Virus record (IMG/VR): IMGVR_UViG_3300033067_002100
Span: 1-50,685 of that record
Reading direction: 5' to 3' (one strand)
Length of the DNA stretch: 50,685 nucleotides
DNA from: a virus
Taxonomy: Duplodnaviria; Caudoviricetes
Shown here: piece after piece, positions 1 through 50,685 of the stretch
How the letters are laid out: each line of letters begins with the position of its first letter
Numbering within the stretch: position 1 is the first letter of the stretch
Made by a program: the position numbers and the translations under genes
Notes under the pieces: model-generated
Database searches by the model: none
What the model was told of the DNA's origin: nothing
The model's input: only the letters and a program-made list of their open reading frames with translations

Positions 1-78
1 CTCCTAATTGTCTGTATTAGTCCCTCCACAAAAGCCCCACCCCCAAGCCATACCCCGCGGTCTCTATTTGGAGGCCAG

Positions 79-326
79 ATGAGTGCAGTTGCCTGAAAAA
101 GCTTACTGAAAAAGATCTCGACGAAGTTACAGACCTGATTGCCGCCGTGCAGCACGCAGTAAACGACGAAACCATCTCCTTCTTAGTTGCAGACTTCGAT
201 GAATCACTAAACGAATACTTACTGCGCTTCAGCGTAGGCGACTCGACCCACGAGGCGTGGTTCTCCGACGCCTTCATTGCCGAATGTTTCGGCCCCATCA
301 CCCCACCCCGGTTTCTCGTAGCATGA
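79..326 (+). pseudogene. Probable small gene with a frameshift near its 5' end
   Basis: GGAGG precedes ATG79 (MSAVA-stop at 94-96). The -1 frame is open from 93 to TGA326 (LKKLTEKDLDEVTDL...) and ends in an ATGA overlap with the next gene. Confidence 0.35.
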
Positions 327-676
327 CAACACGTAGAGATTTGATGACACGGCTCGCACTGCAGAGCGTAGAAGATTTGTGGGAGCTCGAGATACTCGCA
401 GTCTACGAAATCTGGCTCAAACAAATAGAGGCGACGGCATCGGCTGGAGTGTTTCAGCGGCTATTGAAGCTACCCAGCAAGGCGAGTCCGAAAGCGTCGC
501 CGTGGAGCGAGCCACCCCAGGATGTCCTTTACTGGATAACCGGAAGCCCTCAGTTAAAGCAGTTCCTCACGATTCTCGCGCGACTCCTCGAGCAGGACGG
601 TTTCGATGTCCGCGCAATCAACACTGACCATGCATTCGTCACTGTAAGTTGGACTCCAACAAAAACTTTATCGTAG
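323..676 (+). CDS. Hypothetical protein
   Basis: Track ORF 257..676; ATG323 preferred because of the ATGA overlap with the upstream frame. Confidence 0.6.
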   Translation: MTTRRDLMTRLALQSVEDLWELEILAVYEIWLKQIEATASAGVFQRLLKLPSKASPKASPWSEPPQDVLYWITGSPQLKQFLTILARLLEQDGFDVRAINTDHAFVTVSWTPTKTLS

Positions 677-681
677 CGAAT

Positions 682-719
682 TTGACTAATCTTTTATAAT
701 ATTATATTAAAATAGATCC
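682..719 (+). promoter_or_regulatory. AT-rich sigma70-like promoter, leaderless geometry
   Basis: TAAAAT at 708-713, 6 nt, then ATG720; TTGACT at 682-687; no SD. Confidence 0.55.
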
Positions 720-1427
720 ATGGCTAGTAATTCTCGGACTTACGCCGTGGTTCTGGGTGACACACACCATCCCTTCAGCTGTCACCGTTCTCTCACAAAA
801 GCATATGCGCTGATTGAGAAGCTGCAGCCGCAGTTTGTGGTGCAGGTCGGCGACGTATACGACCTCTACTCATTTTCCCGGTACGGAAAATCGCTCAATC
901 ACACCACGCCCGCCTCCGAGGTGCACAAAGCGCGCAAGGCAGCGGAGCGGATGTGGGCAACCATCAAGAAAGCGTCTCCCAAGTCTAAGCTTCATCAGAT
1001 GCTTGGGAATCACGACGCGCGGCTCTACAAAAAAATCGAAGAGAAGCTGCCGGAAATGGTGGGCCTTCTGGGGTGGGACGACCTCTTCACGTTTGACGGC
1101 GTCACCACTGCCAAGTCAGACCGCGACATTCTCAAGCTGAACCTCGGCGGAAAAAAGGTCTACTTTCACCACGGCTTCCTTTCTAAGCCCGGCGACCATC
1201 TCCGCTACTTCCAACAGAACACCGTCATAGGACACAGCCACCGCGGCCATGTTCTGTACGACACGACTCACGACAAGATGCTCTTTGAGGCCAACGCCGG
1301 CTACCTCGGCGACCCGCGCTCGCACGTCTTCAAGTATGGGGCAGTCGCCGGCAAGAACAAATGGACCCGCGGCTGCCTCGTAATTGATGAACTTGGTCCG
1401 CGATTCACAAGCTTCGAGGCTCAGTAA
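720..1427 (+). CDS. Calcineurin-like metallophosphoesterase
   Basis: Motifs GDTH, GDVYD, GNHD, HHG and GHSH in canonical order. Confidence 0.9.
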   Translation: MASNSRTYAVVLGDTHHPFSCHRSLTKAYALIEKLQPQFVVQVGDVYDLYSFSRYGKSLNHTTPASEVHKARKAAERMWATIKKASPKSKLHQMLGNHDARLYKKIEEKLPEMVGLLGWDDLFTFDGVTTAKSDRDILKLNLGGKKVYFHHGFLSKPGDHLRYFQQNTVIGHSHRGHVLYDTTHDKMLFEANAGYLGDPRSHVFKYGAVAGKNKWTRGCLVIDELGPRFTSFEAQ

Positions 1428-1430
1428 CCT

Positions 1431-1667
1431 ATGTATGACGATTACATTGGTCACTGGGTAAGCGTTGAGACGTCGAACAGCGACAAGCCGGTAGAAGGCT
1501 TGTTGAACCGTTACGACATGTCCTCACGCTCGCTTCATCTCACCTCTAATTGTCCTGACTGCGACCACTTCGTCGCGATCAAAGAACAGTACGTGGTGGT
1601 CATCGTTCGATTTCAGTCCAAGCTCCCACAAAATTTAGACGAGAAGGGCAGTCACTATGGCAACTGA
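1431..1667 (+). CDS. Small protein, possible Sm/LSm/Hfq-like fold
   Basis: IGHWVSVETSNSDKPVEGLLNRYDMSSRSLHL resembles the Sm1 motif. Confidence 0.45.
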   Translation: MYDDYIGHWVSVETSNSDKPVEGLLNRYDMSSRSLHLTSNCPDCDHFVAIKEQYVVVIVRFQSKLPQNLDEKGSHYGN

Positions 1668-2013
1668 TAAAGAAACCATTCGGCAACGCATCAAGGGCAC
1701 GCTCGACCGGCTAAACATGCATGGCGTGATCGCATCAGTGAGCGATGTCACAATCGCGCTGCACAGAATCCGCGAAGAAAAAGTCGCCTCTGCTTTTCGC
1801 ACGCTGTTCATTGACCTCTCCCTAGAGGAGATCGTCGTAGCACAATCCGTTTTGGACGAGATGTTTCCCAAGCCAGTGAGAAAAGAGCTGGATTCACCAG
1901 ACACCTTCTCATTCAAAGCAGCTGGACCCGCACTATCCTCTACAGCGGCCTTTCCCGCGCCTCCACCACCGGTCCCCGTGAATAAAGTCCCTGTCCAGGT
2001 GAAGAAAAAATGA
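1657..2013 (+). CDS. Hypothetical protein
   Basis: Overlapping gene chain; Pro-rich C-terminus. Confidence 0.6.
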   Translation: MATDKETIRQRIKGTLDRLNMHGVIASVSDVTIALHRIREEKVASAFRTLFIDLSLEEIVVAQSVLDEMFPKPVRKELDSPDTFSFKAAGPALSSTAAFPAPPPPVPVNKVPVQVKKK

Positions 2014-2279
2014 ACGTAACACTCACAAAGCTTGACTCGACGCACACCAATCTTCGTACCGAAACAGTTGTGGGCGAGGCCGCCTTATTGCCTGAGGTAG
2101 GGCATCCATTCTTCATGACGTCCGAATCGCTGACCGACAAGGAAGCCGTCCGGTACATACGCACAACTCCGGTGGTTCTCGTAAATCAGAACAATGGTGT
2201 GATTGAGTTCAGTACGCTCAACTCCAACTATTCGCTGACAGTACACCCGCGCCCCGAATTTACGATTCACAAAGCATGA
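2010..2279 (+). CDS. Hypothetical protein
   Basis: ATGA overlap with the previous gene. Confidence 0.65.
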   Translation: MNVTLTKLDSTHTNLRTETVVGEAALLPEVGHPFFMTSESLTDKEAVRYIRTTPVVLVNQNNGVIEFSTLNSNYSLTVHPRPEFTIHKA

Positions 2280-2383
2280 ATCAACTTCCTGTGTGATCGC
2301 CTCCCATGAACGAGTCCTGTGAGTGCGGAGCGCCCGGCACGTGGGAAACGTTCGAATAGCCCAGCCCAGAATTCATAAGGGAT

Positions 2384-2851
2384 ATGGGCAAGTTAGCCAG
2401 AATCCCTGACGACGTCCGCGCCAAAGCACGTGAAATGTACATGGCCCACGTGCACATGAACGAGATCGCGTCTCAACTGAAGATCTCGACGGGCGTACTT
2501 TCCAAGTGGCGTGCCGAGGAGAACTGGGCTCTTGAACGCACATCTGCCGACGAGGGTTTCCTAGACGACATCGTTCAACACCGGAAAGTTCGTCTCGCTC
2601 GCCTTGCTGAAATGTCCGTGGACCAACTCGAGCGCGGCCTCCACTACCTAAAGCAACGCGTAGAGCCGCTCACCCTCCCCGAAATGGAAAAGCTCACCGT
2701 TGTTCTTTCCAACCTCGATAAGATCGGACGTCTCGACGCGAACAAGGCCACCGAGAATGTCGCCGTTAAGCTCGATGTTTCCGGCCAACTTACGGTTGAG
2801 CGCATTCGCGACATCGTAACCAACGACCCCTTCTTTGCTCCTGACGCATGA
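2384..2851 (+). CDS. terS: Terminase small subunit
   Basis: N-terminal HTH (MNEIASQLKISTGVLSKW), helical body, ATGA-coupled to TerL. Confidence 0.75.
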   Translation: MGKLARIPDDVRAKAREMYMAHVHMNEIASQLKISTGVLSKWRAEENWALERTSADEGFLDDIVQHRKVRLARLAEMSVDQLERGLHYLKQRVEPLTLPEMEKLTVVLSNLDKIGRLDANKATENVAVKLDVSGQLTVERIRDIVTNDPFFAPDA

Positions 2852-4281
2852 GTGTTGCCGACCTAGAGCCGTTCGCGAAAGCGATTGAGGCACTCAACAA
2901 ACTTTGGACACCGCATCCCAAACAGATACCGGTGGGCAAGGCGATCTTCCGCGATGGCGTGAAGCGCGTATTCCTCAACCAAGGTCGACGCTTCGGTAAG
3001 TCGAACCTCATCGCAAACATCGTTGTTCGCACAGCACTCGCAAAGCCCTACTCGGCGTGCGTCATTCTCTGTCCAACAATCAAAGCAGCAAAAAAGATCT
3101 ATTGGATTAGCGGAATTCTGAAACGGATGGTTCCGCAGGAGTTCGTCGAAAACATCAATCAGACAGAGCTTCGAATCATCTTCAAGAACGGCTCGTACAT
3201 CGAGGTAACTGGTGCCGATGATCCTGATTCTCTTCGGGGTACCGGCATAGCAATCTACGCAGTCGACGAAGCCAAGGACCACAAACCTGACGTTCTGAAC
3301 ACCATCACCCCCGGTCTCATTGATAACAACGGTATATTGGTTGTTGGAGGGACGCCTCCTGGTATCGGGGGCAAGCACCATTTTTGGGACTGGGTGGAGC
3401 AAGCGAAGACCGATCCGAAATGGCGGTACTTCCAAGCTACTAGTTACGACAATCCACATCTAGACCCCAAGCTCATTGACGAAGAAAGAGCTGCGCATAT
3501 CAAACGCGGCGAGGAAGACGTTTTCACCCGCGAGTACATGGCGACTCCCGCGATGGGTGTGAAGACCGCTGTGTACGGGATGTTCAACAGAGCACAGCAC
3601 CTTCACCCATTCGAAGTGTTGCTATCCAGGGTGCGCCGCAGGGAATCCCACTGGACATTCATGTGCGCGATGGATCCCGGCTCTGCATCAGTGTTTGCAG
3701 TGCTTCTCGGCGCAGTGAACAACCACACGGGAGAAGTGGTTCTACTCAATGAACTCTATGCGGACCGCGTCATGGAAACATCCATAGGGACGGTATGGCC
3801 CAAGGTTCAGAAGATGATGGATGAGATCTACCAGCCTGATCCTCACGACGAACAACAATGGTCCGTAGTGTACGACGAAGCCGCGAAGTGGGCCCAGGTT
3901 GAACTGCAAGATGTGTTTGACGTCAACGCATTCCCAACCCAAAAAGCTCTCAATCGAAAAAGCTTCGGGGTTTCGATTCTTAAGGACTTATATCTTAACA
4001 ACAAGATCGCCATCAGCGATCGTTGCGTGAAGTTCGTTGAGGAGACCGAAGGTTATCAAACGGACAAGAACGGCAACTTCATTAAAGAGGCCGATCACCT
4101 TTTGGATGCCGCGCGGTACCTGATTCATGGCGCGCACTATACTGCCAGACCTTCGACCCCACCCCCGGACCCAGAAGATATTCCCGCAGACGAACGGCGC
4201 CGCGCCTTTACTCCAGCGCAGGACATGCTTGAGATTTTCGGCCAATCTCCAGTCTACCTCAGTGAGCTCGACGACTACTAA
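2848..4281 (+). CDS. terL: Terminase large subunit
   Basis: PHPKQ adenine motif, Walker A GRRFGKS, Walker B YAVDEA, coupling motif GGTP, nuclease DPG...DHLLDAARY. Confidence 0.95.
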   Translation: MSVADLEPFAKAIEALNKLWTPHPKQIPVGKAIFRDGVKRVFLNQGRRFGKSNLIANIVVRTALAKPYSACVILCPTIKAAKKIYWISGILKRMVPQEFVENINQTELRIIFKNGSYIEVTGADDPDSLRGTGIAIYAVDEAKDHKPDVLNTITPGLIDNNGILVVGGTPPGIGGKHHFWDWVEQAKTDPKWRYFQATSYDNPHLDPKLIDEERAAHIKRGEEDVFTREYMATPAMGVKTAVYGMFNRAQHLHPFEVLLSRVRRRESHWTFMCAMDPGSASVFAVLLGAVNNHTGEVVLLNELYADRVMETSIGTVWPKVQKMMDEIYQPDPHDEQQWSVVYDEAAKWAQVELQDVFDVNAFPTQKALNRKSFGVSILKDLYLNNKIAISDRCVKFVEETEGYQTDKNGNFIKEADHLLDAARYLIHGAHYTARPSTPPPDPEDIPADERRRAFTPAQDMLEIFGQSPVYLSELDDY

Positions 4282-4307
4282 GCGCTACCAAAATTCATAA
4301 CCTATGA

Positions 4308-4625
4308 ATGGTAGCTGCACTAGCCGTCTCGGCCTTTGTCTTCGCATTTCTCGCATTTCTTATGGCTGGAGGAACGCTAGTTTACGTTCTAGCTCGGCGC
4401 TTTAGTACGCACGAAGTTCGCTACGGCAATGCGGAAGCTGAAACCCGCTACGAGTACGACCTCCCACCTCAATGGACCGATCGTGATGATGCCGGTGGTC
4501 CTGGCGACATCCGCCCACAGTCCCAACCTACAGTCTCTTTCACTCAATCCGAAATCGAGAAGCGCCAACGCTTAGCCGAAATGGAAGCGGCTCTCGAAGC
4601 ACGTCTCGCCAGCGAAGATTTCTAG
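4308..4625 (+). CDS. Small membrane-anchored protein between TerL and portal
   Basis: N-terminal hydrophobic helix followed by an acidic/coiled C-terminus. Confidence 0.65.
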   Translation: MVAALAVSAFVFAFLAFLMAGGTLVYVLARRFSTHEVRYGNAEAETRYEYDLPPQWTDRDDAGGPGDIRPQSQPTVSFTQSEIEKRQRLAEMEAALEARLASEDF

Positions 4626-4637
4626 GAGTTCCCTTAA

Positions 4638-6977
4638 ATGTCACGCACCAGCGCTTTCGATAGCGCCGACGAAGAGTCCTTTAAAGAAGGGCGAATTCGC
4701 CCGCTGTTCACTGTAGAAAACCTAGACGACGAAGAAGAGATTCTGAAGTGGGTAAATGACACCTACATGACAGAGCTAAAGCGCATCCTGCCCTACCGCG
4801 AGCAGGCTTTGCGTCACATCGCTCTCTACAAAAACCGATGGTACAGCGCCGACAACAACCAAAGCAGCGGTAACCGGTCTGGATTTGCGGAAGCAAGCAC
4901 AGTCGGCCTCGGAATCACCCCTACCCGGCCATCGAAGCTCACAACTAACCATCTCTTCGACTTGGTAAACCAGCGCGTGGCCAAGGTGTTGCGTACACCA
5001 GCTGGAGTAGAAATCGCGCCAGCGAACGCTGAATATCGTGACCGCATCTCCGCAAAAGTTGTCGGTATGTGGATCAAGTACCTGTTCTATAAGAACGACT
5101 TCGATGTGATTCGCGCCAAGGTTTCCAAAGGCGCATTCACAATGGGCGAGTCCTATATCTGGGTGCGTTGGAACCCCAATCTGGGTACGGTCCACACCGA
5201 CTGGGTTGCAGAAGAAGCAAGCGCAAGAGCGGAAGGCCGCCCACCGCGGCTGCCAATTCGCGACGACAAAGGTGAACCGGTCGTTGGGCAGGACGGAGAA
5301 CAGCTTTGGATTGAACGGCCGCTCAAGACTGGCGAAGTCGAGCTGGTCTACTGCTCACCACTTAACACCATCGCTCAATTCACCGGCGACTTCGATAAAG
5401 CAGAATACTTCTTCTACGAAGAATTCCAGGACGTCGATGAGCTCAAGGCATTATATCCAAATCAAGCCGACAAGATCGTAGCTGACAGTACAGATAGCGA
5501 CGACGCACTAGCTAAATGGCGAAACATGGCCGGCACACTCAACGGCCCACAGCAAGGCAAAGTACTTGTTCGCTATTTCCGGCACAAACCCACTGACTTC
5601 CTAGCGAGCGGTCGCTGGATTGTTTCCACACGCACCGCAGTTTTGGTGAACAAGAAGCTTCAGCCGCACGAAGAAGGTCTTCATCTCATTCGTCTCACGG
5701 ATATCGACAATCCGGATGAGCAACGCGGGCAATCCTTCTTTATCCAAGGCAAGCAGCTTAACGCCGCAATCAATGACCTGACATCGATGTCGATGCGCAA
5801 TCAAAAGATGATGGCGCATCCCAAGTGGATCCTCCCGAAGGGCTCGGTCGTAAAGAAGGATGCACTCGGCAACGACATCACTATGGTCGAGTTCTCTGGC
5901 CCACAGGCCCCGCAGATTATGACGCCGCCGCCAATGAACGGAGAGAACATGGCGGTGAAGGGTGACCTGAAGAATGACCTTCAGCAGATCCTAGGTTCCT
6001 CGGGTAGTGACCGAGGTCAGATTCCAGCCAACATTCGCAGCGCAACTGCCCTACAGGCTCTCCAGGAGCAGGACGACATGCGTTCCAGTGCGCAGAACCT
6101 GAAACAAGCCACACTTGTCAGGGACGTTGTTGAGGCAGCAATCAATCTCGCGGCTGCGTACTACGAGAAAGACGACAAGCGGTTGATTCCCGTCGTTGGC
6201 CGAGACAACCGGTACCTCCTCAAGGAGTTCGATCCCGAACAGCTTACCCGCGGCTACGATGTTCGCGTGATGAACGACAATGGACTGCCGACGTCTAAGG
6301 CCGTTCGTTTCGACATGGCCATGCAGCTTCGCGAAACCATGCCAAACTACATGACCGAAGAACGCCTAGCGGACTTTATGCAGTGGGGAGATAGCACGAA
6401 GATTCTCGACGCTGCGACACTCGCTCAAAGAGCCGCAGAAGCCGAAAACGAGGCGATGCTTTCTATGGAGCAGATAAGTGAGCCCGCTTCATATGAGAAT
6501 TGCATCGTGCATTGGACGTCGCACGTTAAGGAAGTTCAGGACCATGGGTTCAAGCTTGATGTTCCTTCGGATGTGCAGAACACAATGATTGGTCACATCA
6601 TGGCGACTGAAATGCTCATGATGGAAGCAGCGCTGCGCAATCCACGTTACGCCGTTGAGCTAGTAAAAATCGCCCAGTGGCCAATGTTCTACTGTCCTTC
6701 AGCGCAAGAATTTATGGTTCTTGATGCAGCGCGCACGGGCAACCCGCTCACACTTCAGCAAGTGCAGGCGCTTTTAGACCCAATGCAAACGCAACTCCCT
6801 CCGCCAATGCCAGCCGGCCAAGCTCCGGGTGCTGGACCCCAGGGCGGCGTCAATCCGGAAACCAACGGCATTCAAGGCATGGGTGGCAACAACCCGGTGA
6901 ACACCGACGTGACGAGTGCTCAGAGTCCGAATGTTCTAGAACCGCCCCCACAAAACAAAGCCCCGCCAGCTGCATAA
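4638..6977 (+). CDS. Portal protein (P22-like)
   Basis: 779 aa after TerL; INDLTS...HPKWILPKGS, RG...SATALQALQEQ segments and a Pro/Gln-rich tail typical of P22-like portals. Confidence 0.85.
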   Translation: MSRTSAFDSADEESFKEGRIRPLFTVENLDDEEEILKWVNDTYMTELKRILPYREQALRHIALYKNRWYSADNNQSSGNRSGFAEASTVGLGITPTRPSKLTTNHLFDLVNQRVAKVLRTPAGVEIAPANAEYRDRISAKVVGMWIKYLFYKNDFDVIRAKVSKGAFTMGESYIWVRWNPNLGTVHTDWVAEEASARAEGRPPRLPIRDDKGEPVVGQDGEQLWIERPLKTGEVELVYCSPLNTIAQFTGDFDKAEYFFYEEFQDVDELKALYPNQADKIVADSTDSDDALAKWRNMAGTLNGPQQGKVLVRYFRHKPTDFLASGRWIVSTRTAVLVNKKLQPHEEGLHLIRLTDIDNPDEQRGQSFFIQGKQLNAAINDLTSMSMRNQKMMAHPKWILPKGSVVKKDALGNDITMVEFSGPQAPQIMTPPPMNGENMAVKGDLKNDLQQILGSSGSDRGQIPANIRSATALQALQEQDDMRSSAQNLKQATLVRDVVEAAINLAAAYYEKDDKRLIPVVGRDNRYLLKEFDPEQLTRGYDVRVMNDNGLPTSKAVRFDMAMQLRETMPNYMTEERLADFMQWGDSTKILDAATLAQRAAEAENEAMLSMEQISEPASYENCIVHWTSHVKEVQDHGFKLDVPSDVQNTMIGHIMATEMLMMEAALRNPRYAVELVKIAQWPMFYCPSAQEFMVLDAARTGNPLTLQQVQALLDPMQTQLPPPMPAGQAPGAGPQGGVNPETNGIQGMGGNNPVNTDVTSAQSPNVLEPPPQNKAPPAA

Positions 6978-7056
6978 CGAATCGCAACTCCAAAAAAATT
7001 AAATAGTTAGTGGACCCCAATTCTCTGGGTAACTCCTAAAAATACAAGAGTTGTAG

Positions 7057-8256
7057 ATGGCTAGTGTTGATGAAATTTTCGGGGACGATGAATCACCTGT
7101 TGCAGAGGTTGTCGAGGCTATAGACCCGACTGCAGCGTCCTCAGATGCAGACGATGCTTCGGTAGCCGCGGGTAGCGAAGAAACCGCAGACAATACACCC
7201 GCGGTTACCGAGTCTGCTGAAAACGAAGAGACGGTCGAGGAAAAAGCTCCCGTTGTTGCGCCGACTGTTCAAGCCAAGAAGGTGACTTTTAAGGTCGGGG
7301 ACCAAGATGTCCCTTTGGATGAAGACGCAAAGTTTAACTGGAAGGTTGACGGCAAAAAAGAAGAGATCACGCTCAAAGACCTGATCACAAACTACGCCGG
7401 AAAGATTCCCGTTGAGCGCCGATTCGCTGAACTAGATAAAGTTCGCAAAGAAGACGCGCAACGCATTCAGCAATTTGAGACAACGAAGGCCAGACAAGCC
7501 CAACTGATTTCGGACATGCATTCGCGTGTTCAGAAAGGCGACATGTTTGGCGCAGTTGCCAGCATGCTCGAAATGTCGGGCTCTAAGGCTGATCCCCGTC
7601 AGTTCGTAAATGAATTGCGGAATAGCATGATTGAACAAGCGCAAAAGTTGGCCACATTGAGCGAGGCCGAACGCACTGTTTTAGATGAAAGAGAACAAAG
7701 GGAGTATCTGCAAGCTCGTTACGACCGTCTGCTGCAACAGCAAGATCAAGAGAAAGCCCAAATGGCTCATCGAGATCGAGTCTCTGCGGCGATGCAAAGC
7801 GTTAACGCTACGCTCGAAGAGTACGCCTCTAATAAAGCCGAACTGGAGAAGGCATACCGCGAACGAAATTGGAACGTCGCGGATGTTACTCCGGAGAAGG
7901 TTGCAAGTTACATCAAGGATCTTCGTGATTACGGAACTGTCCGTGAAGCGATGATCGAAGTGGATCCAGAGCTCGCTAACAACGACAAACTTTGGGAACA
8001 CGGCGTCTATCTGCTTCGCCAAAACAGCGACTGGACGAAGGAAGATCTCCGAGATGTGTTCAAAGAAGCCGCCGCACAGAAGCGCGGCAAGTCAGTAGGT
8101 CAAAAAGTAGCCAAGGCTCCAGTTGCCACGGTTGCCGCTGCTGCCGCGAAAGCGAAAACAGCCCCGGTCTCCGACAAACAGAAGCAAAAACAGCTTCTAC
8201 TGCAACAAAGACCTGAGTCTTACGGCTCTTTCGATGAGTCCGATCTGAACTGGTAA
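7057..8256 (+). CDS. Capsid scaffolding protein
   Basis: Acidic disordered N-terminus, KVDGKKEEITLKDL motif, coiled coil; lies between portal and capsid. Confidence 0.8.
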   Translation: MASVDEIFGDDESPVAEVVEAIDPTAASSDADDASVAAGSEETADNTPAVTESAENEETVEEKAPVVAPTVQAKKVTFKVGDQDVPLDEDAKFNWKVDGKKEEITLKDLITNYAGKIPVERRFAELDKVRKEDAQRIQQFETTKARQAQLISDMHSRVQKGDMFGAVASMLEMSGSKADPRQFVNELRNSMIEQAQKLATLSEAERTVLDEREQREYLQARYDRLLQQQDQEKAQMAHRDRVSAAMQSVNATLEEYASNKAELEKAYRERNWNVADVTPEKVASYIKDLRDYGTVREAMIEVDPELANNDKLWEHGVYLLRQNSDWTKEDLRDVFKEAAAQKRGKSVGQKVAKAPVATVAAAAAKAKTAPVSDKQKQKQLLLQQRPESYGSFDESDLNW

Positions 8257-8349
8257 TTCGTCCTTAGTCCAACCAATTCCAAAAATCACAATCTCTAAGG
8301 CGGGCCCTCGTGCGCCCAGCCGCTCCCCAAACTCAGGAAATTCGCAGCA

Positions 8350-9573
8350 ATGGCAGATGTAACAGCGTCCCTAACTACCCTCTCTAACCTTTTCAAAATC
8401 AAATACGGCAAAAAATCCTACGCCGTTTTCAACACGTCAACTCCGCTCTGGAGTCGCGTGAAGAAAGAACACGGGATGTTCAAGGGCAAGAGCTTGTCGC
8501 TCGAAGCCGTCTTGGGCTTCACCGGTTCTGTCGGTTCCGGAACGCTCCCGGAAACCAACGTGTTCGTGGACGTTAATGCGTCACTTACCCGTAAGAAACT
8601 CTACGCCCGCGTGTTGCTCGACCGCGAAGCAATGATCGCGTCCCAAGGCATCGAGAACGCCTTTGAGCAAGTCACCAAACGCCAAATCAAGAAAGGCGTT
8701 GAGTCGTTCATGCGCAACTTGGAACGCCAGTTGTTCGCATTTGAGAACGGCAAGCTATTTGAAGGTGACAACGCGACCAACGTGACCGGTTCAGCTGGTG
8801 TTTCATACGTTGTAACCGGGCTGGCTTCCACCTGGGTGGACGGCTTCGTTGAGGTCGGTGACTCGGTGCAAGTCGCCGCGGAAACCACAGTCCTTAAGAT
8901 CAGCGCAGTTAACCGTTCTACTCGTGCCGTTACTCTTTTGGGTACGTCCGCAACGTTGACCGCCGCAATCGGTGCCCCAACCACCGCGAAAGTCTACATC
9001 CAAGGCTGCAACAGCTCGACATCAAGCGACATCCAATCGATCCTGGCGGTGGCCAAAGCGACCTCTGGCAGCTTGTACGGTGTTACGGTTGGCGATCGTT
9101 GGCAGTCGCAGCAAATCAACGCGAACAGCGCAGGTCTGACCACCGACTTGATCAATCAATTGATCACGCAGGTTGAGCAGTACTCGGGCGAGTCGCCAGA
9201 CATGATCGTCACGTCCTACAAGCAGTACCGCAAACTGCAGGACCTCCTTGGCGACAAGCTCCAATACATGGACGTCACCAACCGCGAGAAGATGTTCAAC
9301 AAGGCGATGTTCAACTTCCAGGGCATCCAATGGAACACCACGAGCGGCGTGATTCCAGTTGTCACCTCGAAGATGTGTCCAGACGACCACATGTTCGCAT
9401 TGAACACGGACAACATCGGGTTCTACTCCGCGGAAGCTCCTAAATGGGCGGACGAAGATGGAACCGTGTTGCTGCGCTCGAGCTCTGCTGACTCCTACGA
9501 AGCTCGGTACATCTGCTACGGCGAACTGTTTGTGCATCCCAATGCGCAAGGCGTTCTCTACGGCCTGGCGTAA
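8350..9573 (+). CDS. Major capsid protein
   Basis: 407 aa after the scaffold; AGGA SD; biased codon usage; HK97-type C-terminus (PDMIVTS...YGELFVHPNAQGVL). Confidence 0.85.
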   Translation: MADVTASLTTLSNLFKIKYGKKSYAVFNTSTPLWSRVKKEHGMFKGKSLSLEAVLGFTGSVGSGTLPETNVFVDVNASLTRKKLYARVLLDREAMIASQGIENAFEQVTKRQIKKGVESFMRNLERQLFAFENGKLFEGDNATNVTGSAGVSYVVTGLASTWVDGFVEVGDSVQVAAETTVLKISAVNRSTRAVTLLGTSATLTAAIGAPTTAKVYIQGCNSSTSSDIQSILAVAKATSGSLYGVTVGDRWQSQQINANSAGLTTDLINQLITQVEQYSGESPDMIVTSYKQYRKLQDLLGDKLQYMDVTNREKMFNKAMFNFQGIQWNTTSGVIPVVTSKMCPDDHMFALNTDNIGFYSAEAPKWADEDGTVLLRSSSADSYEARYICYGELFVHPNAQGVLYGLA

Positions 9574-9668
9574 CTCCTAGCCCCTCTTTCTCAGTGCGAG
9601 CTGGCTGGTCCAACCCCGGCTTCCGCACTGCCTCTCTCACTCACGCTCACACTCATCGGTGTATCCTA

Positions 9669-10031
9669 ATGCTAAATTCTATTAATTCGTCTCAGCGCAA
9701 AGTTCGCACTGAGTTCTTTCGCCTTGTCGTAGCAAGTCTCCCCGCAACAACTCCAGCGCAATCCTCTACTGGCTGTCCTGAAGGATCTTTTCGCTGCACG
9801 GTTGCAAAAACGGCGACGGGCGTCTTTGTCCTCAACTTCAACACACCTTTTTCGCGCATTCCAGTCGTGACCGCCAATGCACTATCTGCGTCCGGCAAGT
9901 TGTTCATGGTTGTTTCCGCAGCAGCGACGACGGGCATCACTCTCAAGTGTTTTGCTGATGATGGTACTGCAACAGATCCAACGGGCGTGCACATCACGGT
10001 AATCGGTTCTGACACCGCTGACCAAGTTTAG
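9669..10031 (+). CDS. Small beta-rich virion protein
   Basis: KTATGVFVLNFNTPFSRIPVVTA resembles fibre/H-type-lectin-like domains; ATG9669 preferred over GTG9594. Confidence 0.55.
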   Translation: MLNSINSSQRKVRTEFFRLVVASLPATTPAQSSTGCPEGSFRCTVAKTATGVFVLNFNTPFSRIPVVTANALSASGKLFMVVSAAATTGITLKCFADDGTATDPTGVHITVIGSDTADQV

Positions 10032-10045
10032 TCGGGAGTCGCAAA

Positions 10046-10492
10046 ATGGCTTACCGACCACACGTTGGCGCTCGACAGACGCTTCGTGCAGCTGCGACCG
10101 CGATATCCACTAGCTTCGACTCAAGTCCGACAGAGGTTCTGGTTCAAAGCTGGAATCAAGTAACATTGCTCTGCACGCTGTCTCTAGCAACAGCTACGAG
10201 CGTAGAAATTGAAGTAGACTTTGCATCGCCTGCGCAAGGTCCCAATGGTGCAGAAATAGCCCCAGTTGCCGCTGATTGGTTCACGCGCGTGTATACAGAC
10301 ACGGCAGCAGCAACTGCGTCTACAGGCATAATGGTTGTTCCGACACGCAAGATGCAATTCTCACTTGTAGCATCCGGAAGCTACGAGATCCCTATTCCCG
10401 TCATGGCTCGCTACATGCGAGTGCGCGCAAAAACTACAGGTGGCCCGGGGGCAACGACTCTCGCTATCGTAGGCGTTGAAGGCTTAGCCTAA
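10046..10492 (+). CDS. Virion structural protein (beta-sandwich, possible fibre anchor)
   Basis: GGAG SD; beta-strand pattern ending ARYMRVRA; position after the capsid gene. Confidence 0.55.
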   Translation: MAYRPHVGARQTLRAAATAISTSFDSSPTEVLVQSWNQVTLLCTLSLATATSVEIEVDFASPAQGPNGAEIAPVAADWFTRVYTDTAAATASTGIMVVPTRKMQFSLVASGSYEIPIPVMARYMRVRAKTTGGPGATTLAIVGVEGLA

Positions 10493-10493
10493 C

Positions 10494-11609
10494 ATGTCAG
10501 GTTTCATACCATTCACCAGTAGTGGTGGAAGCGGCGGTTCCTCAATTGCAGACGTTCTGATTGATACGGAATATTTCGGTAACTACGACGACGGGGATTT
10601 GTCACCGTCCAGCGGCACAATAACGCTAAGTAGAGATCTGTACTACCGTGACTTAACTCCGACCGGAACTGCGAAGTTTATCATGAATGGTTTTGCCATT
10701 CGCTGCCGCACACTTGATATATCCAACGCGCCCGCTGACTGTTTCGTAAACATAGCTGGAGGCTCTGCCCCAGGATCTGGAACTGCAGGCGGCAATGGAA
10801 CGAATGCCGCAGTGGGCGTCGTCGGCAAATGGGGAAACGGAGGTTCCGGTACCAACGGCGGTAGCGGGAGTGCGACACCAACAGCTGGCACAAATAGCAA
10901 TTCACAATATTACGGCGGCTCACTCGGTGGGGCGGGCGGTATCGGTGGCGCCAACAATTCTGGTGCTGCTGGTGCTGCGGGCGGCGTTCCGACCGCGGCA
11001 CTGCCAAACAGTGGACAACAACGCGCAGATTTGAATTCGAACCCGATGACTACGTCGACGGTAGGCGACTACTTTCCTGGAGTATCTATAGGCGGATGTG
11101 GTGGTGGTGGTGGACACAACGGAACCACTAGTGGCAACGGTGGTGGTGCGGGTTCCGGAGGTCAGTCAGGCGGTAATATTGCCCTATTCGCGCGGACTCT
11201 GATTCGCAGTGCTTCGACCGCATCTGGGTGCATTAGAAGTACAGGCACCGTTGGTGGGTTGGGAGCGGACGGTACCACCGTCGCAAATCAAGGCGGAGGC
11301 GGCGGCGGAGGCGGAGGCGGAGCCGGTGGCGTTATTTACATCGTTTACCGAACCCTGTCTGGGACTACAGCAACGGACGCGATTCAATCGAATGGTGCCG
11401 CGGGCGGAGCGGGAGGAGCGGGAGGGGGCGCAGCAGCAATCGGGGGAACCGGTGGCACTGGCGGCGCGGGCGGCATAATCTATGTGGCAAACATAACAAC
11501 TGGAGCACTCACGCGAACAGCTGGTTCTGCAGGATCTGCCGCAGTCACAGCAACGCTGCAAGCAGGAACTGCGGGTGGAGCTGGCGGGACGTGTTCAGTA
11601 ACACTCTAG
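10494..11609 (+). CDS. Glycine-rich fibre/adhesin-like virion protein
   Basis: Repeated GGGGxGGxI(Y/A) glycine-loop units. Confidence 0.7.
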   Translation: MSGFIPFTSSGGSGGSSIADVLIDTEYFGNYDDGDLSPSSGTITLSRDLYYRDLTPTGTAKFIMNGFAIRCRTLDISNAPADCFVNIAGGSAPGSGTAGGNGTNAAVGVVGKWGNGGSGTNGGSGSATPTAGTNSNSQYYGGSLGGAGGIGGANNSGAAGAAGGVPTAALPNSGQQRADLNSNPMTTSTVGDYFPGVSIGGCGGGGGHNGTTSGNGGGAGSGGQSGGNIALFARTLIRSASTASGCIRSTGTVGGLGADGTTVANQGGGGGGGGGGAGGVIYIVYRTLSGTTATDAIQSNGAAGGAGGAGGGAAAIGGTGGTGGAGGIIYVANITTGALTRTAGSAGSAAVTATLQAGTAGGAGGTCSVTL

Positions 11610-11643
11610 GGCGACTTCGCATTGTCCAAGTGAATTAATAACA

Positions 11644-12456
11644 ATGACTAAGAATTATACCAGTGGTCTGAACTTTACTTGGCCGACTCTCGGCGACACG
11701 TCATGGGCGTCAACCGTAGATGCTGCACTCGCAGTTATTTCTGCCCATACACACGATGGCGCCGGTGGTGGCGCAGGATTAGCCGCAAACAGCGTAACCG
11801 GGACTAAAATCCTGCTCGCTAATAATAGTCCATTGCGCGCGTACAGTACTACGCTGGCGATCACCAATCTGCTACAGTACAACAGCTCCAACATTCTGGA
11901 GCTTCTGCAATCGACAACAATCAGTAACGGATATTTCGCCTTATCGTCATTCGACGCAGTGGTCGCTAGCGGTGCTCTTTCACTGAACACAGTCCTCACA
12001 GTTCTCAATGGAACGACACTCAGCATGACTTTGGCAGCTGGCGTACAGGGCCAAATTAAGCTTGTCGTTAATTCGAACTCTACCACCGCAACGGTCACCC
12101 CGTCGCCTACGGCGGGCGCAAACACTGTTGCGATTGGTCAGTACGGTGCAGCAATTTTCATATTCATGGACGGCGAGTGGAGGCCCTTCTGTACCTCCTC
12201 GGGCGCTACCCAGCTCACCGACGATTTTCAGGCTTTCTCAGCCGCAGGCACATGGTCTGGGAATACCAAGACTGTAATAGCAACCGGAACCACGTATACT
12301 ATTACTATGCCCGGAGCCTCGATTGAGGGACAAACGGTTCTAGTTAGAAACAGTGCATCTGGTTCTGTAACTTTTGGAGCGCAGGTCATGGGTCCAGGCA
12401 CTTATTACTTATATAGCTATTTGGGCGGCGCCTGGCGACGAACAGCATTAACTTAA
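11644..12456 (+). CDS. Virion fibre/adaptor protein
   Basis: HTHDG motif followed by two similar beta modules (TLAAGVQGQIKLVVN...GEW; TMPGASIEGQTVLVRN...GAW). Confidence 0.6.
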   Translation: MTKNYTSGLNFTWPTLGDTSWASTVDAALAVISAHTHDGAGGGAGLAANSVTGTKILLANNSPLRAYSTTLAITNLLQYNSSNILELLQSTTISNGYFALSSFDAVVASGALSLNTVLTVLNGTTLSMTLAAGVQGQIKLVVNSNSTTATVTPSPTAGANTVAIGQYGAAIFIFMDGEWRPFCTSSGATQLTDDFQAFSAAGTWSGNTKTVIATGTTYTITMPGASIEGQTVLVRNSASGSVTFGAQVMGPGTYYLYSYLGGAWRRTALT

Positions 12457-12510
12457 CATGTTGTTATATTTTTATCTTTTAATATTGTAACATTGAAGTA
12501 TAATACCATT
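12457..12510 (+). promoter_or_regulatory. AT-rich promoter, leaderless geometry
   Basis: Perfect TATAAT at 12499-12504, 6 nt, then ATG12511. Confidence 0.55.
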
Positions 12511-13104
12511 ATGATTTTGGCAGCACTATTTGTTCTCATTTCCGTTCCCGAGTCGGTTCTCCCGATCACGACGGCTGCTGGCAAAATTTCCGCAACGGGA
12601 GTTCTACTCGATAGGTTTACGGTATTGACAGCCGCGCACGCCGTTGGGCCGGAACGCACGGTTGTCTTTGTTACTTGCGGCACAAAAGAAATGGCCGGAG
12701 CCGTTAGTAAACGCGCGACCGCGCATGACCTCGCATTGGTCACACTCTATACTTCCTGTAATGAGGTTGCTGTAAGCCAGCTGGAAACAAACGACCCGGT
12801 TGAGGGCGATTCGATTGAAGTCGTCGGCTATCCAGCTCGAGAGCTAACGCATACCACGGGAACAGTGCGCGGCTACACGCTTCTTGCGCTAAAAAATTTC
12901 AAGTTGGGAAATGGAGTGTTCTGGCTTGCCATGATCCTTGGCGCCGACATTCGACCCGGCAACAGTGGCGGTGGAGTATATTCCCAAAATCACAGGTTAG
13001 TAGGGATTGTGCACGGTTTCAGTGAAACCATTCCGGGGAAACCTGGTGTCGCCGTTCCGCTCTCAGCCATCAATCAGTTCTTGACGTCCTCAGAGGAAAA
13101 TTAA
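12511..13104 (+). CDS. Trypsin-like serine protease (S1) with hydrophobic N-terminus
   Basis: Catalytic triad motifs LTAAH, DLAL and GNSGGG; alternative start TTG12493. Confidence 0.85.
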   Translation: MILAALFVLISVPESVLPITTAAGKISATGVLLDRFTVLTAAHAVGPERTVVFVTCGTKEMAGAVSKRATAHDLALVTLYTSCNEVAVSQLETNDPVEGDSIEVVGYPARELTHTTGTVRGYTLLALKNFKLGNGVFWLAMILGADIRPGNSGGGVYSQNHRLVGIVHGFSETIPGKPGVAVPLSAINQFLTSSEEN

Positions 13105-13430
13105 TGCTTCCACTTATCATTCCGGCCCTGATTGCAGCCGCTTCATCCGCGGCATCCGGTATTGCCGGCGCAGTTCAGCAAGGCGACGCTGCAAAAGCGA
13201 ACGCTGCGAACGCAGCTGCGGATCGTGCGGCACAACTAAAGATAGTTAAGATGCAGTTAGCTGCGCAGGCCGCCGATCAACTAAAGAATCAGCAACAGGC
13301 GGCGCAGCAAGGACTTGCTGGTCTCTATCAACAGAAGGCCAGCACTGCACAAGACATCGCCCAGAGGCAGACCGCTGCGAACGATGATGCAATGAACTCA
13401 ATCTCGCGTGCATATCTGCAGAGGCACTAG
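13104..13430 (+). CDS. Ala/Gln-rich internal virion (ejection) protein
   Basis: Hydrophobic Gly/Ala N-terminus plus Gln-rich coil; TAATG overlap. Confidence 0.55.
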   Translation: MLPLIIPALIAAASSAASGIAGAVQQGDAAKANAANAAADRAAQLKIVKMQLAAQAADQLKNQQQAAQQGLAGLYQQKASTAQDIAQRQTAANDDAMNSISRAYLQRH

Positions 13431-13879
13431 TGGCGAACGAATACGATCCGTATTTTCGGTATATGAGCGGAGAGACCGGACCGCTCGACCCGCACGCAGC
13501 ATACATGAGGTCGCTCGACACTCGTGCGTCGGGACCAAGGGCCGCATCCGCAGCGAGTCCGGCAACTGGTGCCATTGTTGGTGCAGGTATCGGAGCTGCT
13601 GGACAGACTATCGGTACAATCGCTCAGATCATGGGGCAGTCAGCTGCTCGCCAATCTGCTCTTGAACAGGCCGGTCTTGGTCGTGAGAGCGACTCACGAC
13701 TCGCTAAGCTGAGAATCCAAGCGGCGACTGAACTGGCTGACAAAGAGCGAGCAATGCAAGCACAGCAATTTCTCATTCAAGCACTAGGTCTCGGAACAAG
13801 CAACGCAATACGCGCGTGGGACAGCAACCGCAGCGCAAATCAAGCTGGCTCGTCGCTCATCGCGCAAGCCTTTATGTAG
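13430..13879 (+). CDS. Ala/Gly-rich internal virion protein
   Basis: GAIVGAGIGAAG glycine-zipper-like segment; TAGTG overlap. Confidence 0.5.
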   Translation: MANEYDPYFRYMSGETGPLDPHAAYMRSLDTRASGPRAASAASPATGAIVGAGIGAAGQTIGTIAQIMGQSAARQSALEQAGLGRESDSRLAKLRIQAATELADKERAMQAQQFLIQALGLGTSNAIRAWDSNRSANQAGSSLIAQAFM

Positions 13880-13891
13880 GAAAAACAAAAC

Positions 13892-14200
13892 ATGGCAGGT
13901 ATGTACGACGAAGCAATGGAATCTCTGGAAGACGGAGATGCGGCAGCCCCCGCAGTAACGGGAGAAATGGATATCGGTAAGATCAGCGAAATGCTGAGCG
14001 AGATCGCCGACAAAATCGCCATGCTCCAACAAGTTCTGCCAGCTGCGAAAGCTCAAACAGTCGCCGAGACTGTCGATGCGGCAACCGGCGAGCAGGAAGA
14101 CGCCGAGGATCCGGGCAGGGATTCGGAGGTTGCTGCAGATGATGGTAAATCTCTCGCCAAGTCGCGCGCTGCCGCCATGATCGCGAAGCAACTCGGTTAG
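13892..14200 (+). CDS. Acidic hypothetical protein
   Basis: AGGA SD; in the structural operon. Confidence 0.6.
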   Translation: MAGMYDEAMESLEDGDAAAPAVTGEMDIGKISEMLSEIADKIAMLQQVLPAAKAQTVAETVDAATGEQEDAEDPGRDSEVAADDGKSLAKSRAAAMIAKQLG

Positions 14201-14230
14201 TAGTCCCTCCCTTCTTTCAGGACCCCTCAC

Positions 14231-15175
14231 ATGGCTGCAATTCGAAGAGCGGACCTACTCCTCCGCGATGTACAATACCAAGTCGGAGACGTCGCCTACT
14301 CTGCTACAACGGGCATCAGGAAAGCGGAATTGGTTCGCTACCTCAACGATGCGCAGACGACGATATATAACAAGCTTCTGAACTGTCACAGCTCGCTGTA
14401 CACCCGAGCTGAAACGCTGGGAGTGACGGCAGGGATCGCCGAGTACTCCATTCCTACTGCCGTCCACAGCACCGCAAATATCGTCAAAATCGACTACAGC
14501 TTCGATTCAAATCCGATTAATTATGTCACGCTTGATCTTCGGTCACCAAGGCAAGAAGTCTCCGTGGTCGCCTTTCCAACCGCGTACTTTCTTAGAAACG
14601 GTAAGATCGTACTCACACCGATTCCTTCGCAAACCAGTGCGGCCGCGCTCAGAATAAATTATCAGTACATTCTTCCTGACCTGGATATCCGACGAGGTCT
14701 AGTTACTGCGCACGATGCTAACAGCATAACACTCGCGCTTAACACCACGCTGCTTCAAGAGTCTCAGGACGACCTAACTAATGGGTTTGTTGATTACGTA
14801 TGCGTGGTCGACAAACTGGGCAACGTGCTTGCCCGCGGCCTCCCTGTAAGTGGCTACACGAGCAGCACACAAGTGATTTCTTCAACTCTGACCGCGTCGG
14901 ACATCGCCGCCATCATTGATGGTAGCAGCTATGTAGTTTTCGGTGAATATTCCTCAACGCACTCGCAACTGTTGCCGATATGCGAACGTTACCTCACGCA
15001 CGGAACAGCGTTGCTAGCTCAGATGCGCGACAGCAACTCGGAGGCGGTCGCCACCAGTCCACTTCTGCAATCAATTGAAGCGGAGATTCTCGCGAGTGTC
15101 CAAGAGTTGGAAGAGGACCTAACCGCGATACCAATTCTCGACTACACGATGTTGAACTACGATCAGGATTTGTAA
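14231..15175 (+). CDS. Head-tail adaptor (tail tubular protein A-like)
   Basis: ELVRYLNDAQ, AEYSIP and LTPIP motifs typical of podovirus adaptors; precedes the nozzle. Confidence 0.75.
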   Translation: MAAIRRADLLLRDVQYQVGDVAYSATTGIRKAELVRYLNDAQTTIYNKLLNCHSSLYTRAETLGVTAGIAEYSIPTAVHSTANIVKIDYSFDSNPINYVTLDLRSPRQEVSVVAFPTAYFLRNGKIVLTPIPSQTSAAALRINYQYILPDLDIRRGLVTAHDANSITLALNTTLLQESQDDLTNGFVDYVCVVDKLGNVLARGLPVSGYTSSTQVISSTLTASDIAAIIDGSSYVVFGEYSSTHSQLLPICERYLTHGTALLAQMRDSNSEAVATSPLLQSIEAEILASVQELEEDLTAIPILDYTMLNYDQDL

Positions 15176-15177
15176 GC

Positions 15178-17808
15178 ATGCCGAGAAATAGAAGCGTACC
15201 GGCTCCTTACGAAAAACAAGTTGACTCTCCCCTACCGGAGCCACGCACTGACAGTGCAGTTAACTATGTCCAAATACCTGAGAATATCCTCTGGAACTCT
15301 GACAACCGCGGCTTCACAAAACGGCCAGGAAGTCTCACTGTTGCTCAGGTAACGAGTGGTGGAACTGCACCAGTTCGCGTTTCAGGACTTGTTGCGACGA
15401 AGACACCGAGCTCAGTACTAGCCGTTAACAACTCCAATTTTTCTGTCGGCTCAGTAGCTTGCGACCCAACTACCGTCTTAGTTCGCAAATCTAGTGTATA
15501 TGCTGGATTCGGTATCACTGATTGGGCGAATGACTTTTCTCCCATCAGCCGACTGTCGAAGATCTTAGCAATCGATTTGCCTGACAACTACTTCTTCACA
15601 CGCGCGGTCTACGACAACACTGCATCTAAATATGGGTTTTCGATCCTGTTCGAAGGACAAACCCTGTATGACTATACAGATACGATTGCGTCTGCTGTAC
15701 CTGCCACAGCGCGATATACAGATTTCGGCCAACAAAACTTACCGATAACCTACCTAAACGTCGACAGCCTAATACAGGATCGGGCCGTCGTTGGGTCAAC
15801 GCGCTCCGCGATGGTTTGCTTCCCCAGGGAAGTAGCACCACCTCCAACAGATCTTAGTTATGGCACACCCGGCAACGTAGCCCGCACAGATTTTGCTAGC
15901 CTCGGAGAAGGCACATTTATGGGCGGCGGCGGCGGTTTACTTCAGTATTTTGATGGATTCCGTTTGGCACGCGCTGGCGTTGGCAATGCAGTAATAAACA
16001 GTGCTGGCCCGGGAGCAGCTGGAGTACTTACCGGTACTTACCAGTATTTCGTCACTCAGGTCATAAGGTTGCCATCTGGTGAAGTCATCGAAGGGGATGC
16101 GAGCCCTATCGTTTCTGCGTCGCCAGCCGCTCAGACCGTACAAGTGAACATGTCATTTGCTACTGGGGGCGGTGGCGAGCCTGGCTACAATGCAACCTCG
16201 TACTCCACGACTATAGGTGGAGTTTCTACAGGCACATTCACCGCGTTCCCTACTGATTCAGGCGGTACAATTAGCAGTGCAAGTGCAGCCATCCTCAAAC
16301 TAGAACCCGGGCAACCGCTCGTTTTTGAGGTTAACGGTATCTGTCGTTCTGGTTATCAAATTGGCAGCATCAGCGGAAACACGATCACGCTTTCCGGTGC
16401 CGGAACTGTAGTGCCATTCACGTCCGCGACCGTGAACATCAGCACCGGCTCTTCGTGGAGATTGTATCGTACGAAGGCAGGCGGGAGCATCTTCTATCAA
16501 CTAGCGGAATTTGCTGGGCCACGCTCCGGAAAAACGTACGTCGATAACAAAGCAGATAGCTCGTTAGTCACTCAGTACACGTCGACTGCAACAACTAGAC
16601 AGGGTTCACCGGCTGGAGTGCAGGCTATGACACTGCATCAAGGCCGAATCTTCTGCCTAGTGACCAACACCTCTACAAGTATCCCTACTGAGTATTCCGT
16701 CGCCTCTTCAGCAACGTCAACGCGGGTGATGTATAGCAGTTCACTCAGTCGACACTATTTCCCGACGGCCAATAGTTTCGATCTACCCGATGACGCCGGT
16801 AACCCAAGAGGTTTGGTCAGCATCAACGACACGTTGTACATATTCACAGACAAGAAGATCTTTTACACCCAAGGCACCTTCGACGACGCTTCCACATTCA
16901 CATTGAACCTGTTGACCAGCAAGCTTGGATGCCGAGATGCCCGCTCAGTAGTGTCGTATGGGCATCAAATTCTGTTTGTTACTGATCGTGGATTGGTATC
17001 GCTGCAAGGCACGACGATAGACGAGGAAATCGGTAAGCCAATTAACAAGCTTATTGGGAAAGATACGATCACCGCTTCTTACGTTTGGAATGCACAAAAT
17101 CTACTAATGCTCGCGGTTGCCAATCGTAAGTTCGTGAATACGTACAGCACGGGCACAACAGCCACTAGATTCAATGACGCACTCTACAGCACAAACGATG
17201 TCACAACCCAATCAGTAGACACCCGCGGCGCCTACACTCTGGTTTACGATTTAGATTCTGGCAGGTGGGCGAAATGGTCCATTAATTGCTTCAATGGTGG
17301 ATGCGAGTTGGATCGCGACTTCCTGTTTACGGGCGGTGAAGACCCATCTGCAATTCGCGCCTCCATTCGTCGCCTAAGTCTGAACAACAACTGGACAGAC
17401 GACGGTGTTGCTTTCACGTCCCGCTACTACAGCCAGTGGTACGATGCAGGAATCCCTTCAGTCGACAAATCGTTCAACAGAGCGCAAATTTTCTCAACCG
17501 ATACATTGGAGGCTGGAGGCCAAAATTTCCGACTGCAGTTCAGTACGGAAAGAGATTGGCAACCGGGGCTAACCGTCGACAGTTCCACCATTGACGATTT
17601 CAAATATCAACACGGCTACTCTGAGCAACCATACAGTTTTCAAGCTTACGGAGACCCTCAACTTGCGCAGAAGGTCATTCCACTGAGCAATCAAAAGGCG
17701 AAATCTTTACGCTTAGTAATCGAAAATTCTGAGCCAAATCGCAACATCGCAATCAACGCTACCGACATAGAAATCAATCCAAAATACGTAAACATGAAGG
17801 ACGAGTAA
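15178..17808 (+). CDS. Tail nozzle / stabilization protein (P22 gp10 / tubular B-like)
   Basis: 876 aa beta-rich protein; N-terminal KRPG, HQGRIF, LGC..SV, LVYD...WAKW, C-terminal KSLRLVIEN. Confidence 0.8.
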   Translation: MPRNRSVPAPYEKQVDSPLPEPRTDSAVNYVQIPENILWNSDNRGFTKRPGSLTVAQVTSGGTAPVRVSGLVATKTPSSVLAVNNSNFSVGSVACDPTTVLVRKSSVYAGFGITDWANDFSPISRLSKILAIDLPDNYFFTRAVYDNTASKYGFSILFEGQTLYDYTDTIASAVPATARYTDFGQQNLPITYLNVDSLIQDRAVVGSTRSAMVCFPREVAPPPTDLSYGTPGNVARTDFASLGEGTFMGGGGGLLQYFDGFRLARAGVGNAVINSAGPGAAGVLTGTYQYFVTQVIRLPSGEVIEGDASPIVSASPAAQTVQVNMSFATGGGGEPGYNATSYSTTIGGVSTGTFTAFPTDSGGTISSASAAILKLEPGQPLVFEVNGICRSGYQIGSISGNTITLSGAGTVVPFTSATVNISTGSSWRLYRTKAGGSIFYQLAEFAGPRSGKTYVDNKADSSLVTQYTSTATTRQGSPAGVQAMTLHQGRIFCLVTNTSTSIPTEYSVASSATSTRVMYSSSLSRHYFPTANSFDLPDDAGNPRGLVSINDTLYIFTDKKIFYTQGTFDDASTFTLNLLTSKLGCRDARSVVSYGHQILFVTDRGLVSLQGTTIDEEIGKPINKLIGKDTITASYVWNAQNLLMLAVANRKFVNTYSTGTTATRFNDALYSTNDVTTQSVDTRGAYTLVYDLDSGRWAKWSINCFNGGCELDRDFLFTGGEDPSAIRASIRRLSLNNNWTDDGVAFTSRYYSQWYDAGIPSVDKSFNRAQIFSTDTLEAGGQNFRLQFSTERDWQPGLTVDSSTIDDFKYQHGYSEQPYSFQAYGDPQLAQKVIPLSNQKAKSLRLVIENSEPNRNIAINATDIEINPKYVNMKDE

Positions 17809-17814
17809 GACCTA

Positions 17815-19203
17815 ATGGCAACCAAATTAGTAAGGCGCGGAGGTGAGTTAGTACCCATTGAGGTGTCTGACTCGGCGAGCCCAGCAACCGCAAAAGTAAG
17901 CTCCGGACTCACCCCTAAAGCGACGTTAGCCGGCCCTCCGCCTGCAAAAGTCAGTCCGCCCGCGACGGCCGCGGCCACCCAACCCCCGGCCGCAGATCGC
18001 TACCAACAAGACCTGTCCCAAGCCAACGATATTGCTAAGGGCATGCTTGCAGGCAACCAGTCGGCGCAAATTACAGACCCTCACGCGCAAGAAAATCAGC
18101 AGTACTTGGATCTGCTTAAATCTCGTCTCGGTGGGCTCGATTCCAAAGAGATGCTCGCCGCAAAAGAGCAAGAGCTGTCCGATCTAGACCATCAAACTGC
18201 CCAAAATTTAGAACGCTATGCCTCCATCGCCGGAAGCAGTGGAGTTGATGGCGGAGCAAGAGCTGCACTCCTGGGTCGCGCCCTGCAGCAAGACAACGAA
18301 GGCCATGCTGCACTGCAACGTCAGTTAATTACTGACAACATCGCCGCGAAGGATCGGGCTGCACAAGTCTACGGCGGTGCGCTGTCCTCGGCCACCAATA
18401 CCGGTCTCGACATTAACAAATACAATGCTGGTGCAAAGGATCGTGACACTGGACTTGCACTATCTCTCCCGTTCGATATTCAAAGCGGAATTGGTGGATA
18501 CCGAGCACAAGACGCTGCAGACAAGGCAAACGCGGAGCAAACCCAGCTAGCTAAGGAAGCCTTAAAGAATCTTGCACCAAAAGCTCCCGCTGCGACGACA
18601 GTAGCTGCAACAAATGCAAACACGAAATTCGATGAGAAATACGGCGCGTCACCGGTAGGGTCAGCGACCTTAGCGGTAAGCAGAAACGGGCAGCAGATTG
18701 ATGGCGAAAGCGCGAAGGAAATGCCATCGGTTAGATACCAATTAGAGAGGGGGTTGGACCCTTTCAACCTGACTCCAGATCAGCGCGCAAAGCTAAACAA
18801 GGACCCAGGATTTCAGGAAGCACAAAAGAAAGACGCAGCATTGGGGTACTCCTACGGTCTCCCCCCAAAGGCTACGATCGTTTGCACAGAAAGCCACCGA
18901 CAGGGACTCATTTCTGATTCCGAATACCGTCTCACTAAAGCTTACGGCTCAAGAAAGCTCTCTGCTTCGCAGTATGCTGCCTACATCTCCTGGGCGACTC
19001 CAATAGTGGCACTAATGCGGAAAAATGGTGCGTTCTCTCGTGTGGTGGGCGCGTTTGTCCGCGTGCAGATTGGTGCGATGCGCGCCGAACTAGCAGGAGA
19101 CAAATCTCCGCTTATTGGCAAACTCGCACTCAGCGTGTTCAAGGCCATGAATTTTCTCTTTGAAAAGAAGGCTGCATGGCAGACCCAAAATACGATCTCC
19201 TAA
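17815..19203 (+). CDS. Internal virion/ejection protein with a Cys-led C-terminal domain
   Basis: Ala/Gln-rich helical body; C-terminal IVCTESHRQG...YG...Y.SWA.PIV.LM domain. Confidence 0.6.
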   Translation: MATKLVRRGGELVPIEVSDSASPATAKVSSGLTPKATLAGPPPAKVSPPATAAATQPPAADRYQQDLSQANDIAKGMLAGNQSAQITDPHAQENQQYLDLLKSRLGGLDSKEMLAAKEQELSDLDHQTAQNLERYASIAGSSGVDGGARAALLGRALQQDNEGHAALQRQLITDNIAAKDRAAQVYGGALSSATNTGLDINKYNAGAKDRDTGLALSLPFDIQSGIGGYRAQDAADKANAEQTQLAKEALKNLAPKAPAATTVAATNANTKFDEKYGASPVGSATLAVSRNGQQIDGESAKEMPSVRYQLERGLDPFNLTPDQRAKLNKDPGFQEAQKKDAALGYSYGLPPKATIVCTESHRQGLISDSEYRLTKAYGSRKLSASQYAAYISWATPIVALMRKNGAFSRVVGAFVRVQIGAMRAELAGDKSPLIGKLALSVFKAMNFLFEKKAAWQTQNTIS

Positions 19204-20084
19204 ACCAGGTTCAGTACTGGGTTCAGGACCCACGGTCTCCGATTCTCAAGGAGATGAGAGCACAGCTAGCGCCGTTGGAGAAACGCGCTGCAGCCCTCGA
19301 TGAAAGCTCGCCCGAGTTCGCCAAACTAAACGCTGAGTACCAAAAGCAAGCCGCATCTTTCCTGCTGAATAGGATGCAGAAAGAATTCGGCGGCTCCTTC
19401 CCTGACCGTAAAAGTGCTGAGGACTTCGACTTTGCGCAACGATCGAACGGCGACAAAGAGGCAGAGAAGCTCCTACGTGAGAAGTCTGAAGCGCCGTACT
19501 CCAATGCATACAGCGTACTAGAACAGCTTCAACAAGTGGCCGGGGTAAAACCGTCCGATGTTCTTCCTACAGCAACTCCAACGTCGCTAACCGAGCCCGG
19601 TGCACCAACTAAATTAGCTACCCAACCGGCGCCGCGGCCGCCCAAACGCATACCCTCAAAACCCGACGCAACGGATGATGAAAAGCTGTCGGAAACCCAG
19701 CTCGCGTTGCTCAATGGCATTGCGCAACAGATTGGCGGTTGGAAAAACACCCCGCAAACGCTCGATGAAGTAGATGACCCTTCGCTCCAAGAGCGACTCC
19801 CTTACGTTCCGAAGGAAGCCCCAGAGCGCAACAATCTTCCTGTCGAACAACGCGCAATGGAAGACTACAAGCAAGCGTTCGATCAGCACGAGATGAACAC
19901 TGGCGATAGCGAAAGCGAGCAAGGTCCGACATACAGTCGTATGCCTCTGCCACCAGGCTGGGTGCGCAATCCTGCCGGTCTCCCCATTACGGCTCCAGGG
20001 CAGGACAATGGTCAGAGCAAAGAAGCGATTGAGCAGCAAATTCGCGCCAACATGATGCGAATGCTCAGACAGGAAGCAGAGTAA
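19176..20084 (+). CDS. Probable internal virion protein
   Basis: In the ejection block; helical N-terminus and Pro-rich C-terminus (PLPPGW). Confidence 0.5.
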   Translation: MADPKYDLLNQVQYWVQDPRSPILKEMRAQLAPLEKRAAALDESSPEFAKLNAEYQKQAASFLLNRMQKEFGGSFPDRKSAEDFDFAQRSNGDKEAEKLLREKSEAPYSNAYSVLEQLQQVAGVKPSDVLPTATPTSLTEPGAPTKLATQPAPRPPKRIPSKPDATDDEKLSETQLALLNGIAQQIGGWKNTPQTLDEVDDPSLQERLPYVPKEAPERNNLPVEQRAMEDYKQAFDQHEMNTGDSESEQGPTYSRMPLPPGWVRNPAGLPITAPGQDNGQSKEAIEQQIRANMMRMLRQEAE

Positions 20085-20086
20085 GT

Positions 20087-21352
20087 ATGGCTTCACTTTT
20101 CAACACGTTTCTGGGCGAGATGCAGCGTAGCGTTGCTGGCGCACCAAAAGTCGGAACAGCAGCAATCGATGACTTTGGTGGGCAGGCTCCTCCACCGGCC
20201 ACAGAACTGACAACGCCCTCTCAGCTTCCTGAAACGCTCGCTGCTGCCCCGGAGCAAAACGACGCAATCAGCGAACTGCTTAATGCGCGTCGCACTAAGT
20301 ATGCAGAGCAACAGTCCAAAGCTCTGGCGGATGCAAAATCCTCCGACGCAATGAATGACGACGAAAAGGTTGCCTATGCATTGCTCGGTGCTCTTCCCGG
20401 ATTAGTCGGGCTTATTGGAGGGGGACTCGCAGGCGGGGGCTACGGGGCTGCAGCCGGTCTTGCTGGCGGCCTCCATGGTGGCGCGACTGGAATGCAATCA
20501 ATCGCAGACGCGAAGCAGTCGAAACGCAAGGAGCTTATTGCCCAAGCAGACAAGGCAGGAGAGCAGTTGGCGCGCCTTGATGATCGCGATTTGTCTCACA
20601 CTGAGACACTGCAAAACCAAGCATTCTCCGCGAAGCAGTCAGCGGACGCCCAAGCCAGATCTGCTGCGCAAGCAGACAAAGAAATGCGCGCCCGCGAAGC
20701 CCAAAACAAAGACGAACTCGCTGCTCGTGCAAAAGAAGGTGCGAACAACCGAGCCAACGCGTTGCAGCTCAAGCGCATGGACATCTTTGGTGATACCCAA
20801 CGCGCCGCGATGGCTGTCGCGGCTAAAGCCAAAGAACAACACGCGGATCTGAAGGACTTTCAGGGCAAAGCTACTCAGTTCGCGACCACCATGCTTCTTT
20901 CTAAGGATGACTTGGACAAGATGCAGGACCCAAACGTTTGGAACACCATGTCCACGTGGAGCGGATTGCAGAGTGCGTTGAGCGATCCCAAACGGCAAAG
21001 GTATGCCCGGGCCGCATTTAACTTTATAGATGCCGTGACCCGCGATGTGTCTGGCGCGGCGATCACTCCTGACGAGTGGAACACTAAGTTCAAACAGTAC
21101 TTACCTACGCTAAATAGCAGTCAAGAAGACATCGCTTTCGCGAAGCAATTCCGTGACGGAGCACTAAACACGATGCTCGCCAAAGCGGGCCCGGGTGGAG
21201 ACATCGCGTTAGAATCGGTACGCAAGGCAACAGCACCAAAACAAACCGCACCTCAAATCAGCGAGCAGGACCGCGCAGACGCGCTGAATTGGCTCAAGCA
21301 CAATCCGAATGACGAGCATGCAGCGGAAGTACGTGCACGCCTAGGAATGTAA
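20087..21352 (+). CDS. Internal virion/ejection protein
   Basis: Glycine-zipper hydrophobic segment, coiled coil, SGAAIT motif. Confidence 0.65.
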   Translation: MASLFNTFLGEMQRSVAGAPKVGTAAIDDFGGQAPPPATELTTPSQLPETLAAAPEQNDAISELLNARRTKYAEQQSKALADAKSSDAMNDDEKVAYALLGALPGLVGLIGGGLAGGGYGAAAGLAGGLHGGATGMQSIADAKQSKRKELIAQADKAGEQLARLDDRDLSHTETLQNQAFSAKQSADAQARSAAQADKEMRAREAQNKDELAARAKEGANNRANALQLKRMDIFGDTQRAAMAVAAKAKEQHADLKDFQGKATQFATTMLLSKDDLDKMQDPNVWNTMSTWSGLQSALSDPKRQRYARAAFNFIDAVTRDVSGAAITPDEWNTKFKQYLPTLNSSQEDIAFAKQFRDGALNTMLAKAGPGGDIALESVRKATAPKQTAPQISEQDRADALNWLKHNPNDEHAAEVRARLGM

Positions 21353-21357
21353 TTAGT

Positions 21358-23157
21358 ATGGTGTTTGATCCTAAAGCGTTCCTTGCGCGTACAGCTCCAG
21401 CAACTGGTTTTGACCCTAAGGCGTTTCTCGCTAAGACGGCTCCGCCTAGCGTAGAGCCTGAGCAGCCACACCCTAGCGTATTGGAGAGCATCGCGCGCGG
21501 CGGGGCGCAGGGTCTGACTGCGGGATTTGCAGACGAGCTCTCGGGACTTATTGAAAGCGCCCTATCAGACAAGACCTACGCTCAGGCTCGAGACGAATCA
21601 CGCGCGAACTTTAAAGAAGCAGCCAAGGAAAACCCGATTGCAAGCGGGATCGGCACATTGGCCGGTGGCATAGGAAGTTTCGCAATACCAGGCCTAGGTG
21701 CCCTCGGTACTGGCATCAAAGGCGCAATTGGGACCGGGGCTAAGCTAGGCTCGATTTCCGCGCTCGGTGACTCAGAAGGCCACACCGTAAGCGAACTGGG
21801 CGCGGATGCTCTGAAAGGCGCAGCGGTCGGAACCGTACTAGCTCCGATTGTCACAGGGATCACAGGAACTGCATCTCTCGTTGGTTCGAAAATCGCCAAG
21901 ACCGCGGAGCAATCGTTCAATCCCGCAGTGCAACGTCTTCTCGCACTAGGAGCGAAGGCTCGCGACCTGATTGGTCCAAAAGGACAAAAAGCAATTGCAG
22001 GCCAGAGTGAGTTGGCTGAGATGGGAATTTTCGATCGTACAGCTCAAGGCAAACTCCCTGACCAAGCAGAGCTAGCCTCGCGTTTGCATGCCAAAAGCGA
22101 CGAGGTCGTGAAGAGCATGCGTGACCTGGTAGCCTCCGCTTCTCAAAGTGTGAATGTCGATCCCCAACAAGTTGGCGTGAAGATCATTGATGCTGCCGAC
22201 GCCGTAATCGCAAAAGCGCAGCCAACGGCGCAACAGGCACTCAACAACAACCTATCTGACAACGTACTTGAGCCGCTCATGAAGGCAAACGGTGATCTTG
22301 GAAAGCTGTGGGAGCTGAAGAAAAACGTTGGGGATTGGATAGGTCCGGCCTGGAGCAAATCGCGCGCACCTGAAGAGATCGATATGTACAAGGCAGTTAA
22401 TGCGGTACTAAACGATGAAGTAACAGCAGCTACTACGGCGGCCGCCGAGAAGTTAGGCCTCCCGGCGCTCTCAAAACTCAACAAGCAGTACGGTGCGATC
22501 GCAAACACGCGCGATATGCTGAGCTCATCCCTCGCTGCAGACGTGGCCAAAAATAGCCCGATTCCTGGTATTGGCCAGCTATTCAATGCCGGCAAGGCGT
22601 TGGCTGGTGCTCCCGAAGCGCGCCTCGCTAGAGCGGAACTCGGTGAGCAGTTTGGCAAGGGCGTTGATAACACCCGTGCGATGCTAGGCATGCGGGCAAA
22701 GCAACAAGCTGATGCCGCTGCAGCACAGGCAAACCCGCAAGCTATCCCGCGTTCGACTGAGGGCGTAAAACAGTGGGTCGCCCAACACATGGACTTCATT
22801 AGTAAAGCGGCGCCCCAATTGGCAGGCATCGCGCAACGACTACTGGGCGAACCACCTGGGGTCGCCGAACAGACTGTTCGTGGAATGATGCCACTGCTTA
22901 CAAAGATGATGACACCTAGCGCGTATCCCAGTGAGCTCGATGGCAAGGTGCTCGAACCTCAAGACAGACTCACTGTCACAAAACAGCTCCAACAAGTCCC
23001 CGGACTCACCCCCACCCAGATGGCCGTGCGGCGTTCTGCCCTAAATAAGACCGGCCAAATCCCTCCCGAAGTTTATGCACCGAATGTCTCGGGTCCTAAG
23101 TCGCTCGACCAACAAATGAACGACTACACCGCACGCCTTCAGGCCATGGGCTACTAA
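21358..23157 (+). CDS. Internal virion/ejection protein
   Basis: Tandem FDPKAFLA, RGGAQGLTAGFADEL, Gly/Ala-rich helices. Confidence 0.7.
   Translation: MVFDPKAFLARTAPATGFDPKAFLAKTAPPSVEPEQPHPSVLESIARGGAQGLTAGFADELSGLIESALSDKTYAQARDESRANFKEAAKENPIASGIGTLAGGIGSFAIPGLGALGTGIKGAIGTGAKLGSISALGDSEGHTVSELGADALKGAAVGTVLAPIVTGITGTASLVGSKIAKTAEQSFNPAVQRLLALGAKARDLIGPKGQKAIAGQSELAEMGIFDRTAQGKLPDQAELASRLHAKSDEVVKSMRDLVASASQSVNVDPQQVGVKIIDAADAVIAKAQPTAQQALNNNLSDNVLEPLMKANGDLGKLWELKKNVGDWIGPAWSKSRAPEEIDMYKAVNAVLNDEVTAATTAAAEKLGLPALSKLNKQYGAIANTRDMLSSSLAADVAKNSPIPGIGQLFNAGKALAGAPEARLARAELGEQFGKGVDNTRAMLGMRAKQQADAAAAQANPQAIPRSTEGVKQWVAQHMDFISKAAPQLAGIAQRLLGEPPGVAEQTVRGMMPLLTKMMTPSAYPSELDGKVLEPQDRLTVTKQLQQVPGLTPTQMAVRRSALNKTGQIPPEVYAPNVSGPKSLDQQMNDYTARLQAMGY
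21364..21432 (+). repeat. Intragenic duplicated FDPKAFLA coding unit
   Basis: tttgatcctaaagcgttccttgcg and tttgaccctaaggcgtttctcgct. Confidence 0.7.
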
Positions 23158-23158
23158 C

Positions 23159-24838
23159 ATGGCTGGTTTTACTCCATTTTTTGGCGCAGGCGGAGGGGGC
23201 GGCTTAGCCAGTAGCGGCGACGGTGCTGACATCGTACTGCGCGATGTCGACATCGATACCGCGACCGGTGCTATTACCGTATCCGTAAGTTCTGGTGGAT
23301 CTGACACAGCGACGTCCAATCGCCCAGCGAGACTCACCGCGGGCGACTATTCCGCCTATCCGTTTGCTACCGTGAACGCAGCACTGCAGGCACTGCCGAA
23401 GAACCTAGGTCTCTACTATCATCGGATAAACATCGGAGCGGGAACGTTCGCTAACGGTTTCACTGTGCAGGGTTTCGTGGGTGGAGGAACGTTAGACATC
23501 GTCGGCACGTTAAGTACTTCATCTTTGACCTCGGGTTCCAACTCAGGAACTGCGGGCTCCGGAACAAGTGCTACCGGAGTGAAAAAACCCACAGCCGCCG
23601 CGAATTGGACGGTGAACAACCTGAGAGGAAAGCTCTTTGTTCCGGTCTCTGGTGGCGGGTACTACGCGGATACTGAGCAAAATATCGCAGTGTACGGTGG
23701 ACCCTGTTTAAGACGAATAAAAGCCAACACTGTTAACACCGCAACAATGGACAGTCTTACGGCCGTGGACAGCACTACAGTGTTCACGATTGCAGACCCA
23801 GCAACTACCATTGGGTTGAGTAGCGATTCTTACAATGCAGACCTAACGTACTGCGTTGGCATCTTCAGCAACAGCATCCGCGTACTAATTCGCAATATCA
23901 AAGCAGAGCACGCCGACGCGTTTTATGGTGTGCTAGCGCACTCAAACAATGTGGTTGAACTACATGCCAGCGCATTCACCGACGTGCCATCATTCTATGG
24001 TGCAGGTTGTTACAGTACAGAAGATCTAACTATCGCCAACTGTTACGTCACAGGCCTTCTTGAGTTGTCCAATGGCGGCACGGTGAATGCTGTACACAAC
24101 GTTCTCGACGGTGATGGTCGTATTGAAGCATACAAGTACAATGAAGCTGTTTTTGGTTTAGATGCGGACAGCTGCAGTGGCACAGCGTTGTCGATCAGCA
24201 ATTGCGTGAGTGTCAGTGCCGACCTCAATGCAAACAACTGCACCGCGGTCCCCCTCAATGCTTTCAATATCCATCACTTCGAAATTGGTGGTTCAGGACT
24301 TACGGGGACGAACAGTGGAACAACGTACGGGGTAAACGTTGGTGGTGGCGGTCAGTATGACCTCACGGGTGCAACGCTTGCGGGTTCTTCAAGCTCGCAA
24401 CTTCTGGTTGAAGGTGAGGACGCACTTTCCTGGACCACGCTGTCCGGTGGAACGTGGTCGAGGCGAGGAACGTTCGCGTACTGGGGAAGCGGCAGCACGC
24501 GCTGGGCTGGCGCGGTATCAGGATACTCCGCTGATCAGAATGTCCAAACCACTAACTATACGCTTCTTCCGTCAGATACTGGGCGAATCATAGAAATCAA
24601 CGCAGCGACCGGAAAGTCCGTTACCTTACCCAATAACTTCTCCCCCGGCTTCTGTTGCACCGTGATTCAGAGTGGTGCTGGACAAGTTACCTTTGCTCCA
24701 GCGTCTGGCGCGTCGTTAGTAAACGCCGACTCGCAGGACAAAGCTGCCGGGCAATGGGCAATGTGCACTCTTTACGTGACGACCAACGTTGGCGGAACTG
24801 CCGCCAAGTGGGTTCTCGGCGGACGGACGGGGCCGTAA
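23159..24838 (+). CDS. Tailspike/fibre with beta-helix-like region and C-terminal adaptor domain
   Basis: FATVNAALQALP...INIGAGTF entry motif; Asn/Cys ladder repeats; C-terminal YTL..SD.GR.I...W(V)LGG module. Confidence 0.7.
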   Translation: MAGFTPFFGAGGGGGLASSGDGADIVLRDVDIDTATGAITVSVSSGGSDTATSNRPARLTAGDYSAYPFATVNAALQALPKNLGLYYHRINIGAGTFANGFTVQGFVGGGTLDIVGTLSTSSLTSGSNSGTAGSGTSATGVKKPTAAANWTVNNLRGKLFVPVSGGGYYADTEQNIAVYGGPCLRRIKANTVNTATMDSLTAVDSTTVFTIADPATTIGLSSDSYNADLTYCVGIFSNSIRVLIRNIKAEHADAFYGVLAHSNNVVELHASAFTDVPSFYGAGCYSTEDLTIANCYVTGLLELSNGGTVNAVHNVLDGDGRIEAYKYNEAVFGLDADSCSGTALSISNCVSVSADLNANNCTAVPLNAFNIHHFEIGGSGLTGTNSGTTYGVNVGGGGQYDLTGATLAGSSSSQLLVEGEDALSWTTLSGGTWSRRGTFAYWGSGSTRWAGAVSGYSADQNVQTTNYTLLPSDTGRIIEINAATGKSVTLPNNFSPGFCCTVIQSGAGQVTFAPASGASLVNADSQDKAAGQWAMCTLYVTTNVGGTAAKWVLGGRTGP

Positions 24839-26349
24839 TGTTCGGACTCTCTGGAGCCGGGTTCGCAGTTCCTGCGGGTCGCAGTGGAACGCCTAGTGGA
24901 TCTGGGCCCTCTGCAGTCACAAACACGTACTCGCTCGAGTTTACCGGTGTAAACGGCTACGTGAATATCGGAAAACCTTCTGACCTCGACTTTGATGTCA
25001 GCACCGATTCATTCACTATTTCGGCCTGGATCAAACGCCCAGAAGCGCCGGACTATCAACGCTGTATTCTGTCGAAGGCAGGAATGAACGGCGGCGTAGT
25101 CAGTGTTTTCCTCGGTGTAAACGCGGATGGAACAGTCTACGTCTTGCTAGGTGGCGGCGAAAACACCAGTGGTGGCGATGTTACCGATATGGGTTGGCAT
25201 CTGGTGACGGTCACCTGCAGCAGCGGTCAGGGACGCCTCTTTCTAGATGGGACTCAAGTAGGTTCAGCTTTTTCCACGGGCACTGGTGTCAACACAGCAT
25301 CTGATTGGCTATTGGGTGCCGCTCGATACAACGACAACTCCGATGACAGCTATCCTTATCGCGGTTACATCGATGAGGTTACGTTCTGGGATTCTGCATT
25401 AAGTCTGCCTCAAATTGCTCAGCTATATAATAGTGGGACTCCAATTGACCCAACTACCCACGCCGAAGGTGCACACCTTTTGCATTGGTATCGAATGGGT
25501 GACGGCGATTCATTTCCAGCCATTTCAGATCAAAAGGGTTCCAGCGACGGCACTGCGACAAATACTGCTGCCGTACGACTAGTAGAGCTCTCCCCTACAC
25601 ACTCGCCCTCGACACTCGACACTTACACATTAACTGATCCCGACATCGATATGTATTTTGACGCTGGTGACCACCCAGGAACTGCGTCGGATTGGATTGA
25701 TCAGATTGCGAGCTGGACTGCGCACATCGACGCTGGCTCCGGGTCTCCTACGAAAACAGAGACGTCGCAGTTTCCTGGCTTCTACGAACTAACGACCAAC
25801 CGACTGTTCCGTGTTGCGAGCGATACTTCGAACGCTGTCACAACCAATTGCGAGTTTACGTACGTCATACGTATGTACACCGGTGCGTTGGATGGATCTG
25901 GCGGATTCTACACTGGGTATGACGGCCACTTCGACGGATACTCAGGGTTTCAAATCTACAATCTGTTTTACGGTGAAGACGTCGGTGTCCGCATCCGAAA
26001 ACCTGATGACAGCGGCGATAACTGGGCAGTCGAGGAACACACGTCAGCGCACGCTAACAAGTACGTGATGATTGCTGTCACCGTAAAAGTGGTAGCCGGG
26101 GTGGCCAGGGTGAGAGCCTACGCGATGGGCGGCAAGTTGGGTGAAGACACTTCCCTTAGTGGTACTTTCACACCGGTTGCGAGTGCTCCGCTCGGTCTAT
26201 GCGGCAATGCGTACACAGGCGGCGGCGGATACAATTCCAGCGCCAATGGACAGAAGTATATGTCGTGTCTTCGCTACCAGCGCGAGCTCACCGAGAGTGA
26301 GGTCGCACTGCTGTGCGCGCGTTTCAATGCAGTGAAAGGATTTATCTAA
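24838..26349 (+). CDS. LamG/concanavalin-A-like lectin domain receptor-binding protein
   Basis: FTISAWIK, WHLVTVT, LFLDG, GYIDEVTFWDSALS; TAATG overlap supports ATG24838 rather than 24655. Confidence 0.8.
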   Translation: MFGLSGAGFAVPAGRSGTPSGSGPSAVTNTYSLEFTGVNGYVNIGKPSDLDFDVSTDSFTISAWIKRPEAPDYQRCILSKAGMNGGVVSVFLGVNADGTVYVLLGGGENTSGGDVTDMGWHLVTVTCSSGQGRLFLDGTQVGSAFSTGTGVNTASDWLLGAARYNDNSDDSYPYRGYIDEVTFWDSALSLPQIAQLYNSGTPIDPTTHAEGAHLLHWYRMGDGDSFPAISDQKGSSDGTATNTAAVRLVELSPTHSPSTLDTYTLTDPDIDMYFDAGDHPGTASDWIDQIASWTAHIDAGSGSPTKTETSQFPGFYELTTNRLFRVASDTSNAVTTNCEFTYVIRMYTGALDGSGGFYTGYDGHFDGYSGFQIYNLFYGEDVGVRIRKPDDSGDNWAVEEHTSAHANKYVMIAVTVKVVAGVARVRAYAMGGKLGEDTSLSGTFTPVASAPLGLCGNAYTGGGGYNSSANGQKYMSCLRYQRELTESEVALLCARFNAVKGFI

Positions 26350-27381
26350 ATGTGGGACGGATGTGCGCACACCGGCGGCCTCTATCCGAATCGCAGCGGC
26401 GCAGGAGACTTTTTCAGCTACGGGGCAAACCTAGTTAAAGCTCTTGGTTTTGATACACTAAAAGTTTATCTATCCAACGGCTACGCCAACCGCGATTACA
26501 TCAACCAAACTTGGGGCGCAGCGCCCACAACGCTAACTGAACTCGCGCAGAAGACTCCGATCGCTACCGCACTAGCAGACGCAGCTTTCTCTCGCTTCGT
26601 GTTGTCGACCTTCTCGATCGGACAGCCGGACTTAGCTTGGGCTACCACCGGACTGACGCCAACTGACCTTCAGGCTGAGTATACTCAGGTTTACGATCTG
26701 AGCGTGCATCTTCTTTCGAGTCACTCTGGGAAACAATTCATTCTCAAAAACTGGGAAGGTGATTGGCAACTGTTAGGCGGAACCGGCAACAAGGAACGCA
26801 ACGTTCCGACCGGGCGTATACATCTGTATCAGGCCTACCACAGGGTGCGTCAAAAGGCCGTCAGCGACGCGAGAAACGCAGTCAGTTCGACCTCAACGAT
26901 TCAGTACGCGATCGAGTGCAATTTAGTCCTCGACGATTTCGGGCCACGCGTGCACCGCAATGTGCTCCCGGTGATCAGGCCGGACATGGTCTCTCTAAGT
27001 ATTTACGAAGCAACAAACTACGGCTGGGGATCCGGCGAAGCAGCTATCACGACCGAGATCAGTACCCGCCTCCCCAAAATTGTTTCTCGTATCCGCGCTA
27101 TTTACGACCCAAGCATACCCATCATCATTGGCGAATTTGGGTTTCCGCAAGACGATTCGGCATTTAACTCCACCAGTCCCGATGTTGGGAATTTGATTGC
27201 GACCGTTCGCTCAGTGGCCTCAGGCCTCGGCATACAAGGCTGCATTTGGTGGCAGATCTTAGACAACGAAGAGTTATCTGCAGGAGTGCCAAGAGGGTTC
27301 GGTTTGTATAACCGAAATGGTTCGAGCTCCACAGTTGGTTCGTTGAGTTCAGCTGGAACCAAATACAGCAATTTATTGTAG
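26350..27381 (+). CDS. Glycoside hydrolase, clan GH-A-like TIM barrel
   Basis: LGFDTLKVY, KNWEGDW (acid/base Glu), PIIIGEFG (nucleophile Glu), WWQILDN. Confidence 0.65.
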   Translation: MWDGCAHTGGLYPNRSGAGDFFSYGANLVKALGFDTLKVYLSNGYANRDYINQTWGAAPTTLTELAQKTPIATALADAAFSRFVLSTFSIGQPDLAWATTGLTPTDLQAEYTQVYDLSVHLLSSHSGKQFILKNWEGDWQLLGGTGNKERNVPTGRIHLYQAYHRVRQKAVSDARNAVSSTSTIQYAIECNLVLDDFGPRVHRNVLPVIRPDMVSLSIYEATNYGWGSGEAAITTEISTRLPKIVSRIRAIYDPSIPIIIGEFGFPQDDSAFNSTSPDVGNLIATVRSVASGLGIQGCIWWQILDNEELSAGVPRGFGLYNRNGSSSTVGSLSSAGTKYSNLL

Positions 27382-27393
27382 GGCAGTATTTTT

Positions 27394-27786
27394 ATGAAAG
27401 AAAAAGCAAAGGAGATAGCAGTCGCAACAACAGCCGCATCCCTCACAGCTCTGGCACCGATTTCAGGAATTCTTACCGCCGTGTTCGGGTTGGTGTTCCT
27501 TGACTGGCTTACCGGGGTTTATCGCTCAATCGTAGTCCTCAAGCAGCCTTTCACAAGCGTTCGCATGAGGGACACTGCAATCAAGCTAGTTCCCTATCTC
27601 TGTATCGTACTGGGTGGTTTCTGTGTCGACCACGTGCTGCACTTTGACGTGGAAGACAAACTCTACTTCACGCGGTCCTTCGCGCTGCTTGTGATCTCGA
27701 TCGAAGTGCAATCGCTCGGTGAGAACACAGGGTTCAATCTCACAGAGATACTCAGGAAAGCGCTAAGCCCGCCACCCAAGTCTTAA
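27394..27786 (+). CDS. Holin (phage holin 4-like)
   Basis: DWLTG...S..MR...K, several TM helices, E..SLGEN motif; upstream of the endolysin. Confidence 0.8.
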   Translation: MKEKAKEIAVATTAASLTALAPISGILTAVFGLVFLDWLTGVYRSIVVLKQPFTSVRMRDTAIKLVPYLCIVLGGFCVDHVLHFDVEDKLYFTRSFALLVISIEVQSLGENTGFNLTEILRKALSPPPKS

Positions 27787-27788
27787 GC

Positions 27789-28001
27789 ATGCAAAGCAGC
27801 GGCAGTCGGCGCAGCACGTCGAGCGCGCCTACGCGTTTCGTGCGGCTTCATCTCGGTAGATACGCGCGCTTCACCCAAAAATACAAAACAAGAAGTCACC
27901 GCCGCCGCGTCAAACAGGACTTGGCGAACTTTGATGAAGACACATTCGATGACCATCCGGAGGACTCCTCCGAAATCTTTACTTCTTGGGACGTAATTTA
28001 G
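27789..28001 (+). CDS. Small basic/acidic hypothetical protein
   Basis: Fills the holin-endolysin gap; TAGTG overlap with the endolysin. Confidence 0.5.
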   Translation: MQSSGSRRSTSSAPTRFVRLHLGRYARFTQKYKTRSHRRRVKQDLANFDEDTFDDHPEDSSEIFTSWDVI

Positions 28002-28474
28002 TGGGAAACATCCGAGTCGATCTCAGTCTCCTTTACCCTCCGTTTGCATCGGTTGTTGTTGCCCTCATGTCGGACCTCAAGTCGTTCTATGCGACCTCAG
28101 GGGCACGAGGTGAACAGGAGCAAAACGCACTCTTTGCACAAGGAAGAACCACCCCCGGCCCCAAAGTTACGAACGCAAAGTTTGGATATTCTCCGCACAA
28201 CTTTGGCATTGCGATTGACGTTACGCATGACTCTGACCTCACCAAGCCCGGCCTTCAATCAGATTGGAAGCCAGAGAACTATGCAGCGTTGGGTGCGTAC
28301 GCCAAGAAGCATGGGCTAATTTGGGGCGGTTCGTGGCAGTCGCTTAAAGACCTGCCACACTTCGAATACGATATAAAAAGCCTCGGACTCTCTCTGTCCG
28401 ATCTTCGAACCATATATTTCAAAGACAAGTTGCCGGGGGTTTGGAAGCTCCTCGATGCAGCTCGCAAGGGGTAA
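28001..28474 (+). CDS. Endolysin, peptidase M15 (L-Ala-D-Glu type)
   Basis: R..EQ..L.AQGRT..G..VTNA, SPHNFGIAID, WGG.W, DLPHFE. Confidence 0.92.
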   Translation: MGNIRVDLSLLYPPFASVVVALMSDLKSFYATSGARGEQEQNALFAQGRTTPGPKVTNAKFGYSPHNFGIAIDVTHDSDLTKPGLQSDWKPENYAALGAYAKKHGLIWGGSWQSLKDLPHFEYDIKSLGLSLSDLRTIYFKDKLPGVWKLLDAARKG

Positions 28475-28480
28475 CGTGCA

Positions 28481-28810
28481 ATGCTCATCGAGTGGCTTAA
28501 GAAACGTTGGGCTTACGTTGCGGCTGGCCTCGGCGCTATCCTTGTGTCTGCCGCTATTTACCTATCAGGCCGTTCGCTGCGTAAAGGCGATGTCGAAATT
28601 GGAGTTGCGAAGCGAGAACTCGAGAACGCTAATCGCACTTACAACGAAACCCTAAACAAAACGCACGCAATCCAAGAGAAAAGTAAGCGTTTAGTATCGG
28701 ACATTCTTGTTGAGCAAAACAAGCGTGCCGAGGACGCGAAACGCGTTGAGGGCCTGAGCGATGAAGAAGTTGTTAGTGAGCTGCGTAAGCGCGGCGATAT
28801 TACTGACTAG
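28481..28810 (+). CDS. Inner-membrane spanin-like protein
   Basis: N-terminal TM helix plus coiled coil, directly after the endolysin. Confidence 0.6.
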   Translation: MLIEWLKKRWAYVAAGLGAILVSAAIYLSGRSLRKGDVEIGVAKRELENANRTYNETLNKTHAIQEKSKRLVSDILVEQNKRAEDAKRVEGLSDEEVVSELRKRGDITD

Positions 28811-29129
28811 TGTTCCCGCGGTAGCCGGGTGTGGTGAGTCTGACCTTGCGTGCTTCCGCCGCGGTTTCCTTGAACGGGGGCAGACTATTGATTCGTTGGG
28901 TCGCGAAGTCATGCAGCTCAACGCCCTGGTCAAAACCAAGGACGAACAAATAGATACCTCGCAGGTAGCGCTTAACTCACTGAAGGCATCGCTCGATTCC
29001 ACAACGCTTGCGGTAAAAGCAGGCGAGCGCAAGTGGCACGAGTCTCCCGTGCTTTGGTTCGGCGTAGGCGTGACGGCTGGAATCTTAGTCGTTTTGGTGT
29101 CGGCTGTCGCCCTATCTCAAGTGCATTAG
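28761..29129 (+). CDS. Spanin-like lipoprotein with C-terminal TM helix
   Basis: Signal peptide with lipobox VAGC, coiled coil, C-terminal hydrophobic helix; overlaps the upstream gene in another frame. Confidence 0.55.
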   Translation: MKKLLVSCVSAAILLTSVPAVAGCGESDLACFRRGFLERGQTIDSLGREVMQLNALVKTKDEQIDTSQVALNSLKASLDSTTLAVKAGERKWHESPVLWFGVGVTAGILVVLVSAVALSQVH

Positions 29130-29311
29130 TAACATTGTACGACGTTGCCGGTTTTGTAGCAGTTCTTGCCTGGTTGATAGTTACTTGAGTTGTAATTGTA
29201 CCCCTGAGACTGCGCCATGCCGCGCGCGAACGCCGCCTGCTCTTCCTCAGTCATAGGACCGCAGGCACCAACAAGCAGGCCGACAACTAACGCTATTGCT
29301 GCTTTTCGCAT
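29126..29311 (-). CDS. Small lipoprotein (possible superinfection exclusion)
   Basis: MRK plus hydrophobic core plus VGAC lipobox; C-terminal Cys pair. Confidence 0.65.
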   Translation of the reverse strand: MRKAAIALVVGLLVGACGPMTEEEQAAFARGMAQSQGYNYNSSNYQPGKNCYKTGNVVQCY

Positions 29312-29505
29312 TTGGCGTCTCCCTCGTTATCCAAGCTTAACACACCTCGCTTAAGGCGGCGCTCTAAAAGTACAGCGTCCGACAAAGCAACCACGCCATA
29401 GCTGCCGCAGTATATGCATTGGTAACTTGGCGCTAACTCGTATGATAACTCGCGCTTACAATCAGCACAGAACGTATCTACGAGTGGATATGCCCTCTGA
29501 GACAT
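29293..29505 (-). CDS. Small Zn-ribbon protein
   Basis: CADC...CIYC; start uncertain (3' part of track ORF 29293..29778). Confidence 0.45.
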   Translation of the reverse strand: MSQRAYPLVDTFCADCKRELSYELAPSYQCIYCGSYGVVALSDAVLLERRLKRGVLSLDNEGDAKCEKQQ

Positions 29506-29707
29506 GCCCGCCAGTACCTCCGCTACAGTCAGAGGCTCCGGTAAGTGCAAATTGTGTGTAAATCCTTCTGAAAGAATGGTCGGCGGCTGTGTAAAATTTG
29601 AATTTACACTGGCGATATCTGTCCTCGCCTCGGGAGCGCCATTCCTTTGCAATTTAGCTGTAAGTAGCGTTCGATAGCGCTCCTCAGCAGACTTCGAGTT
29701 TCGTCGA

Positions 29708-29968
29708 TCATGGCTCGTCCTTGTCAGCTTCGGCGATGGCTGCCTGTGTCCTAACGCATTTCGAATTGTCCAAAACACGACCGTAAATTCTCATGCTTAG
29801 CGCCCTCTCCGCGAACTCGCGCGCCACGGCTTCAATGGCATTAGTAAGCCGCGCAACAACCCGTTCGTCTGTTGGAGACAATAGGCCTTTCTGTAAAGCG
29901 CCATAGGCCTTGGGGCCACACCAAGCGTTAGCTGCTTCCTCTTCCGCTCTCCGCTTCAGCCAGCTCAT
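29708..29968 (-). CDS. Hypothetical protein, paralog of 44057..44302
   Basis: MSWLKRRA...VAREFAER...ADKDEP; ATGA overlap supports ATG at 29968. Confidence 0.7.
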   Translation of the reverse strand: MSWLKRRAEEEAANAWCGPKAYGALQKGLLSPTDERVVARLTNAIEAVAREFAERALSMRIYGRVLDNSKCVRTQAAIAEADKDEP

Positions 29969-30291
29969 TCGTCCCCCATCACGACCGAAGCAGCCCTCCA
30001 TCTTAGTTCCTCGCGGTCGGCCGAGTCGTTGATCAACTTAGCGAGTTTTGCAGGCACCAGCCGCGAGTAGTGCATCTTGTTCCCCGTTTTCACAACGACG
30101 CGGACCTGCGCCTCGGCACTTCCTTGCGGTGGTTGTTTGAATGTCCGGAGCACGTGTTCGAGTTCTTTTGCTGAAAGGATTACCATGTCCATAGTATCGT
30201 GAGTTATCTGTCTAACCCTCGCCAACCTCGCGATTGCTGTTGAGGGCACCGAATACGTGGCATCGACGTTCTCATTAACAATCGAGTTCAT
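29965..30291 (-). CDS. Hypothetical protein
   Basis: ATGA-coupled on both sides. Confidence 0.6.
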   Translation of the reverse strand: MNSIVNENVDATYSVPSTAIARLARVRQITHDTMDMVILSAKELEHVLRTFKQPPQGSAEAQVRVVVKTGNKMHYSRLVPAKLAKLINDSADREELRWRAASVVMGDE

Positions 30292-30599
30292 CGGATGCCG
30301 CCTCCCGTCACAAAGCCGTCAGGATAACGCTCTCGCAGCTTACGGATATTCGCCTCCGCGACTTCGACCAAAGAGAGGCCGTTCAAATTGGCCACCCAGG
30401 TAAGATAAAAAAGTGCGTCGCCGAGTTCTTTCTGCAGCTTGCTGGTTTCCGCGCGAACGCCGTGAAAGCGCTCTTTCTTAATTAACTCAATGACTTCTCC
30501 GACTTCGCCCGCCAGCCCGAGAGCAGCGTTCAAAAGCGCGTCAGGATCCTCGTTTCGAGTCCGAGCAGCCTCTTCTTCGTACCAAGCGAAATCATTCAT
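30288..30599 (-). CDS. MazG-like nucleotide pyrophosphohydrolase
   Basis: LGLAGEVGEVIELIKK...ELGDALFY...N..KL..RYP.GF. Confidence 0.9.
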   Translation of the reverse strand: MNDFAWYEEEAARTRNEDPDALLNAALGLAGEVGEVIELIKKERFHGVRAETSKLQKELGDALFYLTWVANLNGLSLVEVAEANIRKLRERYPDGFVTGGGIR

Positions 30600-30676
30600 G
30601 TGAAACGCTCCAACAGTAAAGTGACTGCTGCTGTGACAACCACACCGAGTGAAAATCCAAGGATCAGCTCGACCAT
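30596..30676 (-). CDS. 26-aa single-TM microprotein (not in ORF track)
   Basis: MVELILGFSLGVVVTAAVTLLLERFT; TAATG and ATGA overlaps. Confidence 0.55.
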   Translation of the reverse strand: MVELILGFSLGVVVTAAVTLLLERFT

Positions 30677-30762
30677 TACTTGCTCTCCATCCAACGCCCT
30701 ACCTGCATGCCAAGAGCAAATGTGTTGAGCAGCGCCATTCCAACAATAATTACTTCAATCAT
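30676..30762 (-). CDS. 28-aa single-TM microprotein
   Basis: MIEVIIVGMALLNTFALGMQVGRWMESK; ATGA and TAATG overlaps. Confidence 0.55.
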   Translation of the reverse strand: MIEVIIVGMALLNTFALGMQVGRWMESK

Positions 30763-30848
30763 TTCTTTACCTGCTTCTTTACGGAAAACGGCTTCACCGC
30801 CGGGGTCAATTTGATCACTGCAATCGGAAACAAAATGTGGGTTTTCAT
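30759..30848 (-). CDS. 29-aa basic microprotein (not in ORF track)
   Basis: MKTHILFPIAVIKLTPAVKPFSVKKQVKK; ATGA overlaps at both ends; AAGGAG SD. Confidence 0.5.
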   Translation of the reverse strand: MKTHILFPIAVIKLTPAVKPFSVKKQVKK

Positions 30849-31072
30849 CGTTGCTCCTTGCGCGTCGCGAACCGATAGGTGCTGGCACCCGTCTTCTCGT
30901 CGATTGTGCGAATCCAGCGGCCTCGACTGAGAAGTTTCTGTGCGCGCTCACGCTCGAAGTTTGCGTCACCGCGGGCTTCAGCGAGCTGCAGCTCGTAGTC
31001 CATGAACTTTTCGTTGGCCCAGATCGAGCCACCAGCGGTACCCGTAAACAGCAGTAATGCTAGCGTTCTCAT
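30845..31072 (-). CDS. Small protein with hydrophobic N-terminus
   Basis: AGGAG SD; ATGA coupling. Confidence 0.6.
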   Translation of the reverse strand: MRTLALLLFTGTAGGSIWANEKFMDYELQLAEARGDANFERERAQKLLSRGRWIRTIDEKTGASTYRFATRKEQR

Positions 31073-31272
31073 TTCTTCTCCTTTTCTTCTTTGAAGTTCA
31101 GCTCAACGACTTCGAACGGGTACCCCGTGATTTTGCGGAGTTCCTTCACAGCTTTTCTCACCTGCTTCAGCTGAAAGATCGCTGGCAGTTCGTCGAAGTA
31201 ACGGGCCTCACCTTTTGCATCGATGTACCCGACGCCCCAAAACTGAAACTCCTTATATTTGCGTAGAGTCAT
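31069..31272 (-). CDS. Hypothetical protein
   Basis: GGAG SD; ATGA coupling. Confidence 0.6.
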   Translation of the reverse strand: MTLRKYKEFQFWGVGYIDAKGEARYFDELPAIFQLKQVRKAVKELRKITGYPFEVVELNFKEEKEKK

Positions 31273-31763
31273 TTCTTAGCTCCGTACTTGAAGCGATCGT
31301 CCACCCCGGTTTCAGTCTCTTCGTACGTAAGAAGAAACATCAGGTTGACGATTGCGTGAGCAAGGTGCTGCTGGCCTGACTCGGCGTCAAAACGTTCGCC
31401 CTTTTGCCACGCAGCAATGTGGCGAAACGCTGCGCCCAGCGGACGAGACCAGGCCATGCCTTGGCGCCAGTTGTACGCCTTGTTGACCTTGTCGTATTTT
31501 TCGACACCGTAGGCCAACACTTTACCGACTTCGATCATGGCTTCCGCTGGGGCCAGGTCCATGCGGGGTTTGCCCTCATCGAACTTGATTCCCGTGGGTT
31601 TGGGGCTGGTAACGAAGCCGTCGAAAGTGTCCCCGTATGCGTCAGGCAGGTCCTTGTCGAACGACTTTGCGTAGTCGTGCTCCACAGGTGGAACTTCAAC
31701 GTCCTTGAGATTGTTCTCAGCCCAAGCATTCAAACGGTGAATTGAGTTTCTAAAATTGTTCAA
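31269..31763 (-). CDS. dATP/dGTP diphosphohydrolase-like protein (DUF5664)
   Basis: GIKFDEGKPRMDL, YG..KY, NWRQG, AAFRH..AW..GE..D.ESG..HLAHA. Confidence 0.85.
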   Translation of the reverse strand: MNNFRNSIHRLNAWAENNLKDVEVPPVEHDYAKSFDKDLPDAYGDTFDGFVTSPKPTGIKFDEGKPRMDLAPAEAMIEVGKVLAYGVEKYDKVNKAYNWRQGMAWSRPLGAAFRHIAAWQKGERFDAESGQQHLAHAIVNLMFLLTYEETETGVDDRFKYGAKK

Positions 31764-32326
31764 GCGACAAGCTCCTTCTTCAAATCAGTGACAATCTTGA
31801 TGAGCGGATCCCAGCCGCTGACGCGCGGCAGGTCGATGCGACGGTTGTGCGGACAATCCCACAGCAGTGCGACGCCGCTGTTGAGCGCCGACCAGGCCCG
31901 AACATTAGTAGCGTGATCATCAACGAATAGATCTGCGGAGACGAACTGCTTCGCGCTGGTGTGAACGATCTGGTTTTCGTTGACGCCGAAATGTCTCTTC
32001 AGCCACGCAGTGCGCTCAAATGCCCATGTCGGAGAACTTAGCCAAGGTGACGTAACAAGGACTACATCTGCAAATTTTTGCAGTGCTTTGAATCCATGTT
32101 TGGCACCGGGCAAGACTAGCAAACTTTCGCAAAATCCCGGGGTGCCGATAAGTTCAAAGACCGCCTCAGTCTCCTCAGGTTGCAACTTGAACTGCAACCA
32201 AGGCGACCACTGCGACACTTCCTGTGATTGGTAGTGCCTGCCAGTGACGTGGTGTATCGCGTCCAGAGCACCTTCGAGAAAGTCGGCTAGAATTCCGTCG
32301 ACATCCAAAGCAACGAGTGGTCGCAT
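31760..32326 (-). CDS. 5'(3')-deoxyribonucleotidase (HAD, NT5C-like)
   Basis: DVDGILADF, TSP, K, FVDD, PHN motifs. Confidence 0.88.
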   Translation of the reverse strand: MRPLVALDVDGILADFLEGALDAIHHVTGRHYQSQEVSQWSPWLQFKLQPEETEAVFELIGTPGFCESLLVLPGAKHGFKALQKFADVVLVTSPWLSSPTWAFERTAWLKRHFGVNENQIVHTSAKQFVSADLFVDDHATNVRAWSALNSGVALLWDCPHNRRIDLPRVSGWDPLIKIVTDLKKELVA

Positions 32327-32370
32327 ATGTTTTATTATCTAACATTAAACAATAGAACTAGCAACACAAA

Positions 32371-34296
32371 TTAACGTACGTACTTGGTCATGTTGCCCCA
32401 CGACGGACCAAATTTGGCATCCGCGACCAGCGGCACTGGGTCAATTCGTGTTGTAGTCTCCATAAGCCGGAGCAGCTCGTCGCAAATTTCCTTCGCCCCT
32501 GGCCCTTCGGTAACCTCACACACAAGTGAGTCGTATACAGTCAGGAGCATCCCGGCTTTGTCTGCGGGAATCGTCTTGTCGATTGCGACAATCGCGCGGC
32601 GCATGATGTCGGCAGCGCTTCCCTGAAGGAGGAAGTTATAGAACTTGTGCGCGTTGTCTTCTTGTCGGTGGTTCTGCGGATTGTAGTAATGCTCTACCCG
32701 TTTAGTACGTCCAGAAAGTGGATAGCGCATGTAATCGTTTCGCTTCGCTGTCCCGATGACCTTTTTGATGAAGGGCTGAAGGTCGGGCACGGCGTCGAAG
32801 TAGGAACGGATGTAACTACGTCCCTCGCACGAGCAGTAAACTGGGTCCGCTGCTGAGCAGGCGATTTCCTTCAGCTCGCCATCCTTCATGCTCCATACGG
32901 GCTCGTAGTGGTAGACGTATTCTCCGTTAGGCAGCTGGTGATGTCGCAGATTCAGTTTCACTGCGAGTTTCCACGCACCCATGCCGTACGCGGTACCCAG
33001 AACGACAGACTTCGCGGACGTACGTTGCTCGTCAGTCGCCTGTGAAACCTTGAACATGCGCTCCGCAGTGGGACGGTAAATGTCCAACCCCTTTTGGAAC
33101 AGCTCTACGAGGCTGGCCTCTTTGCTGTAAAAGGCGCCCAACCGCGGTTCCACGCTTGCATAGTCAGCCTCAAACAGAAATTTTCCCGGTGAGGCTTTGA
33201 AGCAGCGTTTCAGGCTATATGCGCGAGTTGCAGAGTCACGCGAACAGTTAGCCATATTGGGACCGCTACTGGAGAGCCGTCCCGTAATGGTGCCGTGCAC
33301 CTTGTAATTGGTGTGGATTCGTCCATCAGCGTCGCACAGTTCGAGAAATGGGTCGAAGTAGGTAGAGGTAGCCTTCTTCACTTCTCTATAATCGAGCAGT
33401 GCGCGAATATCCCTGCGCGGCTCACCTTCCATGACGGACATGAGAAAATCTTTGTTAGTCTTGGGCAGCTTGAGCCATTCGATCAACTGCTTAGGCGAGT
33501 TGAAGTTGATGCCTCCGTTCATCTCTGCAAGTTCGGCCTGAAGCGCAGCCATACGCGGCCCAATGTTGTCCATTTGTCGCTGCACTTCTTCCTTATCGAG
33601 CTGAATGCCGCGCATCTCCATTCGAATGAGTGCAAGCTGAAAGTCGCAAAGCTCTTCGTAGACTGCATCGGTGCGCCACTGGCGTAGCACTTCGAGGCGG
33701 TTTTCATGTAACCGCTGGCTAAGGCTCAGGTCGTCAACACCGTACTGATAGACAACGCTGGCCGGCAACCGCCACAGGTTCTCCATCCCACCTTCTGCTG
33801 TACTGAGGCCGCGGGCCTTGAGCTCTGCCTTGAGTTGCAGCTGAGCACTGATGCTCTCAATGCCGAAGTACTGTGCACATAGCTTCTTCAGCGCGTACGC
33901 CTTGCCTTGTTTCGTCACCTTTTCGTTTTCGTTAGCCGTGTGAGCCGCAATCAACGAATCGCGAATCTTGGACGGCATCGAGAAACCGTCCTGCAGGAGA
34001 ATCTTAATGTCGAAAGAAAGATTGTGGCCTAACCACAGCGTGTTTCTTAGTAAGTCGCGCAGAGGGCTGAGCAACTCCAACGAAAGGTTTTCTCCCTCAC
34101 CGTGGCGGAACGGAAAGTAGTAGTTCAGATTGGTATCGGCGACTGGGCCAATCTGAATGGAGCACATTCGGGCTGGGTTTTCGTGCTTGAACATGTTGAG
34201 GCCGTTGGTCTCAGTGTCCACGCGAAACCCACTGCCGCGATAGTGCGTCAACGTGTCATAGGCACGCTGAAACTGACTGTTTGTTGTAACCAGCAC
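32371..34296 (-). CDS. polA: DNA polymerase, family A, with 3'-5' exonuclease
   Basis: ExoI DTETNG, ExoII HNLSFD, ExoIII YGVDD; TGRLSSSGPN; motif A DYASVEPR; motif B RTSAKSVVLGTAYG; motif C VYDS. Confidence 0.95.
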   Translation of the reverse strand: MLVTTNSQFQRAYDTLTHYRGSGFRVDTETNGLNMFKHENPARMCSIQIGPVADTNLNYYFPFRHGEGENLSLELLSPLRDLLRNTLWLGHNLSFDIKILLQDGFSMPSKIRDSLIAAHTANENEKVTKQGKAYALKKLCAQYFGIESISAQLQLKAELKARGLSTAEGGMENLWRLPASVVYQYGVDDLSLSQRLHENRLEVLRQWRTDAVYEELCDFQLALIRMEMRGIQLDKEEVQRQMDNIGPRMAALQAELAEMNGGINFNSPKQLIEWLKLPKTNKDFLMSVMEGEPRRDIRALLDYREVKKATSTYFDPFLELCDADGRIHTNYKVHGTITGRLSSSGPNMANCSRDSATRAYSLKRCFKASPGKFLFEADYASVEPRLGAFYSKEASLVELFQKGLDIYRPTAERMFKVSQATDEQRTSAKSVVLGTAYGMGAWKLAVKLNLRHHQLPNGEYVYHYEPVWSMKDGELKEIACSAADPVYCSCEGRSYIRSYFDAVPDLQPFIKKVIGTAKRNDYMRYPLSGRTKRVEHYYNPQNHRQEDNAHKFYNFLLQGSAADIMRRAIVAIDKTIPADKAGMLLTVYDSLVCEVTEGPGAKEICDELLRLMETTTRIDPVPLVADAKFGPSWGNMTKYVR

Positions 34297-34581
34297 TCAT
34301 TGCACCGAAACCAGGAATGTGTGCTCACACGGCTTGGTCTCATAGGTGACCATAGTTACTGCCAACCCTGGTTCCAGTTGCGCCTTGGCCTTTTCTTGCA
34401 CCATGCGCAGCAACTGCAGTTTTTCATCTTCATTCAGGGGCCGTGTGGTCGCGATGTCTCGCTCGTAAACGTAGTTACGGGCGGACCCTGAAACACTTGT
34501 GTCGCTGTCCCAGCCGCTGTCGGTAACCAGCAGAGAGTGAATGTCTGATGGACCGCGATCTTTTGCGGATTGCTTAGACAT
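34297..34581 (-). CDS. Hypothetical protein
   Basis: Abuts the polA start; overlaps the upstream gene. Confidence 0.55.
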   Translation of the reverse strand: MSKQSAKDRGPSDIHSLLVTDSGWDSDTSVSGSARNYVYERDIATTRPLNEDEKLQLLRMVQEKAKAQLEPGLAVTMVTYETKPCEHTFLVSVQ

Positions 34582-34801
34582 AGTCGCCTCGCGTAGCGCT
34601 CAACCCTTGATAGACAGCCTGCTGCAACTGCTCGAATTTCTCGCGATAGTTTTCGGCGTTTAAGATGTCATATTTCAGCCAACTGCGAAGCTGGGAGGCG
34701 ACATTATAGACCACATTGGCCAAGTCACGTGCGTCCAGGTGTAGATCATGCGCAATCACGTCGTCTTCATTTTTCAGATTGAACTCGATGGTGACTTTCA
34801 T
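34574..34801 (-). CDS. Hypothetical protein
   Basis: MKVTIEFNL...LRSWLKY; ATGA coupling. Confidence 0.65.
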   Translation of the reverse strand: MKVTIEFNLKNEDDVIAHDLHLDARDLANVVYNVASQLRSWLKYDILNAENYREKFEQLQQAVYQGLSATRGDYV

Positions 34802-35076
34802 GCCGCACCTGCTGCATGGCTTCGCAACTTAGCCTGCAAATCATCGATATCGGCCAGCGCTTCTTCAAGCTCATCTTGCAGCTCATTGGCCATTTCGACA
34901 TCCCACCTTAGCGATTCAATTTCTCGCTCGACCGATTCCGGGGATGCACCCAAACTACGCCATTGGCGTACCTCTTCAATGAGCTGAATGATTGCTTCGC
35001 GAGCAAGTGGGCTCTCAGAGGAGTATTTCGAATCGATCTCCAGATACACCAGGTCCGCTTCAGAAAGTTGCGTCAT
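34798..35076 (-). CDS. Coiled-coil hypothetical protein
   Basis: Acidic heptad C-terminus; GGAG precedes ATG at 35076. Confidence 0.6.
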   Translation of the reverse strand: MTQLSEADLVYLEIDSKYSSESPLAREAIIQLIEEVRQWRSLGASPESVEREIESLRWDVEMANELQDELEEALADIDDLQAKLRSHAAGAA

Positions 35077-35136
35077 ACGAACTCCAAGCAAGTGGTTTAC
35101 TGACAGCGGATTCGGACCGCGGCTGCCGTGAACGAA

Positions 35137-35601
35137 CTAGAAAGGGATTTCGCTAGTGGATGTGGTTTCAGGCGCGAGAACGTCGGCCACAGCCATTCGA
35201 TCTTTGCCGTTGTATGTTTCCTGCACTAACTTCAGCGTGCAGTCCTTGCTCACAACATCACTGGGCTTGAACTTGTAGGCGCCCGTCTCGTTCTTCTGAA
35301 TTCCAAACGCTTGCTTCAGGATGCGTTCGGTGATCCCAGCGCCTTTGCCAGTGAGCGGAAGATACTTTTTGTAGTCGATGCCCGCGGCTTTCCCACCGGT
35401 CCCCACAAGGGTGAGAAGAAGCATGCTCGCACCTGAGGACTGCGCTGTGTACGGAACAATGGAGACGGCTTTGGCGGGGTAGTTTCCACCCTCGAAAAAA
35501 TACTTACTTGTGCGTGTTGTCGAGCCGGATTCTGGAGGCGGGGTGAAGTCGAAGGACTCTTCGTTGGCGGGGACGGGAGAGGTAAGACCTGGAATGCTCA
35601 T
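35137..35601 (-). CDS. Single-stranded DNA-binding protein (DUF669-like)
   Basis: OB-type pattern, C-terminal EIPF tail, adjacent to the Sak4-like ATPase. Confidence 0.7.
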   Translation of the reverse strand: MSIPGLTSPVPANEESFDFTPPPESGSTTRTSKYFFEGGNYPAKAVSIVPYTAQSSGASMLLLTLVGTGGKAAGIDYKKYLPLTGKGAGITERILKQAFGIQKNETGAYKFKPSDVVSKDCTLKLVQETYNGKDRMAVADVLAPETTSTSEIPF

Positions 35602-35629
35602 GATAACTCCACAACTGGCGAAAGGCGCC

Positions 35630-35670
35630 GAGTTGCTAATGTTTTATCATAAACAATTAGAACGTCAAAC
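35630..35670 (-). promoter_or_regulatory. sigma70-like promoter
   Basis: TTGACG-16 nt (ending TGA)-TAAAAC on the - strand; contains the recurring TTATGATAAAACATTAG box. Confidence 0.55.
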
Positions 35671-35684
35671 CGAAAAGCGATGAA

Positions 35685-36482
35685 TTAGAACGCGTACGCC
35701 TTCTTGTAGCGTGAGAAGATGTCGGGAAACGTCGGGTCGACCAGCACGGGCATCACTTTTCCCTCGATTTCGGTAGTCATCTGCGCTGCGACTGCAACAT
35801 CGCGCGTTTTACAAGAGACCGGGCCTAGGTTTGCCGTATAGAGGTAACGCTTGTTGCTTTTCTCGTCATATACGTACGTCCATGAGTCATCAACCAAGCC
35901 ACTAAGTGTTGGACGAATACTTTCACTCACGTCTGGAACGATTGCCGTTGGTGGTTGAGTAGTGTCCGCTTGTAGCGTGCCGGGCTTGAGCGGATAGACT
36001 TTTTTCACCCACGTGGTCAGAACGACGCTCACAGGTAGGTCGCGAGCCATCCGTAAAATTCGCAGCATACGGTTCTTCGCGAGCATGAAATCACGAAGCT
36101 CGTTGCTGGCTGCATCGCGCTTGCTATTGGTCTTCGCGGCATCAGCTGCAATGTCCGCCAGCTCTTTGCGTGAGAGCTCGGATAGACCATCAAGAACAAC
36201 CGTCTTGATATTGGCTACGCTCTTATCTCGGTTCGCGATAAGCCACAAAACCTGCTCGACTTCAGCTATCGTACGCGCACTCACGCCGGCGGTGTCTCCG
36301 CGACTGAGGAGGGTCGACGAACCACCGTCCAGGTCGCATATGAGCACATCAGCCATTTCCGGGCAGTCCTGGATGGTGCCGCAAAGATGTGTCTTCCCTA
36401 CTCCCGGTTCTGATGAAATAAGGATGCGGCGAGTGAACGGAGTGTTCTTGTTAACTGCTAACTTCTTAATCGCGATGGTCAT
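35685..36482 (-). CDS. AAA_24 / Sak4-like ssDNA-annealing ATPase
   Basis: Walker A EPGVGKT, DLDGGS, Walker B TVVLDGLSEL; GAGG SD before ATG at 36482. Confidence 0.8.
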   Translation of the reverse strand: MTIAIKKLAVNKNTPFTRRILISSEPGVGKTHLCGTIQDCPEMADVLICDLDGGSSTLLSRGDTAGVSARTIAEVEQVLWLIANRDKSVANIKTVVLDGLSELSRKELADIAADAAKTNSKRDAASNELRDFMLAKNRMLRILRMARDLPVSVVLTTWVKKVYPLKPGTLQADTTQPPTAIVPDVSESIRPTLSGLVDDSWTYVYDEKSNKRYLYTANLGPVSCKTRDVAVAAQMTTEIEGKVMPVLVDPTFPDIFSRYKKAYAF

Positions 36483-36483
36483 G

Positions 36484-37428
36484 CTATTCCTCTGTGAGAA
36501 TCCGTAAGGATTGGGGTGACGTGGTGAAGTTGTTCTTGAGGACGTGTTCGACATCCCCGTTGGAAAGCGCAGTGTCGCAGTAAAGCTTGTATTCACATGA
36601 TTTGCAGCCGAACGGGCTGCGAGACATGTACGCGTACTGGTGCTCGAAGCGGCTCATGCTCAAAGACATTTTGGCGAACTCGTTCCAGTTGTTCTGAATC
36701 TCGGCATCACTCACGTAGCGAGGAACCCACCGAAACTGACCGTCAGAGGACGCCCGAATACCGTCGAAGGTGCCTGAATCCTCGCGCACTTTTCGGGGCG
36801 CGCGTTTTGGCGGCGTGCTTTTGATCTCGATGAGCGCGAATTGATTCACGTGCGCAATTCCCATGTTGCGCAGCGCATACAGGTAGAGTGGCAGCTGCAC
36901 TTGATACAGTTCGTCCCCTTCACTGCCGAAGGTGGCTTTGGTCTTCCAATCAATGCAGACGATGCGACCGGTGGGTTTGTGTCTAACCAACGCATCGACG
37001 AAACCGTTAAAACCCCCGGGCCAACCTTGAAGCGGGGCGGTAAGCTGCAGTTCAACCACCGGCTTCCCTTCATGGAGGAAAGGCTCAAAGTCCGTGACCG
37101 GCAGCCAGTCGCAGAGATTCTCGACAACCGTAAGACTTGATTCCTGGATCTCGGCTAGTGCTTGTGTTTGTTGAGCGCTTAGCCCTTTTGCTGCCTCTGC
37201 ATTGATCTCGTCTCGGATGTACTCTGCCGAGTTTTTGCCGAGAAGCGCGGCCTCCATTCCCGCGTGGATTACCGTTCCGCGAAACATGCGTTCCCAGCTC
37301 TCAAAGTGCATGTCCTTCGCAAGTGGTTTGACCCGCAGTTTGTACTTCAGGCTGTAGGCCATTCGGCACTTTTGGTAGACGTATGCGCGGGAATTGGAGA
37401 CAGCTTCGAGGTACTGCTTAAATGACAT
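36484..37428 (-). CDS. Cas4/RecB-like PD-(D/E)XK exonuclease
   Basis: S.S...Y.KC, RGTVIH, GFVD, IDWKT, QLPLY, C-terminal C..C.Y...C. Confidence 0.88.
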   Translation of the reverse strand: MSFKQYLEAVSNSRAYVYQKCRMAYSLKYKLRVKPLAKDMHFESWERMFRGTVIHAGMEAALLGKNSAEYIRDEINAEAAKGLSAQQTQALAEIQESSLTVVENLCDWLPVTDFEPFLHEGKPVVELQLTAPLQGWPGGFNGFVDALVRHKPTGRIVCIDWKTKATFGSEGDELYQVQLPLYLYALRNMGIAHVNQFALIEIKSTPPKRAPRKVREDSGTFDGIRASSDGQFRWVPRYVSDAEIQNNWNEFAKMSLSMSRFEHQYAYMSRSPFGCKSCEYKLYCDTALSNGDVEHVLKNNFTTSPQSLRILTEE

Positions 37429-37454
37429 CGTAAGTCTAATATTTTATCATAGAA

Positions 37455-37952
37455 TTACCAGGTCACCAAATTGGTCAGGTAATAATTTCCAATAGCGATC
37501 GCATCTGCCACGTCATCGGTAGCCGGTGTGAAGCCGTACTTATCCTGCACGTACTTGACCGCAGCCGCCTTCGTGTCTGGCACCCGGCCTCCGAACAAAC
37601 CATTCTGCCAAGTCGACGCCCCTATGTAGAGCCACAGGTTGAAGCCGCACGCCTCCCCAGCTGATTGCGCAATGCCCCGCCGCTGCCCGAGCGTGAGTGA
37701 CCCCTTTACGCTGCGAAAGCTCATCCAATGCTGTTCCAGTAGGCAAATGCGCTCACTCTCCGGATACTTCGCAAGGTAGGGTTCTACCAGCGGGCTAACC
37801 ACCTGCATGAGGCTGCGAAAGCTGTCTCCCTTGGCGGGCGAGTGCGCTACCAACTTTCCTTCCGCAAACAGTGCAACTCCAGCCGCTGCAGCAGGGTCAA
37901 TCACGAGTACGAGTTTGGGCGGCGGCAGCTTCGACTTAGTAACTTTCGACAT
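37455..37952 (-). CDS. RuvC-like Holliday junction resolvase
   Basis: LVIDPA..GVA, LLE, STW, K, DDVADAIAIG. Confidence 0.8.
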   Translation of the reverse strand: MSKVTKSKLPPPKLVLVIDPAAAAGVALFAEGKLVAHSPAKGDSFRSLMQVVSPLVEPYLAKYPESERICLLEQHWMSFRSVKGSLTLGQRRGIAQSAGEACGFNLWLYIGASTWQNGLFGGRVPDTKAAAVKYVQDKYGFTPATDDVADAIAIGNYYLTNLVTW

Positions 37953-38541
37953 CGAGCACCGAGTCAGCGAATCCTAAGTCTTCCTCGTGGTTGTGGAGGA
38001 TGTCTTGTACCTCTTCAGCGAAAGCCAAACCCGACTCGTCGACCCACACTGCGTCCTCGTCGCGCTCGACCAAGTAGGCAAAAGCAGTCTTGCCCTGAAA
38101 CTGTAAGCATAAGGTGCGCCGCGCTAGGTCTGCCGGTGCTAACTCAAGTTGCGTGGGAGTTAGTTCCGGAGACCGCTGGTTGACGTAGCTTGCTCGTTTA
38201 GTCGCGGTGAGGCGCAGTGCTTTGGCGCGCAACGCCCGGAGCCTGTCGTAGAGCACGCTTCGCTTTACGTTTAGCACCTTTGCGATTTTGCGCGGCGGCA
38301 TCTGCAAGAACAGCTCTGCTAGTTCCTGTTCACTCGGTAGCAGGTCAGGCATAGCCGTCGTGATTGCGTTCACGATGTATTGACGATCGAAGTTAATGAC
38401 CTTGGTGAACGAGTGGTAAGGCAGACAACCAGAGAGGCCAGCTGCGAGTTCAGGTTCTGTTTTAGCGTGGTTTCGCAGCCATTCAAGCGCCGCTTTGTCT
38501 TTGGAGAGTTTTACGGTTGGGTTGTTACTGTTGTTGGACAT
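37936..38541 (-). CDS. HTH protein (sigma70 region 4 / LuxR-like)
   Basis: LLPSEQELAEL...PRKIAKVLNVKRSVLYDRL. Confidence 0.6.
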   Translation of the reverse strand: MSNNSNNPTVKLSKDKAALEWLRNHAKTEPELAAGLSGCLPYHSFTKVINFDRQYIVNAITTAMPDLLPSEQELAELFLQMPPRKIAKVLNVKRSVLYDRLRALRAKALRLTATKRASYVNQRSPELTPTQLELAPADLARRTLCLQFQGKTAFAYLVERDEDAVWVDESGLAFAEEVQDILHNHEEDLGFADSVLDVESY

Positions 38542-39299
38542 GCATCGGGGGGTTCTCCTTCAGTAAGAATGGCTGGCTGCGCGCCAGGTACGTTGACAGC
38601 CGGGCTGCCCGCAGGAACACGGCTCCGATAAACCGCCTCCCGTTTCAGGATCTTGTGAATTGTACCGACTTCGATGCGCGTGTTGTTACTCGTGCGGAAG
38701 CCGCGGGTGTGGACAACATCCACTATGTTTCTCAGGGAAGCTCCGGAGGACCGTAGTTGATGACAAAGGCGGACCAAATCAGCGCCACGATCGTCAATGG
38801 CCAATGCTCCACCACCCACGGAACGAAACCCAGTAGCAGCTCTACCACCCCGAAAACTCCCTCGGCGTTTGATAGAGGCCGCCTTCGCCTGCTTCATTCT
38901 TCCTAACCATTCTGCACGCTGAAATTCGGCGACACTACCGAGCAACTGGCGAACCAAGTTCCCTGTGGGTGAATCCTCAAGCTTAACGGTAGCGGCCACG
39001 ACTTCCACACCGGCCGCGGTGAATTGGGCATAGAGCTGCTCTGACACGACGAGCTTACGTGCAAAGCGATCAAGACGATCGACCACCAAGCGCGTGAGTG
39101 AACCTTGAGAGGCCTCCGTCAACAGACGCGTGATTTCTTCTCGGTCGGCAGTCGTGCCCGTGACTGTCTCAGAAACCCATTCATCGATCTGAACATTGTT
39201 GTGCAGCGCCCAAGCCAAGATGGAAATGCGTTGCTGTTCGATACCATTGCCAGCTTCCTGGCCCTTATCGGAGATACGCATGTAGGCGACTGTTTTCAT
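38511..39299 (-). CDS. Serine recombinase (resolvase catalytic domain plus short recombinase domain)
   Basis: AYMRIS..Q..G.EQQ, DRLDRFAR, VAEFQR, G.F.GG....GF; start set at ATG39299 from promoter geometry. Confidence 0.9.
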   Translation of the reverse strand: MKTVAYMRISDKGQEAGNGIEQQRISILAWALHNNVQIDEWVSETVTGTTADREEITRLLTEASQGSLTRLVVDRLDRFARKLVVSEQLYAQFTAAGVEVVAATVKLEDSPTGNLVRQLLGSVAEFQRAEWLGRMKQAKAASIKRRGSFRGGRAATGFRSVGGGALAIDDRGADLVRLCHQLRSSGASLRNIVDVVHTRGFRTSNNTRIEVGTIHKILKREAVYRSRVPAGSPAVNVPGAQPAILTEGEPPDACPTTVTTQP

Positions 39300-39333
39300 G
39301 CTTCCATTGTAGCGCAATTGGAAACGTTGTCAA
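39300..39333 (-). promoter_or_regulatory. Near-consensus sigma70 promoter, leaderless geometry
   Basis: TTGACA-16 nt-TACAAT-6 nt-ATG. Confidence 0.75.
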
Positions 39334-39341
39334 ATAGATTA

Positions 39342-40292
39342 TTATCTTACATTGGACATTAGAATTTTATGCTTGATGTTGGTGAGTCCGGCTGCATGAA
39401 CGCCAGAGAATACGTACCAACCCTGCGGCCGCAAACGCACTATCCCCTCTGCTTCCAGTGCGCGCATGTATTGGGGCCTGGACAACTCAAGTGGCGCAAC
39501 TGCCTTGGCAGATAGCAGTCGTGACATCAGTCGCTGCTTCGTGATCTGCAGCTTCGCACCTTGCAGTCGGTACGAGATGTCGTCAGGAACCACCGTTGGC
39601 ATGTGATAACGAAAATGTTGGAGCGTGGGCGACTCTTCCCAAAGCTTAACGCCAGCGGCCGCGATGGCCCGATGCTTAGAGGTTGTCAGCGCCTTTCCAT
39701 CAGCGATGGCTAAAGTCGCGTCCCAGGCCACCTTAGGAAGAAAATGTCCGCGCGCATCGCAAAGCTCACTTGACCAGGTAGGACCCAAAAATCCTGCAAT
39801 GAGCCATTCCGGCGCCCCAACAGCACGCAACATACTTCCGTAGGCATCTTGTGGAAATGCGAACACGCCCACTCGCTCCCGCGGTACCCACATGAATTGA
39901 TTGGAGATGCGATGCCACGTAGCGTTGCGCAGCATTATGATCGGCTTGTAGTTGGGCGTGTGGTACTTCTGCGTGCGTTGATGGCGAAGCATTGCCACCA
40001 TAGTTCTGCACAGCGTTTCGTCTGAGTACTGCCCGTTGTCGTCAAGTACGCCGTAGCACCGAGCTGTAGTTGAGACCGGGGGTAGCGCAGGTTCACCCTC
40101 GATACCGAGCTGCCGCAGGAGTGTAGTCTTCCCTACCCCGGTCGCCGCAACGAAAATCGATTCCTCTCGGACTCGCAAATCAACGCGCTGAGAAATGTCG
40201 ATGATTGGGGCGGCAGAAGGAAAAGAGCGAACGATCTGCGCAATGTCGCTGAACGTCTTGTCAGACGGCAGGAGTGTCAGCTGGTTGGTCAA
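39342..40292 (-). CDS. P-loop NTPase-like hypothetical protein
   Basis: IFVAATGVGKTT Walker A; GVLDD candidate Walker B. Confidence 0.55.
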   Translation of the reverse strand: MTNQLTLLPSDKTFSDIAQIVRSFPSAAPIIDISQRVDLRVREESIFVAATGVGKTTLLRQLGIEGEPALPPVSTTARCYGVLDDNGQYSDETLCRTMVAMLRHQRTQKYHTPNYKPIIMLRNATWHRISNQFMWVPRERVGVFAFPQDAYGSMLRAVGAPEWLIAGFLGPTWSSELCDARGHFLPKVAWDATLAIADGKALTTSKHRAIAAAGVKLWEESPTLQHFRYHMPTVVPDDISYRLQGAKLQITKQRLMSRLLSAKAVAPLELSRPQYMRALEAEGIVRLRPQGWYVFSGVHAAGLTNIKHKILMSNVR

Positions 40293-40638
40293 CTGCTTTT
40301 TGCTCCTGATGTTCGTCGACCACTTTGCTTGCTTCGCGCATTAGGTAGAGCACCTTCTTCTTCCACTGCGAAGGCACTTCCGACGCTACCGCGTTGATGC
40401 AGCGGTTAAGGTTTTTCTCGACAGCCTGTTGTACAGGCGTTGAAAACTGGAGCGTTTCCACAACGTGGAGAAATGCAGCCGCGGCCTCCAGTACAGCCGT
40501 CTGCGCATAGGCGGCATCCGCAATCGCTTCCTCTTCGGTGTTCACGTCATTGAAACGATTCGCGTTTGAAAGAATGGGCGGATCGATCTTTACAGTAGGT
40601 GCAGGACTATTAACTTTCGTATCGTCAGGAGTAACCAT
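40261..40638 (-). CDS. Hypothetical protein
   Basis: Helical 125-aa ORF directly downstream of the RNA block. Confidence 0.6.
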   Translation of the reverse strand: MVTPDDTKVNSPAPTVKIDPPILSNANRFNDVNTEEEAIADAAYAQTAVLEAAAAFLHVVETLQFSTPVQQAVEKNLNRCINAVASEVPSQWKKKVLYLMREASKVVDEHQEQKAVDQPADTPAV

Positions 40639-40694
40639 TTGTGTCTCTCATTGTGTGCAAACAGACAAGTTTGTCTGGAATGGGTTACAAAAGC

Positions 40695-40790
40695 GTTTGC
40701 CGCTTGGATTCGAACCAAGTCCTGCGCGTTATCAGTGCGCTGTGCGACCAGCTGCCTTCTACGGAGGACTTACAACCACACTCCGGCAAA
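40695..40790 (-). ncRNA. tRNA-Ile(GAU)-like RNA with a 24-nt insertion in the D stem
   Basis: Acceptor TTTGCCG/CGGCAAA; T arm CTTGG-TTCGAAT-CCAAG; anticodon loop CT-GAT-AA; D loop AGCTGGTC; 96 nt minus 24 nt gives a 72-nt cloverleaf; no encoded CCA. Confidence 0.7.
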
Positions 40791-40801
40791 CAAACACTTG
40801 T

Positions 40802-40851
40802 CTCTCCAAGGAGTCACACCACTAGGGTCCGTAGAACCCGGCCAGGTGTCG
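40802..40851 (-). repeat. Structured RNA motif, copy B
   Basis: CGACACCTG-[GCCGGGTTCTACGGACCCT]-AGTGGTGTGACT-CCT-TGGAGAG. Confidence 0.65.
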
Positions 40852-40903
40852 GCCATGCTGCATGTACGTCAAAGACGGAACTAACAGCAGAAAACAGGGC
40901 TTA

Positions 40904-40945
40904 CTCTCCAGCCAAAGTCACACCACTCTCGCGAAGCAGGTGTCG
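40904..40945 (-). repeat. Structured RNA motif, copy A
   Basis: CGACACCTG-[CTTCGCGAG]-AGTGGTGTGACT-TTGGC-TGGAGAG. Confidence 0.65.
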
Positions 40946-40951
40946 CTCGGT

Positions 40952-41065
40952 TGGGCTCAGCGGGATTCGAACCCACGAGAGTAGCCAACCTGTGCCCCAC
41001 CAGGGGACAACTCTTGGTAGCGGGAGAAAACCCAGCGACGTCTTCTCGTGCTGGGACATGAACCC
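40952..41065 (-). ncRNA. 114-nt tRNA-like RNA with expanded D and anticodon domains
   Basis: Acceptor GGGTTCA/TGAGCCC plus A73; U8; T arm GTGGG-TTCGAAT-CCCGC; internal hairpins CCCAGC/GCTGGG and CCCC-TGGT-GGGG. Confidence 0.6.
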
Positions 41066-41100
41066 AGTGGCTTGACATCTTCGCCCTTCCCGCGACGTTT

Positions 41101-41382
41101 TTACTTATCAATCCCCAACCCCAGACGCAGTTTGCGTGCATAGTCGCGCATCTGCTCGCGAGTCATATCATCACTGTCGAATCCGATGTCCCACGCGAAT
41201 TGCTCAAGCTTGCGAGACTTCCTCACCAACTCTCTGTTCAGTTGCATTTCGAACTCGCGCACCTGTTGGAGGATTTGGTACTTTCCTGCGTACTGCTTAT
41301 ATGCTGCGTTTTTAGTTCTCAATCCTCGCAACCGTTGCTTGACTACTTCGGGAAGCTCCATCTCGTCGGGCAGCAACTTCAT
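41101..41382 (-). CDS. Basic helical hypothetical protein heading the RNA-block transcript
   Basis: 93-aa ORF preceded by TTGGTT-17 nt (ending TGA)-TAAACT-6 nt-ATG. Confidence 0.65.
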   Translation of the reverse strand: MKLLPDEMELPEVVKQRLRGLRTKNAAYKQYAGKYQILQQVREFEMQLNRELVRKSRKLEQFAWDIGFDSDDMTREQMRDYARKLRLGLGIDK

Positions 41383-41445
41383 GTTATCAGTTTATCATAA
41401 AACATTACAGCAACCAAACGTCGCCGACCAAAATCAGCAAATGGT

Positions 41446-42267
41446 ATGCCCCTAGTAGACATCAACCGACCCGGCATCATTGTCCGCAACGTGATAGACG
41501 AGCTTAAACGTTGGACAAAGCACTCTAGTGAAAACACCGAGCGCATCAACAACAAGTTCTACGAGCTCCCGGCCGCCTACCAGACATTCACGCACGGCAC
41601 GCAGCAGGAAGTCCCCAACCCATTCTATCCATCCGTGCCGACCGGATTTCTCGTTACGAACACGAGCGCCTCAACATCTCCAAGTATCTCGTTCACTCCA
41701 GTCACCCGCTCGGGGTTCTGTGGAATAACGGCAAACTTTGCACGCCCAGCCGGGGTTGTGGACCTGCTACGAGCGGCCACTCAATCAATACCGAGCGCAA
41801 CATCCACACCCATTCAATGGACTTCAGACGAATTGTCGCTCACCTTGGTAGGTACAACAGCCACTAGCGGCGCGTTCTCGTATGACTATACAACGACTAC
41901 GGGCACACCTCCGACGAATAGCAAAATCACCTGCCTATCCTCAGGGTTTGTATTGGTAACTGCCTCTGGTGGTTTCGCTGCGAATGCGACAGGGCTCCGT
42001 GAGTTCTGGTTAGTAAAGAACAACGCAACCACTCCGCGATGGGCGGATACATTGTACCAGTCGCCACCCGTAACTACGGACATTCGATTCAACCTTAGTG
42101 CTGTTATTCAGGTCACCGCTGGTGATTATCTGCAGCTGTATTGTTACCAGGATAGTGGTGGCGCGTTAAACACCCTTGCGGGCACAGTTTCGCGATTCCA
42201 AGCGCGATACGTAGATGTGCCGACAACATACTCAGGCACGGTGCAAGGTTATCTACTCGGCCCTTAG
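41446..42267 (+). CDS. C1q/TNF-like jelly-roll domain protein, probable tail tip/receptor-binding protein
   Basis: QSIPSATSTPIQW, KITC.SSG..LVTA, SAVIQVTAGDYLQLYCYQDSG pattern; Thr/Ser-rich; lone + strand gene. Confidence 0.6.
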   Translation: MPLVDINRPGIIVRNVIDELKRWTKHSSENTERINNKFYELPAAYQTFTHGTQQEVPNPFYPSVPTGFLVTNTSASTSPSISFTPVTRSGFCGITANFARPAGVVDLLRAATQSIPSATSTPIQWTSDELSLTLVGTTATSGAFSYDYTTTTGTPPTNSKITCLSSGFVLVTASGGFAANATGLREFWLVKNNATTPRWADTLYQSPPVTTDIRFNLSAVIQVTAGDYLQLYCYQDSGGALNTLAGTVSRFQARYVDVPTTYSGTVQGYLLGP

Positions 42268-42539
42268 ACCTTGCAGGCAGGGCATACGTAGTTCGCCTGA
42301 ATAAACACCCGCTCGTACGCTTCGCACTTTGGGCACAACTCAGAATTGGTGTACGCAGGGATACTACTGCCTACTAAGGCCGCGGTAACCCTATCCTCAG
42401 GTTCCTGTTCTTCGTCAGGCTTGTCCTTTTGGTTCGGCGGCATCCACATCGAGTCGGAGAAAACCTTAGAGACAGCATCTGAACCATACACAGAGTTCAG
42501 GAACTCCAACACGCCGCTCACGTCTCCCTTGAGGCTCAT
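42264..42539 (-). CDS. Zn-ribbon hypothetical protein
   Basis: CPKC...CPAC. Confidence 0.6.
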   Translation of the reverse strand: MSLKGDVSGVLEFLNSVYGSDAVSKVFSDSMWMPPNQKDKPDEEQEPEDRVTAALVGSSIPAYTNSELCPKCEAYERVFIQANYVCPACKV

Positions 42540-42733
42540 AAAATTTCTCCTTCCGACATCGAGCGCTTTCTACGGGAGCCGCGGGTGTTTTCTTTGATGC
42601 GCGTAGTATAGGCAGCAAAAGCCTCTCGCATCTCGACATGGCCTCCGAGCGTAGGCGCTTCCCCCGTAGTGCGGACGTAGCGATGCAGCTCTTCCAGGAA
42701 GCGCGTCTCTAGTTCCTTAACCCCAGAATACAT
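42536..42733 (-). CDS. Hypothetical protein
   Basis: GGAGG SD; ATGA coupling downstream. Confidence 0.55.
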   Translation of the reverse strand: MYSGVKELETRFLEELHRYVRTTGEAPTLGGHVEMREAFAAYTTRIKENTRGSRRKRSMSEGEIL

Positions 42734-42989
42734 TAGTGATGCCTCCCTCGTTGCGGCGGTGCACAGCGCGGAGATCCTTATCGTAGACTGGCTCCCACCC
42801 TACGCGGCGACCTTTGCCGATCTTGCGGCAGAGCACTTCCGCGGAAACAGCGGATGCCTCACGGAATCGCAATTCAACACCGTCGACATTCAGCACATTC
42901 AGTCGACATAACGTCGTCACTGGCAGAATCACATAATCCTCGAGCTTAGGACCAAGCTGTAGCCGTGCCTCGTTAACGTGTTTTGTCAT
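42717..42989 (-). CDS. Hypothetical protein
   Basis: Preceded by TAAAAT-6 nt-ATG. Confidence 0.6.
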   Translation of the reverse strand: MTKHVNEARLQLGPKLEDYVILPVTTLCRLNVLNVDGVELRFREASAVSAEVLCRKIGKGRRVGWEPVYDKDLRAVHRRNEGGITNVFWG

Positions 42990-43016
42990 TCTAATATTTT
43001 ATAATACAACGATAGA

Positions 43017-43442
43017 TCATTCAAGGCATTTTGTTGCACTCATAACCAAAAGCTGGGTGAGTTCGGTTGTAACTCGTCTCCGCAGACTCACGGTTAGTCG
43101 CCCCCAGCTTCGTGTTTCGGGGTGCGTCGCCATAATGCCGTCTGGGCGATGGTCTAGCCCGAAGTAGTGTCCAAGTTCGTGAATGAAAACTGTGTAGAGT
43201 GTTGAGGGACTGAGACCGGGGCGGAGCGCAATGAGGTTACTGCGGCTGCCTCTTAGGTGGTAACCAACGGAATCGCGATCCGCAGGTCCAAATGCGTCGT
43301 CACTTATTACGATACGACGGCAGCGAGGACCGAATTTGCGCGCGACAACCACCCGGCTACTAACAACTGCGAAGTCGCGTAGAGCTTGTCTAATCACTAA
43401 GCGCTCCGAAGAATTGCCGCCGCAGAGTTGAAAGACCGTCAC
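43017..43442 (-). CDS. Metzincin (matrixin-like) Zn metalloprotease
   Basis: HELGHYFGLDH plus Met-turn GIM. Confidence 0.75.
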   Translation of the reverse strand: MTVFQLCGGNSSERLVIRQALRDFAVVSSRVVVARKFGPRCRRIVISDDAFGPADRDSVGYHLRGSRSNLIALRPGLSPSTLYTVFIHELGHYFGLDHRPDGIMATHPETRSWGRLTVSLRRRVTTELTQLLVMSATKCLE

Positions 43443-43741
43443 TACCTATTTGCGAGTTTGAGAATGCTCTCCTTCAGTGCGAGGAATTCCTGCTCGACGC
43501 GCTGCGCCTCTGGCAAATGCTCGACTTTCCACTCCTTGTGAAGTTCAGCCATTCTCCGGCCTATCGCGACCGCGATTTCAGACAAGATTTGATTGGTTTT
43601 GTAGAATTTACGCAGCCACTTTAGATTCGAGTCCAGGCGAAAATACACCCAGCAATCGTCGTGCCCACCACCGGGCTTTGTGTAGTCGAATGGGACCCCA
43701 CAGCATGGACACCCGTCAGGTGGTGGCATTGTGTGCTGCAT
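43442..43741 (-). CDS. Hypothetical Cys/His-containing protein
   Basis: CPCC...HDDC; promoter-like TTGACC-17 nt-TCAATT-6 nt-ATG upstream. Confidence 0.55.
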   Translation of the reverse strand: MQHTMPPPDGCPCCGVPFDYTKPGGGHDDCWVYFRLDSNLKWLRKFYKTNQILSEIAVAIGRRMAELHKEWKVEHLPEAQRVEQEFLALKESILKLANR

Positions 43742-43831
43742 GCCTGCAATTGAACACTTGTTCAGTACTTGGTCAAGCCGTCCTACTTTGAGACCGGGTA
43801 GCCGCGGTCCTGGTTACGGCGAATGCCACCT

Positions 43832-43993
43832 ATGACTAACCTTGAACTTGCTCTTGCCCTGCGTGATGCGATGAATGCCTACTTATGTAACCGCGGTCCT
43901 GAAACGCTTGTGCGGCTGACTGCACTGGAAACTGAGGCGCTGCAGCGCATCAGGAGCAGCTTGGCAAAGTTTACAGTTCACCAACTACTATAA
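43832..43993 (+). CDS. 53-aa helical hypothetical protein (not in ORF track)
   Basis: MTNLELALALRDAMNAYL...; fills an otherwise empty gap. Confidence 0.35.
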   Translation: MTNLELALALRDAMNAYLCNRGPETLVRLTALETEALQRIRSSLAKFTVHQLL

Positions 43994-44056
43994 ACCCAGC
44001 GTCCGACTTAGCTTCAATCTCATCGACTGTGTTGTAGGTCTGCGCGCTGTTGAGAT

Positions 44057-44302
44057 TCATGGCTCGTCCTTGTCGGCTTTTTCGATTGCCCCTAGGACAT
44101 AAATTTCATGACGACTCTCAGGAACGTCAGTGAAACCGAAAGTGGTTCGTAGTACACGTTCCGCGAACTCACGCGCTACCTGCTCTATTCGGTCCTCTAT
44201 TGCTAAGTCGTCCATAACAAACCCGGGTCCACGTTCTAGAAAGCCTTCGTTCATAGCGAACGCAAGTGCTGCCTCTTACGCTTTACGCTTTAGCCAGCTC
44301 AT
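44057..44302 (-). pseudogene. Paralog of 29708..29968 with a premature stop at codon 9
   Basis: MSWLKRKA*EAALAFAMNEG...VAREFAER...ADKDEP; TAA at 44276-44278 aligns with a Glu codon in the paralog. Confidence 0.6.
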
Positions 44303-44559
44303 TTCAGCACCACTTCCAGGTCTGATATTTCGATTTCGTCACCACACGGCCAGTCTTCGTCTGGTCCTCCAAGACCAAAGAACCTTGCCCGGTTACAGTC
44401 GCAGGAATAGTTGCCATCTTCCCACATGAAGAAGTTGAGCTTGCCGTCCTCATCCCGCCACACTGAACCAGCATCAGGACCGCGGTCTGGCTCTGTGTAC
44501 TCGCCGATTTGGTCTTTGTATCGCCACTTCATGCGGGCGCGGAAATGTTCCATGTTCAT
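44299..44559 (-). CDS. Hypothetical protein
   Basis: WEDGNYSCDCNRARFF motif; ATGA coupling. Confidence 0.7.
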   Translation of the reverse strand: MNMEHFRARMKWRYKDQIGEYTEPDRGPDAGSVWRDEDGKLNFFMWEDGNYSCDCNRARFFGLGGPDEDWPCGDEIEISDLEVVLK

Positions 44560-45044
44560 GGCTCACCCTTCGTCACACTACGCACCTTTAGCATTACGCG
44601 GTAAACGGCAGGCAAATCGGGTGATGTTTTGGCCGCCGATTCCAGCGCGCTCTGTGCTACCTGTGTCGCAATACAGTTTTTACAGCACGGAAATTCACCG
44701 ACACAAGCACAACCATCAGCGAGGTACTGCAGCTCTTTTTTCAGGTGTATCAATTCGAACTGCAGGTCATCAGTGAAGCGGTGTTCCGCGGTGAGGGCAT
44801 CACACAGCTTTGCGATTTCTTCCTTAGCCTTGCGCACCTCCGCCACGAGCCAAGGAATGTCCTCGCGAGCGTGCGCGATGAACTGGGCGTTGGGCTCATG
44901 GTCTCGTCTGAACTCATCAACGATGTATTCAAAAACACCGTCAGTAACAGACAGCCCATTTGAGTAGACGCAACCACTGCCAGAGGTCCACGGTCCGGGC
45001 GTGGCCTGCGCGGCGCGCTGCTCGATTTCGTCTAGGCGGCTCAT
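44556..45044 (-). CDS. Ead/Ea22-like phage protein
   Basis: LDEIEQRAAQATPGPW...NAQFIAHAREDIPWLVAEV; Cys cluster near the C-terminus. Confidence 0.7.
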   Translation of the reverse strand: MSRLDEIEQRAAQATPGPWTSGSGCVYSNGLSVTDGVFEYIVDEFRRDHEPNAQFIAHAREDIPWLVAEVRKAKEEIAKLCDALTAEHRFTDDLQFELIHLKKELQYLADGCACVGEFPCCKNCIATQVAQSALESAAKTSPDLPAVYRVMLKVRSVTKGEP

Positions 45045-45397
45045 GGCAACACCTCCAACGGTTCAATACCGAAACGGTTGCGCACCTCACGAACAGCGGC
45101 CTCATGTCCAGGCTGAGACCCCACCCAAACGCCGTCCAAATACAAATCAACCCCGCCCTGCTTAACCTGGGCTGTAATGGTGACTTGTTTCGCAAACGGT
45201 AGAACTGGGCAAGGTATCGGTGGGTACTTCGAAACACTCAGCCAGTTTCCTTTCAGCTTGCTCGTTACTTCTGAGCGGGAGCCGAAAAACCAGGTGTATC
45301 CTGTCTCCACAACACACACGAGCTGGCAGTTGTTTGATTTAGGATTGTAAAACCAGTGTGGTCCGTGTCCGGACGGTGCATCCATCCACTCGCTCAT
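45041..45397 (-). CDS. Hypothetical protein
   Basis: GGAG SD; ATGA coupling. Confidence 0.6.
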   Translation of the reverse strand: MSEWMDAPSGHGPHWFYNPKSNNCQLVCVVETGYTWFFGSRSEVTSKLKGNWLSVSKYPPIPCPVLPFAKQVTITAQVKQGGVDLYLDGVWVGSQPGHEAAVREVRNRFGIEPLEVLP

Positions 45398-45723
45398 TCG
45401 CCAATCTCCTTCAGTGCCTGCTCTGCCGTTATATAACCTTCGGTTTCGCAGTCTGTGCGCATAGCGATATACTTGAACTCCTTTTTCGCGAAGGCCAACT
45501 TCTCTTCCAGTTTTCGGTTGTGGTCTTCCACTCGGCGCATGCGTTCCCTTTGCTTGCGGTGCTCGTTAGCGTGAATGGATGCCGCGGCTAGTGCGTCTCC
45601 AAGCTCCGCCTCCACTCTGCGCAGCTCGTCGAACACCTTCACAAGCGTGTCGGAGCCCCAGTAGGAGGGGTTGTCCTTGCGGGCTGCCTTTTCCCATCGG
45701 GCGAGTTCGGCGGCGTCGATCAT
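45394..45723 (-). CDS. Coiled-coil hypothetical protein
   Basis: MIDAAELARW...; ATGA overlap supports start 45723. Confidence 0.6.
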   Translation of the reverse strand: MIDAAELARWEKAARKDNPSYWGSDTLVKVFDELRRVEAELGDALAAASIHANEHRKQRERMRRVEDHNRKLEEKLAFAKKEFKYIAMRTDCETEGYITAEQALKEIGE

Positions 45724-45935
45724 TTGCCACCCAGCCAAGATGCTATGCCGTAACTCACAAAAGAAATAACACCTCCAGGAAACATACCAAGTACGAACGC
45801 TTTCTTAACCAAAGCGCTTTGAGCCTTTAAACCGGATATCAATGCACGATTGTGCCGACACGATTGGCACAGAGTCGGGCTGCCTGGTTTACCGATGCAG
45901 GTAACACACTCGACAAAATCGGCGGCGTCAATCAC
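45720..45935 (-). CDS. Small Cys-rich protein with C-terminal hydrophobic helix
   Basis: CVTC..KPGSPTLC..C; GTGA overlap and AAGGAG SD support start 45935. Confidence 0.6.
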   Translation of the reverse strand: MIDAADFVECVTCIGKPGSPTLCQSCRHNRALISGLKAQSALVKKAFVLGMFPGGVISFVSYGIASWLGGK

Positions 45936-46168
45936 GGCGTCTCCTTGGATGAAGTGGCCTCGGGCGCGAGTAGGGAGAGGACTTTTGTTTCGCATGGGCT
46001 GAATGTGCAGATGGATGCCGCGGCCTCGCGAATGCCCGCTTGCCGGCCGCGCTCCTCGGCGTCTGCGATTGCTTGGGCCACGGGTTCTATCTCGTCACGG
46101 TCGTTCGCTGTCCAATGTGCGATGACAGCTAACTCGATGTGTTCTTCCGTCACTTTGGTCGCGCTCAT
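45932..46168 (-). CDS. Hypothetical protein
   Basis: AQAIADAEERG..AG.REAA motif; coupled. Confidence 0.6.
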   Translation of the reverse strand: MSATKVTEEHIELAVIAHWTANDRDEIEPVAQAIADAEERGRQAGIREAAASICTFSPCETKVLSLLAPEATSSKETP

Positions 46169-46398
46169 TTGGCACCCCTCGCGCGAATGAGCATTGCGAT
46201 GTAGTCGATGTCGCCTTGACCTTCGTCACTCGTGCAGAGCTGCGCGCAGGCTTCGCGTTCTTGCTCCACGGCGGCCTGCACTGCTTGCGCGGCGAAAGCG
46301 TCCAGGGCTTCGGCAAGTTGGAAGGTGAGGGGGCCGGGCTGTTCCATGCCATAGAACTTGCTCGCCGCCGCCAGCGCTTCAGGTGATGGCCTGCTCAT
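46165..46398 (-). CDS. Hypothetical protein
   Basis: EREACAQLC...IA..IRARG motif common in small phage proteins. Confidence 0.65.
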   Translation of the reverse strand: MSRPSPEALAAASKFYGMEQPGPLTFQLAEALDAFAAQAVQAAVEQEREACAQLCTSDEGQGDIDYIAMLIRARGAK

Positions 46399-47033
46399 GC
46401 CTCACCGCCTTCGATTTGTAGCAGGAGTTGGTAACCGGGGGCTTGCACAGCGGCGTATGCATCTACTGCGATGTCAGCAAGCATGCGGAGTGGCTCGTCT
46501 TTGGTCGCACGAGCAGCAGCACGAGCAGTCGCACGAGCAGCATGAGCAGCATCAGCAGCAGCAGCATGAGCAGTATACGCAGCAGCACGAGCAGCAGCCT
46601 CCGGCGTTGGGGTTTGCTCGCACTGTGTGGCGGCTTTTTTCAACGCCGACCTGTGCGGCTCATTTTGCAGCGGGGCGGCTGCGCGCAAAGCAAACGGAAC
46701 AATCTTTCGGATTACATCTTCGACAACAAGACGTAGCCATTCCATTTGCTGCGCTTTGGACAAGTCCTTACTGCCAAGTTGTGCAATCGCCAGCCGTCGC
46801 ATGCCATCCGCCCGAGCCTGCTCGGATGACCATTTTGCATCATTCAACGTGAGACTTAACGACCGATCTTGCGCCCCTACGCAGCTAGGAGTGTCTCCGT
46901 GTGGCTCGCCCATTGCCAAGCATATCGCGGCCTCGATGCACATCTGGCCCGGCACTGGCTGCCCAAGGCCCGACACAAGACCAGCGTTGACGAACTCAGA
47001 AACTTTATGTGCTTGTTCTAGTGTTACGCTCAC
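46395..47033 (-). CDS. Hypothetical protein with Ala-rich low-complexity tract
   Basis: GLG.P..GQMCIEAA...D.P.CV...LND..W domain followed by AARAAA repeats. Confidence 0.7.
   Translation of the reverse strand: MSVTLEQAHKVSEFVNAGLVSGLGQPVPGQMCIEAAICLAMGEPHGDTPSCVGAQDRSLSLTLNDAKWSSEQARADGMRRLAIAQLGSKDLSKAQQMEWLRLVVEDVIRKIVPFALRAAAPLQNEPHRSALKKAATQCEQTPTPEAAARAAAYTAHAAAADAAHAARATARAAARATKDEPLRMLADIAVDAYAAVQAPGYQLLLQIEGGEA
46506..46598. repeat. Degenerate GCA/GCACGAGCA tandem repeat encoding the Ala-rich tract
   Basis: gcacgagcagcagcacgagcagtcgcacgagcagcatgagcagca... Confidence 0.75.
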
Positions 47034-47323
47034 TGTACAACCTCGTCTGCCACAACAAGAGCAACAGCAGTTAACTTGCTGGCTAGCACTCGATAAACGT
47101 TAGCCAGCTGGTCATTTTCATCGGCTAGATCGTTTGCCAGGGTGCCTAGCAACTCGACCACAGCAATAACGGCATCACGACTCCCCTGGTCTTCTGCATT
47201 GGCCAATGCCTGCGCGATGTCGAGCACGTAGCGGTCCAATACAGCGCCGCTCTTTACCAATTTCTCTGCGTGCTCAAGGTGCCGAGTTAGCATGGTCGCG
47301 TTGTACTTCGTCATTTGCTGCAC
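47030..47323 (-). CDS. Hypothetical protein, first gene of the leftward operon
   Basis: TTGACG-17 nt-TACCGT-6 nt-GTG upstream. Confidence 0.6.
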   Translation of the reverse strand: MQQMTKYNATMLTRHLEHAEKLVKSGAVLDRYVLDIAQALANAEDQGSRDAVIAVVELLGTLANDLADENDQLANVYRVLASKLTAVALVVADEVVQ

Positions 47324-47385
47324 TGAACCACGGTAACCGAAACAAAAACGTTCGTCAATCCAATTATTTATGATACAACATTAGA
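47324..47385. promoter_or_regulatory. Back-to-back divergent promoters with overlapping -35 boxes
   Basis: Leftward TTGACG(47353-58)/TACCGT(47330-35); rightward TTCGTC(47351-56)/TGA-TACAAC(47374-79); both 17-nt spacers, each -10 6 nt from a start codon. Confidence 0.6.
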
Positions 47386-48234
47386 ATGGAAGCATTCACT
47401 CTTCTGCACAAAGATGTCTCGCAACCTTTTCACGGGAAAACGCTGTACGGGGAACTCAGTGAACTGAGACCGCGGTTGGAGGCATACAACCAGGTCGGCT
47501 ACAACGTGTTCTTTACGGTCAACCGCACTGACGGGCGCGGCCGGAGAGCTGAGAACATTACGGAGGCGCGCTTCTGCTTCTCAGACCTAGATAATGGGCT
47601 GCCTGCTAAGTGGCCACTTCAGCCGACGCTCTTGGTTGAGTCGAGTCCCAACCGCTACCAAGCGTACTTCAGGCTAGAAGCTGGGTGCACGGACTTTAAG
47701 CAGTGGGCCGCAGTGCAGAGAGCCGTTGTTAAGGAGACCGGGGGTGATTCAAACGCGCAAGATTTGGCCAGAATTCTAAGGGTTCCCGGCTTTATTAATC
47801 ACAAAAGAACACCGACCCACAAAGTTCATGTGTACTACTTTATCGACAAAACCTACACGCTCGAAGACCTCCGTGATGCATTCGGCACAATAGAATCGGC
47901 GCCACTCGTCCAAAAGCTTCCTCTGGCGGATTCTGATCTACCGCCTGCGGAGGTTCGCAAACGGCGGTTTCAGGGCTGGCTCGGAATGCTTGAGGTTCCG
48001 CGAGGTGGTGAGCGCAACGCTTTCCTATTTCGTGCAGCTGCCAAGGGGCTACGCGACTTCGCCGTGGATGCGGACGACGTGTACGAGATCCTGGAAGAGT
48101 ACTGGTACGAACATGACCACTCCGGCGATGACCCACGCCTAGAAAGCATTGTACGAAATGCGTCACGTAGCGCGACTGGCTCCTACGGAAGCGCACTCCA
48201 ACCAGCAACCATTGAGCTCGTCACTGACAAATAG
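47386..48234 (+). CDS. RepB'-type (AEP superfamily) DNA primase with PriCT-like C-terminus
   Basis: VFFTVN.TDG.GR, FSDLD, VESSP..YQAYF, DLARILRVPGF.NHK, GERN..LF. Confidence 0.85.
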   Translation: MEAFTLLHKDVSQPFHGKTLYGELSELRPRLEAYNQVGYNVFFTVNRTDGRGRRAENITEARFCFSDLDNGLPAKWPLQPTLLVESSPNRYQAYFRLEAGCTDFKQWAAVQRAVVKETGGDSNAQDLARILRVPGFINHKRTPTHKVHVYYFIDKTYTLEDLRDAFGTIESAPLVQKLPLADSDLPPAEVRKRRFQGWLGMLEVPRGGERNAFLFRAAAKGLRDFAVDADDVYEILEEYWYEHDHSGDDPRLESIVRNASRSATGSYGSALQPATIELVTDK

Positions 48235-48272
48235 CTTTGTATTGTTTTAATGTGTTATGATAAAACATTACA

Positions 48273-48740
48273 ATGAACAAGTTCCTTGCCATCGCATTTC
48301 TGTCCGGATGCGGCACGCAACAGCCACCACCTAAGCGCGCTAACTTCCACCCTTCTTACGTTGATTACATGTACAGAAAAGACTTTTTCATACTGGCCGA
48401 CTACATCAACGAGGAGCTCGGCTACGAAGCCCTCTCTGTACAGGAAGACTCGCATCAATCGATACAAGTACTAAGCGCTGACAATCAGGAGTTCTGGAGC
48501 AAACTTCCGCCCGGGACTATCGGCGCCACCCAAAATCGCACGACCATCATTCTTCTCCCTGTGGAGACAGTCTCAACCAAGCACGCCAGATCCCTTCTCG
48601 CACATGAACTCGGACACGCGCTGGGCTTAGTTCACTCAGACCACGGCTTAATGGCGCCAATAATCACAGATGATTGCGAGAATATCGAGGGGCCCTGTCT
48701 GCTTGACGCCCTCCGCGACCAAGGCCTTGCCCCACAATAA
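48273..48740 (+). CDS. Metzincin (matrixin-like) lipoprotein
   Basis: Lipobox LSGC; HELGHALGLVH plus GLM Met-turn; own promoter TGA-TAAAAC-6 nt-ATG. Confidence 0.8.
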   Translation: MNKFLAIAFLSGCGTQQPPPKRANFHPSYVDYMYRKDFFILADYINEELGYEALSVQEDSHQSIQVLSADNQEFWSKLPPGTIGATQNRTTIILLPVETVSTKHARSLLAHELGHALGLVHSDHGLMAPIITDDCENIEGPCLLDALRDQGLAPQ

Positions 48741-48757
48741 TTTCGCAAAGGATACCA

Positions 48758-50068
48758 ATGACAGACAACAACGTTTACGACTTGTTCGCCGAGTTAGTCG
48801 CTAAGTATTCCGCCGAAAAGAACGCTCGCGAGGGAAAGCAGCAAGGACCATCCAAGCTGCAACTCATCAACGGTGCAGTGCGCGGAGCCTACCACGACAT
48901 CTGCCGAGACTACCGCTACATGGCGTCTGAGCTCTTAAGTCGCCAGCCATATATTGTTAAGATCGACAACCTCGCCGTCGTACACCCAGCATCGGAACAA
49001 CTGCTGACAGACTGGGTGCATGCCCGCTACCACGAATCCTTTAGCCGCAAAGACGTTGACGACATCACCACACTTCTCAAGCGTGAGATGCGTCAGCCCG
49101 AGGCGCTCGTTAAAGTGTCGAGTGTGGCGCCCATCCGGTGGGCTGATGAAGACGGTTTGTGCCACTGTCGGTTGCCGGTGTCGCGAGAAGCAACGACGCA
49201 GATGCCGCGGGTATATCAGGAGTTTGTCGACCGAATTCACACGGAAGAAGAGCGCACCAGCTTTGTGCTGTGGATTGGCTCTTTACTTGATGCTGAGGAA
49301 AAGGATCGCTCGCAGTATCTCTATATTCATGGCGATGGTGAGGACGGAAAGTCGGCGCTGTTGTCTGCGCTGGGTTCGCTGTTTGGCCGCGGCTACATGA
49401 CGATCGATGTGGACACGCTAAGTGCGCGCTTTGGTACATCAGCGCTTGAAGGAATCCGCTTGCTTGAGATTTCTGACAGCAATGCAGCGAGCTTCCCCTC
49501 CACTACCCTCTTCAAGCGCATCACTGGCGAGCCTCACATCAACATCGAACGCAAAGGCGAATCGATGCGCATGATTTCGCTCACGTGTAAGACTGTCCTC
49601 AGCTCCAACTATCCGCCTAAGGGACAAGGCTCGCGCGCAGACGAGCGCCGTCTCATTTACGTGCGAGTGCGGCGCTTCACTGGCCCCGTCGACCGGCGAG
49701 TTGCACCTGAAATGATCAAGTATGCGGGCGAGTTCCTTCAATATTGCGACACGGTGTACCGCGAGTGGAAGCAAGCTAATCCCGGCGCCGAGATACCGGT
49801 GGGTAAGGAAGCCCAAGAAGACGTCAAAGCCACAAGCGTGCGCGCTGAGGCGGAAGAACTCTTCGAGTCGTTGTTTGATGTCGTTGAAGACAAGACGCTA
49901 TTTCTCAAAGCCGTCGGCGTCCGCGAGGACATCATGAAGGGCGCCAAAGCCTATGGGCGCAAAGGTGTCGAATGGGAAACCATGCGCCTAGTTCGTGAAC
50001 GCTGCGGCAACGCGCAGTGGTGCAAGGACCGAGTCCGCGCCTACTACGGCCTGCAGCGCAAAATGTAA
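48758..50068 (+). CDS. Superfamily 3 (D5/P4-like) helicase
   Basis: Walker A GDGEDGKS, RLLEISD, FKRITG..I.IERKG, motif C SSN, Arg finger RRL. Confidence 0.85.
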   Translation: MTDNNVYDLFAELVAKYSAEKNAREGKQQGPSKLQLINGAVRGAYHDICRDYRYMASELLSRQPYIVKIDNLAVVHPASEQLLTDWVHARYHESFSRKDVDDITTLLKREMRQPEALVKVSSVAPIRWADEDGLCHCRLPVSREATTQMPRVYQEFVDRIHTEEERTSFVLWIGSLLDAEEKDRSQYLYIHGDGEDGKSALLSALGSLFGRGYMTIDVDTLSARFGTSALEGIRLLEISDSNAASFPSTTLFKRITGEPHINIERKGESMRMISLTCKTVLSSNYPPKGQGSRADERRLIYVRVRRFTGPVDRRVAPEMIKYAGEFLQYCDTVYREWKQANPGAEIPVGKEAQEDVKATSVRAEAEELFESLFDVVEDKTLFLKAVGVREDIMKGAKAYGRKGVEWETMRLVRERCGNAQWCKDRVRAYYGLQRKM

Positions 50069-50119
50069 GTCAGTCTCCCACCCTTACCGACTAATCCCCA
50101 CAATTACACACCAAAATGC

Positions 50120-50320
50120 TCCGCGCGCAACCGTGGGTGCACCGCAAACCAATTTTTTAGGTTGCAGAAATTCTTCAATGTTTTCGTTTGTTTATCTATC
50201 TGCAACAATTGCAACACTTATTATTTTAATTCATATAAGGATATAAGAGTATAAGTATAAAGGCGTGGAGCGATATAGAATTTTTTTGTGTTGTGCGTGT
50301 CGCAATGTTGCAACCCCCGG
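50120..50320. other. Candidate replication origin
   Basis: Non-coding; AT-rich core at ~50215-50290 flanked by repeated GCAAC/GTTGC motifs; directly downstream of the helicase. Confidence 0.4.
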
Positions 50321-50685
50321 TCTCAGGAACTGATTTCTTCTTAAAACCGCTGTGATTAGGCGCACGCGGGCAAACCATCAGTAGGTACCAATCACGCGCA
50401 AAGATGCGCCATATTGGATCCTGATGCGTTTAACGCGGTATTTGAGATAGTTAGACTAAACCGACAGGATAAGGCAGGACAACAGGTGGCCAACACACCT
50501 ACATCGACCTACTTATTCATAGTCTTAGCGAGCTTCATAAACATTTGGCGTTGCTCAGCGGTCATCCCTGAGATCATGTTCAGAAGAGCTTGCTGCTCAG
50601 CCGGCACATTTCTTGGCCTTTCGCTCTGTCTTCTGTGACATGGTCAGCCCAACAACAGCGGCCAGATCATCAGCTGGTACGTTGG

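What the first reader, a model, noticed from the sequence alone, without database searches (positions are those of the whole stretch)
40640..41394. Candidate undescribed system: operon of expanded tRNA mimics, twin hairpin motifs and flanking orphan proteins
On the - strand a leaderless-type promoter precedes a basic 93-aa ORF. Then ~450 nt without a credible ORF contain, in order: a 114-nt tRNA-like RNA, motif copy A, motif copy B and a 96-nt tRNA-Ile-like RNA, followed by a 125-aa ORF and a P-loop ORF. Both RNAs keep fully paired acceptor stems (extendable to 8 bp) and TTCGAAT T loops while their D/anticodon sides are enlarged, which looks like selection on the tRNA elbow/acceptor shape rather than decay. 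Hypotheses (inference): decoys for tRNA-targeting defence nucleases or uncharged-tRNA sensors, RNase P/Z processing tags that release the intervening motif RNA, or tRNAs matured by removing inserts.
Basis: partly seen in the sequence, partly recalled or inferred. Interest (0 to 1): 0.85.

Follow-up and report, generated by a model that had tools for sequence, protein, structure and literature searches.

The report
Phage tRNA-like RNAs flanking a widespread pseudoknot motif
A river phage carries two oddly enlarged tRNA-like genes bracketing two copies of a small pseudoknot RNA that recurs, almost letter for letter, in hundreds of unrelated phages and is not in the RNA family catalogue searched.

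Summary
On the minus strand, between a 93-aa and a 125-aa ORF, lie two tRNA-shaped elements: T1 (40952-41065) and T2 (40695-40790). ARAGORN calls neither, and both score below Rfam's tRNA threshold. Both keep perfect 7-bp acceptor stems and GGTTCGAATCC T arms, and each carries a 22-38-nt surplus just after the acceptor strand. Between them are two copies of a motif.

The new result concerns that motif. It is a conserved H-type pseudoknot (CGACACCUG loop pairing with GGUGU) followed by a hairpin with a GAGAG(A) loop. It gave no Rfam 15 match. It occurs in 70 viral, 26 bacterial-genome and at least 118 metagenome stretches, giving 169 distinct model hits with covariation. No protein is shared across these contexts. 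It is often packed tightly between genuine tRNAs or placed just after capsid genes.

T1 and T2 occupy the positions and spacings that real tRNAs hold next to the motif elsewhere. My best reading is a degenerate tRNA-array-type RNA cluster whose tRNA-like ends act as RNase P/Z processing handles around the motif RNA. The motif's own function is unknown; a ribozyme-like or machinery-binding role is my guess. The flanking proteins are orphans and are not part of any conserved system. No transcription data were found.

The parts
41389..41397 (-). Extended -10-like TGATAAACT, ending 7 nt upstream of the ORF93 ATG. Possible leaderless-type promoter in the 63-nt divergent gap.
   Evidence: Read from the sequence. 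The consensus promoter scan found 0 sites, so this is inference only.
41101..41382 (-). ORF93, a basic 93-aa orphan protein and the first gene of the minus-strand unit.
   Evidence: pI 9.64. No Pfam or PHROG family. No IMG/VR relative. Atlas best score 0.89 with no family.
40952..41065 (-). T1, a 114-nt tRNA-like element. It has a 7-bp acceptor stem, an extra 9-bp hairpin (41031-41055), a weak D-like arm, an arm with a possible CUGGUGG loop (GGU at 40999-41001), a 14-nt variable region and a T arm (40960-40976).
   Evidence: Rfam tRNA 21.0 bits, under the gathering score of 29. The MFE fold keeps the acceptor stem, extra hairpin and T arm. ARAGORN calls tRNA-Thr(GGU) only after 26-38 nt are removed starting at positions 8-31.
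40898..40948 (-). Motif copy A. P1 encloses the CGACACCUG loop (40937-40945). The pseudoknot partner lies within AGUGGUGUGACU (40916-40927). The P3 hairpin GGCU/AGCC carries a GAGAG loop (40904-40908).
   Evidence: Model R1 scores 42.7 bits, E 3e-10, over 40888-40951.
40797..40855 (-). Motif copy B. CGACACCUG is at 40843-40851, followed by a 19-nt insert with its own hairpin. AGUGGUGUGACU is at 40812-40823. P3 CUUG/CAAG carries a GAGAGA loop (40801-40806).
   Evidence: Model R1 scores 50.0 bits, E 3e-12, over 40786-40857.
40695..40790 (-). T2, a 96-nt tRNA-Ile(GAU)-like element. It has a 7-bp acceptor stem (8 bp with G-1:C73), an extra hairpin (about 40763-40783), a second D-like arm, an anticodon arm with loop CUGAUAA (GAU at 40731-40733) and a T arm (40703-40719).
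   Evidence: Rfam tRNA 23.2 bits, under the gathering score of 29. ARAGORN calls tRNA-Ile(GAU) after 22-31 nt are removed starting at positions 7-28.
40261..40638 (-). ORF125, an acidic orphan protein downstream of the RNA cluster.
   Evidence: No family. No IMG/VR relative.
39342..40292 (-). 316-aa P-loop ORF (Walker A AATGVGKT). Generic AAA/STAND-like ATPase by language-model neighbours only.
   Evidence: No Pfam or PHROG family. No IMG/VR relative.

Best explanation
The locus is a small non-coding RNA cluster of the phage tRNA-array type, embedded in a minus-strand operon of a complete 50.7-kb tailed phage.

Its conserved payload is two copies of a 45-75-nt RNA. This RNA is an H-type pseudoknot: a short stem P1 closes the loop CGACACCUG, and ACACC in that loop pairs with GGUGU in the invariant AGUGGUGUGAC(U). 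A hairpin, P3, follows, with loop GAGAG(A). The RNA is widespread in unrelated phages of many bacterial phyla.

The two flanking elements derive from tRNAs: T1 is Thr-GGU-like and T2 is Ile-GAU-like. Each has gained an extra hairpin between the acceptor stem and the D arm. Each keeps intact the acceptor/T-arm minihelix, which by established knowledge is the minimal substrate of RNase P, RNase Z and the CCA-adding enzyme.

Inferred mechanism: the operon transcript is cut by host tRNA-processing enzymes after T1 and before T2, releasing the motif RNAs. This is what would happen where the motif sits between genuine tRNAs in other phages. The motif then acts on its own or on a universally conserved host machine.

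Shown here: the structure, conservation and tRNA-junction geometry of the motif. Inferred: the processing, and any function of the motif.
For: The window is a complete virus record with terminase, portal, SU10-type capsid and PolA genes.

Motif abundance:
- A looser pattern with 18 specified bases gave only 17 stretches. None of the 17 shows the second block on reading, and the model's best score on them is 14.8 bits.

Motif structure:
- Model R1 finds 120 matches (95 distinct) in 98 sources and 119 matches (95 distinct) in 100 further sources.
- In P3, 5 of 5 pairs change on both sides and 92.3% of cells are paired.
- The P1 closing pair is GC 84, CG 5, AU 2, other 4.
- The covariation score is 0.367, against 0.104 in shuffles (0 of 500 reach it) and at most 0.088 when the partners are slid.
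- In the pseudoknot, among 167 parsed of 169 distinct hits, pair 1 is AU 163, CG 1, UA 1, AC 2, and pair 5 is CG 165, AU 2.

The motif is not in Rfam 15.

No linked protein: 98 loci fall into 54 groups, and the most widely shared family is in 5 of them.

tRNA linkage:
- Of 160 unique instances, 19 lie within 25 nt of a same-strand tRNA and 34 within 300 nt. None lies within 300 nt of an opposite-strand tRNA.
- Gaps are 5-17 nt after the tRNA 3' end, and 7-22 nt from the GAGAG loop to the next tRNA 5' end.
- In the cultured Phaeobacter phage MD18 the motif fills the 80-nt gap between two annotated tRNA-Leu genes.
- The window has the same gaps: 6 nt after T1, and 10-11 nt before T2.

T1 and T2 are non-random. 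ARAGORN calls them tRNA-Thr(GGU) (154 of 175 called variants) and tRNA-Ile(GAU) (128 of 131) once the surplus after the acceptor strand is removed in silico.
Against: - There is no evidence of transcription or processing. No RNA run holds the stretch, and the DNA contigs are identical to the window.
- No homologue of T1 or T2 was found, so selection on them is untested.
- Fold energies are only modestly better than shuffles: T1 z -1.61 (15 of 200 shuffles fold as well) and T2 z -2.35 (3 of 200). T2's MFE breaks the T arm.
- T1 lacks GG in its D-side loops.
- Most motif instances (141 of 160) are not within 25 nt of a tRNA, so tRNA-type processing cannot be required for the motif's function.
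- The exact-pattern searches force the two blocks to be invariant, so their conservation is overstated. Only the extra tandem copies sample real variation.
Confidence: 0.5

Rival explanations
1. T1 and T2 are dead tRNA genes: pseudo-tRNAs disrupted by insertions, left over from a former tRNA array. Only the motif copies are functional.
For: Neither is called by ARAGORN or reaches the Rfam threshold. D arms are weak; T1 has no G18G19 equivalent and its anticodon stem needs a mismatch or bulge. T2 has discriminator C73, where E. coli tRNA-Ile has A73 by my recollection. The phage has no other tRNA. Other phage arrays next to the motif also hold odd, low-scoring tRNAs.
Against: Both acceptor stems (7 of 7 pairs) and both T arms are flawless. 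Both surpluses lie at the same place and fold as hairpins. The junction spacings to the motif are kept. With only two elements and no homologues this remains weak evidence.
Confidence: 0.3
2. The motif is a new class of self-cleaving ribozyme, or another autonomous RNA. It cuts polycistronic phage transcripts independently of the host, including at tRNA or tRNA-like boundaries, much as HDV-like theta ribozymes do at tRNA 3' ends.
For: It is compact: the shortest match is 56 nt including 10-nt flanks (L024). About 27 positions are near-invariant, many of them unpaired. An insert of variable length is tolerated at one site only. It occurs in hosts from many phyla, with no linked protein. It forms tandem arrays of up to 4. 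It begins 5-7 nt after tRNA 3' ends in 6 of 8 upstream junctions. Theta ribozymes are reported beside phage tRNA 3' ends (PMC10879173, passages read).
Against: There is no match to any Rfam ribozyme family at E up to 10. I could not map the motif onto the HDV-like fold, which needs a P3 hairpin between the P1 strands that the short variants lack. No cleavage data exist. No conserved nucleotide marks a cleavage site at either edge.
Confidence: 0.2
3. The motif is a cis-acting signal for a conserved host machine: an RNA polymerase antiterminator or terminator, an RNase site, or a 3'-end stabiliser. It sets expression levels after highly expressed genes and within long untranslated arrays.
For: It sits 9-14 nt after capsid-gene stop codons in two unrelated capsid families: SU10-type (a cluster of 22 loci) and P22-type. 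It also follows SSB-type genes. A U-rich tail is present: 41 of 95 have TTT within 10 nt after P3. It is always co-oriented with neighbouring tRNAs.
Against: The upstream genes fall into 42 unrelated clusters. The conserved GAGAG loop and pseudoknot are unlike intrinsic terminators, and the terminator scan lists no site at the window copies. The U tail is absent in more than half of the instances.
Confidence: 0.2
4. First reader's alternatives. Either T1 and T2 are decoys for tRNA-targeting defence nucleases or sensors, or they are tRNAs that become functional after their inserts are removed.
For: Phage tRNAs can neutralise tRNA-cleaving defences (PMC11464382, title and start of abstract in the listing only). 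Removing the surplus in silico restores an ARAGORN-callable tRNA.
Against: By established knowledge, no splicing route for inserts at this position is known in bacteria. T1 lacks a clean 7-nt anticodon loop, which an anticodon nuclease would need. No defence or counter-defence gene was recognised beside the cluster in the Pfam and PHROG scans.
Confidence: 0.07

Closest known systems
T4 RNAC and RNAD (species 1 and 2 RNAs) in the T4 tRNA gene region
   Same: Small stable RNAs of unknown role, transcribed from a phage tRNA region together with tRNAs (PMC3014915 and PMC9697503, passages read).
   Different: No sequence or structural relation was tested or is claimed. The present motif occurs in hundreds of unrelated phages and also away from tRNAs.
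HDV-like theta ribozymes next to phage tRNAs
   Same: Small pseudoknotted RNAs placed within a few nucleotides of phage tRNA 3' ends (PMC10879173, passages read).
   Different: I could not map the motif onto the HDV-like nested double pseudoknot. There is no Rfam HDV-family hit. The motif also lies upstream of tRNAs and after capsid genes. No catalysis has been shown.
tRNA-like processing handles (mascRNA of MALAT1; tRNA-linked hairpins of murine gammaherpesvirus 68), recalled and not checked in a paper here
   Same: A tRNA-shaped element without decoding function recruits RNase P or Z to define the ends of a neighbouring RNA.
   Different: Those are eukaryotic or animal-virus systems. Here the handles are enlarged tRNA derivatives in a bacteriophage, and processing is only inferred. 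The Rfam mascRNA match to T1 is 17 bits against a threshold of 42.5.
Canonical tRNA genes and phage tRNA arrays
   Same: Acceptor stem, T arm with GGTTCGAATCC, an anticodon-like arm, and position in a co-transcribed cluster.
   Different: Lengths are 96 and 114 nt, with an extra hairpin after the acceptor strand and weak D arms. Both are below the Rfam threshold and are not called by ARAGORN.
Pistol ribozyme and other H-type pseudoknot RNAs (topology recalled)
   Same: A hairpin loop pairs with a downstream strand, and a second hairpin follows.
   Different: The closing helix that pistol needs was tested and is absent: flank complementarity equals the permuted controls. There is no Rfam pistol hit.

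Membership tests
tRNA (Rfam RF00005 / ARAGORN) | Score at or above the curated gathering score (29 bits), or an ARAGORN call | tested here: not met
   T1 scores 21.0 bits and T2 23.2 bits. ARAGORN finds 0 genes in the window.
tRNA (Rfam RF00005 / ARAGORN) | 7-bp acceptor stem and 5-bp T stem with a T-loop of the TTCRANY type | tested here: met
   Both elements meet it. The detector gives 2 hits in the window against a mean of 0.08 in 200 shuffles.
tRNA (Rfam RF00005 / ARAGORN) | D arm of 3-4 bp with G18G19, and a 5-bp anticodon stem with a 7-nt loop | tested here: inconclusive
   T2 has the loop CUGAUAA on a 4-bp stem plus an A.C mismatch, and two D-like hairpins containing GG. T1 has only a possible CUGGUGG loop with a mismatch or bulge, and no GG.
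tmRNA (one-piece or permuted) | ARAGORN or Rfam tmRNA call with a tag reading frame | tested here: not met
   None in the window. The same tools do find a tmRNA in locus L028.
Known self-cleaving ribozymes in Rfam (hammerhead, twister, twister-sister, pistol, hatchet, HDV-like) | Match to the family covariance model | tested here: not met
   No such family appears at E up to 10 on 1401 nt or on 186 nt of the window, nor at E up to 0.1 on six other motif loci.
HDV-like / theta ribozyme | Nested double pseudoknot (P1, P1.1, P2, P3, P4) with a catalytic C in J4/2 | tested here: not met
   Mapping by hand on the 85 parsed instances failed. The shortest variants have only 4-5 nt between the pseudoknot strands beyond P1, leaving no room for P2 and P3. 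This was done by hand, not with a descriptor search.
Intrinsic terminator | GC-rich hairpin followed directly by a U run | tested here: inconclusive
   41 of 95 distinct instances have TTT within 10 nt after P3. The terminator scan lists no site at the window copies.
attP or host-tRNA fragment | Identity of the 3' half to a host tRNA gene | tested here: not met
   The 23-nt 3' halves of T1 and T2 have 0 exact matches in genomes of 185,579 species. Only exact identity was tested.
The motif family itself (model R1, built here) | P1 closing pair, CGACACCUG loop, pseudoknot to GGUGU, P3 with a GAGAG loop; R1 score far above background | tested here: met
   The window copies score 50.0 and 42.7 bits. 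Background is 8.2 bits in the window and 14.8 bits in 179 kb of control loci.

The most novel reading that the evidence does not exclude
The CGACACCUG/GGUGUGAC-GAGAG pseudoknot is a new class of autonomous phage RNA. The leading version is a self-cleaving ribozyme that phages of many bacterial phyla use to cut their transcripts without host help, for example beside tRNAs, tRNA-like handles and capsid genes. A second, weaker version: its invariant UGGUG, complementary to the common tRNA 3' end CACCA and internally masked by the look-alike ACACC, makes it a switch that binds tRNA 3' ends. That second version is weakened by 2 of 167 natural variants that keep the pseudoknot through ACACA/UGUGU but lose the match to CACCA.
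Probability: 0.2. Interest if true: 0.9.

Novelty: new variant of a known kind. Interest (0 to 1): 0.7.

Why it matters
Small RNAs whose unpaired nucleotides stay invariant across hosts from cyanobacteria to planctomycetes, and which have no partner protein, have in the past turned out to be ribozymes, riboswitches or ligands of core machinery.

It gave no Rfam 15 match. It sits inside phage tRNA arrays and after capsid genes. It is present in a cultured phage, Phaeobacter phage MD18, so it can be tested directly.

The window adds an unusual arrangement. Enlarged tRNA derivatives that keep only the processing-competent minihelix stand where real tRNAs stand elsewhere. If confirmed, this would be a bacteriophage example of tRNA-like processing handles.

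Tried and rejected
**Rfam.** The whole window at gathering thresholds gave 0 matches. Permissive scans of 1401 nt and 186 nt listed only sub-threshold tRNA hits and chance hits. Six other motif loci listed only tRNAs, a tmRNA and anti-hemB.

**Relatives of the phage.** ORF125, ORF93, the P-loop ORF and PolA have no relative in IMG/VR. blastn of the locus against 50,697 phage records found no match.

**T-loop-plus-motif pattern scan.** 17 stretches were returned. None shows the motif's second block, and the model's best score on them is 14.8 bits.

**Host-tRNA or attP idea.** 0 exact matches.

**Extra closing helices.** I looked for a pistol-like P2 or an aptamer-type closing stem between the 5' flank, the end of the insert and the 3' tail. 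Observed mean runs of 4.33, 4.05 and 4.36 equal the permuted controls of 4.29, 4.01 and 4.34. Rejected.

**HDV-like mapping by hand.** Rejected.

**Linked protein partner.** None found. Upstream genes fall into 42 clusters with no common family.

**Other expanded tRNA-like elements beside the motif.** Only low-scoring ordinary-length tRNAs, long-variable-arm tRNA-Pro genes, and isolated 112-133-nt detector hits that I did not confirm.

**Sequencing runs.** No RNA holder is listed. The four runs laid are DNA contigs identical to the window and give no variation.

**Nested-only folding of the motif copies.** z is about 0. This is uninformative because pseudoknots are not modelled.

**Literature.** Four full-text searches found no description of the motif: topic words, four literal sequence strings, and theta-ribozyme terms. 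The candidate lists of PMC10690425 (10,006 phage RNAs) and of the theta-ribozyme paper may contain the motif.

Full report
**What the window is.** The window is a whole IMG/VR virus record of 50,685 bp, rated complete. It encodes a terminase, a P22-like portal, an SU10-type major capsid protein, a family A DNA polymerase, a PD-(D/E)XK nuclease and a RepB-type primase. It is therefore a tailed bacteriophage. Structural genes lie on the plus strand and replication or early genes on the minus strand. Near-identical DNA occurs in contigs of seven coded runs from two studies, some labelled riverine metagenome. The host is unknown: the only terminase relatives in bacterial genomes are Brevibacillus regions at 25-29% identity.

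**Checking the observation.**
- ORF93 (41101-41382) is basic, with pI 9.64. It starts a transcription unit, because the gene on its other side (41446-42267, plus strand) diverges from it.
- The sigma-70 consensus scan found no promoter. I read an extended -10-like TGATAAACT ending 7 nt before the ATG, and no Shine-Dalgarno sequence. A leaderless start is plausible but remains inference.
- Between ORF93 and ORF125 (40261-40638) lie about 460 nt. The only minus-strand ORF there has 86 aa and a Trp/Cys-rich product that looks spurious to me.
- My detector requires a 5-bp T stem, a TTCRANN-type loop and a fully paired 7-bp acceptor stem 40-134 nt apart. It finds exactly two sites in the window, both here and on the same strand. 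In 200 dinucleotide shuffles the mean was 0.08, and 2 of 200 reached two sites.

**The two tRNA-like elements.** T1 (40952-41065, 114 nt) and T2 (40695-40790, 96 nt) are not called by ARAGORN. They score 21.0 and 23.2 bits on Rfam's tRNA model, whose gathering score is 29.

To locate the surplus I removed every possible single internal stretch of 4-65 nt in a script and asked ARAGORN again.
- T1: 175 variants were called, out of about 3,255 by the loop bounds. Of these, 154 were tRNA-Thr(GGU), and all 154 had lost 26-38 nt beginning at positions 8-31.
- T2: 131 variants were called, out of about 2,139. Of these, 128 were tRNA-Ile(GAU), mostly after losing 22-31 nt beginning at positions 7-28.

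Both elements are therefore tRNA derivatives carrying an extra hairpin at the same place, between the acceptor 5' strand and the D arm. In T1 this is a 9-bp hairpin with loop AGAAGA, which the MFE fold retains. In T2 it is a GGAG/CUCC hairpin with a GG-containing loop.

T2 has a proper CUGAUAA loop. T1 has only a possible CUGGUGG loop on a stem with a mismatch or bulge, a 14-nt variable region, and no GG in either D-side loop. T1 is thus unlikely to form a canonical elbow or to decode.

The 3' halves of both are absent, as exact 23-mers, from genomes of 185,579 species. They are not copies of a known host tRNA such as an attachment site would carry.

No homologue of either element was found, because the phage has no close relative in the collections searched. 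Whether their stems are under selection therefore could not be tested.

**The twin motif is the conserved part.** The two blocks shared by the copies, CGACACCTG and AGTGGTGTGACT, separated by 5-30 nt, occur in:
- 70 IMG/VR stretches;
- 26 stretches of bacterial genomes, including cyanobacteria, planctomycetes, gamma- and alphaproteobacteria, a spirochaete, an acidobacterium, a verrucomicrobium and a myxobacterium;

A pattern with three fewer specified bases returned only 17 stretches. None of them shows the second block on reading, and the model scores them at most 14.8 bits. Chance therefore cannot explain the 70.

Every instance also carries a feature that was not part of the search pattern: a hairpin with loop GAGAG(A), or rarely CAGAG, directly after the second block.

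I built a covariance model from 22 instances, leaving out the window copies. It scores the window copies at 50.0 and 42.7 bits, against 8.2 bits for the next best place in the window. It finds 120 matches in 98 sources and 119 matches in 100 further sources, 169 distinct in all.

**Structure of the motif.**
- A short stem P1 closes the 9-nt loop CGACACCUG. Its closing pair is G-C in 84, C-G in 5, A-U in 2 and unpaired in 4 of 95 distinct sequences. The outer P1 pairs are paired in only about half of the sequences.
- ACACC in that loop pairs with GGUGU downstream, giving an H-type pseudoknot. Those bases were fixed by the search. Extra tandem copies found by the model give four double changes that keep pairing (A-U to C-G once, A-U to U-A once, C-G to A-U twice) against two single changes to A.C, among 167 parsed sequences. 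A further ACACA/UGUGU variant in L162 I saw only by eye.
- An insert of 4 to more than 40 nt, often a hairpin of its own, is tolerated only between P1 and the second block.
- Hairpin P3 covaries strongly: 5 of 5 pairs change on both sides and 92.3% of cells are paired.
- For the whole structure the covariation score is 0.367. Shuffles give 0.104 (0 of 500 reach the observed value), and slid partners give at most 0.088.
- Wobble pairs in P3 and strict co-orientation with neighbouring tRNAs point to an RNA rather than a DNA signal.
- No further helix closes the motif.
- The tail after P3 is moderately U-rich: 41 of 95 have TTT within 10 nt.

**Is the motif known?** Nothing in Rfam 15 matches it, even at E up to 10 on a 186-nt stretch. 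Full-text searches by topic words and by literal sequence strings found no description. Supplementary lists of large phage-RNA screens could not be opened and may contain it.

**Context of the motif.**
- The 98 loci of the first three collections fall into 54 groups that share no protein at 60% identity or more. The most widespread protein family is present in only 5 groups. No partner protein travels with the motif.
- Upstream genes fall into 42 unrelated clusters. These include an SU10-type capsid gene (a cluster of 22 loci), a P22-type coat gene, SSB and Gp2.5-like genes. After capsid genes the motif starts 9-14 nt past the stop codon and is often repeated two to four times.
- tRNAs form a second recurrent context. 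Of 160 unique instances, 19 lie within 25 nt of a tRNA on the same strand and 34 within 300 nt. None lies within 300 nt of a tRNA on the opposite strand.
- The packing is tight. From the tRNA 3' end to CGACACC the gaps are 5, 5, 5, 6, 7, 7, 11 and 17 nt. From the GAGAG loop to the next tRNA 5' end they are 7-22 nt, which leaves only a few nucleotides beyond P3.
- In the cultured Phaeobacter phage MD18 the motif fills the unannotated 80-nt gap between two tRNA-Leu genes.
- Four large phage records each hold one copy, and a partial SU10-like record holds three.

**What the window's arrangement means.** T1 is followed after 6 nt (ACCGAG) by motif A. The GAGAG loop of motif B is followed after 10-11 nt by T2. 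T1 and T2 thus stand exactly where genuine tRNAs stand beside the motif in other phages. What they retain is a 12-bp coaxial acceptor/T-arm helix with an intact T loop. By established knowledge of tRNA-processing enzymes, this is the minimal substrate of RNase P, RNase Z and the CCA-adding enzyme.

My best-supported reading is therefore a degenerate tRNA-array-type cluster in which the tRNA-like elements define the ends of the intervening motif RNA. It is inference: no RNA data exist for this phage. The alternative that T1 and T2 are merely dead tRNA genes cannot be excluded with two elements and no homologues.

The flanking proteins have no recognisable family. They are not conserved beside the motif anywhere else. 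I therefore do not count them as part of a system.

**What the motif does.** This remains open. Four properties point to an RNA that acts by itself or on universal machinery: compactness, invariant unpaired nucleotides, tolerance of inserts at one site only, and spread across phyla without a partner protein.
- I give about 0.2 to a new self-cleaving ribozyme. The analogy is with the HDV-like theta ribozymes placed at phage tRNA 3' ends (PMC10879173, passages read). The fold is not HDV-like, and no known ribozyme model matches.
- I give about 0.2 to a cis signal for transcription, processing or stability.
- One detail is worth noting. The invariant UGGUG is complementary to CACCA, which by my recollection is the commonest bacterial tRNA 3' end, and its internal partner ACACC resembles that end. 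Two natural variants keep the pseudoknot but lose this complementarity, which weakens the idea.
- The closest precedent for small RNAs of unknown role in a phage tRNA region is T4 RNAC and RNAD (PMC3014915 and PMC9697503, passages read).

**Verdict.** The main value of the finding lies in the motif: a widespread, strongly conserved phage pseudoknot RNA that gave no Rfam 15 match and that can be tested in a cultured phage. The window shows it in an unusual setting, between two enlarged tRNA derivatives.

Noticed in passing
window 37936-39317 (-): The serine recombinase looks split. A 268-aa ORF has Resolvase and partial Recombinase domains (38511-39317). It overlaps by 31 nt a 201-aa ORF with no family (37936-38541), which could be its C-terminal part in another frame. 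This suggests a frameshift or a broken integrase.
   Followed up: partly
window 41446-42267 (+): A lone plus-strand gene sits inside the minus-strand early region. Its C-terminal part matches virion structural or tail protein PHROGs (phrog_13989, E 1.6e-14). It ends tail-to-tail with a minus-strand ORF and lies about 2 kb from the recombinase. It may be a moron or a host-range cassette.
   Followed up: partly
window 43017-43442 (-): A 141-aa ORF has weak, sub-threshold matches to zinc metallopeptidase families over residues 79-106, probably an HEXXH-type site.
   Followed up: no
L162:1-600 (-), L147:11742-11813, L178:451-544: Natural variants of the motif with ACACA/UGUGU in place of ACACC/GGUGU. 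L162 also has a degenerate copy without the GAGAG hairpin, next to tRNAs scoring barely above threshold (33.9 and 32.4 bits).
   Followed up: partly
L010:2399-2617 (-): Two phage tRNA-Pro genes of 87 and 90 nt, with long variable arms and weak D stems, lie just downstream of a motif copy. Aberrant tRNAs seem common in these arrays.
   Followed up: partly
L046:12608-12740 and L050:7965-8097: A 133-nt element with a perfect 7-bp acceptor-like stem and a TTCGAGT T arm, not called by ARAGORN, lies about 1.1 kb downstream of a motif copy. It could be another enlarged tRNA-like RNA or a chance hit.
   Followed up: no
L028:5682-7299: In a Burkholderiales-like stretch filed as viral, the motif lies 17 nt after a tRNA-Met and about 850 nt before a tmRNA gene and an anti-hemB sRNA. 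It may mark the edge of an integrated element.
   Followed up: no
window 40650-40672 (-): A 7-bp hairpin (CAGACAA/UUGUCUG, 3-nt loop) followed by UUUG lies between T2 and the ORF125 start. It is not listed by the terminator scan.
   Followed up: no

What the first reader, a model, noticed from the sequence alone, without database searches (positions are those of the whole stretch)
40695..40791. tRNA-Ile(GAU) scaffold interrupted by a precise 24-nt D-stem insertion
Removing 40755-40778 (TGGTTGTAAGTCCTCCGTAGAAGG on -) yields TTTGCCG GA GTGC AGCTGGTC GCAC A GCGCA CTGATAA CGCGC AGGA CTTGG TTCGAAT CCAAG CGGCAAA C, a 72-nt cloverleaf. The unspliced form can still pair GTGTG/CGCAC, giving a long D arm. 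Other oddities are G8 instead of U8, an A31-C39 mismatch, and a potential G-1:C73 pair (a tRNA-His hallmark) on an Ile anticodon. Short D-arm introns are known in archaea, not typically in bacteria or phages.
Basis: partly seen in the sequence, partly recalled or inferred. Interest (0 to 1): 0.7.

Follow-up and report, generated by a model that had tools for sequence, protein, structure and literature searches.

The report
Interrupted tRNA-like genes in a phage
A freshwater bacteriophage carries two neighbouring tRNA-shaped sequences whose D-arm region is swollen by extra bases, which look more like damaged or repurposed tRNA genes than like a tRNA with a removable intron.

Summary
On the minus strand at 40791-40695 lies a tRNA-Ile(GAU)-shaped sequence with a perfect 7-8 bp acceptor stem, a perfect T arm, a canonical CTGATAA anticodon loop, and about 24-26 surplus bases in the D loop. 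It is tRNA-derived beyond chance: 120 single-deletion variants give an ARAGORN call, against 0 of 185,400 variants from 40 control windows.

The interpretation as a "precise 24-nt intron" is not supported.
- There is no convincing bulge-helix-bulge motif and no group I intron.
- No RNA ligase or splicing nuclease turned up in 40 ORFs scanned.
- The host is bacterial, judged from a peptidoglycan peptidase.

A second tRNA-like element, 160 nt upstream (41066-40949), also has a perfect 8-bp acceptor stem and T arm and an unrelated, roughly 30-nt larger D region. The genome has no bona fide tRNA.

My best reading is that these are two tRNA-derived genes that no longer form the canonical core. They are pseudo-tRNAs whose intact acceptor/T minihelices may still act as processing signals in an early operon.

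No relative's DNA could be fetched and no RNA data exist, so function remains open. Interest is modest.

The parts
40695..40791 (-). Element 1: tRNA-Ile(GAU)-like sequence with an 8-bp acceptor stem (G-1:C73 plus TTTGCCG/CGGCAAA), D stem GTG(T)/(G)CAC, anticodon arm GCGCA-CTGATAA-CGCGC, 4-nt variable loop and T arm CTTGG-TTCGAAT-CCAAG. No CCA is encoded.
   Evidence: sequence. Rfam tRNA 23.2 bits, below the 29-bit cut-off. ARAGORN calls only after a deletion.
40752..40778 (-). Surplus of about 24-26 nt in the D loop. It includes AAGTCCTCCG (40771-40762), which is 9 of 10 complementary to CGCAGGACTT (40726-40717, spanning anticodon-stem end, variable loop and T-stem start).
   Evidence: inverted repeat I3; the MFE fold uses this pairing; no other copy in the window within 3 mismatches.
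40949..41066 (-). Element 2: second tRNA-like sequence. It has an 8-bp acceptor stem TGGGTTCA/TGAGCCCA, a T arm GTGGG-TTCGAAT-CCCGC (40976-40960), an anticodon-like arm TGTCCC-CTGGTGG-GGCACA (41009-40991, GGT) and a 14-nt variable region. The D region is replaced by about 47 nt, including the hairpin CCCAGCACG-AGAAGA-CGTCGCTGGG (41055-41031).
   Evidence: Rfam tRNA 21.0 bits; fold; 152 deletion variants give a call, 132 of them Thr(GGT), with deletions of 28-33 nt in the D region; best score 110.3.
40812..40823 (-). Copy 2 of the exact 12-nt direct repeat AGTGGTGTGACT, 21 nt upstream of element 1.
   Evidence: These are the only two exact copies in the window. The four other matches carry 2 mismatches each, and 6 matches in all is within chance.
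40916..40927 (-). Copy 1 of the same 12-nt repeat, 22 nt downstream of element 2.
40639..41100 (-). 462-nt gap between minus-strand ORFs 41101-41382 and 40261-40638 that holds both elements. It is the largest internal ORF-free gap in my hand-made ORF map.
   Evidence: coding fraction 0.927; fold z-score -2.14. The plus-strand ORF 40641-41075 that spans the gap has no homologue and no family.

Best explanation
Elements 1 and 2 are a small cluster of two phage tRNA-derived genes, an Ile(GAU) type and a Thr(GGU)-like type, in the early, minus-strand operon of a freshwater bacteriophage. Each is disrupted in the D-arm region by extra sequence that stays in the RNA; it is not an intron. With a 32-nt D loop, G8, C21, no R15:Y48 partner and an insert that can pair with the variable-loop/T-stem region, element 1 probably cannot build the canonical tRNA core and no longer decodes, so it is a pseudo-tRNA. 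Both elements still have a flawless acceptor/T-arm minihelix with the GG / TTCGAAT elbow nucleotides. I infer that this part is still recognised by RNase P and RNase Z, so the elements at most act as processing or stability signals between the first gene of the operon and the genes downstream. Shown: the anatomy, the tRNA ancestry, the absence of splice signals and the bacterial host. Inferred: transcription, loss of decoding, and processing.
For: The genome has no detectable bona fide tRNA: ARAGORN finds 0 and Rfam at gathering threshold finds 0. In the whole-window E-value scan only element 1 appears. Both elements score below the Rfam cut-off, at 23.2 and 21.0 bits against 29. Nine real phage tRNAs scored 47-68.6 bits, and 10 scored 106.9-122.4 in ARAGORN. 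Element 1 reaches only 103.1-113.3 even after the best deletion. Element 1 departs from near-universal core nucleotides (G8, C21, A at the last variable-loop position, A31-C39); this is read from the sequence, with the canonical positions recalled from general tRNA knowledge. Element 2 has G37/G38 in its anticodon-like loop, a C-C mismatch in that stem and no recognisable D stem. The unspliced element 1 prefers a non-cloverleaf fold: MFE -37.2 kcal/mol against -32.3 for the best cloverleaf-compatible structure. There is no splice machinery or motif. In E. coli an aptamer placed in the D loop of tRNA-Tyr gave no detectable RNA, while V-loop fusions were stable (PMC5397188; passages from Methods and Results read). 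The element is real DNA seen in a second study.
Against: Element 1 is not broadly decayed. Its stems show 1 mismatch in 21-22 pairs, and its anticodon loop CTGATAA is exactly that of a working tRNA-Ile (recalled). Both elements keep perfect acceptor and T stems, 26 pairs with 0 mismatches and 2 G-U pairs. Both large changes fall in the D region although the inserted sequences are unrelated (1709 of 2000 shuffles reach the alignment score). A neutral wreck would not be expected to show that pattern, which points to selection on at least part of the structure. A 462-nt non-coding stretch is long for a genome that is 92.7% coding. No relative's DNA and no RNA data could be obtained, so neither decay nor conservation was measured.
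Confidence: 0.45

Rival explanations
1. Both elements are selected, non-decoding tRNA mimics. The acceptor/T-arm minihelix and elbow are the functional part, serving as an RNase P/Z processing site, a 3'-end protector, or a decoy for a tRNA-binding host enzyme or defence nuclease. The D and anticodon half is free to vary.
For: Both elements have perfect 8-bp acceptor and 5-bp T stems and a canonical TTCGAAT loop, while the lower half is aberrant in both. The two D-region enlargements are independent. The gap is retained in a compact genome. The elements sit between genes on the same strand, downstream of a divergent-promoter region. The whole gap folds somewhat better than shuffles, z = -2.14 with 3 of 100 shuffles as good.
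Against: No conservation data exist. The MFE fold of element 1 breaks its own T arm. No known Rfam tRNA-like family matches. The z-scores of the single elements are modest: -2.35 and -1.64.
Confidence: 0.28
2. Element 1 is a working tRNA that keeps the extra 24 nt as an enlarged D loop or arm (D stem GUGU(GG)/(UC)GCAC). It is charged and reads AUY codons. With G-1:C73 it might even be charged by HisRS rather than IleRS.
For: A 4-6 bp D stem forms with the insert in place. G18, G19, T54, T55, C56, A58, U33 and A37 are all present. The G-1:C73 pair is present; its role as the main HisRS identity element is recalled, not tested.
Against: G8, C21 and the missing Levitt-pair partner weaken the core. 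The insert itself has no stable hairpin; the D-arm region alone folds at only -8.4 kcal/mol. A D-loop insertion in E. coli tRNA-Tyr was not tolerated (PMC5397188). A -1/73 complement arises by chance in about 1 of 4 genes. The discriminator is C, not the A73 of tRNA-Ile (recalled).
Confidence: 0.12
3. The 24 nt are a true intron, removed by a host or phage activity to give a 72-nt tRNA-Ile.
For: Removal gives a cloverleaf that ARAGORN accepts (score 103.1). Element 2 also needs a D-region removal to be called.
Against: The boundaries are not defined. There is no BHB motif. At 24 nt it is far too short for a self-splicing intron, and no intron family is found. The host is bacterial. No ligase or endonuclease was found in 40 ORFs. 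The two inserts share no sequence or boundary motif.
Confidence: 0.05
4. The elements are tRNA-gene fragments kept as an attachment site (attP) for integration into a host tRNA gene.
For: A recombinase gene lies 1.4 kb downstream (38511-39317, Resolvase domain).
Against: Both 5' and 3' acceptor strands are present, so these are whole genes, not 3' fragments. The recombinase is a small (268 aa) serine type, which is not known to use tRNA sites (recalled). No tyrosine integrase turned up in the ORFs scanned. The 21-mer covering the T loop and 3' acceptor strand has 0 exact matches in 185,579 species genomes.
Confidence: 0.03

Closest known systems
Phage-encoded tRNA genes and their pseudogene remnants (tRNA clusters of tailed phages)
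   Same: Tandem arrangement in an intergenic stretch among early genes. The T arm, acceptor stem and anticodon loop are of the ordinary bacterial or phage type. BLAST of the 3' two-thirds hits annotated phage tRNA-Asn, -Ile and -Phe genes only weakly (79-88% over 32-44 nt, E 0.1-2).
   Different: Neither element passes ARAGORN or Rfam thresholds. Both carry a large surplus in the D region while all other stems stay almost perfect. No intact tRNA accompanies them.
Archaeal non-canonical (BHB) tRNA introns, including D-arm positions
   Same: A short insert (tens of nt) at a non-anticodon position whose removal restores a cloverleaf.
   Different: No bulge-helix-bulge geometry at the proposed junctions. 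The host is bacterial. The cut sites are not uniquely defined.
Bacterial tRNA-His (G-1:C73) and tRNA-Sec / allo-tRNA (8-bp acceptor stem, long D stem)
   Same: An 8-bp acceptor helix is possible in both elements, and a 6-bp D stem is possible in element 1.
   Different: The anticodons are GAU and GGU, not GUG or UCA. Element 1 has a 4-nt variable loop. Its D loop is 20 nt or more, not 4 nt. Rfam keeps tRNA as the best clan member, and that still scores below its cut-off.
tRNA-like processing signals (RNase P or RNase Z substrates embedded in polycistronic RNAs)
   Same: An intact acceptor/T minihelix with a degenerate lower half, placed between cistrons of one strand.
   Different: No experimental or comparative evidence here. 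This is a resemblance recalled from the literature, not tested.

Membership tests
Canonical tRNA (Rfam RF00005 / ARAGORN) | Score at or above the family threshold | tested here: not met
   23.2 bits (element 1) and 21.0 bits (element 2) against a 29-bit cut-off. ARAGORN at default settings finds 0 genes.
Canonical tRNA (Rfam RF00005 / ARAGORN) | 7-bp acceptor stem and 5-bp T stem with a T-Psi-C-type 7-nt loop | tested here: met
   TTTGCCG/CGGCAAA and CTTGG-TTCGAAT-CCAAG in element 1. GGGTTCA/TGAGCCC (one G-U pair) and GTGGG-TTCGAAT-CCCGC in element 2.
Canonical tRNA (Rfam RF00005 / ARAGORN) | D arm with a 3-4 bp stem and a loop of about 7-11 nt; core nucleotides U8, A14, A21, R15:Y48 | tested here: not met
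   In element 1 the D loop is 32 nt with the insert in place, position 8 is G, position 21 is C and the last variable-loop base is A. Element 2 has no recognisable D stem. The canonical positions are recalled.
Canonical tRNA (Rfam RF00005 / ARAGORN) | 7-nt anticodon loop with U33 and a purine at 37 | tested here: met
   Element 1 has C-U-GAU-A-A on a 5-bp stem with one A-C mismatch. Element 2 has C-U-GGU-G-G on a stem with a C-C mismatch.
Archaeal BHB tRNA intron | Two 3-nt bulges separated by a 4-bp helix at the two splice sites | tested here: not met
   My own scan gave 4 weak candidates in element 1. The one near the proposed cut has the central helix UGGU/GCUG (three G-U pairs) and 2 of 3 pairs in each flanking helix. 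Element 2 gave 6 equally weak candidates.
Archaeal BHB tRNA intron | Host with a tRNA-splicing endonuclease (archaeon or eukaryote) | tested here: not met
   The virus encodes a Peptidase_M15_4/VanY peptidoglycan enzyme and a family-A DNA polymerase. A bacterial host is inferred; the host itself is not identified.
Group I intron in a tRNA gene | A ribozyme core of over 200 nt, usually in the anticodon loop | tested here: not met
   The surplus is 24-26 nt and lies in the D loop. No Rfam intron family matched at E up to 10 in 39500-43500, or up to 5 in the whole window.
tRNA-His | Encoded G-1 paired with C73 | tested here: met
   G at 40791 and C at 40695.
tRNA-His | GUG anticodon | tested here: not met
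   The anticodon is GAT (40733-40731).
attP tRNA fragment | Identity with the 3' part of a host tRNA gene, and a tyrosine integrase nearby | tested here: not met
   0 exact matches of the 21-mer in genome contigs. Only a 268-aa serine recombinase is nearby. The host may be missing from the collection, so the first half of the feature is weak evidence.
tmRNA | tRNA-like domain plus a tag reading frame | tested here: not met
   ARAGORN tmRNA search finds 0.

The most novel reading that the evidence does not exclude
A freshwater phage maintains two tRNA-shaped RNAs with deliberately enlarged D domains and 8-bp acceptor helices. These would be working molecules of a new structural class. One possibility is a decoy or substitute that host tRNA-targeting defences cannot cut. 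Another is a G-1:C73, GAU-anticodon adaptor that is charged with histidine and reads isoleucine codons.
Probability: 0.1. Interest if true: 0.75.

Novelty: new member of a known kind. Interest (0 to 1): 0.3.

Why it matters
If the elements are relics, they show only that this phage lineage once carried tRNA genes and is losing them, which is ordinary. If the intact acceptor/T halves are under selection, they would be a clean natural example of a phage keeping the upper half of a tRNA as an RNA-processing or decoy module while the decoding half drifts. A bacterial-virus tRNA that works with 24 extra bases in its D loop, or that has them removed, would be new tRNA biology. None of these can be decided without RNA data or related genomes.

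Tried and rejected
Relatives' DNA.
- Viral contigs with three neighbouring proteins, with two protein alignments and with three DNA patterns: all gave 0.
- Metagenome contigs with alignment A1 and with P0006: 0.
- Genome contigs with alignment A3 and with a 21-mer: 0.
- GenBank phages by blastn of 1.2 kb and by tblastn with the capsid, exonuclease and 316-aa proteins: no match. The polymerase reaches only 25% identity.

Protein relatives do exist in the protein collection. For the 316-aa protein there are 3 besides the window's own, at 86, 64 and 45% identity. For the exonuclease there are 10, up to 69%, one of them on a 61-kb JGI contig. The tool that fetches their contigs is closed.

I tried to read the gap of relatives through a spurious plus-strand ORF (40641-41072): no homologue, 5 candidates and none scored.

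RNA evidence: no RNA holder is listed among 9 runs. The four runs laid gave only short contigs identical to the window, with no variants, joints or indels.

Other checks that gave nothing:
- A third tRNA remnant between the two 12-nt repeats was rejected. Local alignment of the spacer with element 1 or 2 is no better than shuffles (554 and 628 of 1000 shuffles reach it).
- Paralogy of the two D-region inserts was rejected.
- ARAGORN at lowered thresholds gives mutually inconsistent, poor models: Gly/Arg with 'introns', and Thr/Ser/undetermined. I did not use them.

Literature: four searches (listings and abstract starts only) turned up no paper on short D-loop insertions in phage or bacterial tRNA genes. 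That is not proof of absence. Supplements were not consulted.

Full report
Context. The window is one complete virus record of 50,685 bp. It encodes a large terminase, a portal, an HK97-type capsid protein, a family-A DNA polymerase and a PD-(D/E)XK exonuclease. It also encodes a Sak4-like annealing protein, a small serine recombinase, a RepB-type primase and a Peptidase_M15_4/VanY cell-wall enzyme. It is therefore a tailed bacteriophage of a bacterium. It has no near relative among GenBank phages: the polymerase reaches 25% identity, and the capsid, the exonuclease and a neighbouring 316-aa protein have no match. Public runs that hold it include riverine metagenomes. The finding lies in a 462-nt gap (40639-41100) between two minus-strand ORFs, 41101-41382 and 40261-40638. 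In my hand-made ORF map, which is 92.7% coding, this is the largest internal ORF-free stretch.

The observation.
- G(40791), TTTGCCG, GA and GTG come first, followed by 24 nt (40778-40755).
- Then come C AGCTGGTC GCAC, A, GCGCA-CTGATAA-CGCGC, AGGA, CTTGG-TTCGAAT-CCAAG, CGGCAAA and C(40695).
- The acceptor stem (7 pairs, or 8 with G-1:C73), the T stem and the D stem are all Watson-Crick.
- The anticodon stem has one A-C mismatch.

ARAGORN at default settings calls nothing in the window. Rfam at gathering threshold finds nothing. In E-value mode the tRNA model gives 23.2 bits at 40700-40764(-), aligning only model positions 5-66 and using a false 5' end inside the insert. For comparison, 9 annotated tRNAs of two cultured phages score 47-68.6 bits, and 10 score 106.9-122.4 in ARAGORN.

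Is it more than chance? I deleted every stretch of 1-45 nt from a 135-nt piece around the element and ran ARAGORN on each variant. 120 variants were called, 119 of them as tRNA-Ile(GAT). The same procedure on 40 random 135-nt windows of this genome (185,400 variants) gave no call. A 151-nt contig from a run of a different study matches 40642-40792 without a difference, so the insert is not an assembly error.

Is the insert precise? No. Deletions of 23-28 nt starting anywhere from 40782 to about 40768 restore a call. The best score (113.3) belongs to a 26-nt deletion, 40777-40752 or 40778-40753. With the surplus left in place, the D stem still forms as GUGU/GCAC and extends to 6 pairs in a constrained fold. 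The feature is therefore best described as a D loop of 32 nt instead of about 8.

Is it an intron? I found nothing that would remove it.
- A scan for bulge-helix-bulge geometry gave 4 weak candidates in element 1. The one near the proposed junctions has a central helix of three G-U pairs and one G-C pair, with 2 of 3 pairs in each flanking helix. Element 2 gave 6 equally weak candidates.
- Twenty-four nucleotides cannot be a self-splicing intron, and no intron or ribozyme family matches.
- Pfam scans of 40 ORFs found no RNA ligase, RtcB, polynucleotide kinase or splicing endonuclease.
- The host is bacterial, as argued above.
- The insert has no second copy in the genome within 3 mismatches and no flanking direct repeat.

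A second element. 160 nt upstream, at 41066-40949(-), Rfam gives a second sub-threshold tRNA hit (21.0 bits). Its features:
- an acceptor stem GGGTTCA/TGAGCCC, or 8 pairs with T-1:A73;
- a T arm GTGGG-TTCGAAT-CCCGC;
- an anticodon-like arm TGTCCC-CTGGTGG-GGCACA (GGT, but with G37 and G38 and a C-C mismatch);
- a 14-nt variable region;
- in place of the D arm, about 47 nt that include a strong 9-bp hairpin.

The deletion scan gave 152 calls, 132 of them Thr(GGT), all needing removal of 28-33 nt from the D region. The best score was 110.3. The D regions of the two elements share no significant similarity (1709 of 2000 shuffles reach the alignment score). Outside the D regions, only the GGTTCGAATCC T-loop block is shared (9 of 1000 shuffles).

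An exact 12-nt direct repeat, AGTGGTGTGACT, lies 22 nt after element 2 and 21 nt before element 1. It occurs nowhere else exactly. The spacer between the two copies is not a third tRNA remnant.

How it most likely works. The two elements are certainly tRNA-derived. They lie on the coding strand of an operon that starts at the divergent region 41383-41445, so I infer that they are transcribed with it.

Several facts speak for loss of normal tRNA function.
- Both elements fail the standard models, and the genome has no intact tRNA.
- Element 1 departs from near-universal core nucleotides (G8, C21, no Y48), which are exactly the residues that organise the D-arm/variable-loop core.
- Its insert carries AAGUCCUCCG, which is 9 of 10 complementary to the end of the anticodon stem, the variable loop and the start of the T stem. 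As a result the minimum-energy fold (-37.2 kcal/mol) is not a cloverleaf, and the best cloverleaf-compatible fold is 4.9 kcal/mol worse.
- In E. coli an aptamer placed in the D loop of tRNA-Tyr gave no detectable RNA, whereas V-loop fusions were stable and active (PMC5397188; passages from Methods and Results).

Other facts speak against plain decay.
- The acceptor and T stems of both elements are flawless (26 pairs, 0 mismatches).
- The elbow nucleotides (GG in the D loop, TTCGAAT) are kept.
- Both large changes fall in the D region.
- A compact genome retains the gap.

I therefore rank the readings as follows:
- pseudo-tRNAs whose upper half may still be processed: 0.45;
- selected tRNA mimics that work through the acceptor/T minihelix: 0.28;
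- a working decoding tRNA with a long D loop: 0.12;
- a spliced intron: 0.05;
- an attachment site: 0.03.

The attachment-site idea is weak for three reasons. Both acceptor strands are present, only a 268-aa serine recombinase is nearby, and the T-loop/3'-acceptor 21-mer has no exact match in 185,579 species genomes.

What could not be done. Every route to a relative's DNA failed: 8 viral, 2 metagenome and 2 genome scans. Protein relatives of two neighbouring genes do exist at 45-86% identity, but their contigs could not be fetched. No RNA run holds the stretch. The contigs laid were identical fragments without variants. The choice between relic and selected structure therefore rests on anatomy alone.

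Comparison with what is known. The elements resemble ordinary phage tRNA genes and their remnants. They differ in keeping every stem except in the D region. They fail the defining tests for a canonical tRNA (score, D arm, core nucleotides), a BHB intron, a group I intron, tRNA-His (the anticodon), tRNA-Sec and tmRNA. Four literature searches (listings only) showed no report of short D-loop insertions in bacterial or phage tRNA genes.

Verdict. The intron reading is not supported. The feature is most likely a pair of disabled or repurposed tRNA genes. It is of modest interest unless RNA data or relatives show that the enlarged D domains are maintained.

Noticed in passing
window 40949-41066 (-): A second tRNA-like element with a perfect 8-bp acceptor stem and T arm, a GGT anticodon-like loop and a D region of about 47 nt containing a 9-bp hairpin.
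   Followed up: yes
window 40812-40823 and 40916-40927 (-): An exact 12-nt direct repeat, AGTGGTGTGACT, followed in both copies by a similar TTGG..GGAGAG stretch. One copy lies just before element 1 and the other just after element 2. There are no other exact copies in the genome. It could be a regulatory or processing motif.
   Followed up: partly
window 41446-42267 (+): A lone plus-strand ORF (273 aa) inside the minus-strand early block. Its C-terminal part matches PHROG virion-structural and tail-protein families (E 1.6e-14 and 9e-5). It has no Pfam match.
   Followed up: no
window 30288-32326 (-): A nucleotide-metabolism trio next to the DNA polymerase: a MazG pyrophosphohydrolase domain (30288-30599), a dATP/dGTP diphosphohydrolase N-terminal domain PF18909 (31269-31763) and an NT5C 5'-nucleotidase (31760-32326). 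It may point to dNTP-pool editing or a modified base. No PurZ-like gene was seen among the ORFs scanned.
   Followed up: no
window 38511-39317 (-): A small serine recombinase (268 aa) with a Resolvase N-terminal domain plus a weak partial Recombinase domain. It is much shorter than typical large serine integrases, so its role (integrase, invertase or resolvase) is open.
   Followed up: no
window 43017-43442 (-) and 48273-48740 (+): Two small ORFs (141 and 155 aa) with weak, sub-threshold matches to zinc-metallopeptidase families, confined to a stretch of about 25 residues that looks like an HEXXH-type motif.
   Followed up: no
L003 5618-5702 (Arthrobacter phage Racecar, MN234206.2): The annotated tRNA-His is 85 nt long because of a 5-bp extra (variable) arm. 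It scores 47 bits in Rfam and 115.6-118.2 in ARAGORN. It is an example of a phage tRNA enlarged in the variable arm rather than the D loop.
   Followed up: partly

Follow-up and report, generated by a model that had tools for sequence, protein, structure and literature searches.

The stretch of DNA analysed here, referred to as the window, is a complete IMG/VR virus record of 50,685 nt. Between positions 40951 and 40794 its minus strand carries two copies of a repeat of the form CGACACCTG-[tip]-AGTGGTGTGACT-N3/5-TGGAGAG, which as RNA reads CGACACCUG-[variable]-AGUGGUGUGACU-N3/5-UGGAGAG in both copies; the 28 identical nucleotides that a first-pass annotation had counted between them were confirmed on this strand. 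All features described below lie on the minus strand. The 5' copy (copy A) occupies 40896-40951 and the 3' copy (copy B) 40794-40857, each matched as a whole unit by two models, R1 and R2, while the 38-nt spacer that separates them (40858-40895) has no model match.

The pair is flanked by two sub-threshold tRNA-like elements. Element 1 (40952-41065), directly 5' of copy A, possesses an acceptor pairing (GGGUUCA/UGAGCCC), a T-arm and a long insert, and scored 21.0 bits (E 0.15) with the Rfam tRNA model, below the gathering score of 29. Element 2 (40695-40791), 3' of copy B, has a T-arm, a GAU anticodon-like loop and an 8-bp acceptor pairing broken by a 20-nt insert; the same model gave 23.2 bits (E 0.036) at 40700-40764, again below the gathering score of 29. 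ARAGORN reported no tRNAs at the flanking elements under default settings and, at a relaxed threshold, modelled the flanks as tRNAs only with implausible 'introns' of 26-395 nt. A tmRNA or permuted tmRNA spanning the 370-nt region was considered and discounted, neither ARAGORN -m nor the Rfam tmRNA search yielding a candidate.

The copies and their flanking elements stand within a run of small minus-strand ORFs without family match, with a serine integrase gene 1.5 kb downstream of the copies. Comparison of 10 window ORFs with PHROGs and Pfam identified the serine integrase, a structural protein and a weak metallopeptidase-like motif. An Sm-like neighbour had been suggested previously and was not borne out, there being no Sm-like or other RNA-binding domain in these 10 ORFs. 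The 93-aa neighbour protein had no relatives in viral contigs, a promoter and terminator scan of 39800-41800 gave counts that were not above those of shuffles, and a DNA similarity search of cultured phages with 40600-41450 returned nothing.

Exact matches to the 12-mer of the repeat occur at two sites in the 50,685-nt window, 40812-40823 and 40916-40927. When up to two mismatches were allowed, six matches were obtained against 3.8 expected, a number reached by 16 of 100 shuffles; the mismatch-tolerant count is therefore close to chance, and the exact pair alone stands out. Folding of single copies was no better than that of shuffled sequence, either on the minus strand with RNAfold (z -0.86 and -0.54) or on the plus strand (z -0.21 and -0.14), so that the case for the motif rests on its relatives. 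R1, a covariance model built from 19 related copies, matched exactly two sites in the window, copy B with 42.8 bits (E 7.1e-10) and copy A with 41.4 bits (E 1.7e-9); the third-ranked match reached 9.6 bits (E 0.36). R2 gave 29.7 bits (E 4.2e-6) for copy B and 21.0 bits (E 6e-4) for copy A.

An exact 21-base pattern was present at 72 IMG/VR loci and 27 bacterial-genome loci, far above chance expectation. Twenty-two of the 27 bacterial loci also possess the downstream hairpin, two of these with a one-base loop variant, and the remaining five resemble chance or coding matches. The motif-bearing bacterial records are labelled Cyanobacteria, Gammaproteobacteria, Verrucomicrobiota, Acidobacteria (Pyrinomonadaceae), a spirochaete (Oceanispirochaeta), a Bacilli MAG and others. 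Three looser scans, two using patterns with free pseudoknot-helix bases and one for the 3' hairpin alone, yielded at least 120 matches each, which places the family at several hundred copies at least. The covariance search proposed in the first-pass annotation recovered further copies with a conserved base and a variable tip, R1 detecting 125 copies in 99 loci and, in a second set of 100 loci, another 141. Genomes carry between one and four copies, complete records one or two by R2, and arrays contain up to four; in some arrays the copies abut, joined by A/U-rich linkers of 7-8 nt.

Alignment of these copies gave the architecture [S1 5'] CG-ACACC-UG [S1 3'] - variable - AGU-GGUGU-GAC-N - [S2 5'] GAGAGN [S2 3'], with a unit length of about 50-100 nt, and of about 55-65 nt for the units of the window. 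The helix S1 closes a 9-nt loop, CGACACCUG, of which five bases, ACACC, pair with the downstream GGUGU to form a second helix, P1. The unit is thus predicted from the aligned sequences to be an H-type pseudoknot followed by a 3' hairpin and not the plain hairpin originally described, the bases 5' of CGACACCUG pairing with those just 3' of it and changing from G-C to C-G or A-U among the copies. Similarly, the TGGAGAG that had been taken for an unpaired flank corresponds to the GAGAGN loop of a strongly covarying hairpin, S2. The description of a variable tip on a fixed base was sound: the spacing between the P1 strands ranges from 4 to about 70 nt and varies in sequence, the segment between S1 and the P1 3' strand containing no, one or two hairpins and often ending in A. 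Both window copies satisfy the R1/R2 motif definition, that is, an S1-closed loop, AC NNN/NNN GU, GAC-N and a GAGAGN-loop hairpin.

Support differs among the helices. All five pairs of S2 covary, with 94.2% and 95.3% of cells paired in two alignments and a score reached by 0 of 500 shuffles. The closing pair of S1 was G-C in 81 copies, C-G in four, A-U in three and unpaired in three in the first alignment, and G-C in 109, C-G in three, A-U in one and unpaired in none in the second; its second and third pairs have moderate support (58-76% paired).

In copy A, the S1 5' strand GAG (40946-40948) pairs with CUU (40934-40936), the closing pair covarying in relatives, and encloses the loop L1 CGACACCUG (40937-40945), which contains the P1 5' strand ACACC (40939-40943), part of a helix that covaries across subfamilies. 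The S1 3' strand CUU and the linker CGCGAG-AGU together occupy 40925-40936, as judged by alignment with the relatives L087 and L008. They are followed by the P1 3' strand GGUGU (40920-40924) and the junction GACU (40916-40919), together 40916-40924; the GUGAC within this stretch is almost invariant in 49 copies selected without any search pattern. The hairpin S2 (40898-40913) was aligned by cmsearch as GGCUG, loop GAGAGU and AAGCC, with 4 bp and a G.A opposition.

Copy B has S1 at 40840-40854, formed by GGC (40852-40854) with GCC (40840-40842) and closed by C-G, one of the covarying forms. Its loop CGACACCUG lies at 40843-40851 with the P1 5' strand at 40845-40849, and a variable peripheral hairpin GGGUUCUACGGACCC of 6 bp, predicted by RNAfold, occupies the pseudoknot loop at 40825-40839. 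From sequence and conservation, AGU, the P1 3' strand GGUGU (40816-40820) and the junction GACU (40812-40815) together span 40812-40823, and S2 (40797-40810) was aligned by cmsearch as CUUG, loop GAGAGA and CAAG. Tetraloops had been proposed to cap both tips. Such caps are not conserved features; copy B does have a true peripheral hairpin, and the GCGA tip of copy A overlaps the S1 3' strand and linker. Since L087 and L008 read GAGG ... CCUC-GCGAA-AGU, the tip of copy A is better regarded as S1 3' strand plus linker.

Copies designated class I have a P1 that is almost invariant as ACACC/GGUGU, with few compensatory changes: A-U to C-G in L002 and L175, C-G to U-A in L176 and C-G to A-U in L196, L204, L217 and L197. 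A further 27 + 5 U-to-C changes in class I give A.C oppositions. Among 49 unique copies chosen by no pattern, GCGACACCU, ARUGGUGUGAC and GAGAG were kept (47/49). When the S2 pattern alone was used, 98 unique copies were obtained among the matches listed, of which only six had CGACACC upstream. The majority of the S2-pattern copies listed instead possess a 'class II' 5' half, GA-ACGCC ... GGCGU-GAC, or ACGUC/GACGU, ACGCG/CGCGU, ACCGC/GCGGU or ACGAC/GUCGU in the same positions. The ACACC/GGTGT pairing claimed at first pass is supported by covariation, being replaced in relatives by ACGCC/GGCGU, ACGUC/GACGU or ACGCG/CGCGU. Of the 232 unique core matches, 147 had a complementary 5-mer at a distance of 4-40 nt upstream, whereas shuffling of the 3' strand left 40 of 232; without class I the corresponding numbers were 77 and 28 of 144.

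R2, the model of P1 and S2, was run on loci selected by the S2 pattern only. In 100 distinct copies among the matches listed, pair 1 of P1 was A-U in 94 and pair 2 C-G in 79; pair 3 was G-C in 49 and A-U in seven, pair 4 C-G in 34, U-A in 10, U.G in seven and A-U in three, and pair 5 C-G in 50 and G-C in three. In this set 96.6% of P1 cells were paired, with approximately 40% of rows gapped at the inner pairs, in an alignment that is biased towards structure because it was fitted to the model. The covariation of P1 across subfamilies indicates that the ACACC/GGUGU base helix is real. Class I and class II units share arrays, for example in L007, L014 and L115, and the invariants of the superfamily are AC...GU, GAC and G-GAGAGA-C; approximately 25 nucleotides do not vary among phages whose hosts span many phyla. 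After S2 the favoured bases are A (62-75%), C (54-55%) and C (31-51%), a tail absent from both window copies. A coding reading was rejected: tip lengths of 4-30 nt fall in all residues modulo 3, from which it follows that the element does not code. A class II query against 5,426 complete E. coli genomes found no copy, the sole match being a 20-nt chance hit inside pepA.

Another idea is that the element is an antisense RNA against 16S rRNA, in which the invariant class I segment UGGUGUGAC would base-pair to GUCACACCA, a universally conserved stretch of 16S, with the internal ACACC as a lid. A 9-mer match is present in the 16S genes of five of five motif-bearing genomes from different phyla, a 9-nt match common to all five rRNA operons arose in only two of 2000 shuffled versions of the 11-mer, and the edges of invariance coincide with the edges of complementarity. 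The comparison was, however, post hoc, covering three blocks in two orientations; rare compensatory class I variants keep P1 and break the 16S match, and class II copies, including those that share an array with class I, have GGCGUGAC, GACGUGAC or comparable sequences and lose it. The discovery of class II copies led to the demotion of this explanation, which is now considered highly improbable.

Taken together, these data identify the two repeats, with a probability of roughly 0.9, as tandem copies of a non-coding RNA module that is widespread in phages, belongs to no Rfam family and is co-transcribed with its neighbours from the minus strand. In this respect the structured RNA module that had been read from the minus strand at first pass is upheld by the R1 relatives and the covarying helices. 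The alternative of a DNA-level site, such as an origin or a packaging, recombination or promoter element, draws on the occurrence of one to four copies per genome, on copies near contig ends, on the serine integrase gene 1.5 kb away in the window and on a copy in L077 located 5 nt after a tRNA-Leu-like 3' end. The covarying stems, however, include G.U pairs on one strand only, and a pseudoknot is meaningless in duplex DNA. In a comparison of 268 motif matches from 194 loci with tRNAs predicted by ARAGORN (present in 47 of the 194 loci), a tRNA lay within 300 nt on the same strand for 44 matches and on the opposite strand for none. This strict co-orientation also opposes a DNA-level role, to which we attach the least credence of all the explanations considered.

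The tRNA genes and the motif are closely packed. For 17 copies, 0-11 nt separate the end of the motif from the 5' end of a tRNA, and distances to flanking tRNAs are 1-29 nt after the tRNA 3' end (nine cases) and 0-19 nt downstream; in L087 the motif stands 1 nt from a preceding tRNA-Arg and 2 nt from the tRNA-Val that follows it. Motif-bearing tRNA arrays may also contain RNase P RNA (L009) or tmRNA (L162, L028). A different setting is found in 49 of the 194 loci, belonging to a single podovirus-like lineage, where the array follows the major head protein gene (phrog_1328, E 1.1e-36) at a median distance of 7 nt; scaffold- and portal-sized genes precede this gene and a tRNA-Met often follows the array. 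Downstream of the S2-pattern copies listed (n = 101), ORFs of 60 aa or more begin within 120 nt in 79 cases and within 30 nt in 57, and the start codons found 10-30 nt downstream of many copies are preceded by SD-like sequences. The downstream proteins of the S2-pattern copies listed comprise 56 singletons, with the largest clusters having six members and two clusters being head-tail adaptors, while up to eight of 54 upstream proteins match major-head families and the others are diverse or without identification. No consistent partner gene was found among the upstream and downstream genes sampled. U-rich tails after S2 were present in 42 of 224 copies, the rate at random positions being 5.4%, and some copies may therefore act as terminators.

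Several of these observations would suit a cis-acting 5'- or 3'-UTR module functioning as an exonuclease shield, as a termination or attenuation signal after the capsid gene, or as an aid to ribosome loading. The element often lies 10-30 nt upstream of start codons with SD-like sequences, it often directly follows major head or other head-module genes and precedes head-tail adaptor genes, the U-rich tails exceed background and S2 displays a GGAG-like sequence in its loop. A roadblock or terminator, however, needs no invariant bases, yet approximately 25 positions are fixed across many host phyla; copies between tRNAs have no cistron to regulate, and the U-tract is absent in 81% of copies. A cis-acting expression role of this kind is regarded as unlikely.

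Comparison with known RNAs supported the earlier impression, formed by eye, that the motif matches no known ribozyme or riboswitch. Searches with Rfam 15 (4227 models) returned no match in the whole window at the gathering score, and at E up to 10 only the sub-threshold tRNA and noise in 40400-41400. In 42 related loci (15 + 16 + 11) no Rfam family covers the motif and no known self-cleaving ribozyme was found near it. The preQ1-I, SAM-II and fluoride aptamers are small H-type pseudoknots, and a ligand-binding aptamer, in which the pseudoknot with its invariant junction would bind a small molecule or ion as a riboswitch or RNA 'sponge', has to be weighed. The motif resembles these aptamers in size and in its compact H-type topology with short L1 and L2 and an L3 that is often A-rich at its end, and tandem copies exist. 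It differs from them in having no consistent gene association, in occurring inside tRNA arrays and in possessing a further hairpin that is invariant. An expression platform is not clearly discernible and no Rfam riboswitch model matched at E up to 10; an aptamer is held to be very unlikely.

The ToxI antitoxin RNAs of type III systems, together with phage pseudo-ToxI, form tandem arrays of short pseudoknot units. The likeness to phage-encoded arrays of the present motif is limited by the fact that units in one array differ here in stem and tip but have the same core, which recurs across many host phyla. A type III toxin-antitoxin system was also sought directly: 10 scanned ORFs that flank the motif in bacterial loci included no ToxN-like Pfam domain, four matching unrelated families and six matching nothing. 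Phage-encoded arrays of structured pseudoknot units have also been described for the ncRNA of the UG27 reverse transcriptase, whose units are approximately 135-167 nt in length, show little sequence conservation and lie beside the RT and two accessory genes (bioRxiv 10.64898/2026.09.22.753630), whereas the units of the motif measure about 50-100 nt and have an invariant core. The PHROG families reported for the sampled motif neighbours included none of reverse transcriptases.

Pistol ribozymes are abundant in phages and metagenomes and are not known to have a fixed gene partner. They provide the nearest topology that we can name, as theta and HDV-like ribozymes beside phage tRNAs (PMC10879173) provide the nearest context, and the motif lacks defining features of both. 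Like pistol (RF02679; PMC4604425), it has a 5' hairpin loop pseudoknotted to a downstream strand, followed by a second hairpin, in some 50-60 nt. Unlike pistol, its second-hairpin loop GAGAGN is invariant and it has no evident closing P2 helix or G-U cleavage dinucleotide, S2 being followed by A-C-(C); the Rfam pistol model matched neither near the window site at E up to 10 nor in the 42 loci. The theta ribozyme paper places HDV-like ribozymes next to phage tRNAs (PMC10879173), and the motif shares with these a small pseudoknotted form and an orientation on the same strand as the adjoining tRNA genes. Where P3/L3 belongs, however, the motif has only UG, so that the nested double pseudoknot of HDV cannot form, and its distance to the tRNA 3' end varies between 1 and 29 nt. 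The Rfam models of the HDV family matched neither at the window site nor in the 42 loci.

A literature search that included the core strings found no description of the motif; the string matches were unrelated by title and abstract. A catalogue drawn from IMG/VR (PMC10690425) lists 8,495 unnamed candidate structured RNAs, including tRNA-like ones and ones upstream of genes, and the motif may be among them, although the passages of its main text covered by the search name no such motif.

With regard to function, we lean, at less than even odds, towards an autonomous transcript-processing module that would either cleave itself or be cut by a universally conserved host RNase. Such a module would be placed at the boundaries of RNA units, between two tRNAs, between a capsid mRNA and a tRNA or between two cistrons. 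In this view the invariant bases of the junction and loop would form a compact core, either self-cleaving or a substrate of the conserved RNase; cleavage would part the RNAs on either side and leave an end that is structured. In the window, the predicted cut would fall between the two tRNA-like elements, themselves degenerate, within a small-gene operon. As distances to the flanking tRNAs are variable, the element cannot set tRNA ends precisely in the manner proposed for theta ribozymes. Against a processing module, abutting copies are redundant for a cutter and fit a dosage or roadblock role better. The U-tracts of a fifth of the copies, the near invariance of P1 within class I and the lack of known self-cleaving ribozymes near the motif in the 42 loci likewise count against it.

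A more specific and rather doubtful possibility is that the motif represents a new class of small self-cleaving ribozyme. It would combine the H-type pseudoknot with the GAGAGN-loop hairpin, derive a catalytic core from the AC...GU-GAC junction and the loop, and cut polycistronic tRNA and late transcripts in phages of many bacterial phyla. A scattered, partner-free and phage-rich distribution such as that of the motif is typical of small self-cleaving ribozymes.

The dosage role to which abutting copies point is addressed by a different explanation, in which the element is a small stable RNA excised by tRNA-processing enzymes that acts in trans or as a decoy, binding a conserved host or phage component via its invariant bases; tandem copies would then raise the dose. 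Tight packing with tRNAs would free a unit of approximately 55-100 nt after the action of RNase P and 3'-end trimming enzymes, arrays of 2-4 units are joined by short A/U-rich linkers, and the settings, in tRNA arrays with RNase P RNA or tmRNA and directly after the major head gene, are highly expressed. P1 of class I is almost invariant while S2 covaries freely, and since pairing alone would be needed of P1 this hints at sequence-specific recognition by a partner. On the other hand, with the next ORF within 30 nt in 57 of the 101 S2-pattern copies listed there is no room for an independent 3' end and the element looks cis-acting. No conserved protein gene accompanies it, nor do the 10 neighbouring window ORFs encode an RNA-binding domain, Sm-like or other. 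A role in trans or as a decoy is regarded as unlikely.

The motif is real, widespread and strongly conserved, and it is absent from Rfam 15 and from the literature searched. In an RNA of 55 nt, conservation of such depth is usually a sign of catalysis, of ligand binding or of contact with universal machinery. Should the processing module prove to be a ribozyme, or should the element bind conserved machinery, it would constitute a new RNA class and a compact, portable RNA part, and would account for the stretches that lack annotation within phage tRNA arrays and behind capsid genes. Even as a mere processing or stability signal it would be a useful feature for annotation, hundreds of phage genomes being blank at these sites.

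The motif also occurs in phages that have been cultured. With a 54-nt copy as query, nine cultured phage records were matched, every site being unannotated. Cronobacter phage CS01, Planktothrix phage Pag-Yong1 and Microcystis phage Mwe-JY26 gave weak or partial matches to R1 (20.1-22.0 bits); CS01 and Pag-Yong1 gave full matches when rescanned with R2, and the copy in Mwe-JY26 sits between tRNA-Gly and tRNA-Trp. A full class I copy (R1 43.8 bits, E 9.3e-11) fills the 80-nt gap between two annotated tRNA-Leu genes in Phaeobacter phage MD18, which with its host P. inhibens DSM 17395 offers a cultured system carrying the motif.

The motif pair is flanked on the minus strand by two degenerate tRNA-like elements, located at 40952-41065 (-) and, on the other side, at 40695-40791 (-). 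Both elements possess a good T-arm and good acceptor pairing, and neither reaches tRNA thresholds. The element at 40952-41065 carries a long internal insert, while that at 40695-40791 exhibits an anticodon-like loop of GAU and a 20-nt hairpin inserted 3' of the 5' acceptor strand.

The core of class I copies, those with an ACACC/GGUGU P1 helix, is UGGUGUGAC and occurs in both copies of the window, at 40916-40924 (-) and 40812-40820 (-). UGGUGUGAC is perfectly antisense to a universally conserved 9-mer of 16S rRNA in all of the host genomes checked (5 of 5; L220-L224), and a match to 16S rRNA as good as this was obtained for only 2 of 2000 shuffles. Class II copies, in which P1 is of other sequence, have no such antisense match, and a role as a 16S rRNA antisense is considered very improbable.

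With regard to protein genes, a serine recombinase/integrase (phrog_95, E 1.8e-40) is encoded at 38511-39317 (-), 1.5 kb downstream of the motif and on the same strand. A 141-aa ORF at 43017-43442 (-) gives a weak match to a zinc-metallopeptidase-like motif (Pfam Metallopep), which at 22.2 bits stays below the cut-off of 27.

On a contig of a gammaproteobacterial MAG (L077, 3184-3336), a tRNA-Leu-like gene was called by neither ARAGORN nor Rfam, and a class I copy begins 5 nt past its CCA. The neighbours on either side of this copy encode an acyl-CoA thioesterase and an FGE-sulfatase; no phage-related families were found in these two flanking genes, the only genes scanned there. Motif-holding tRNA arrays of phage or prophage origin also include other RNA genes, namely an RNase P RNA (139 bits; L009 3348-3679, on a 181-kb contig), a tmRNA (L162 190-611) and a permuted tmRNA (L028 6676-7044). 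Planktothrix phage Pag-Yong1 (L232) carries class II copies in tandem (1501-1522 and 1642-1667), both within a 750-nt unannotated gap, the second ending 25 nt upstream of a 201-aa gene annotated as a Cas9/Csn1-family (HNH-like) endonuclease.
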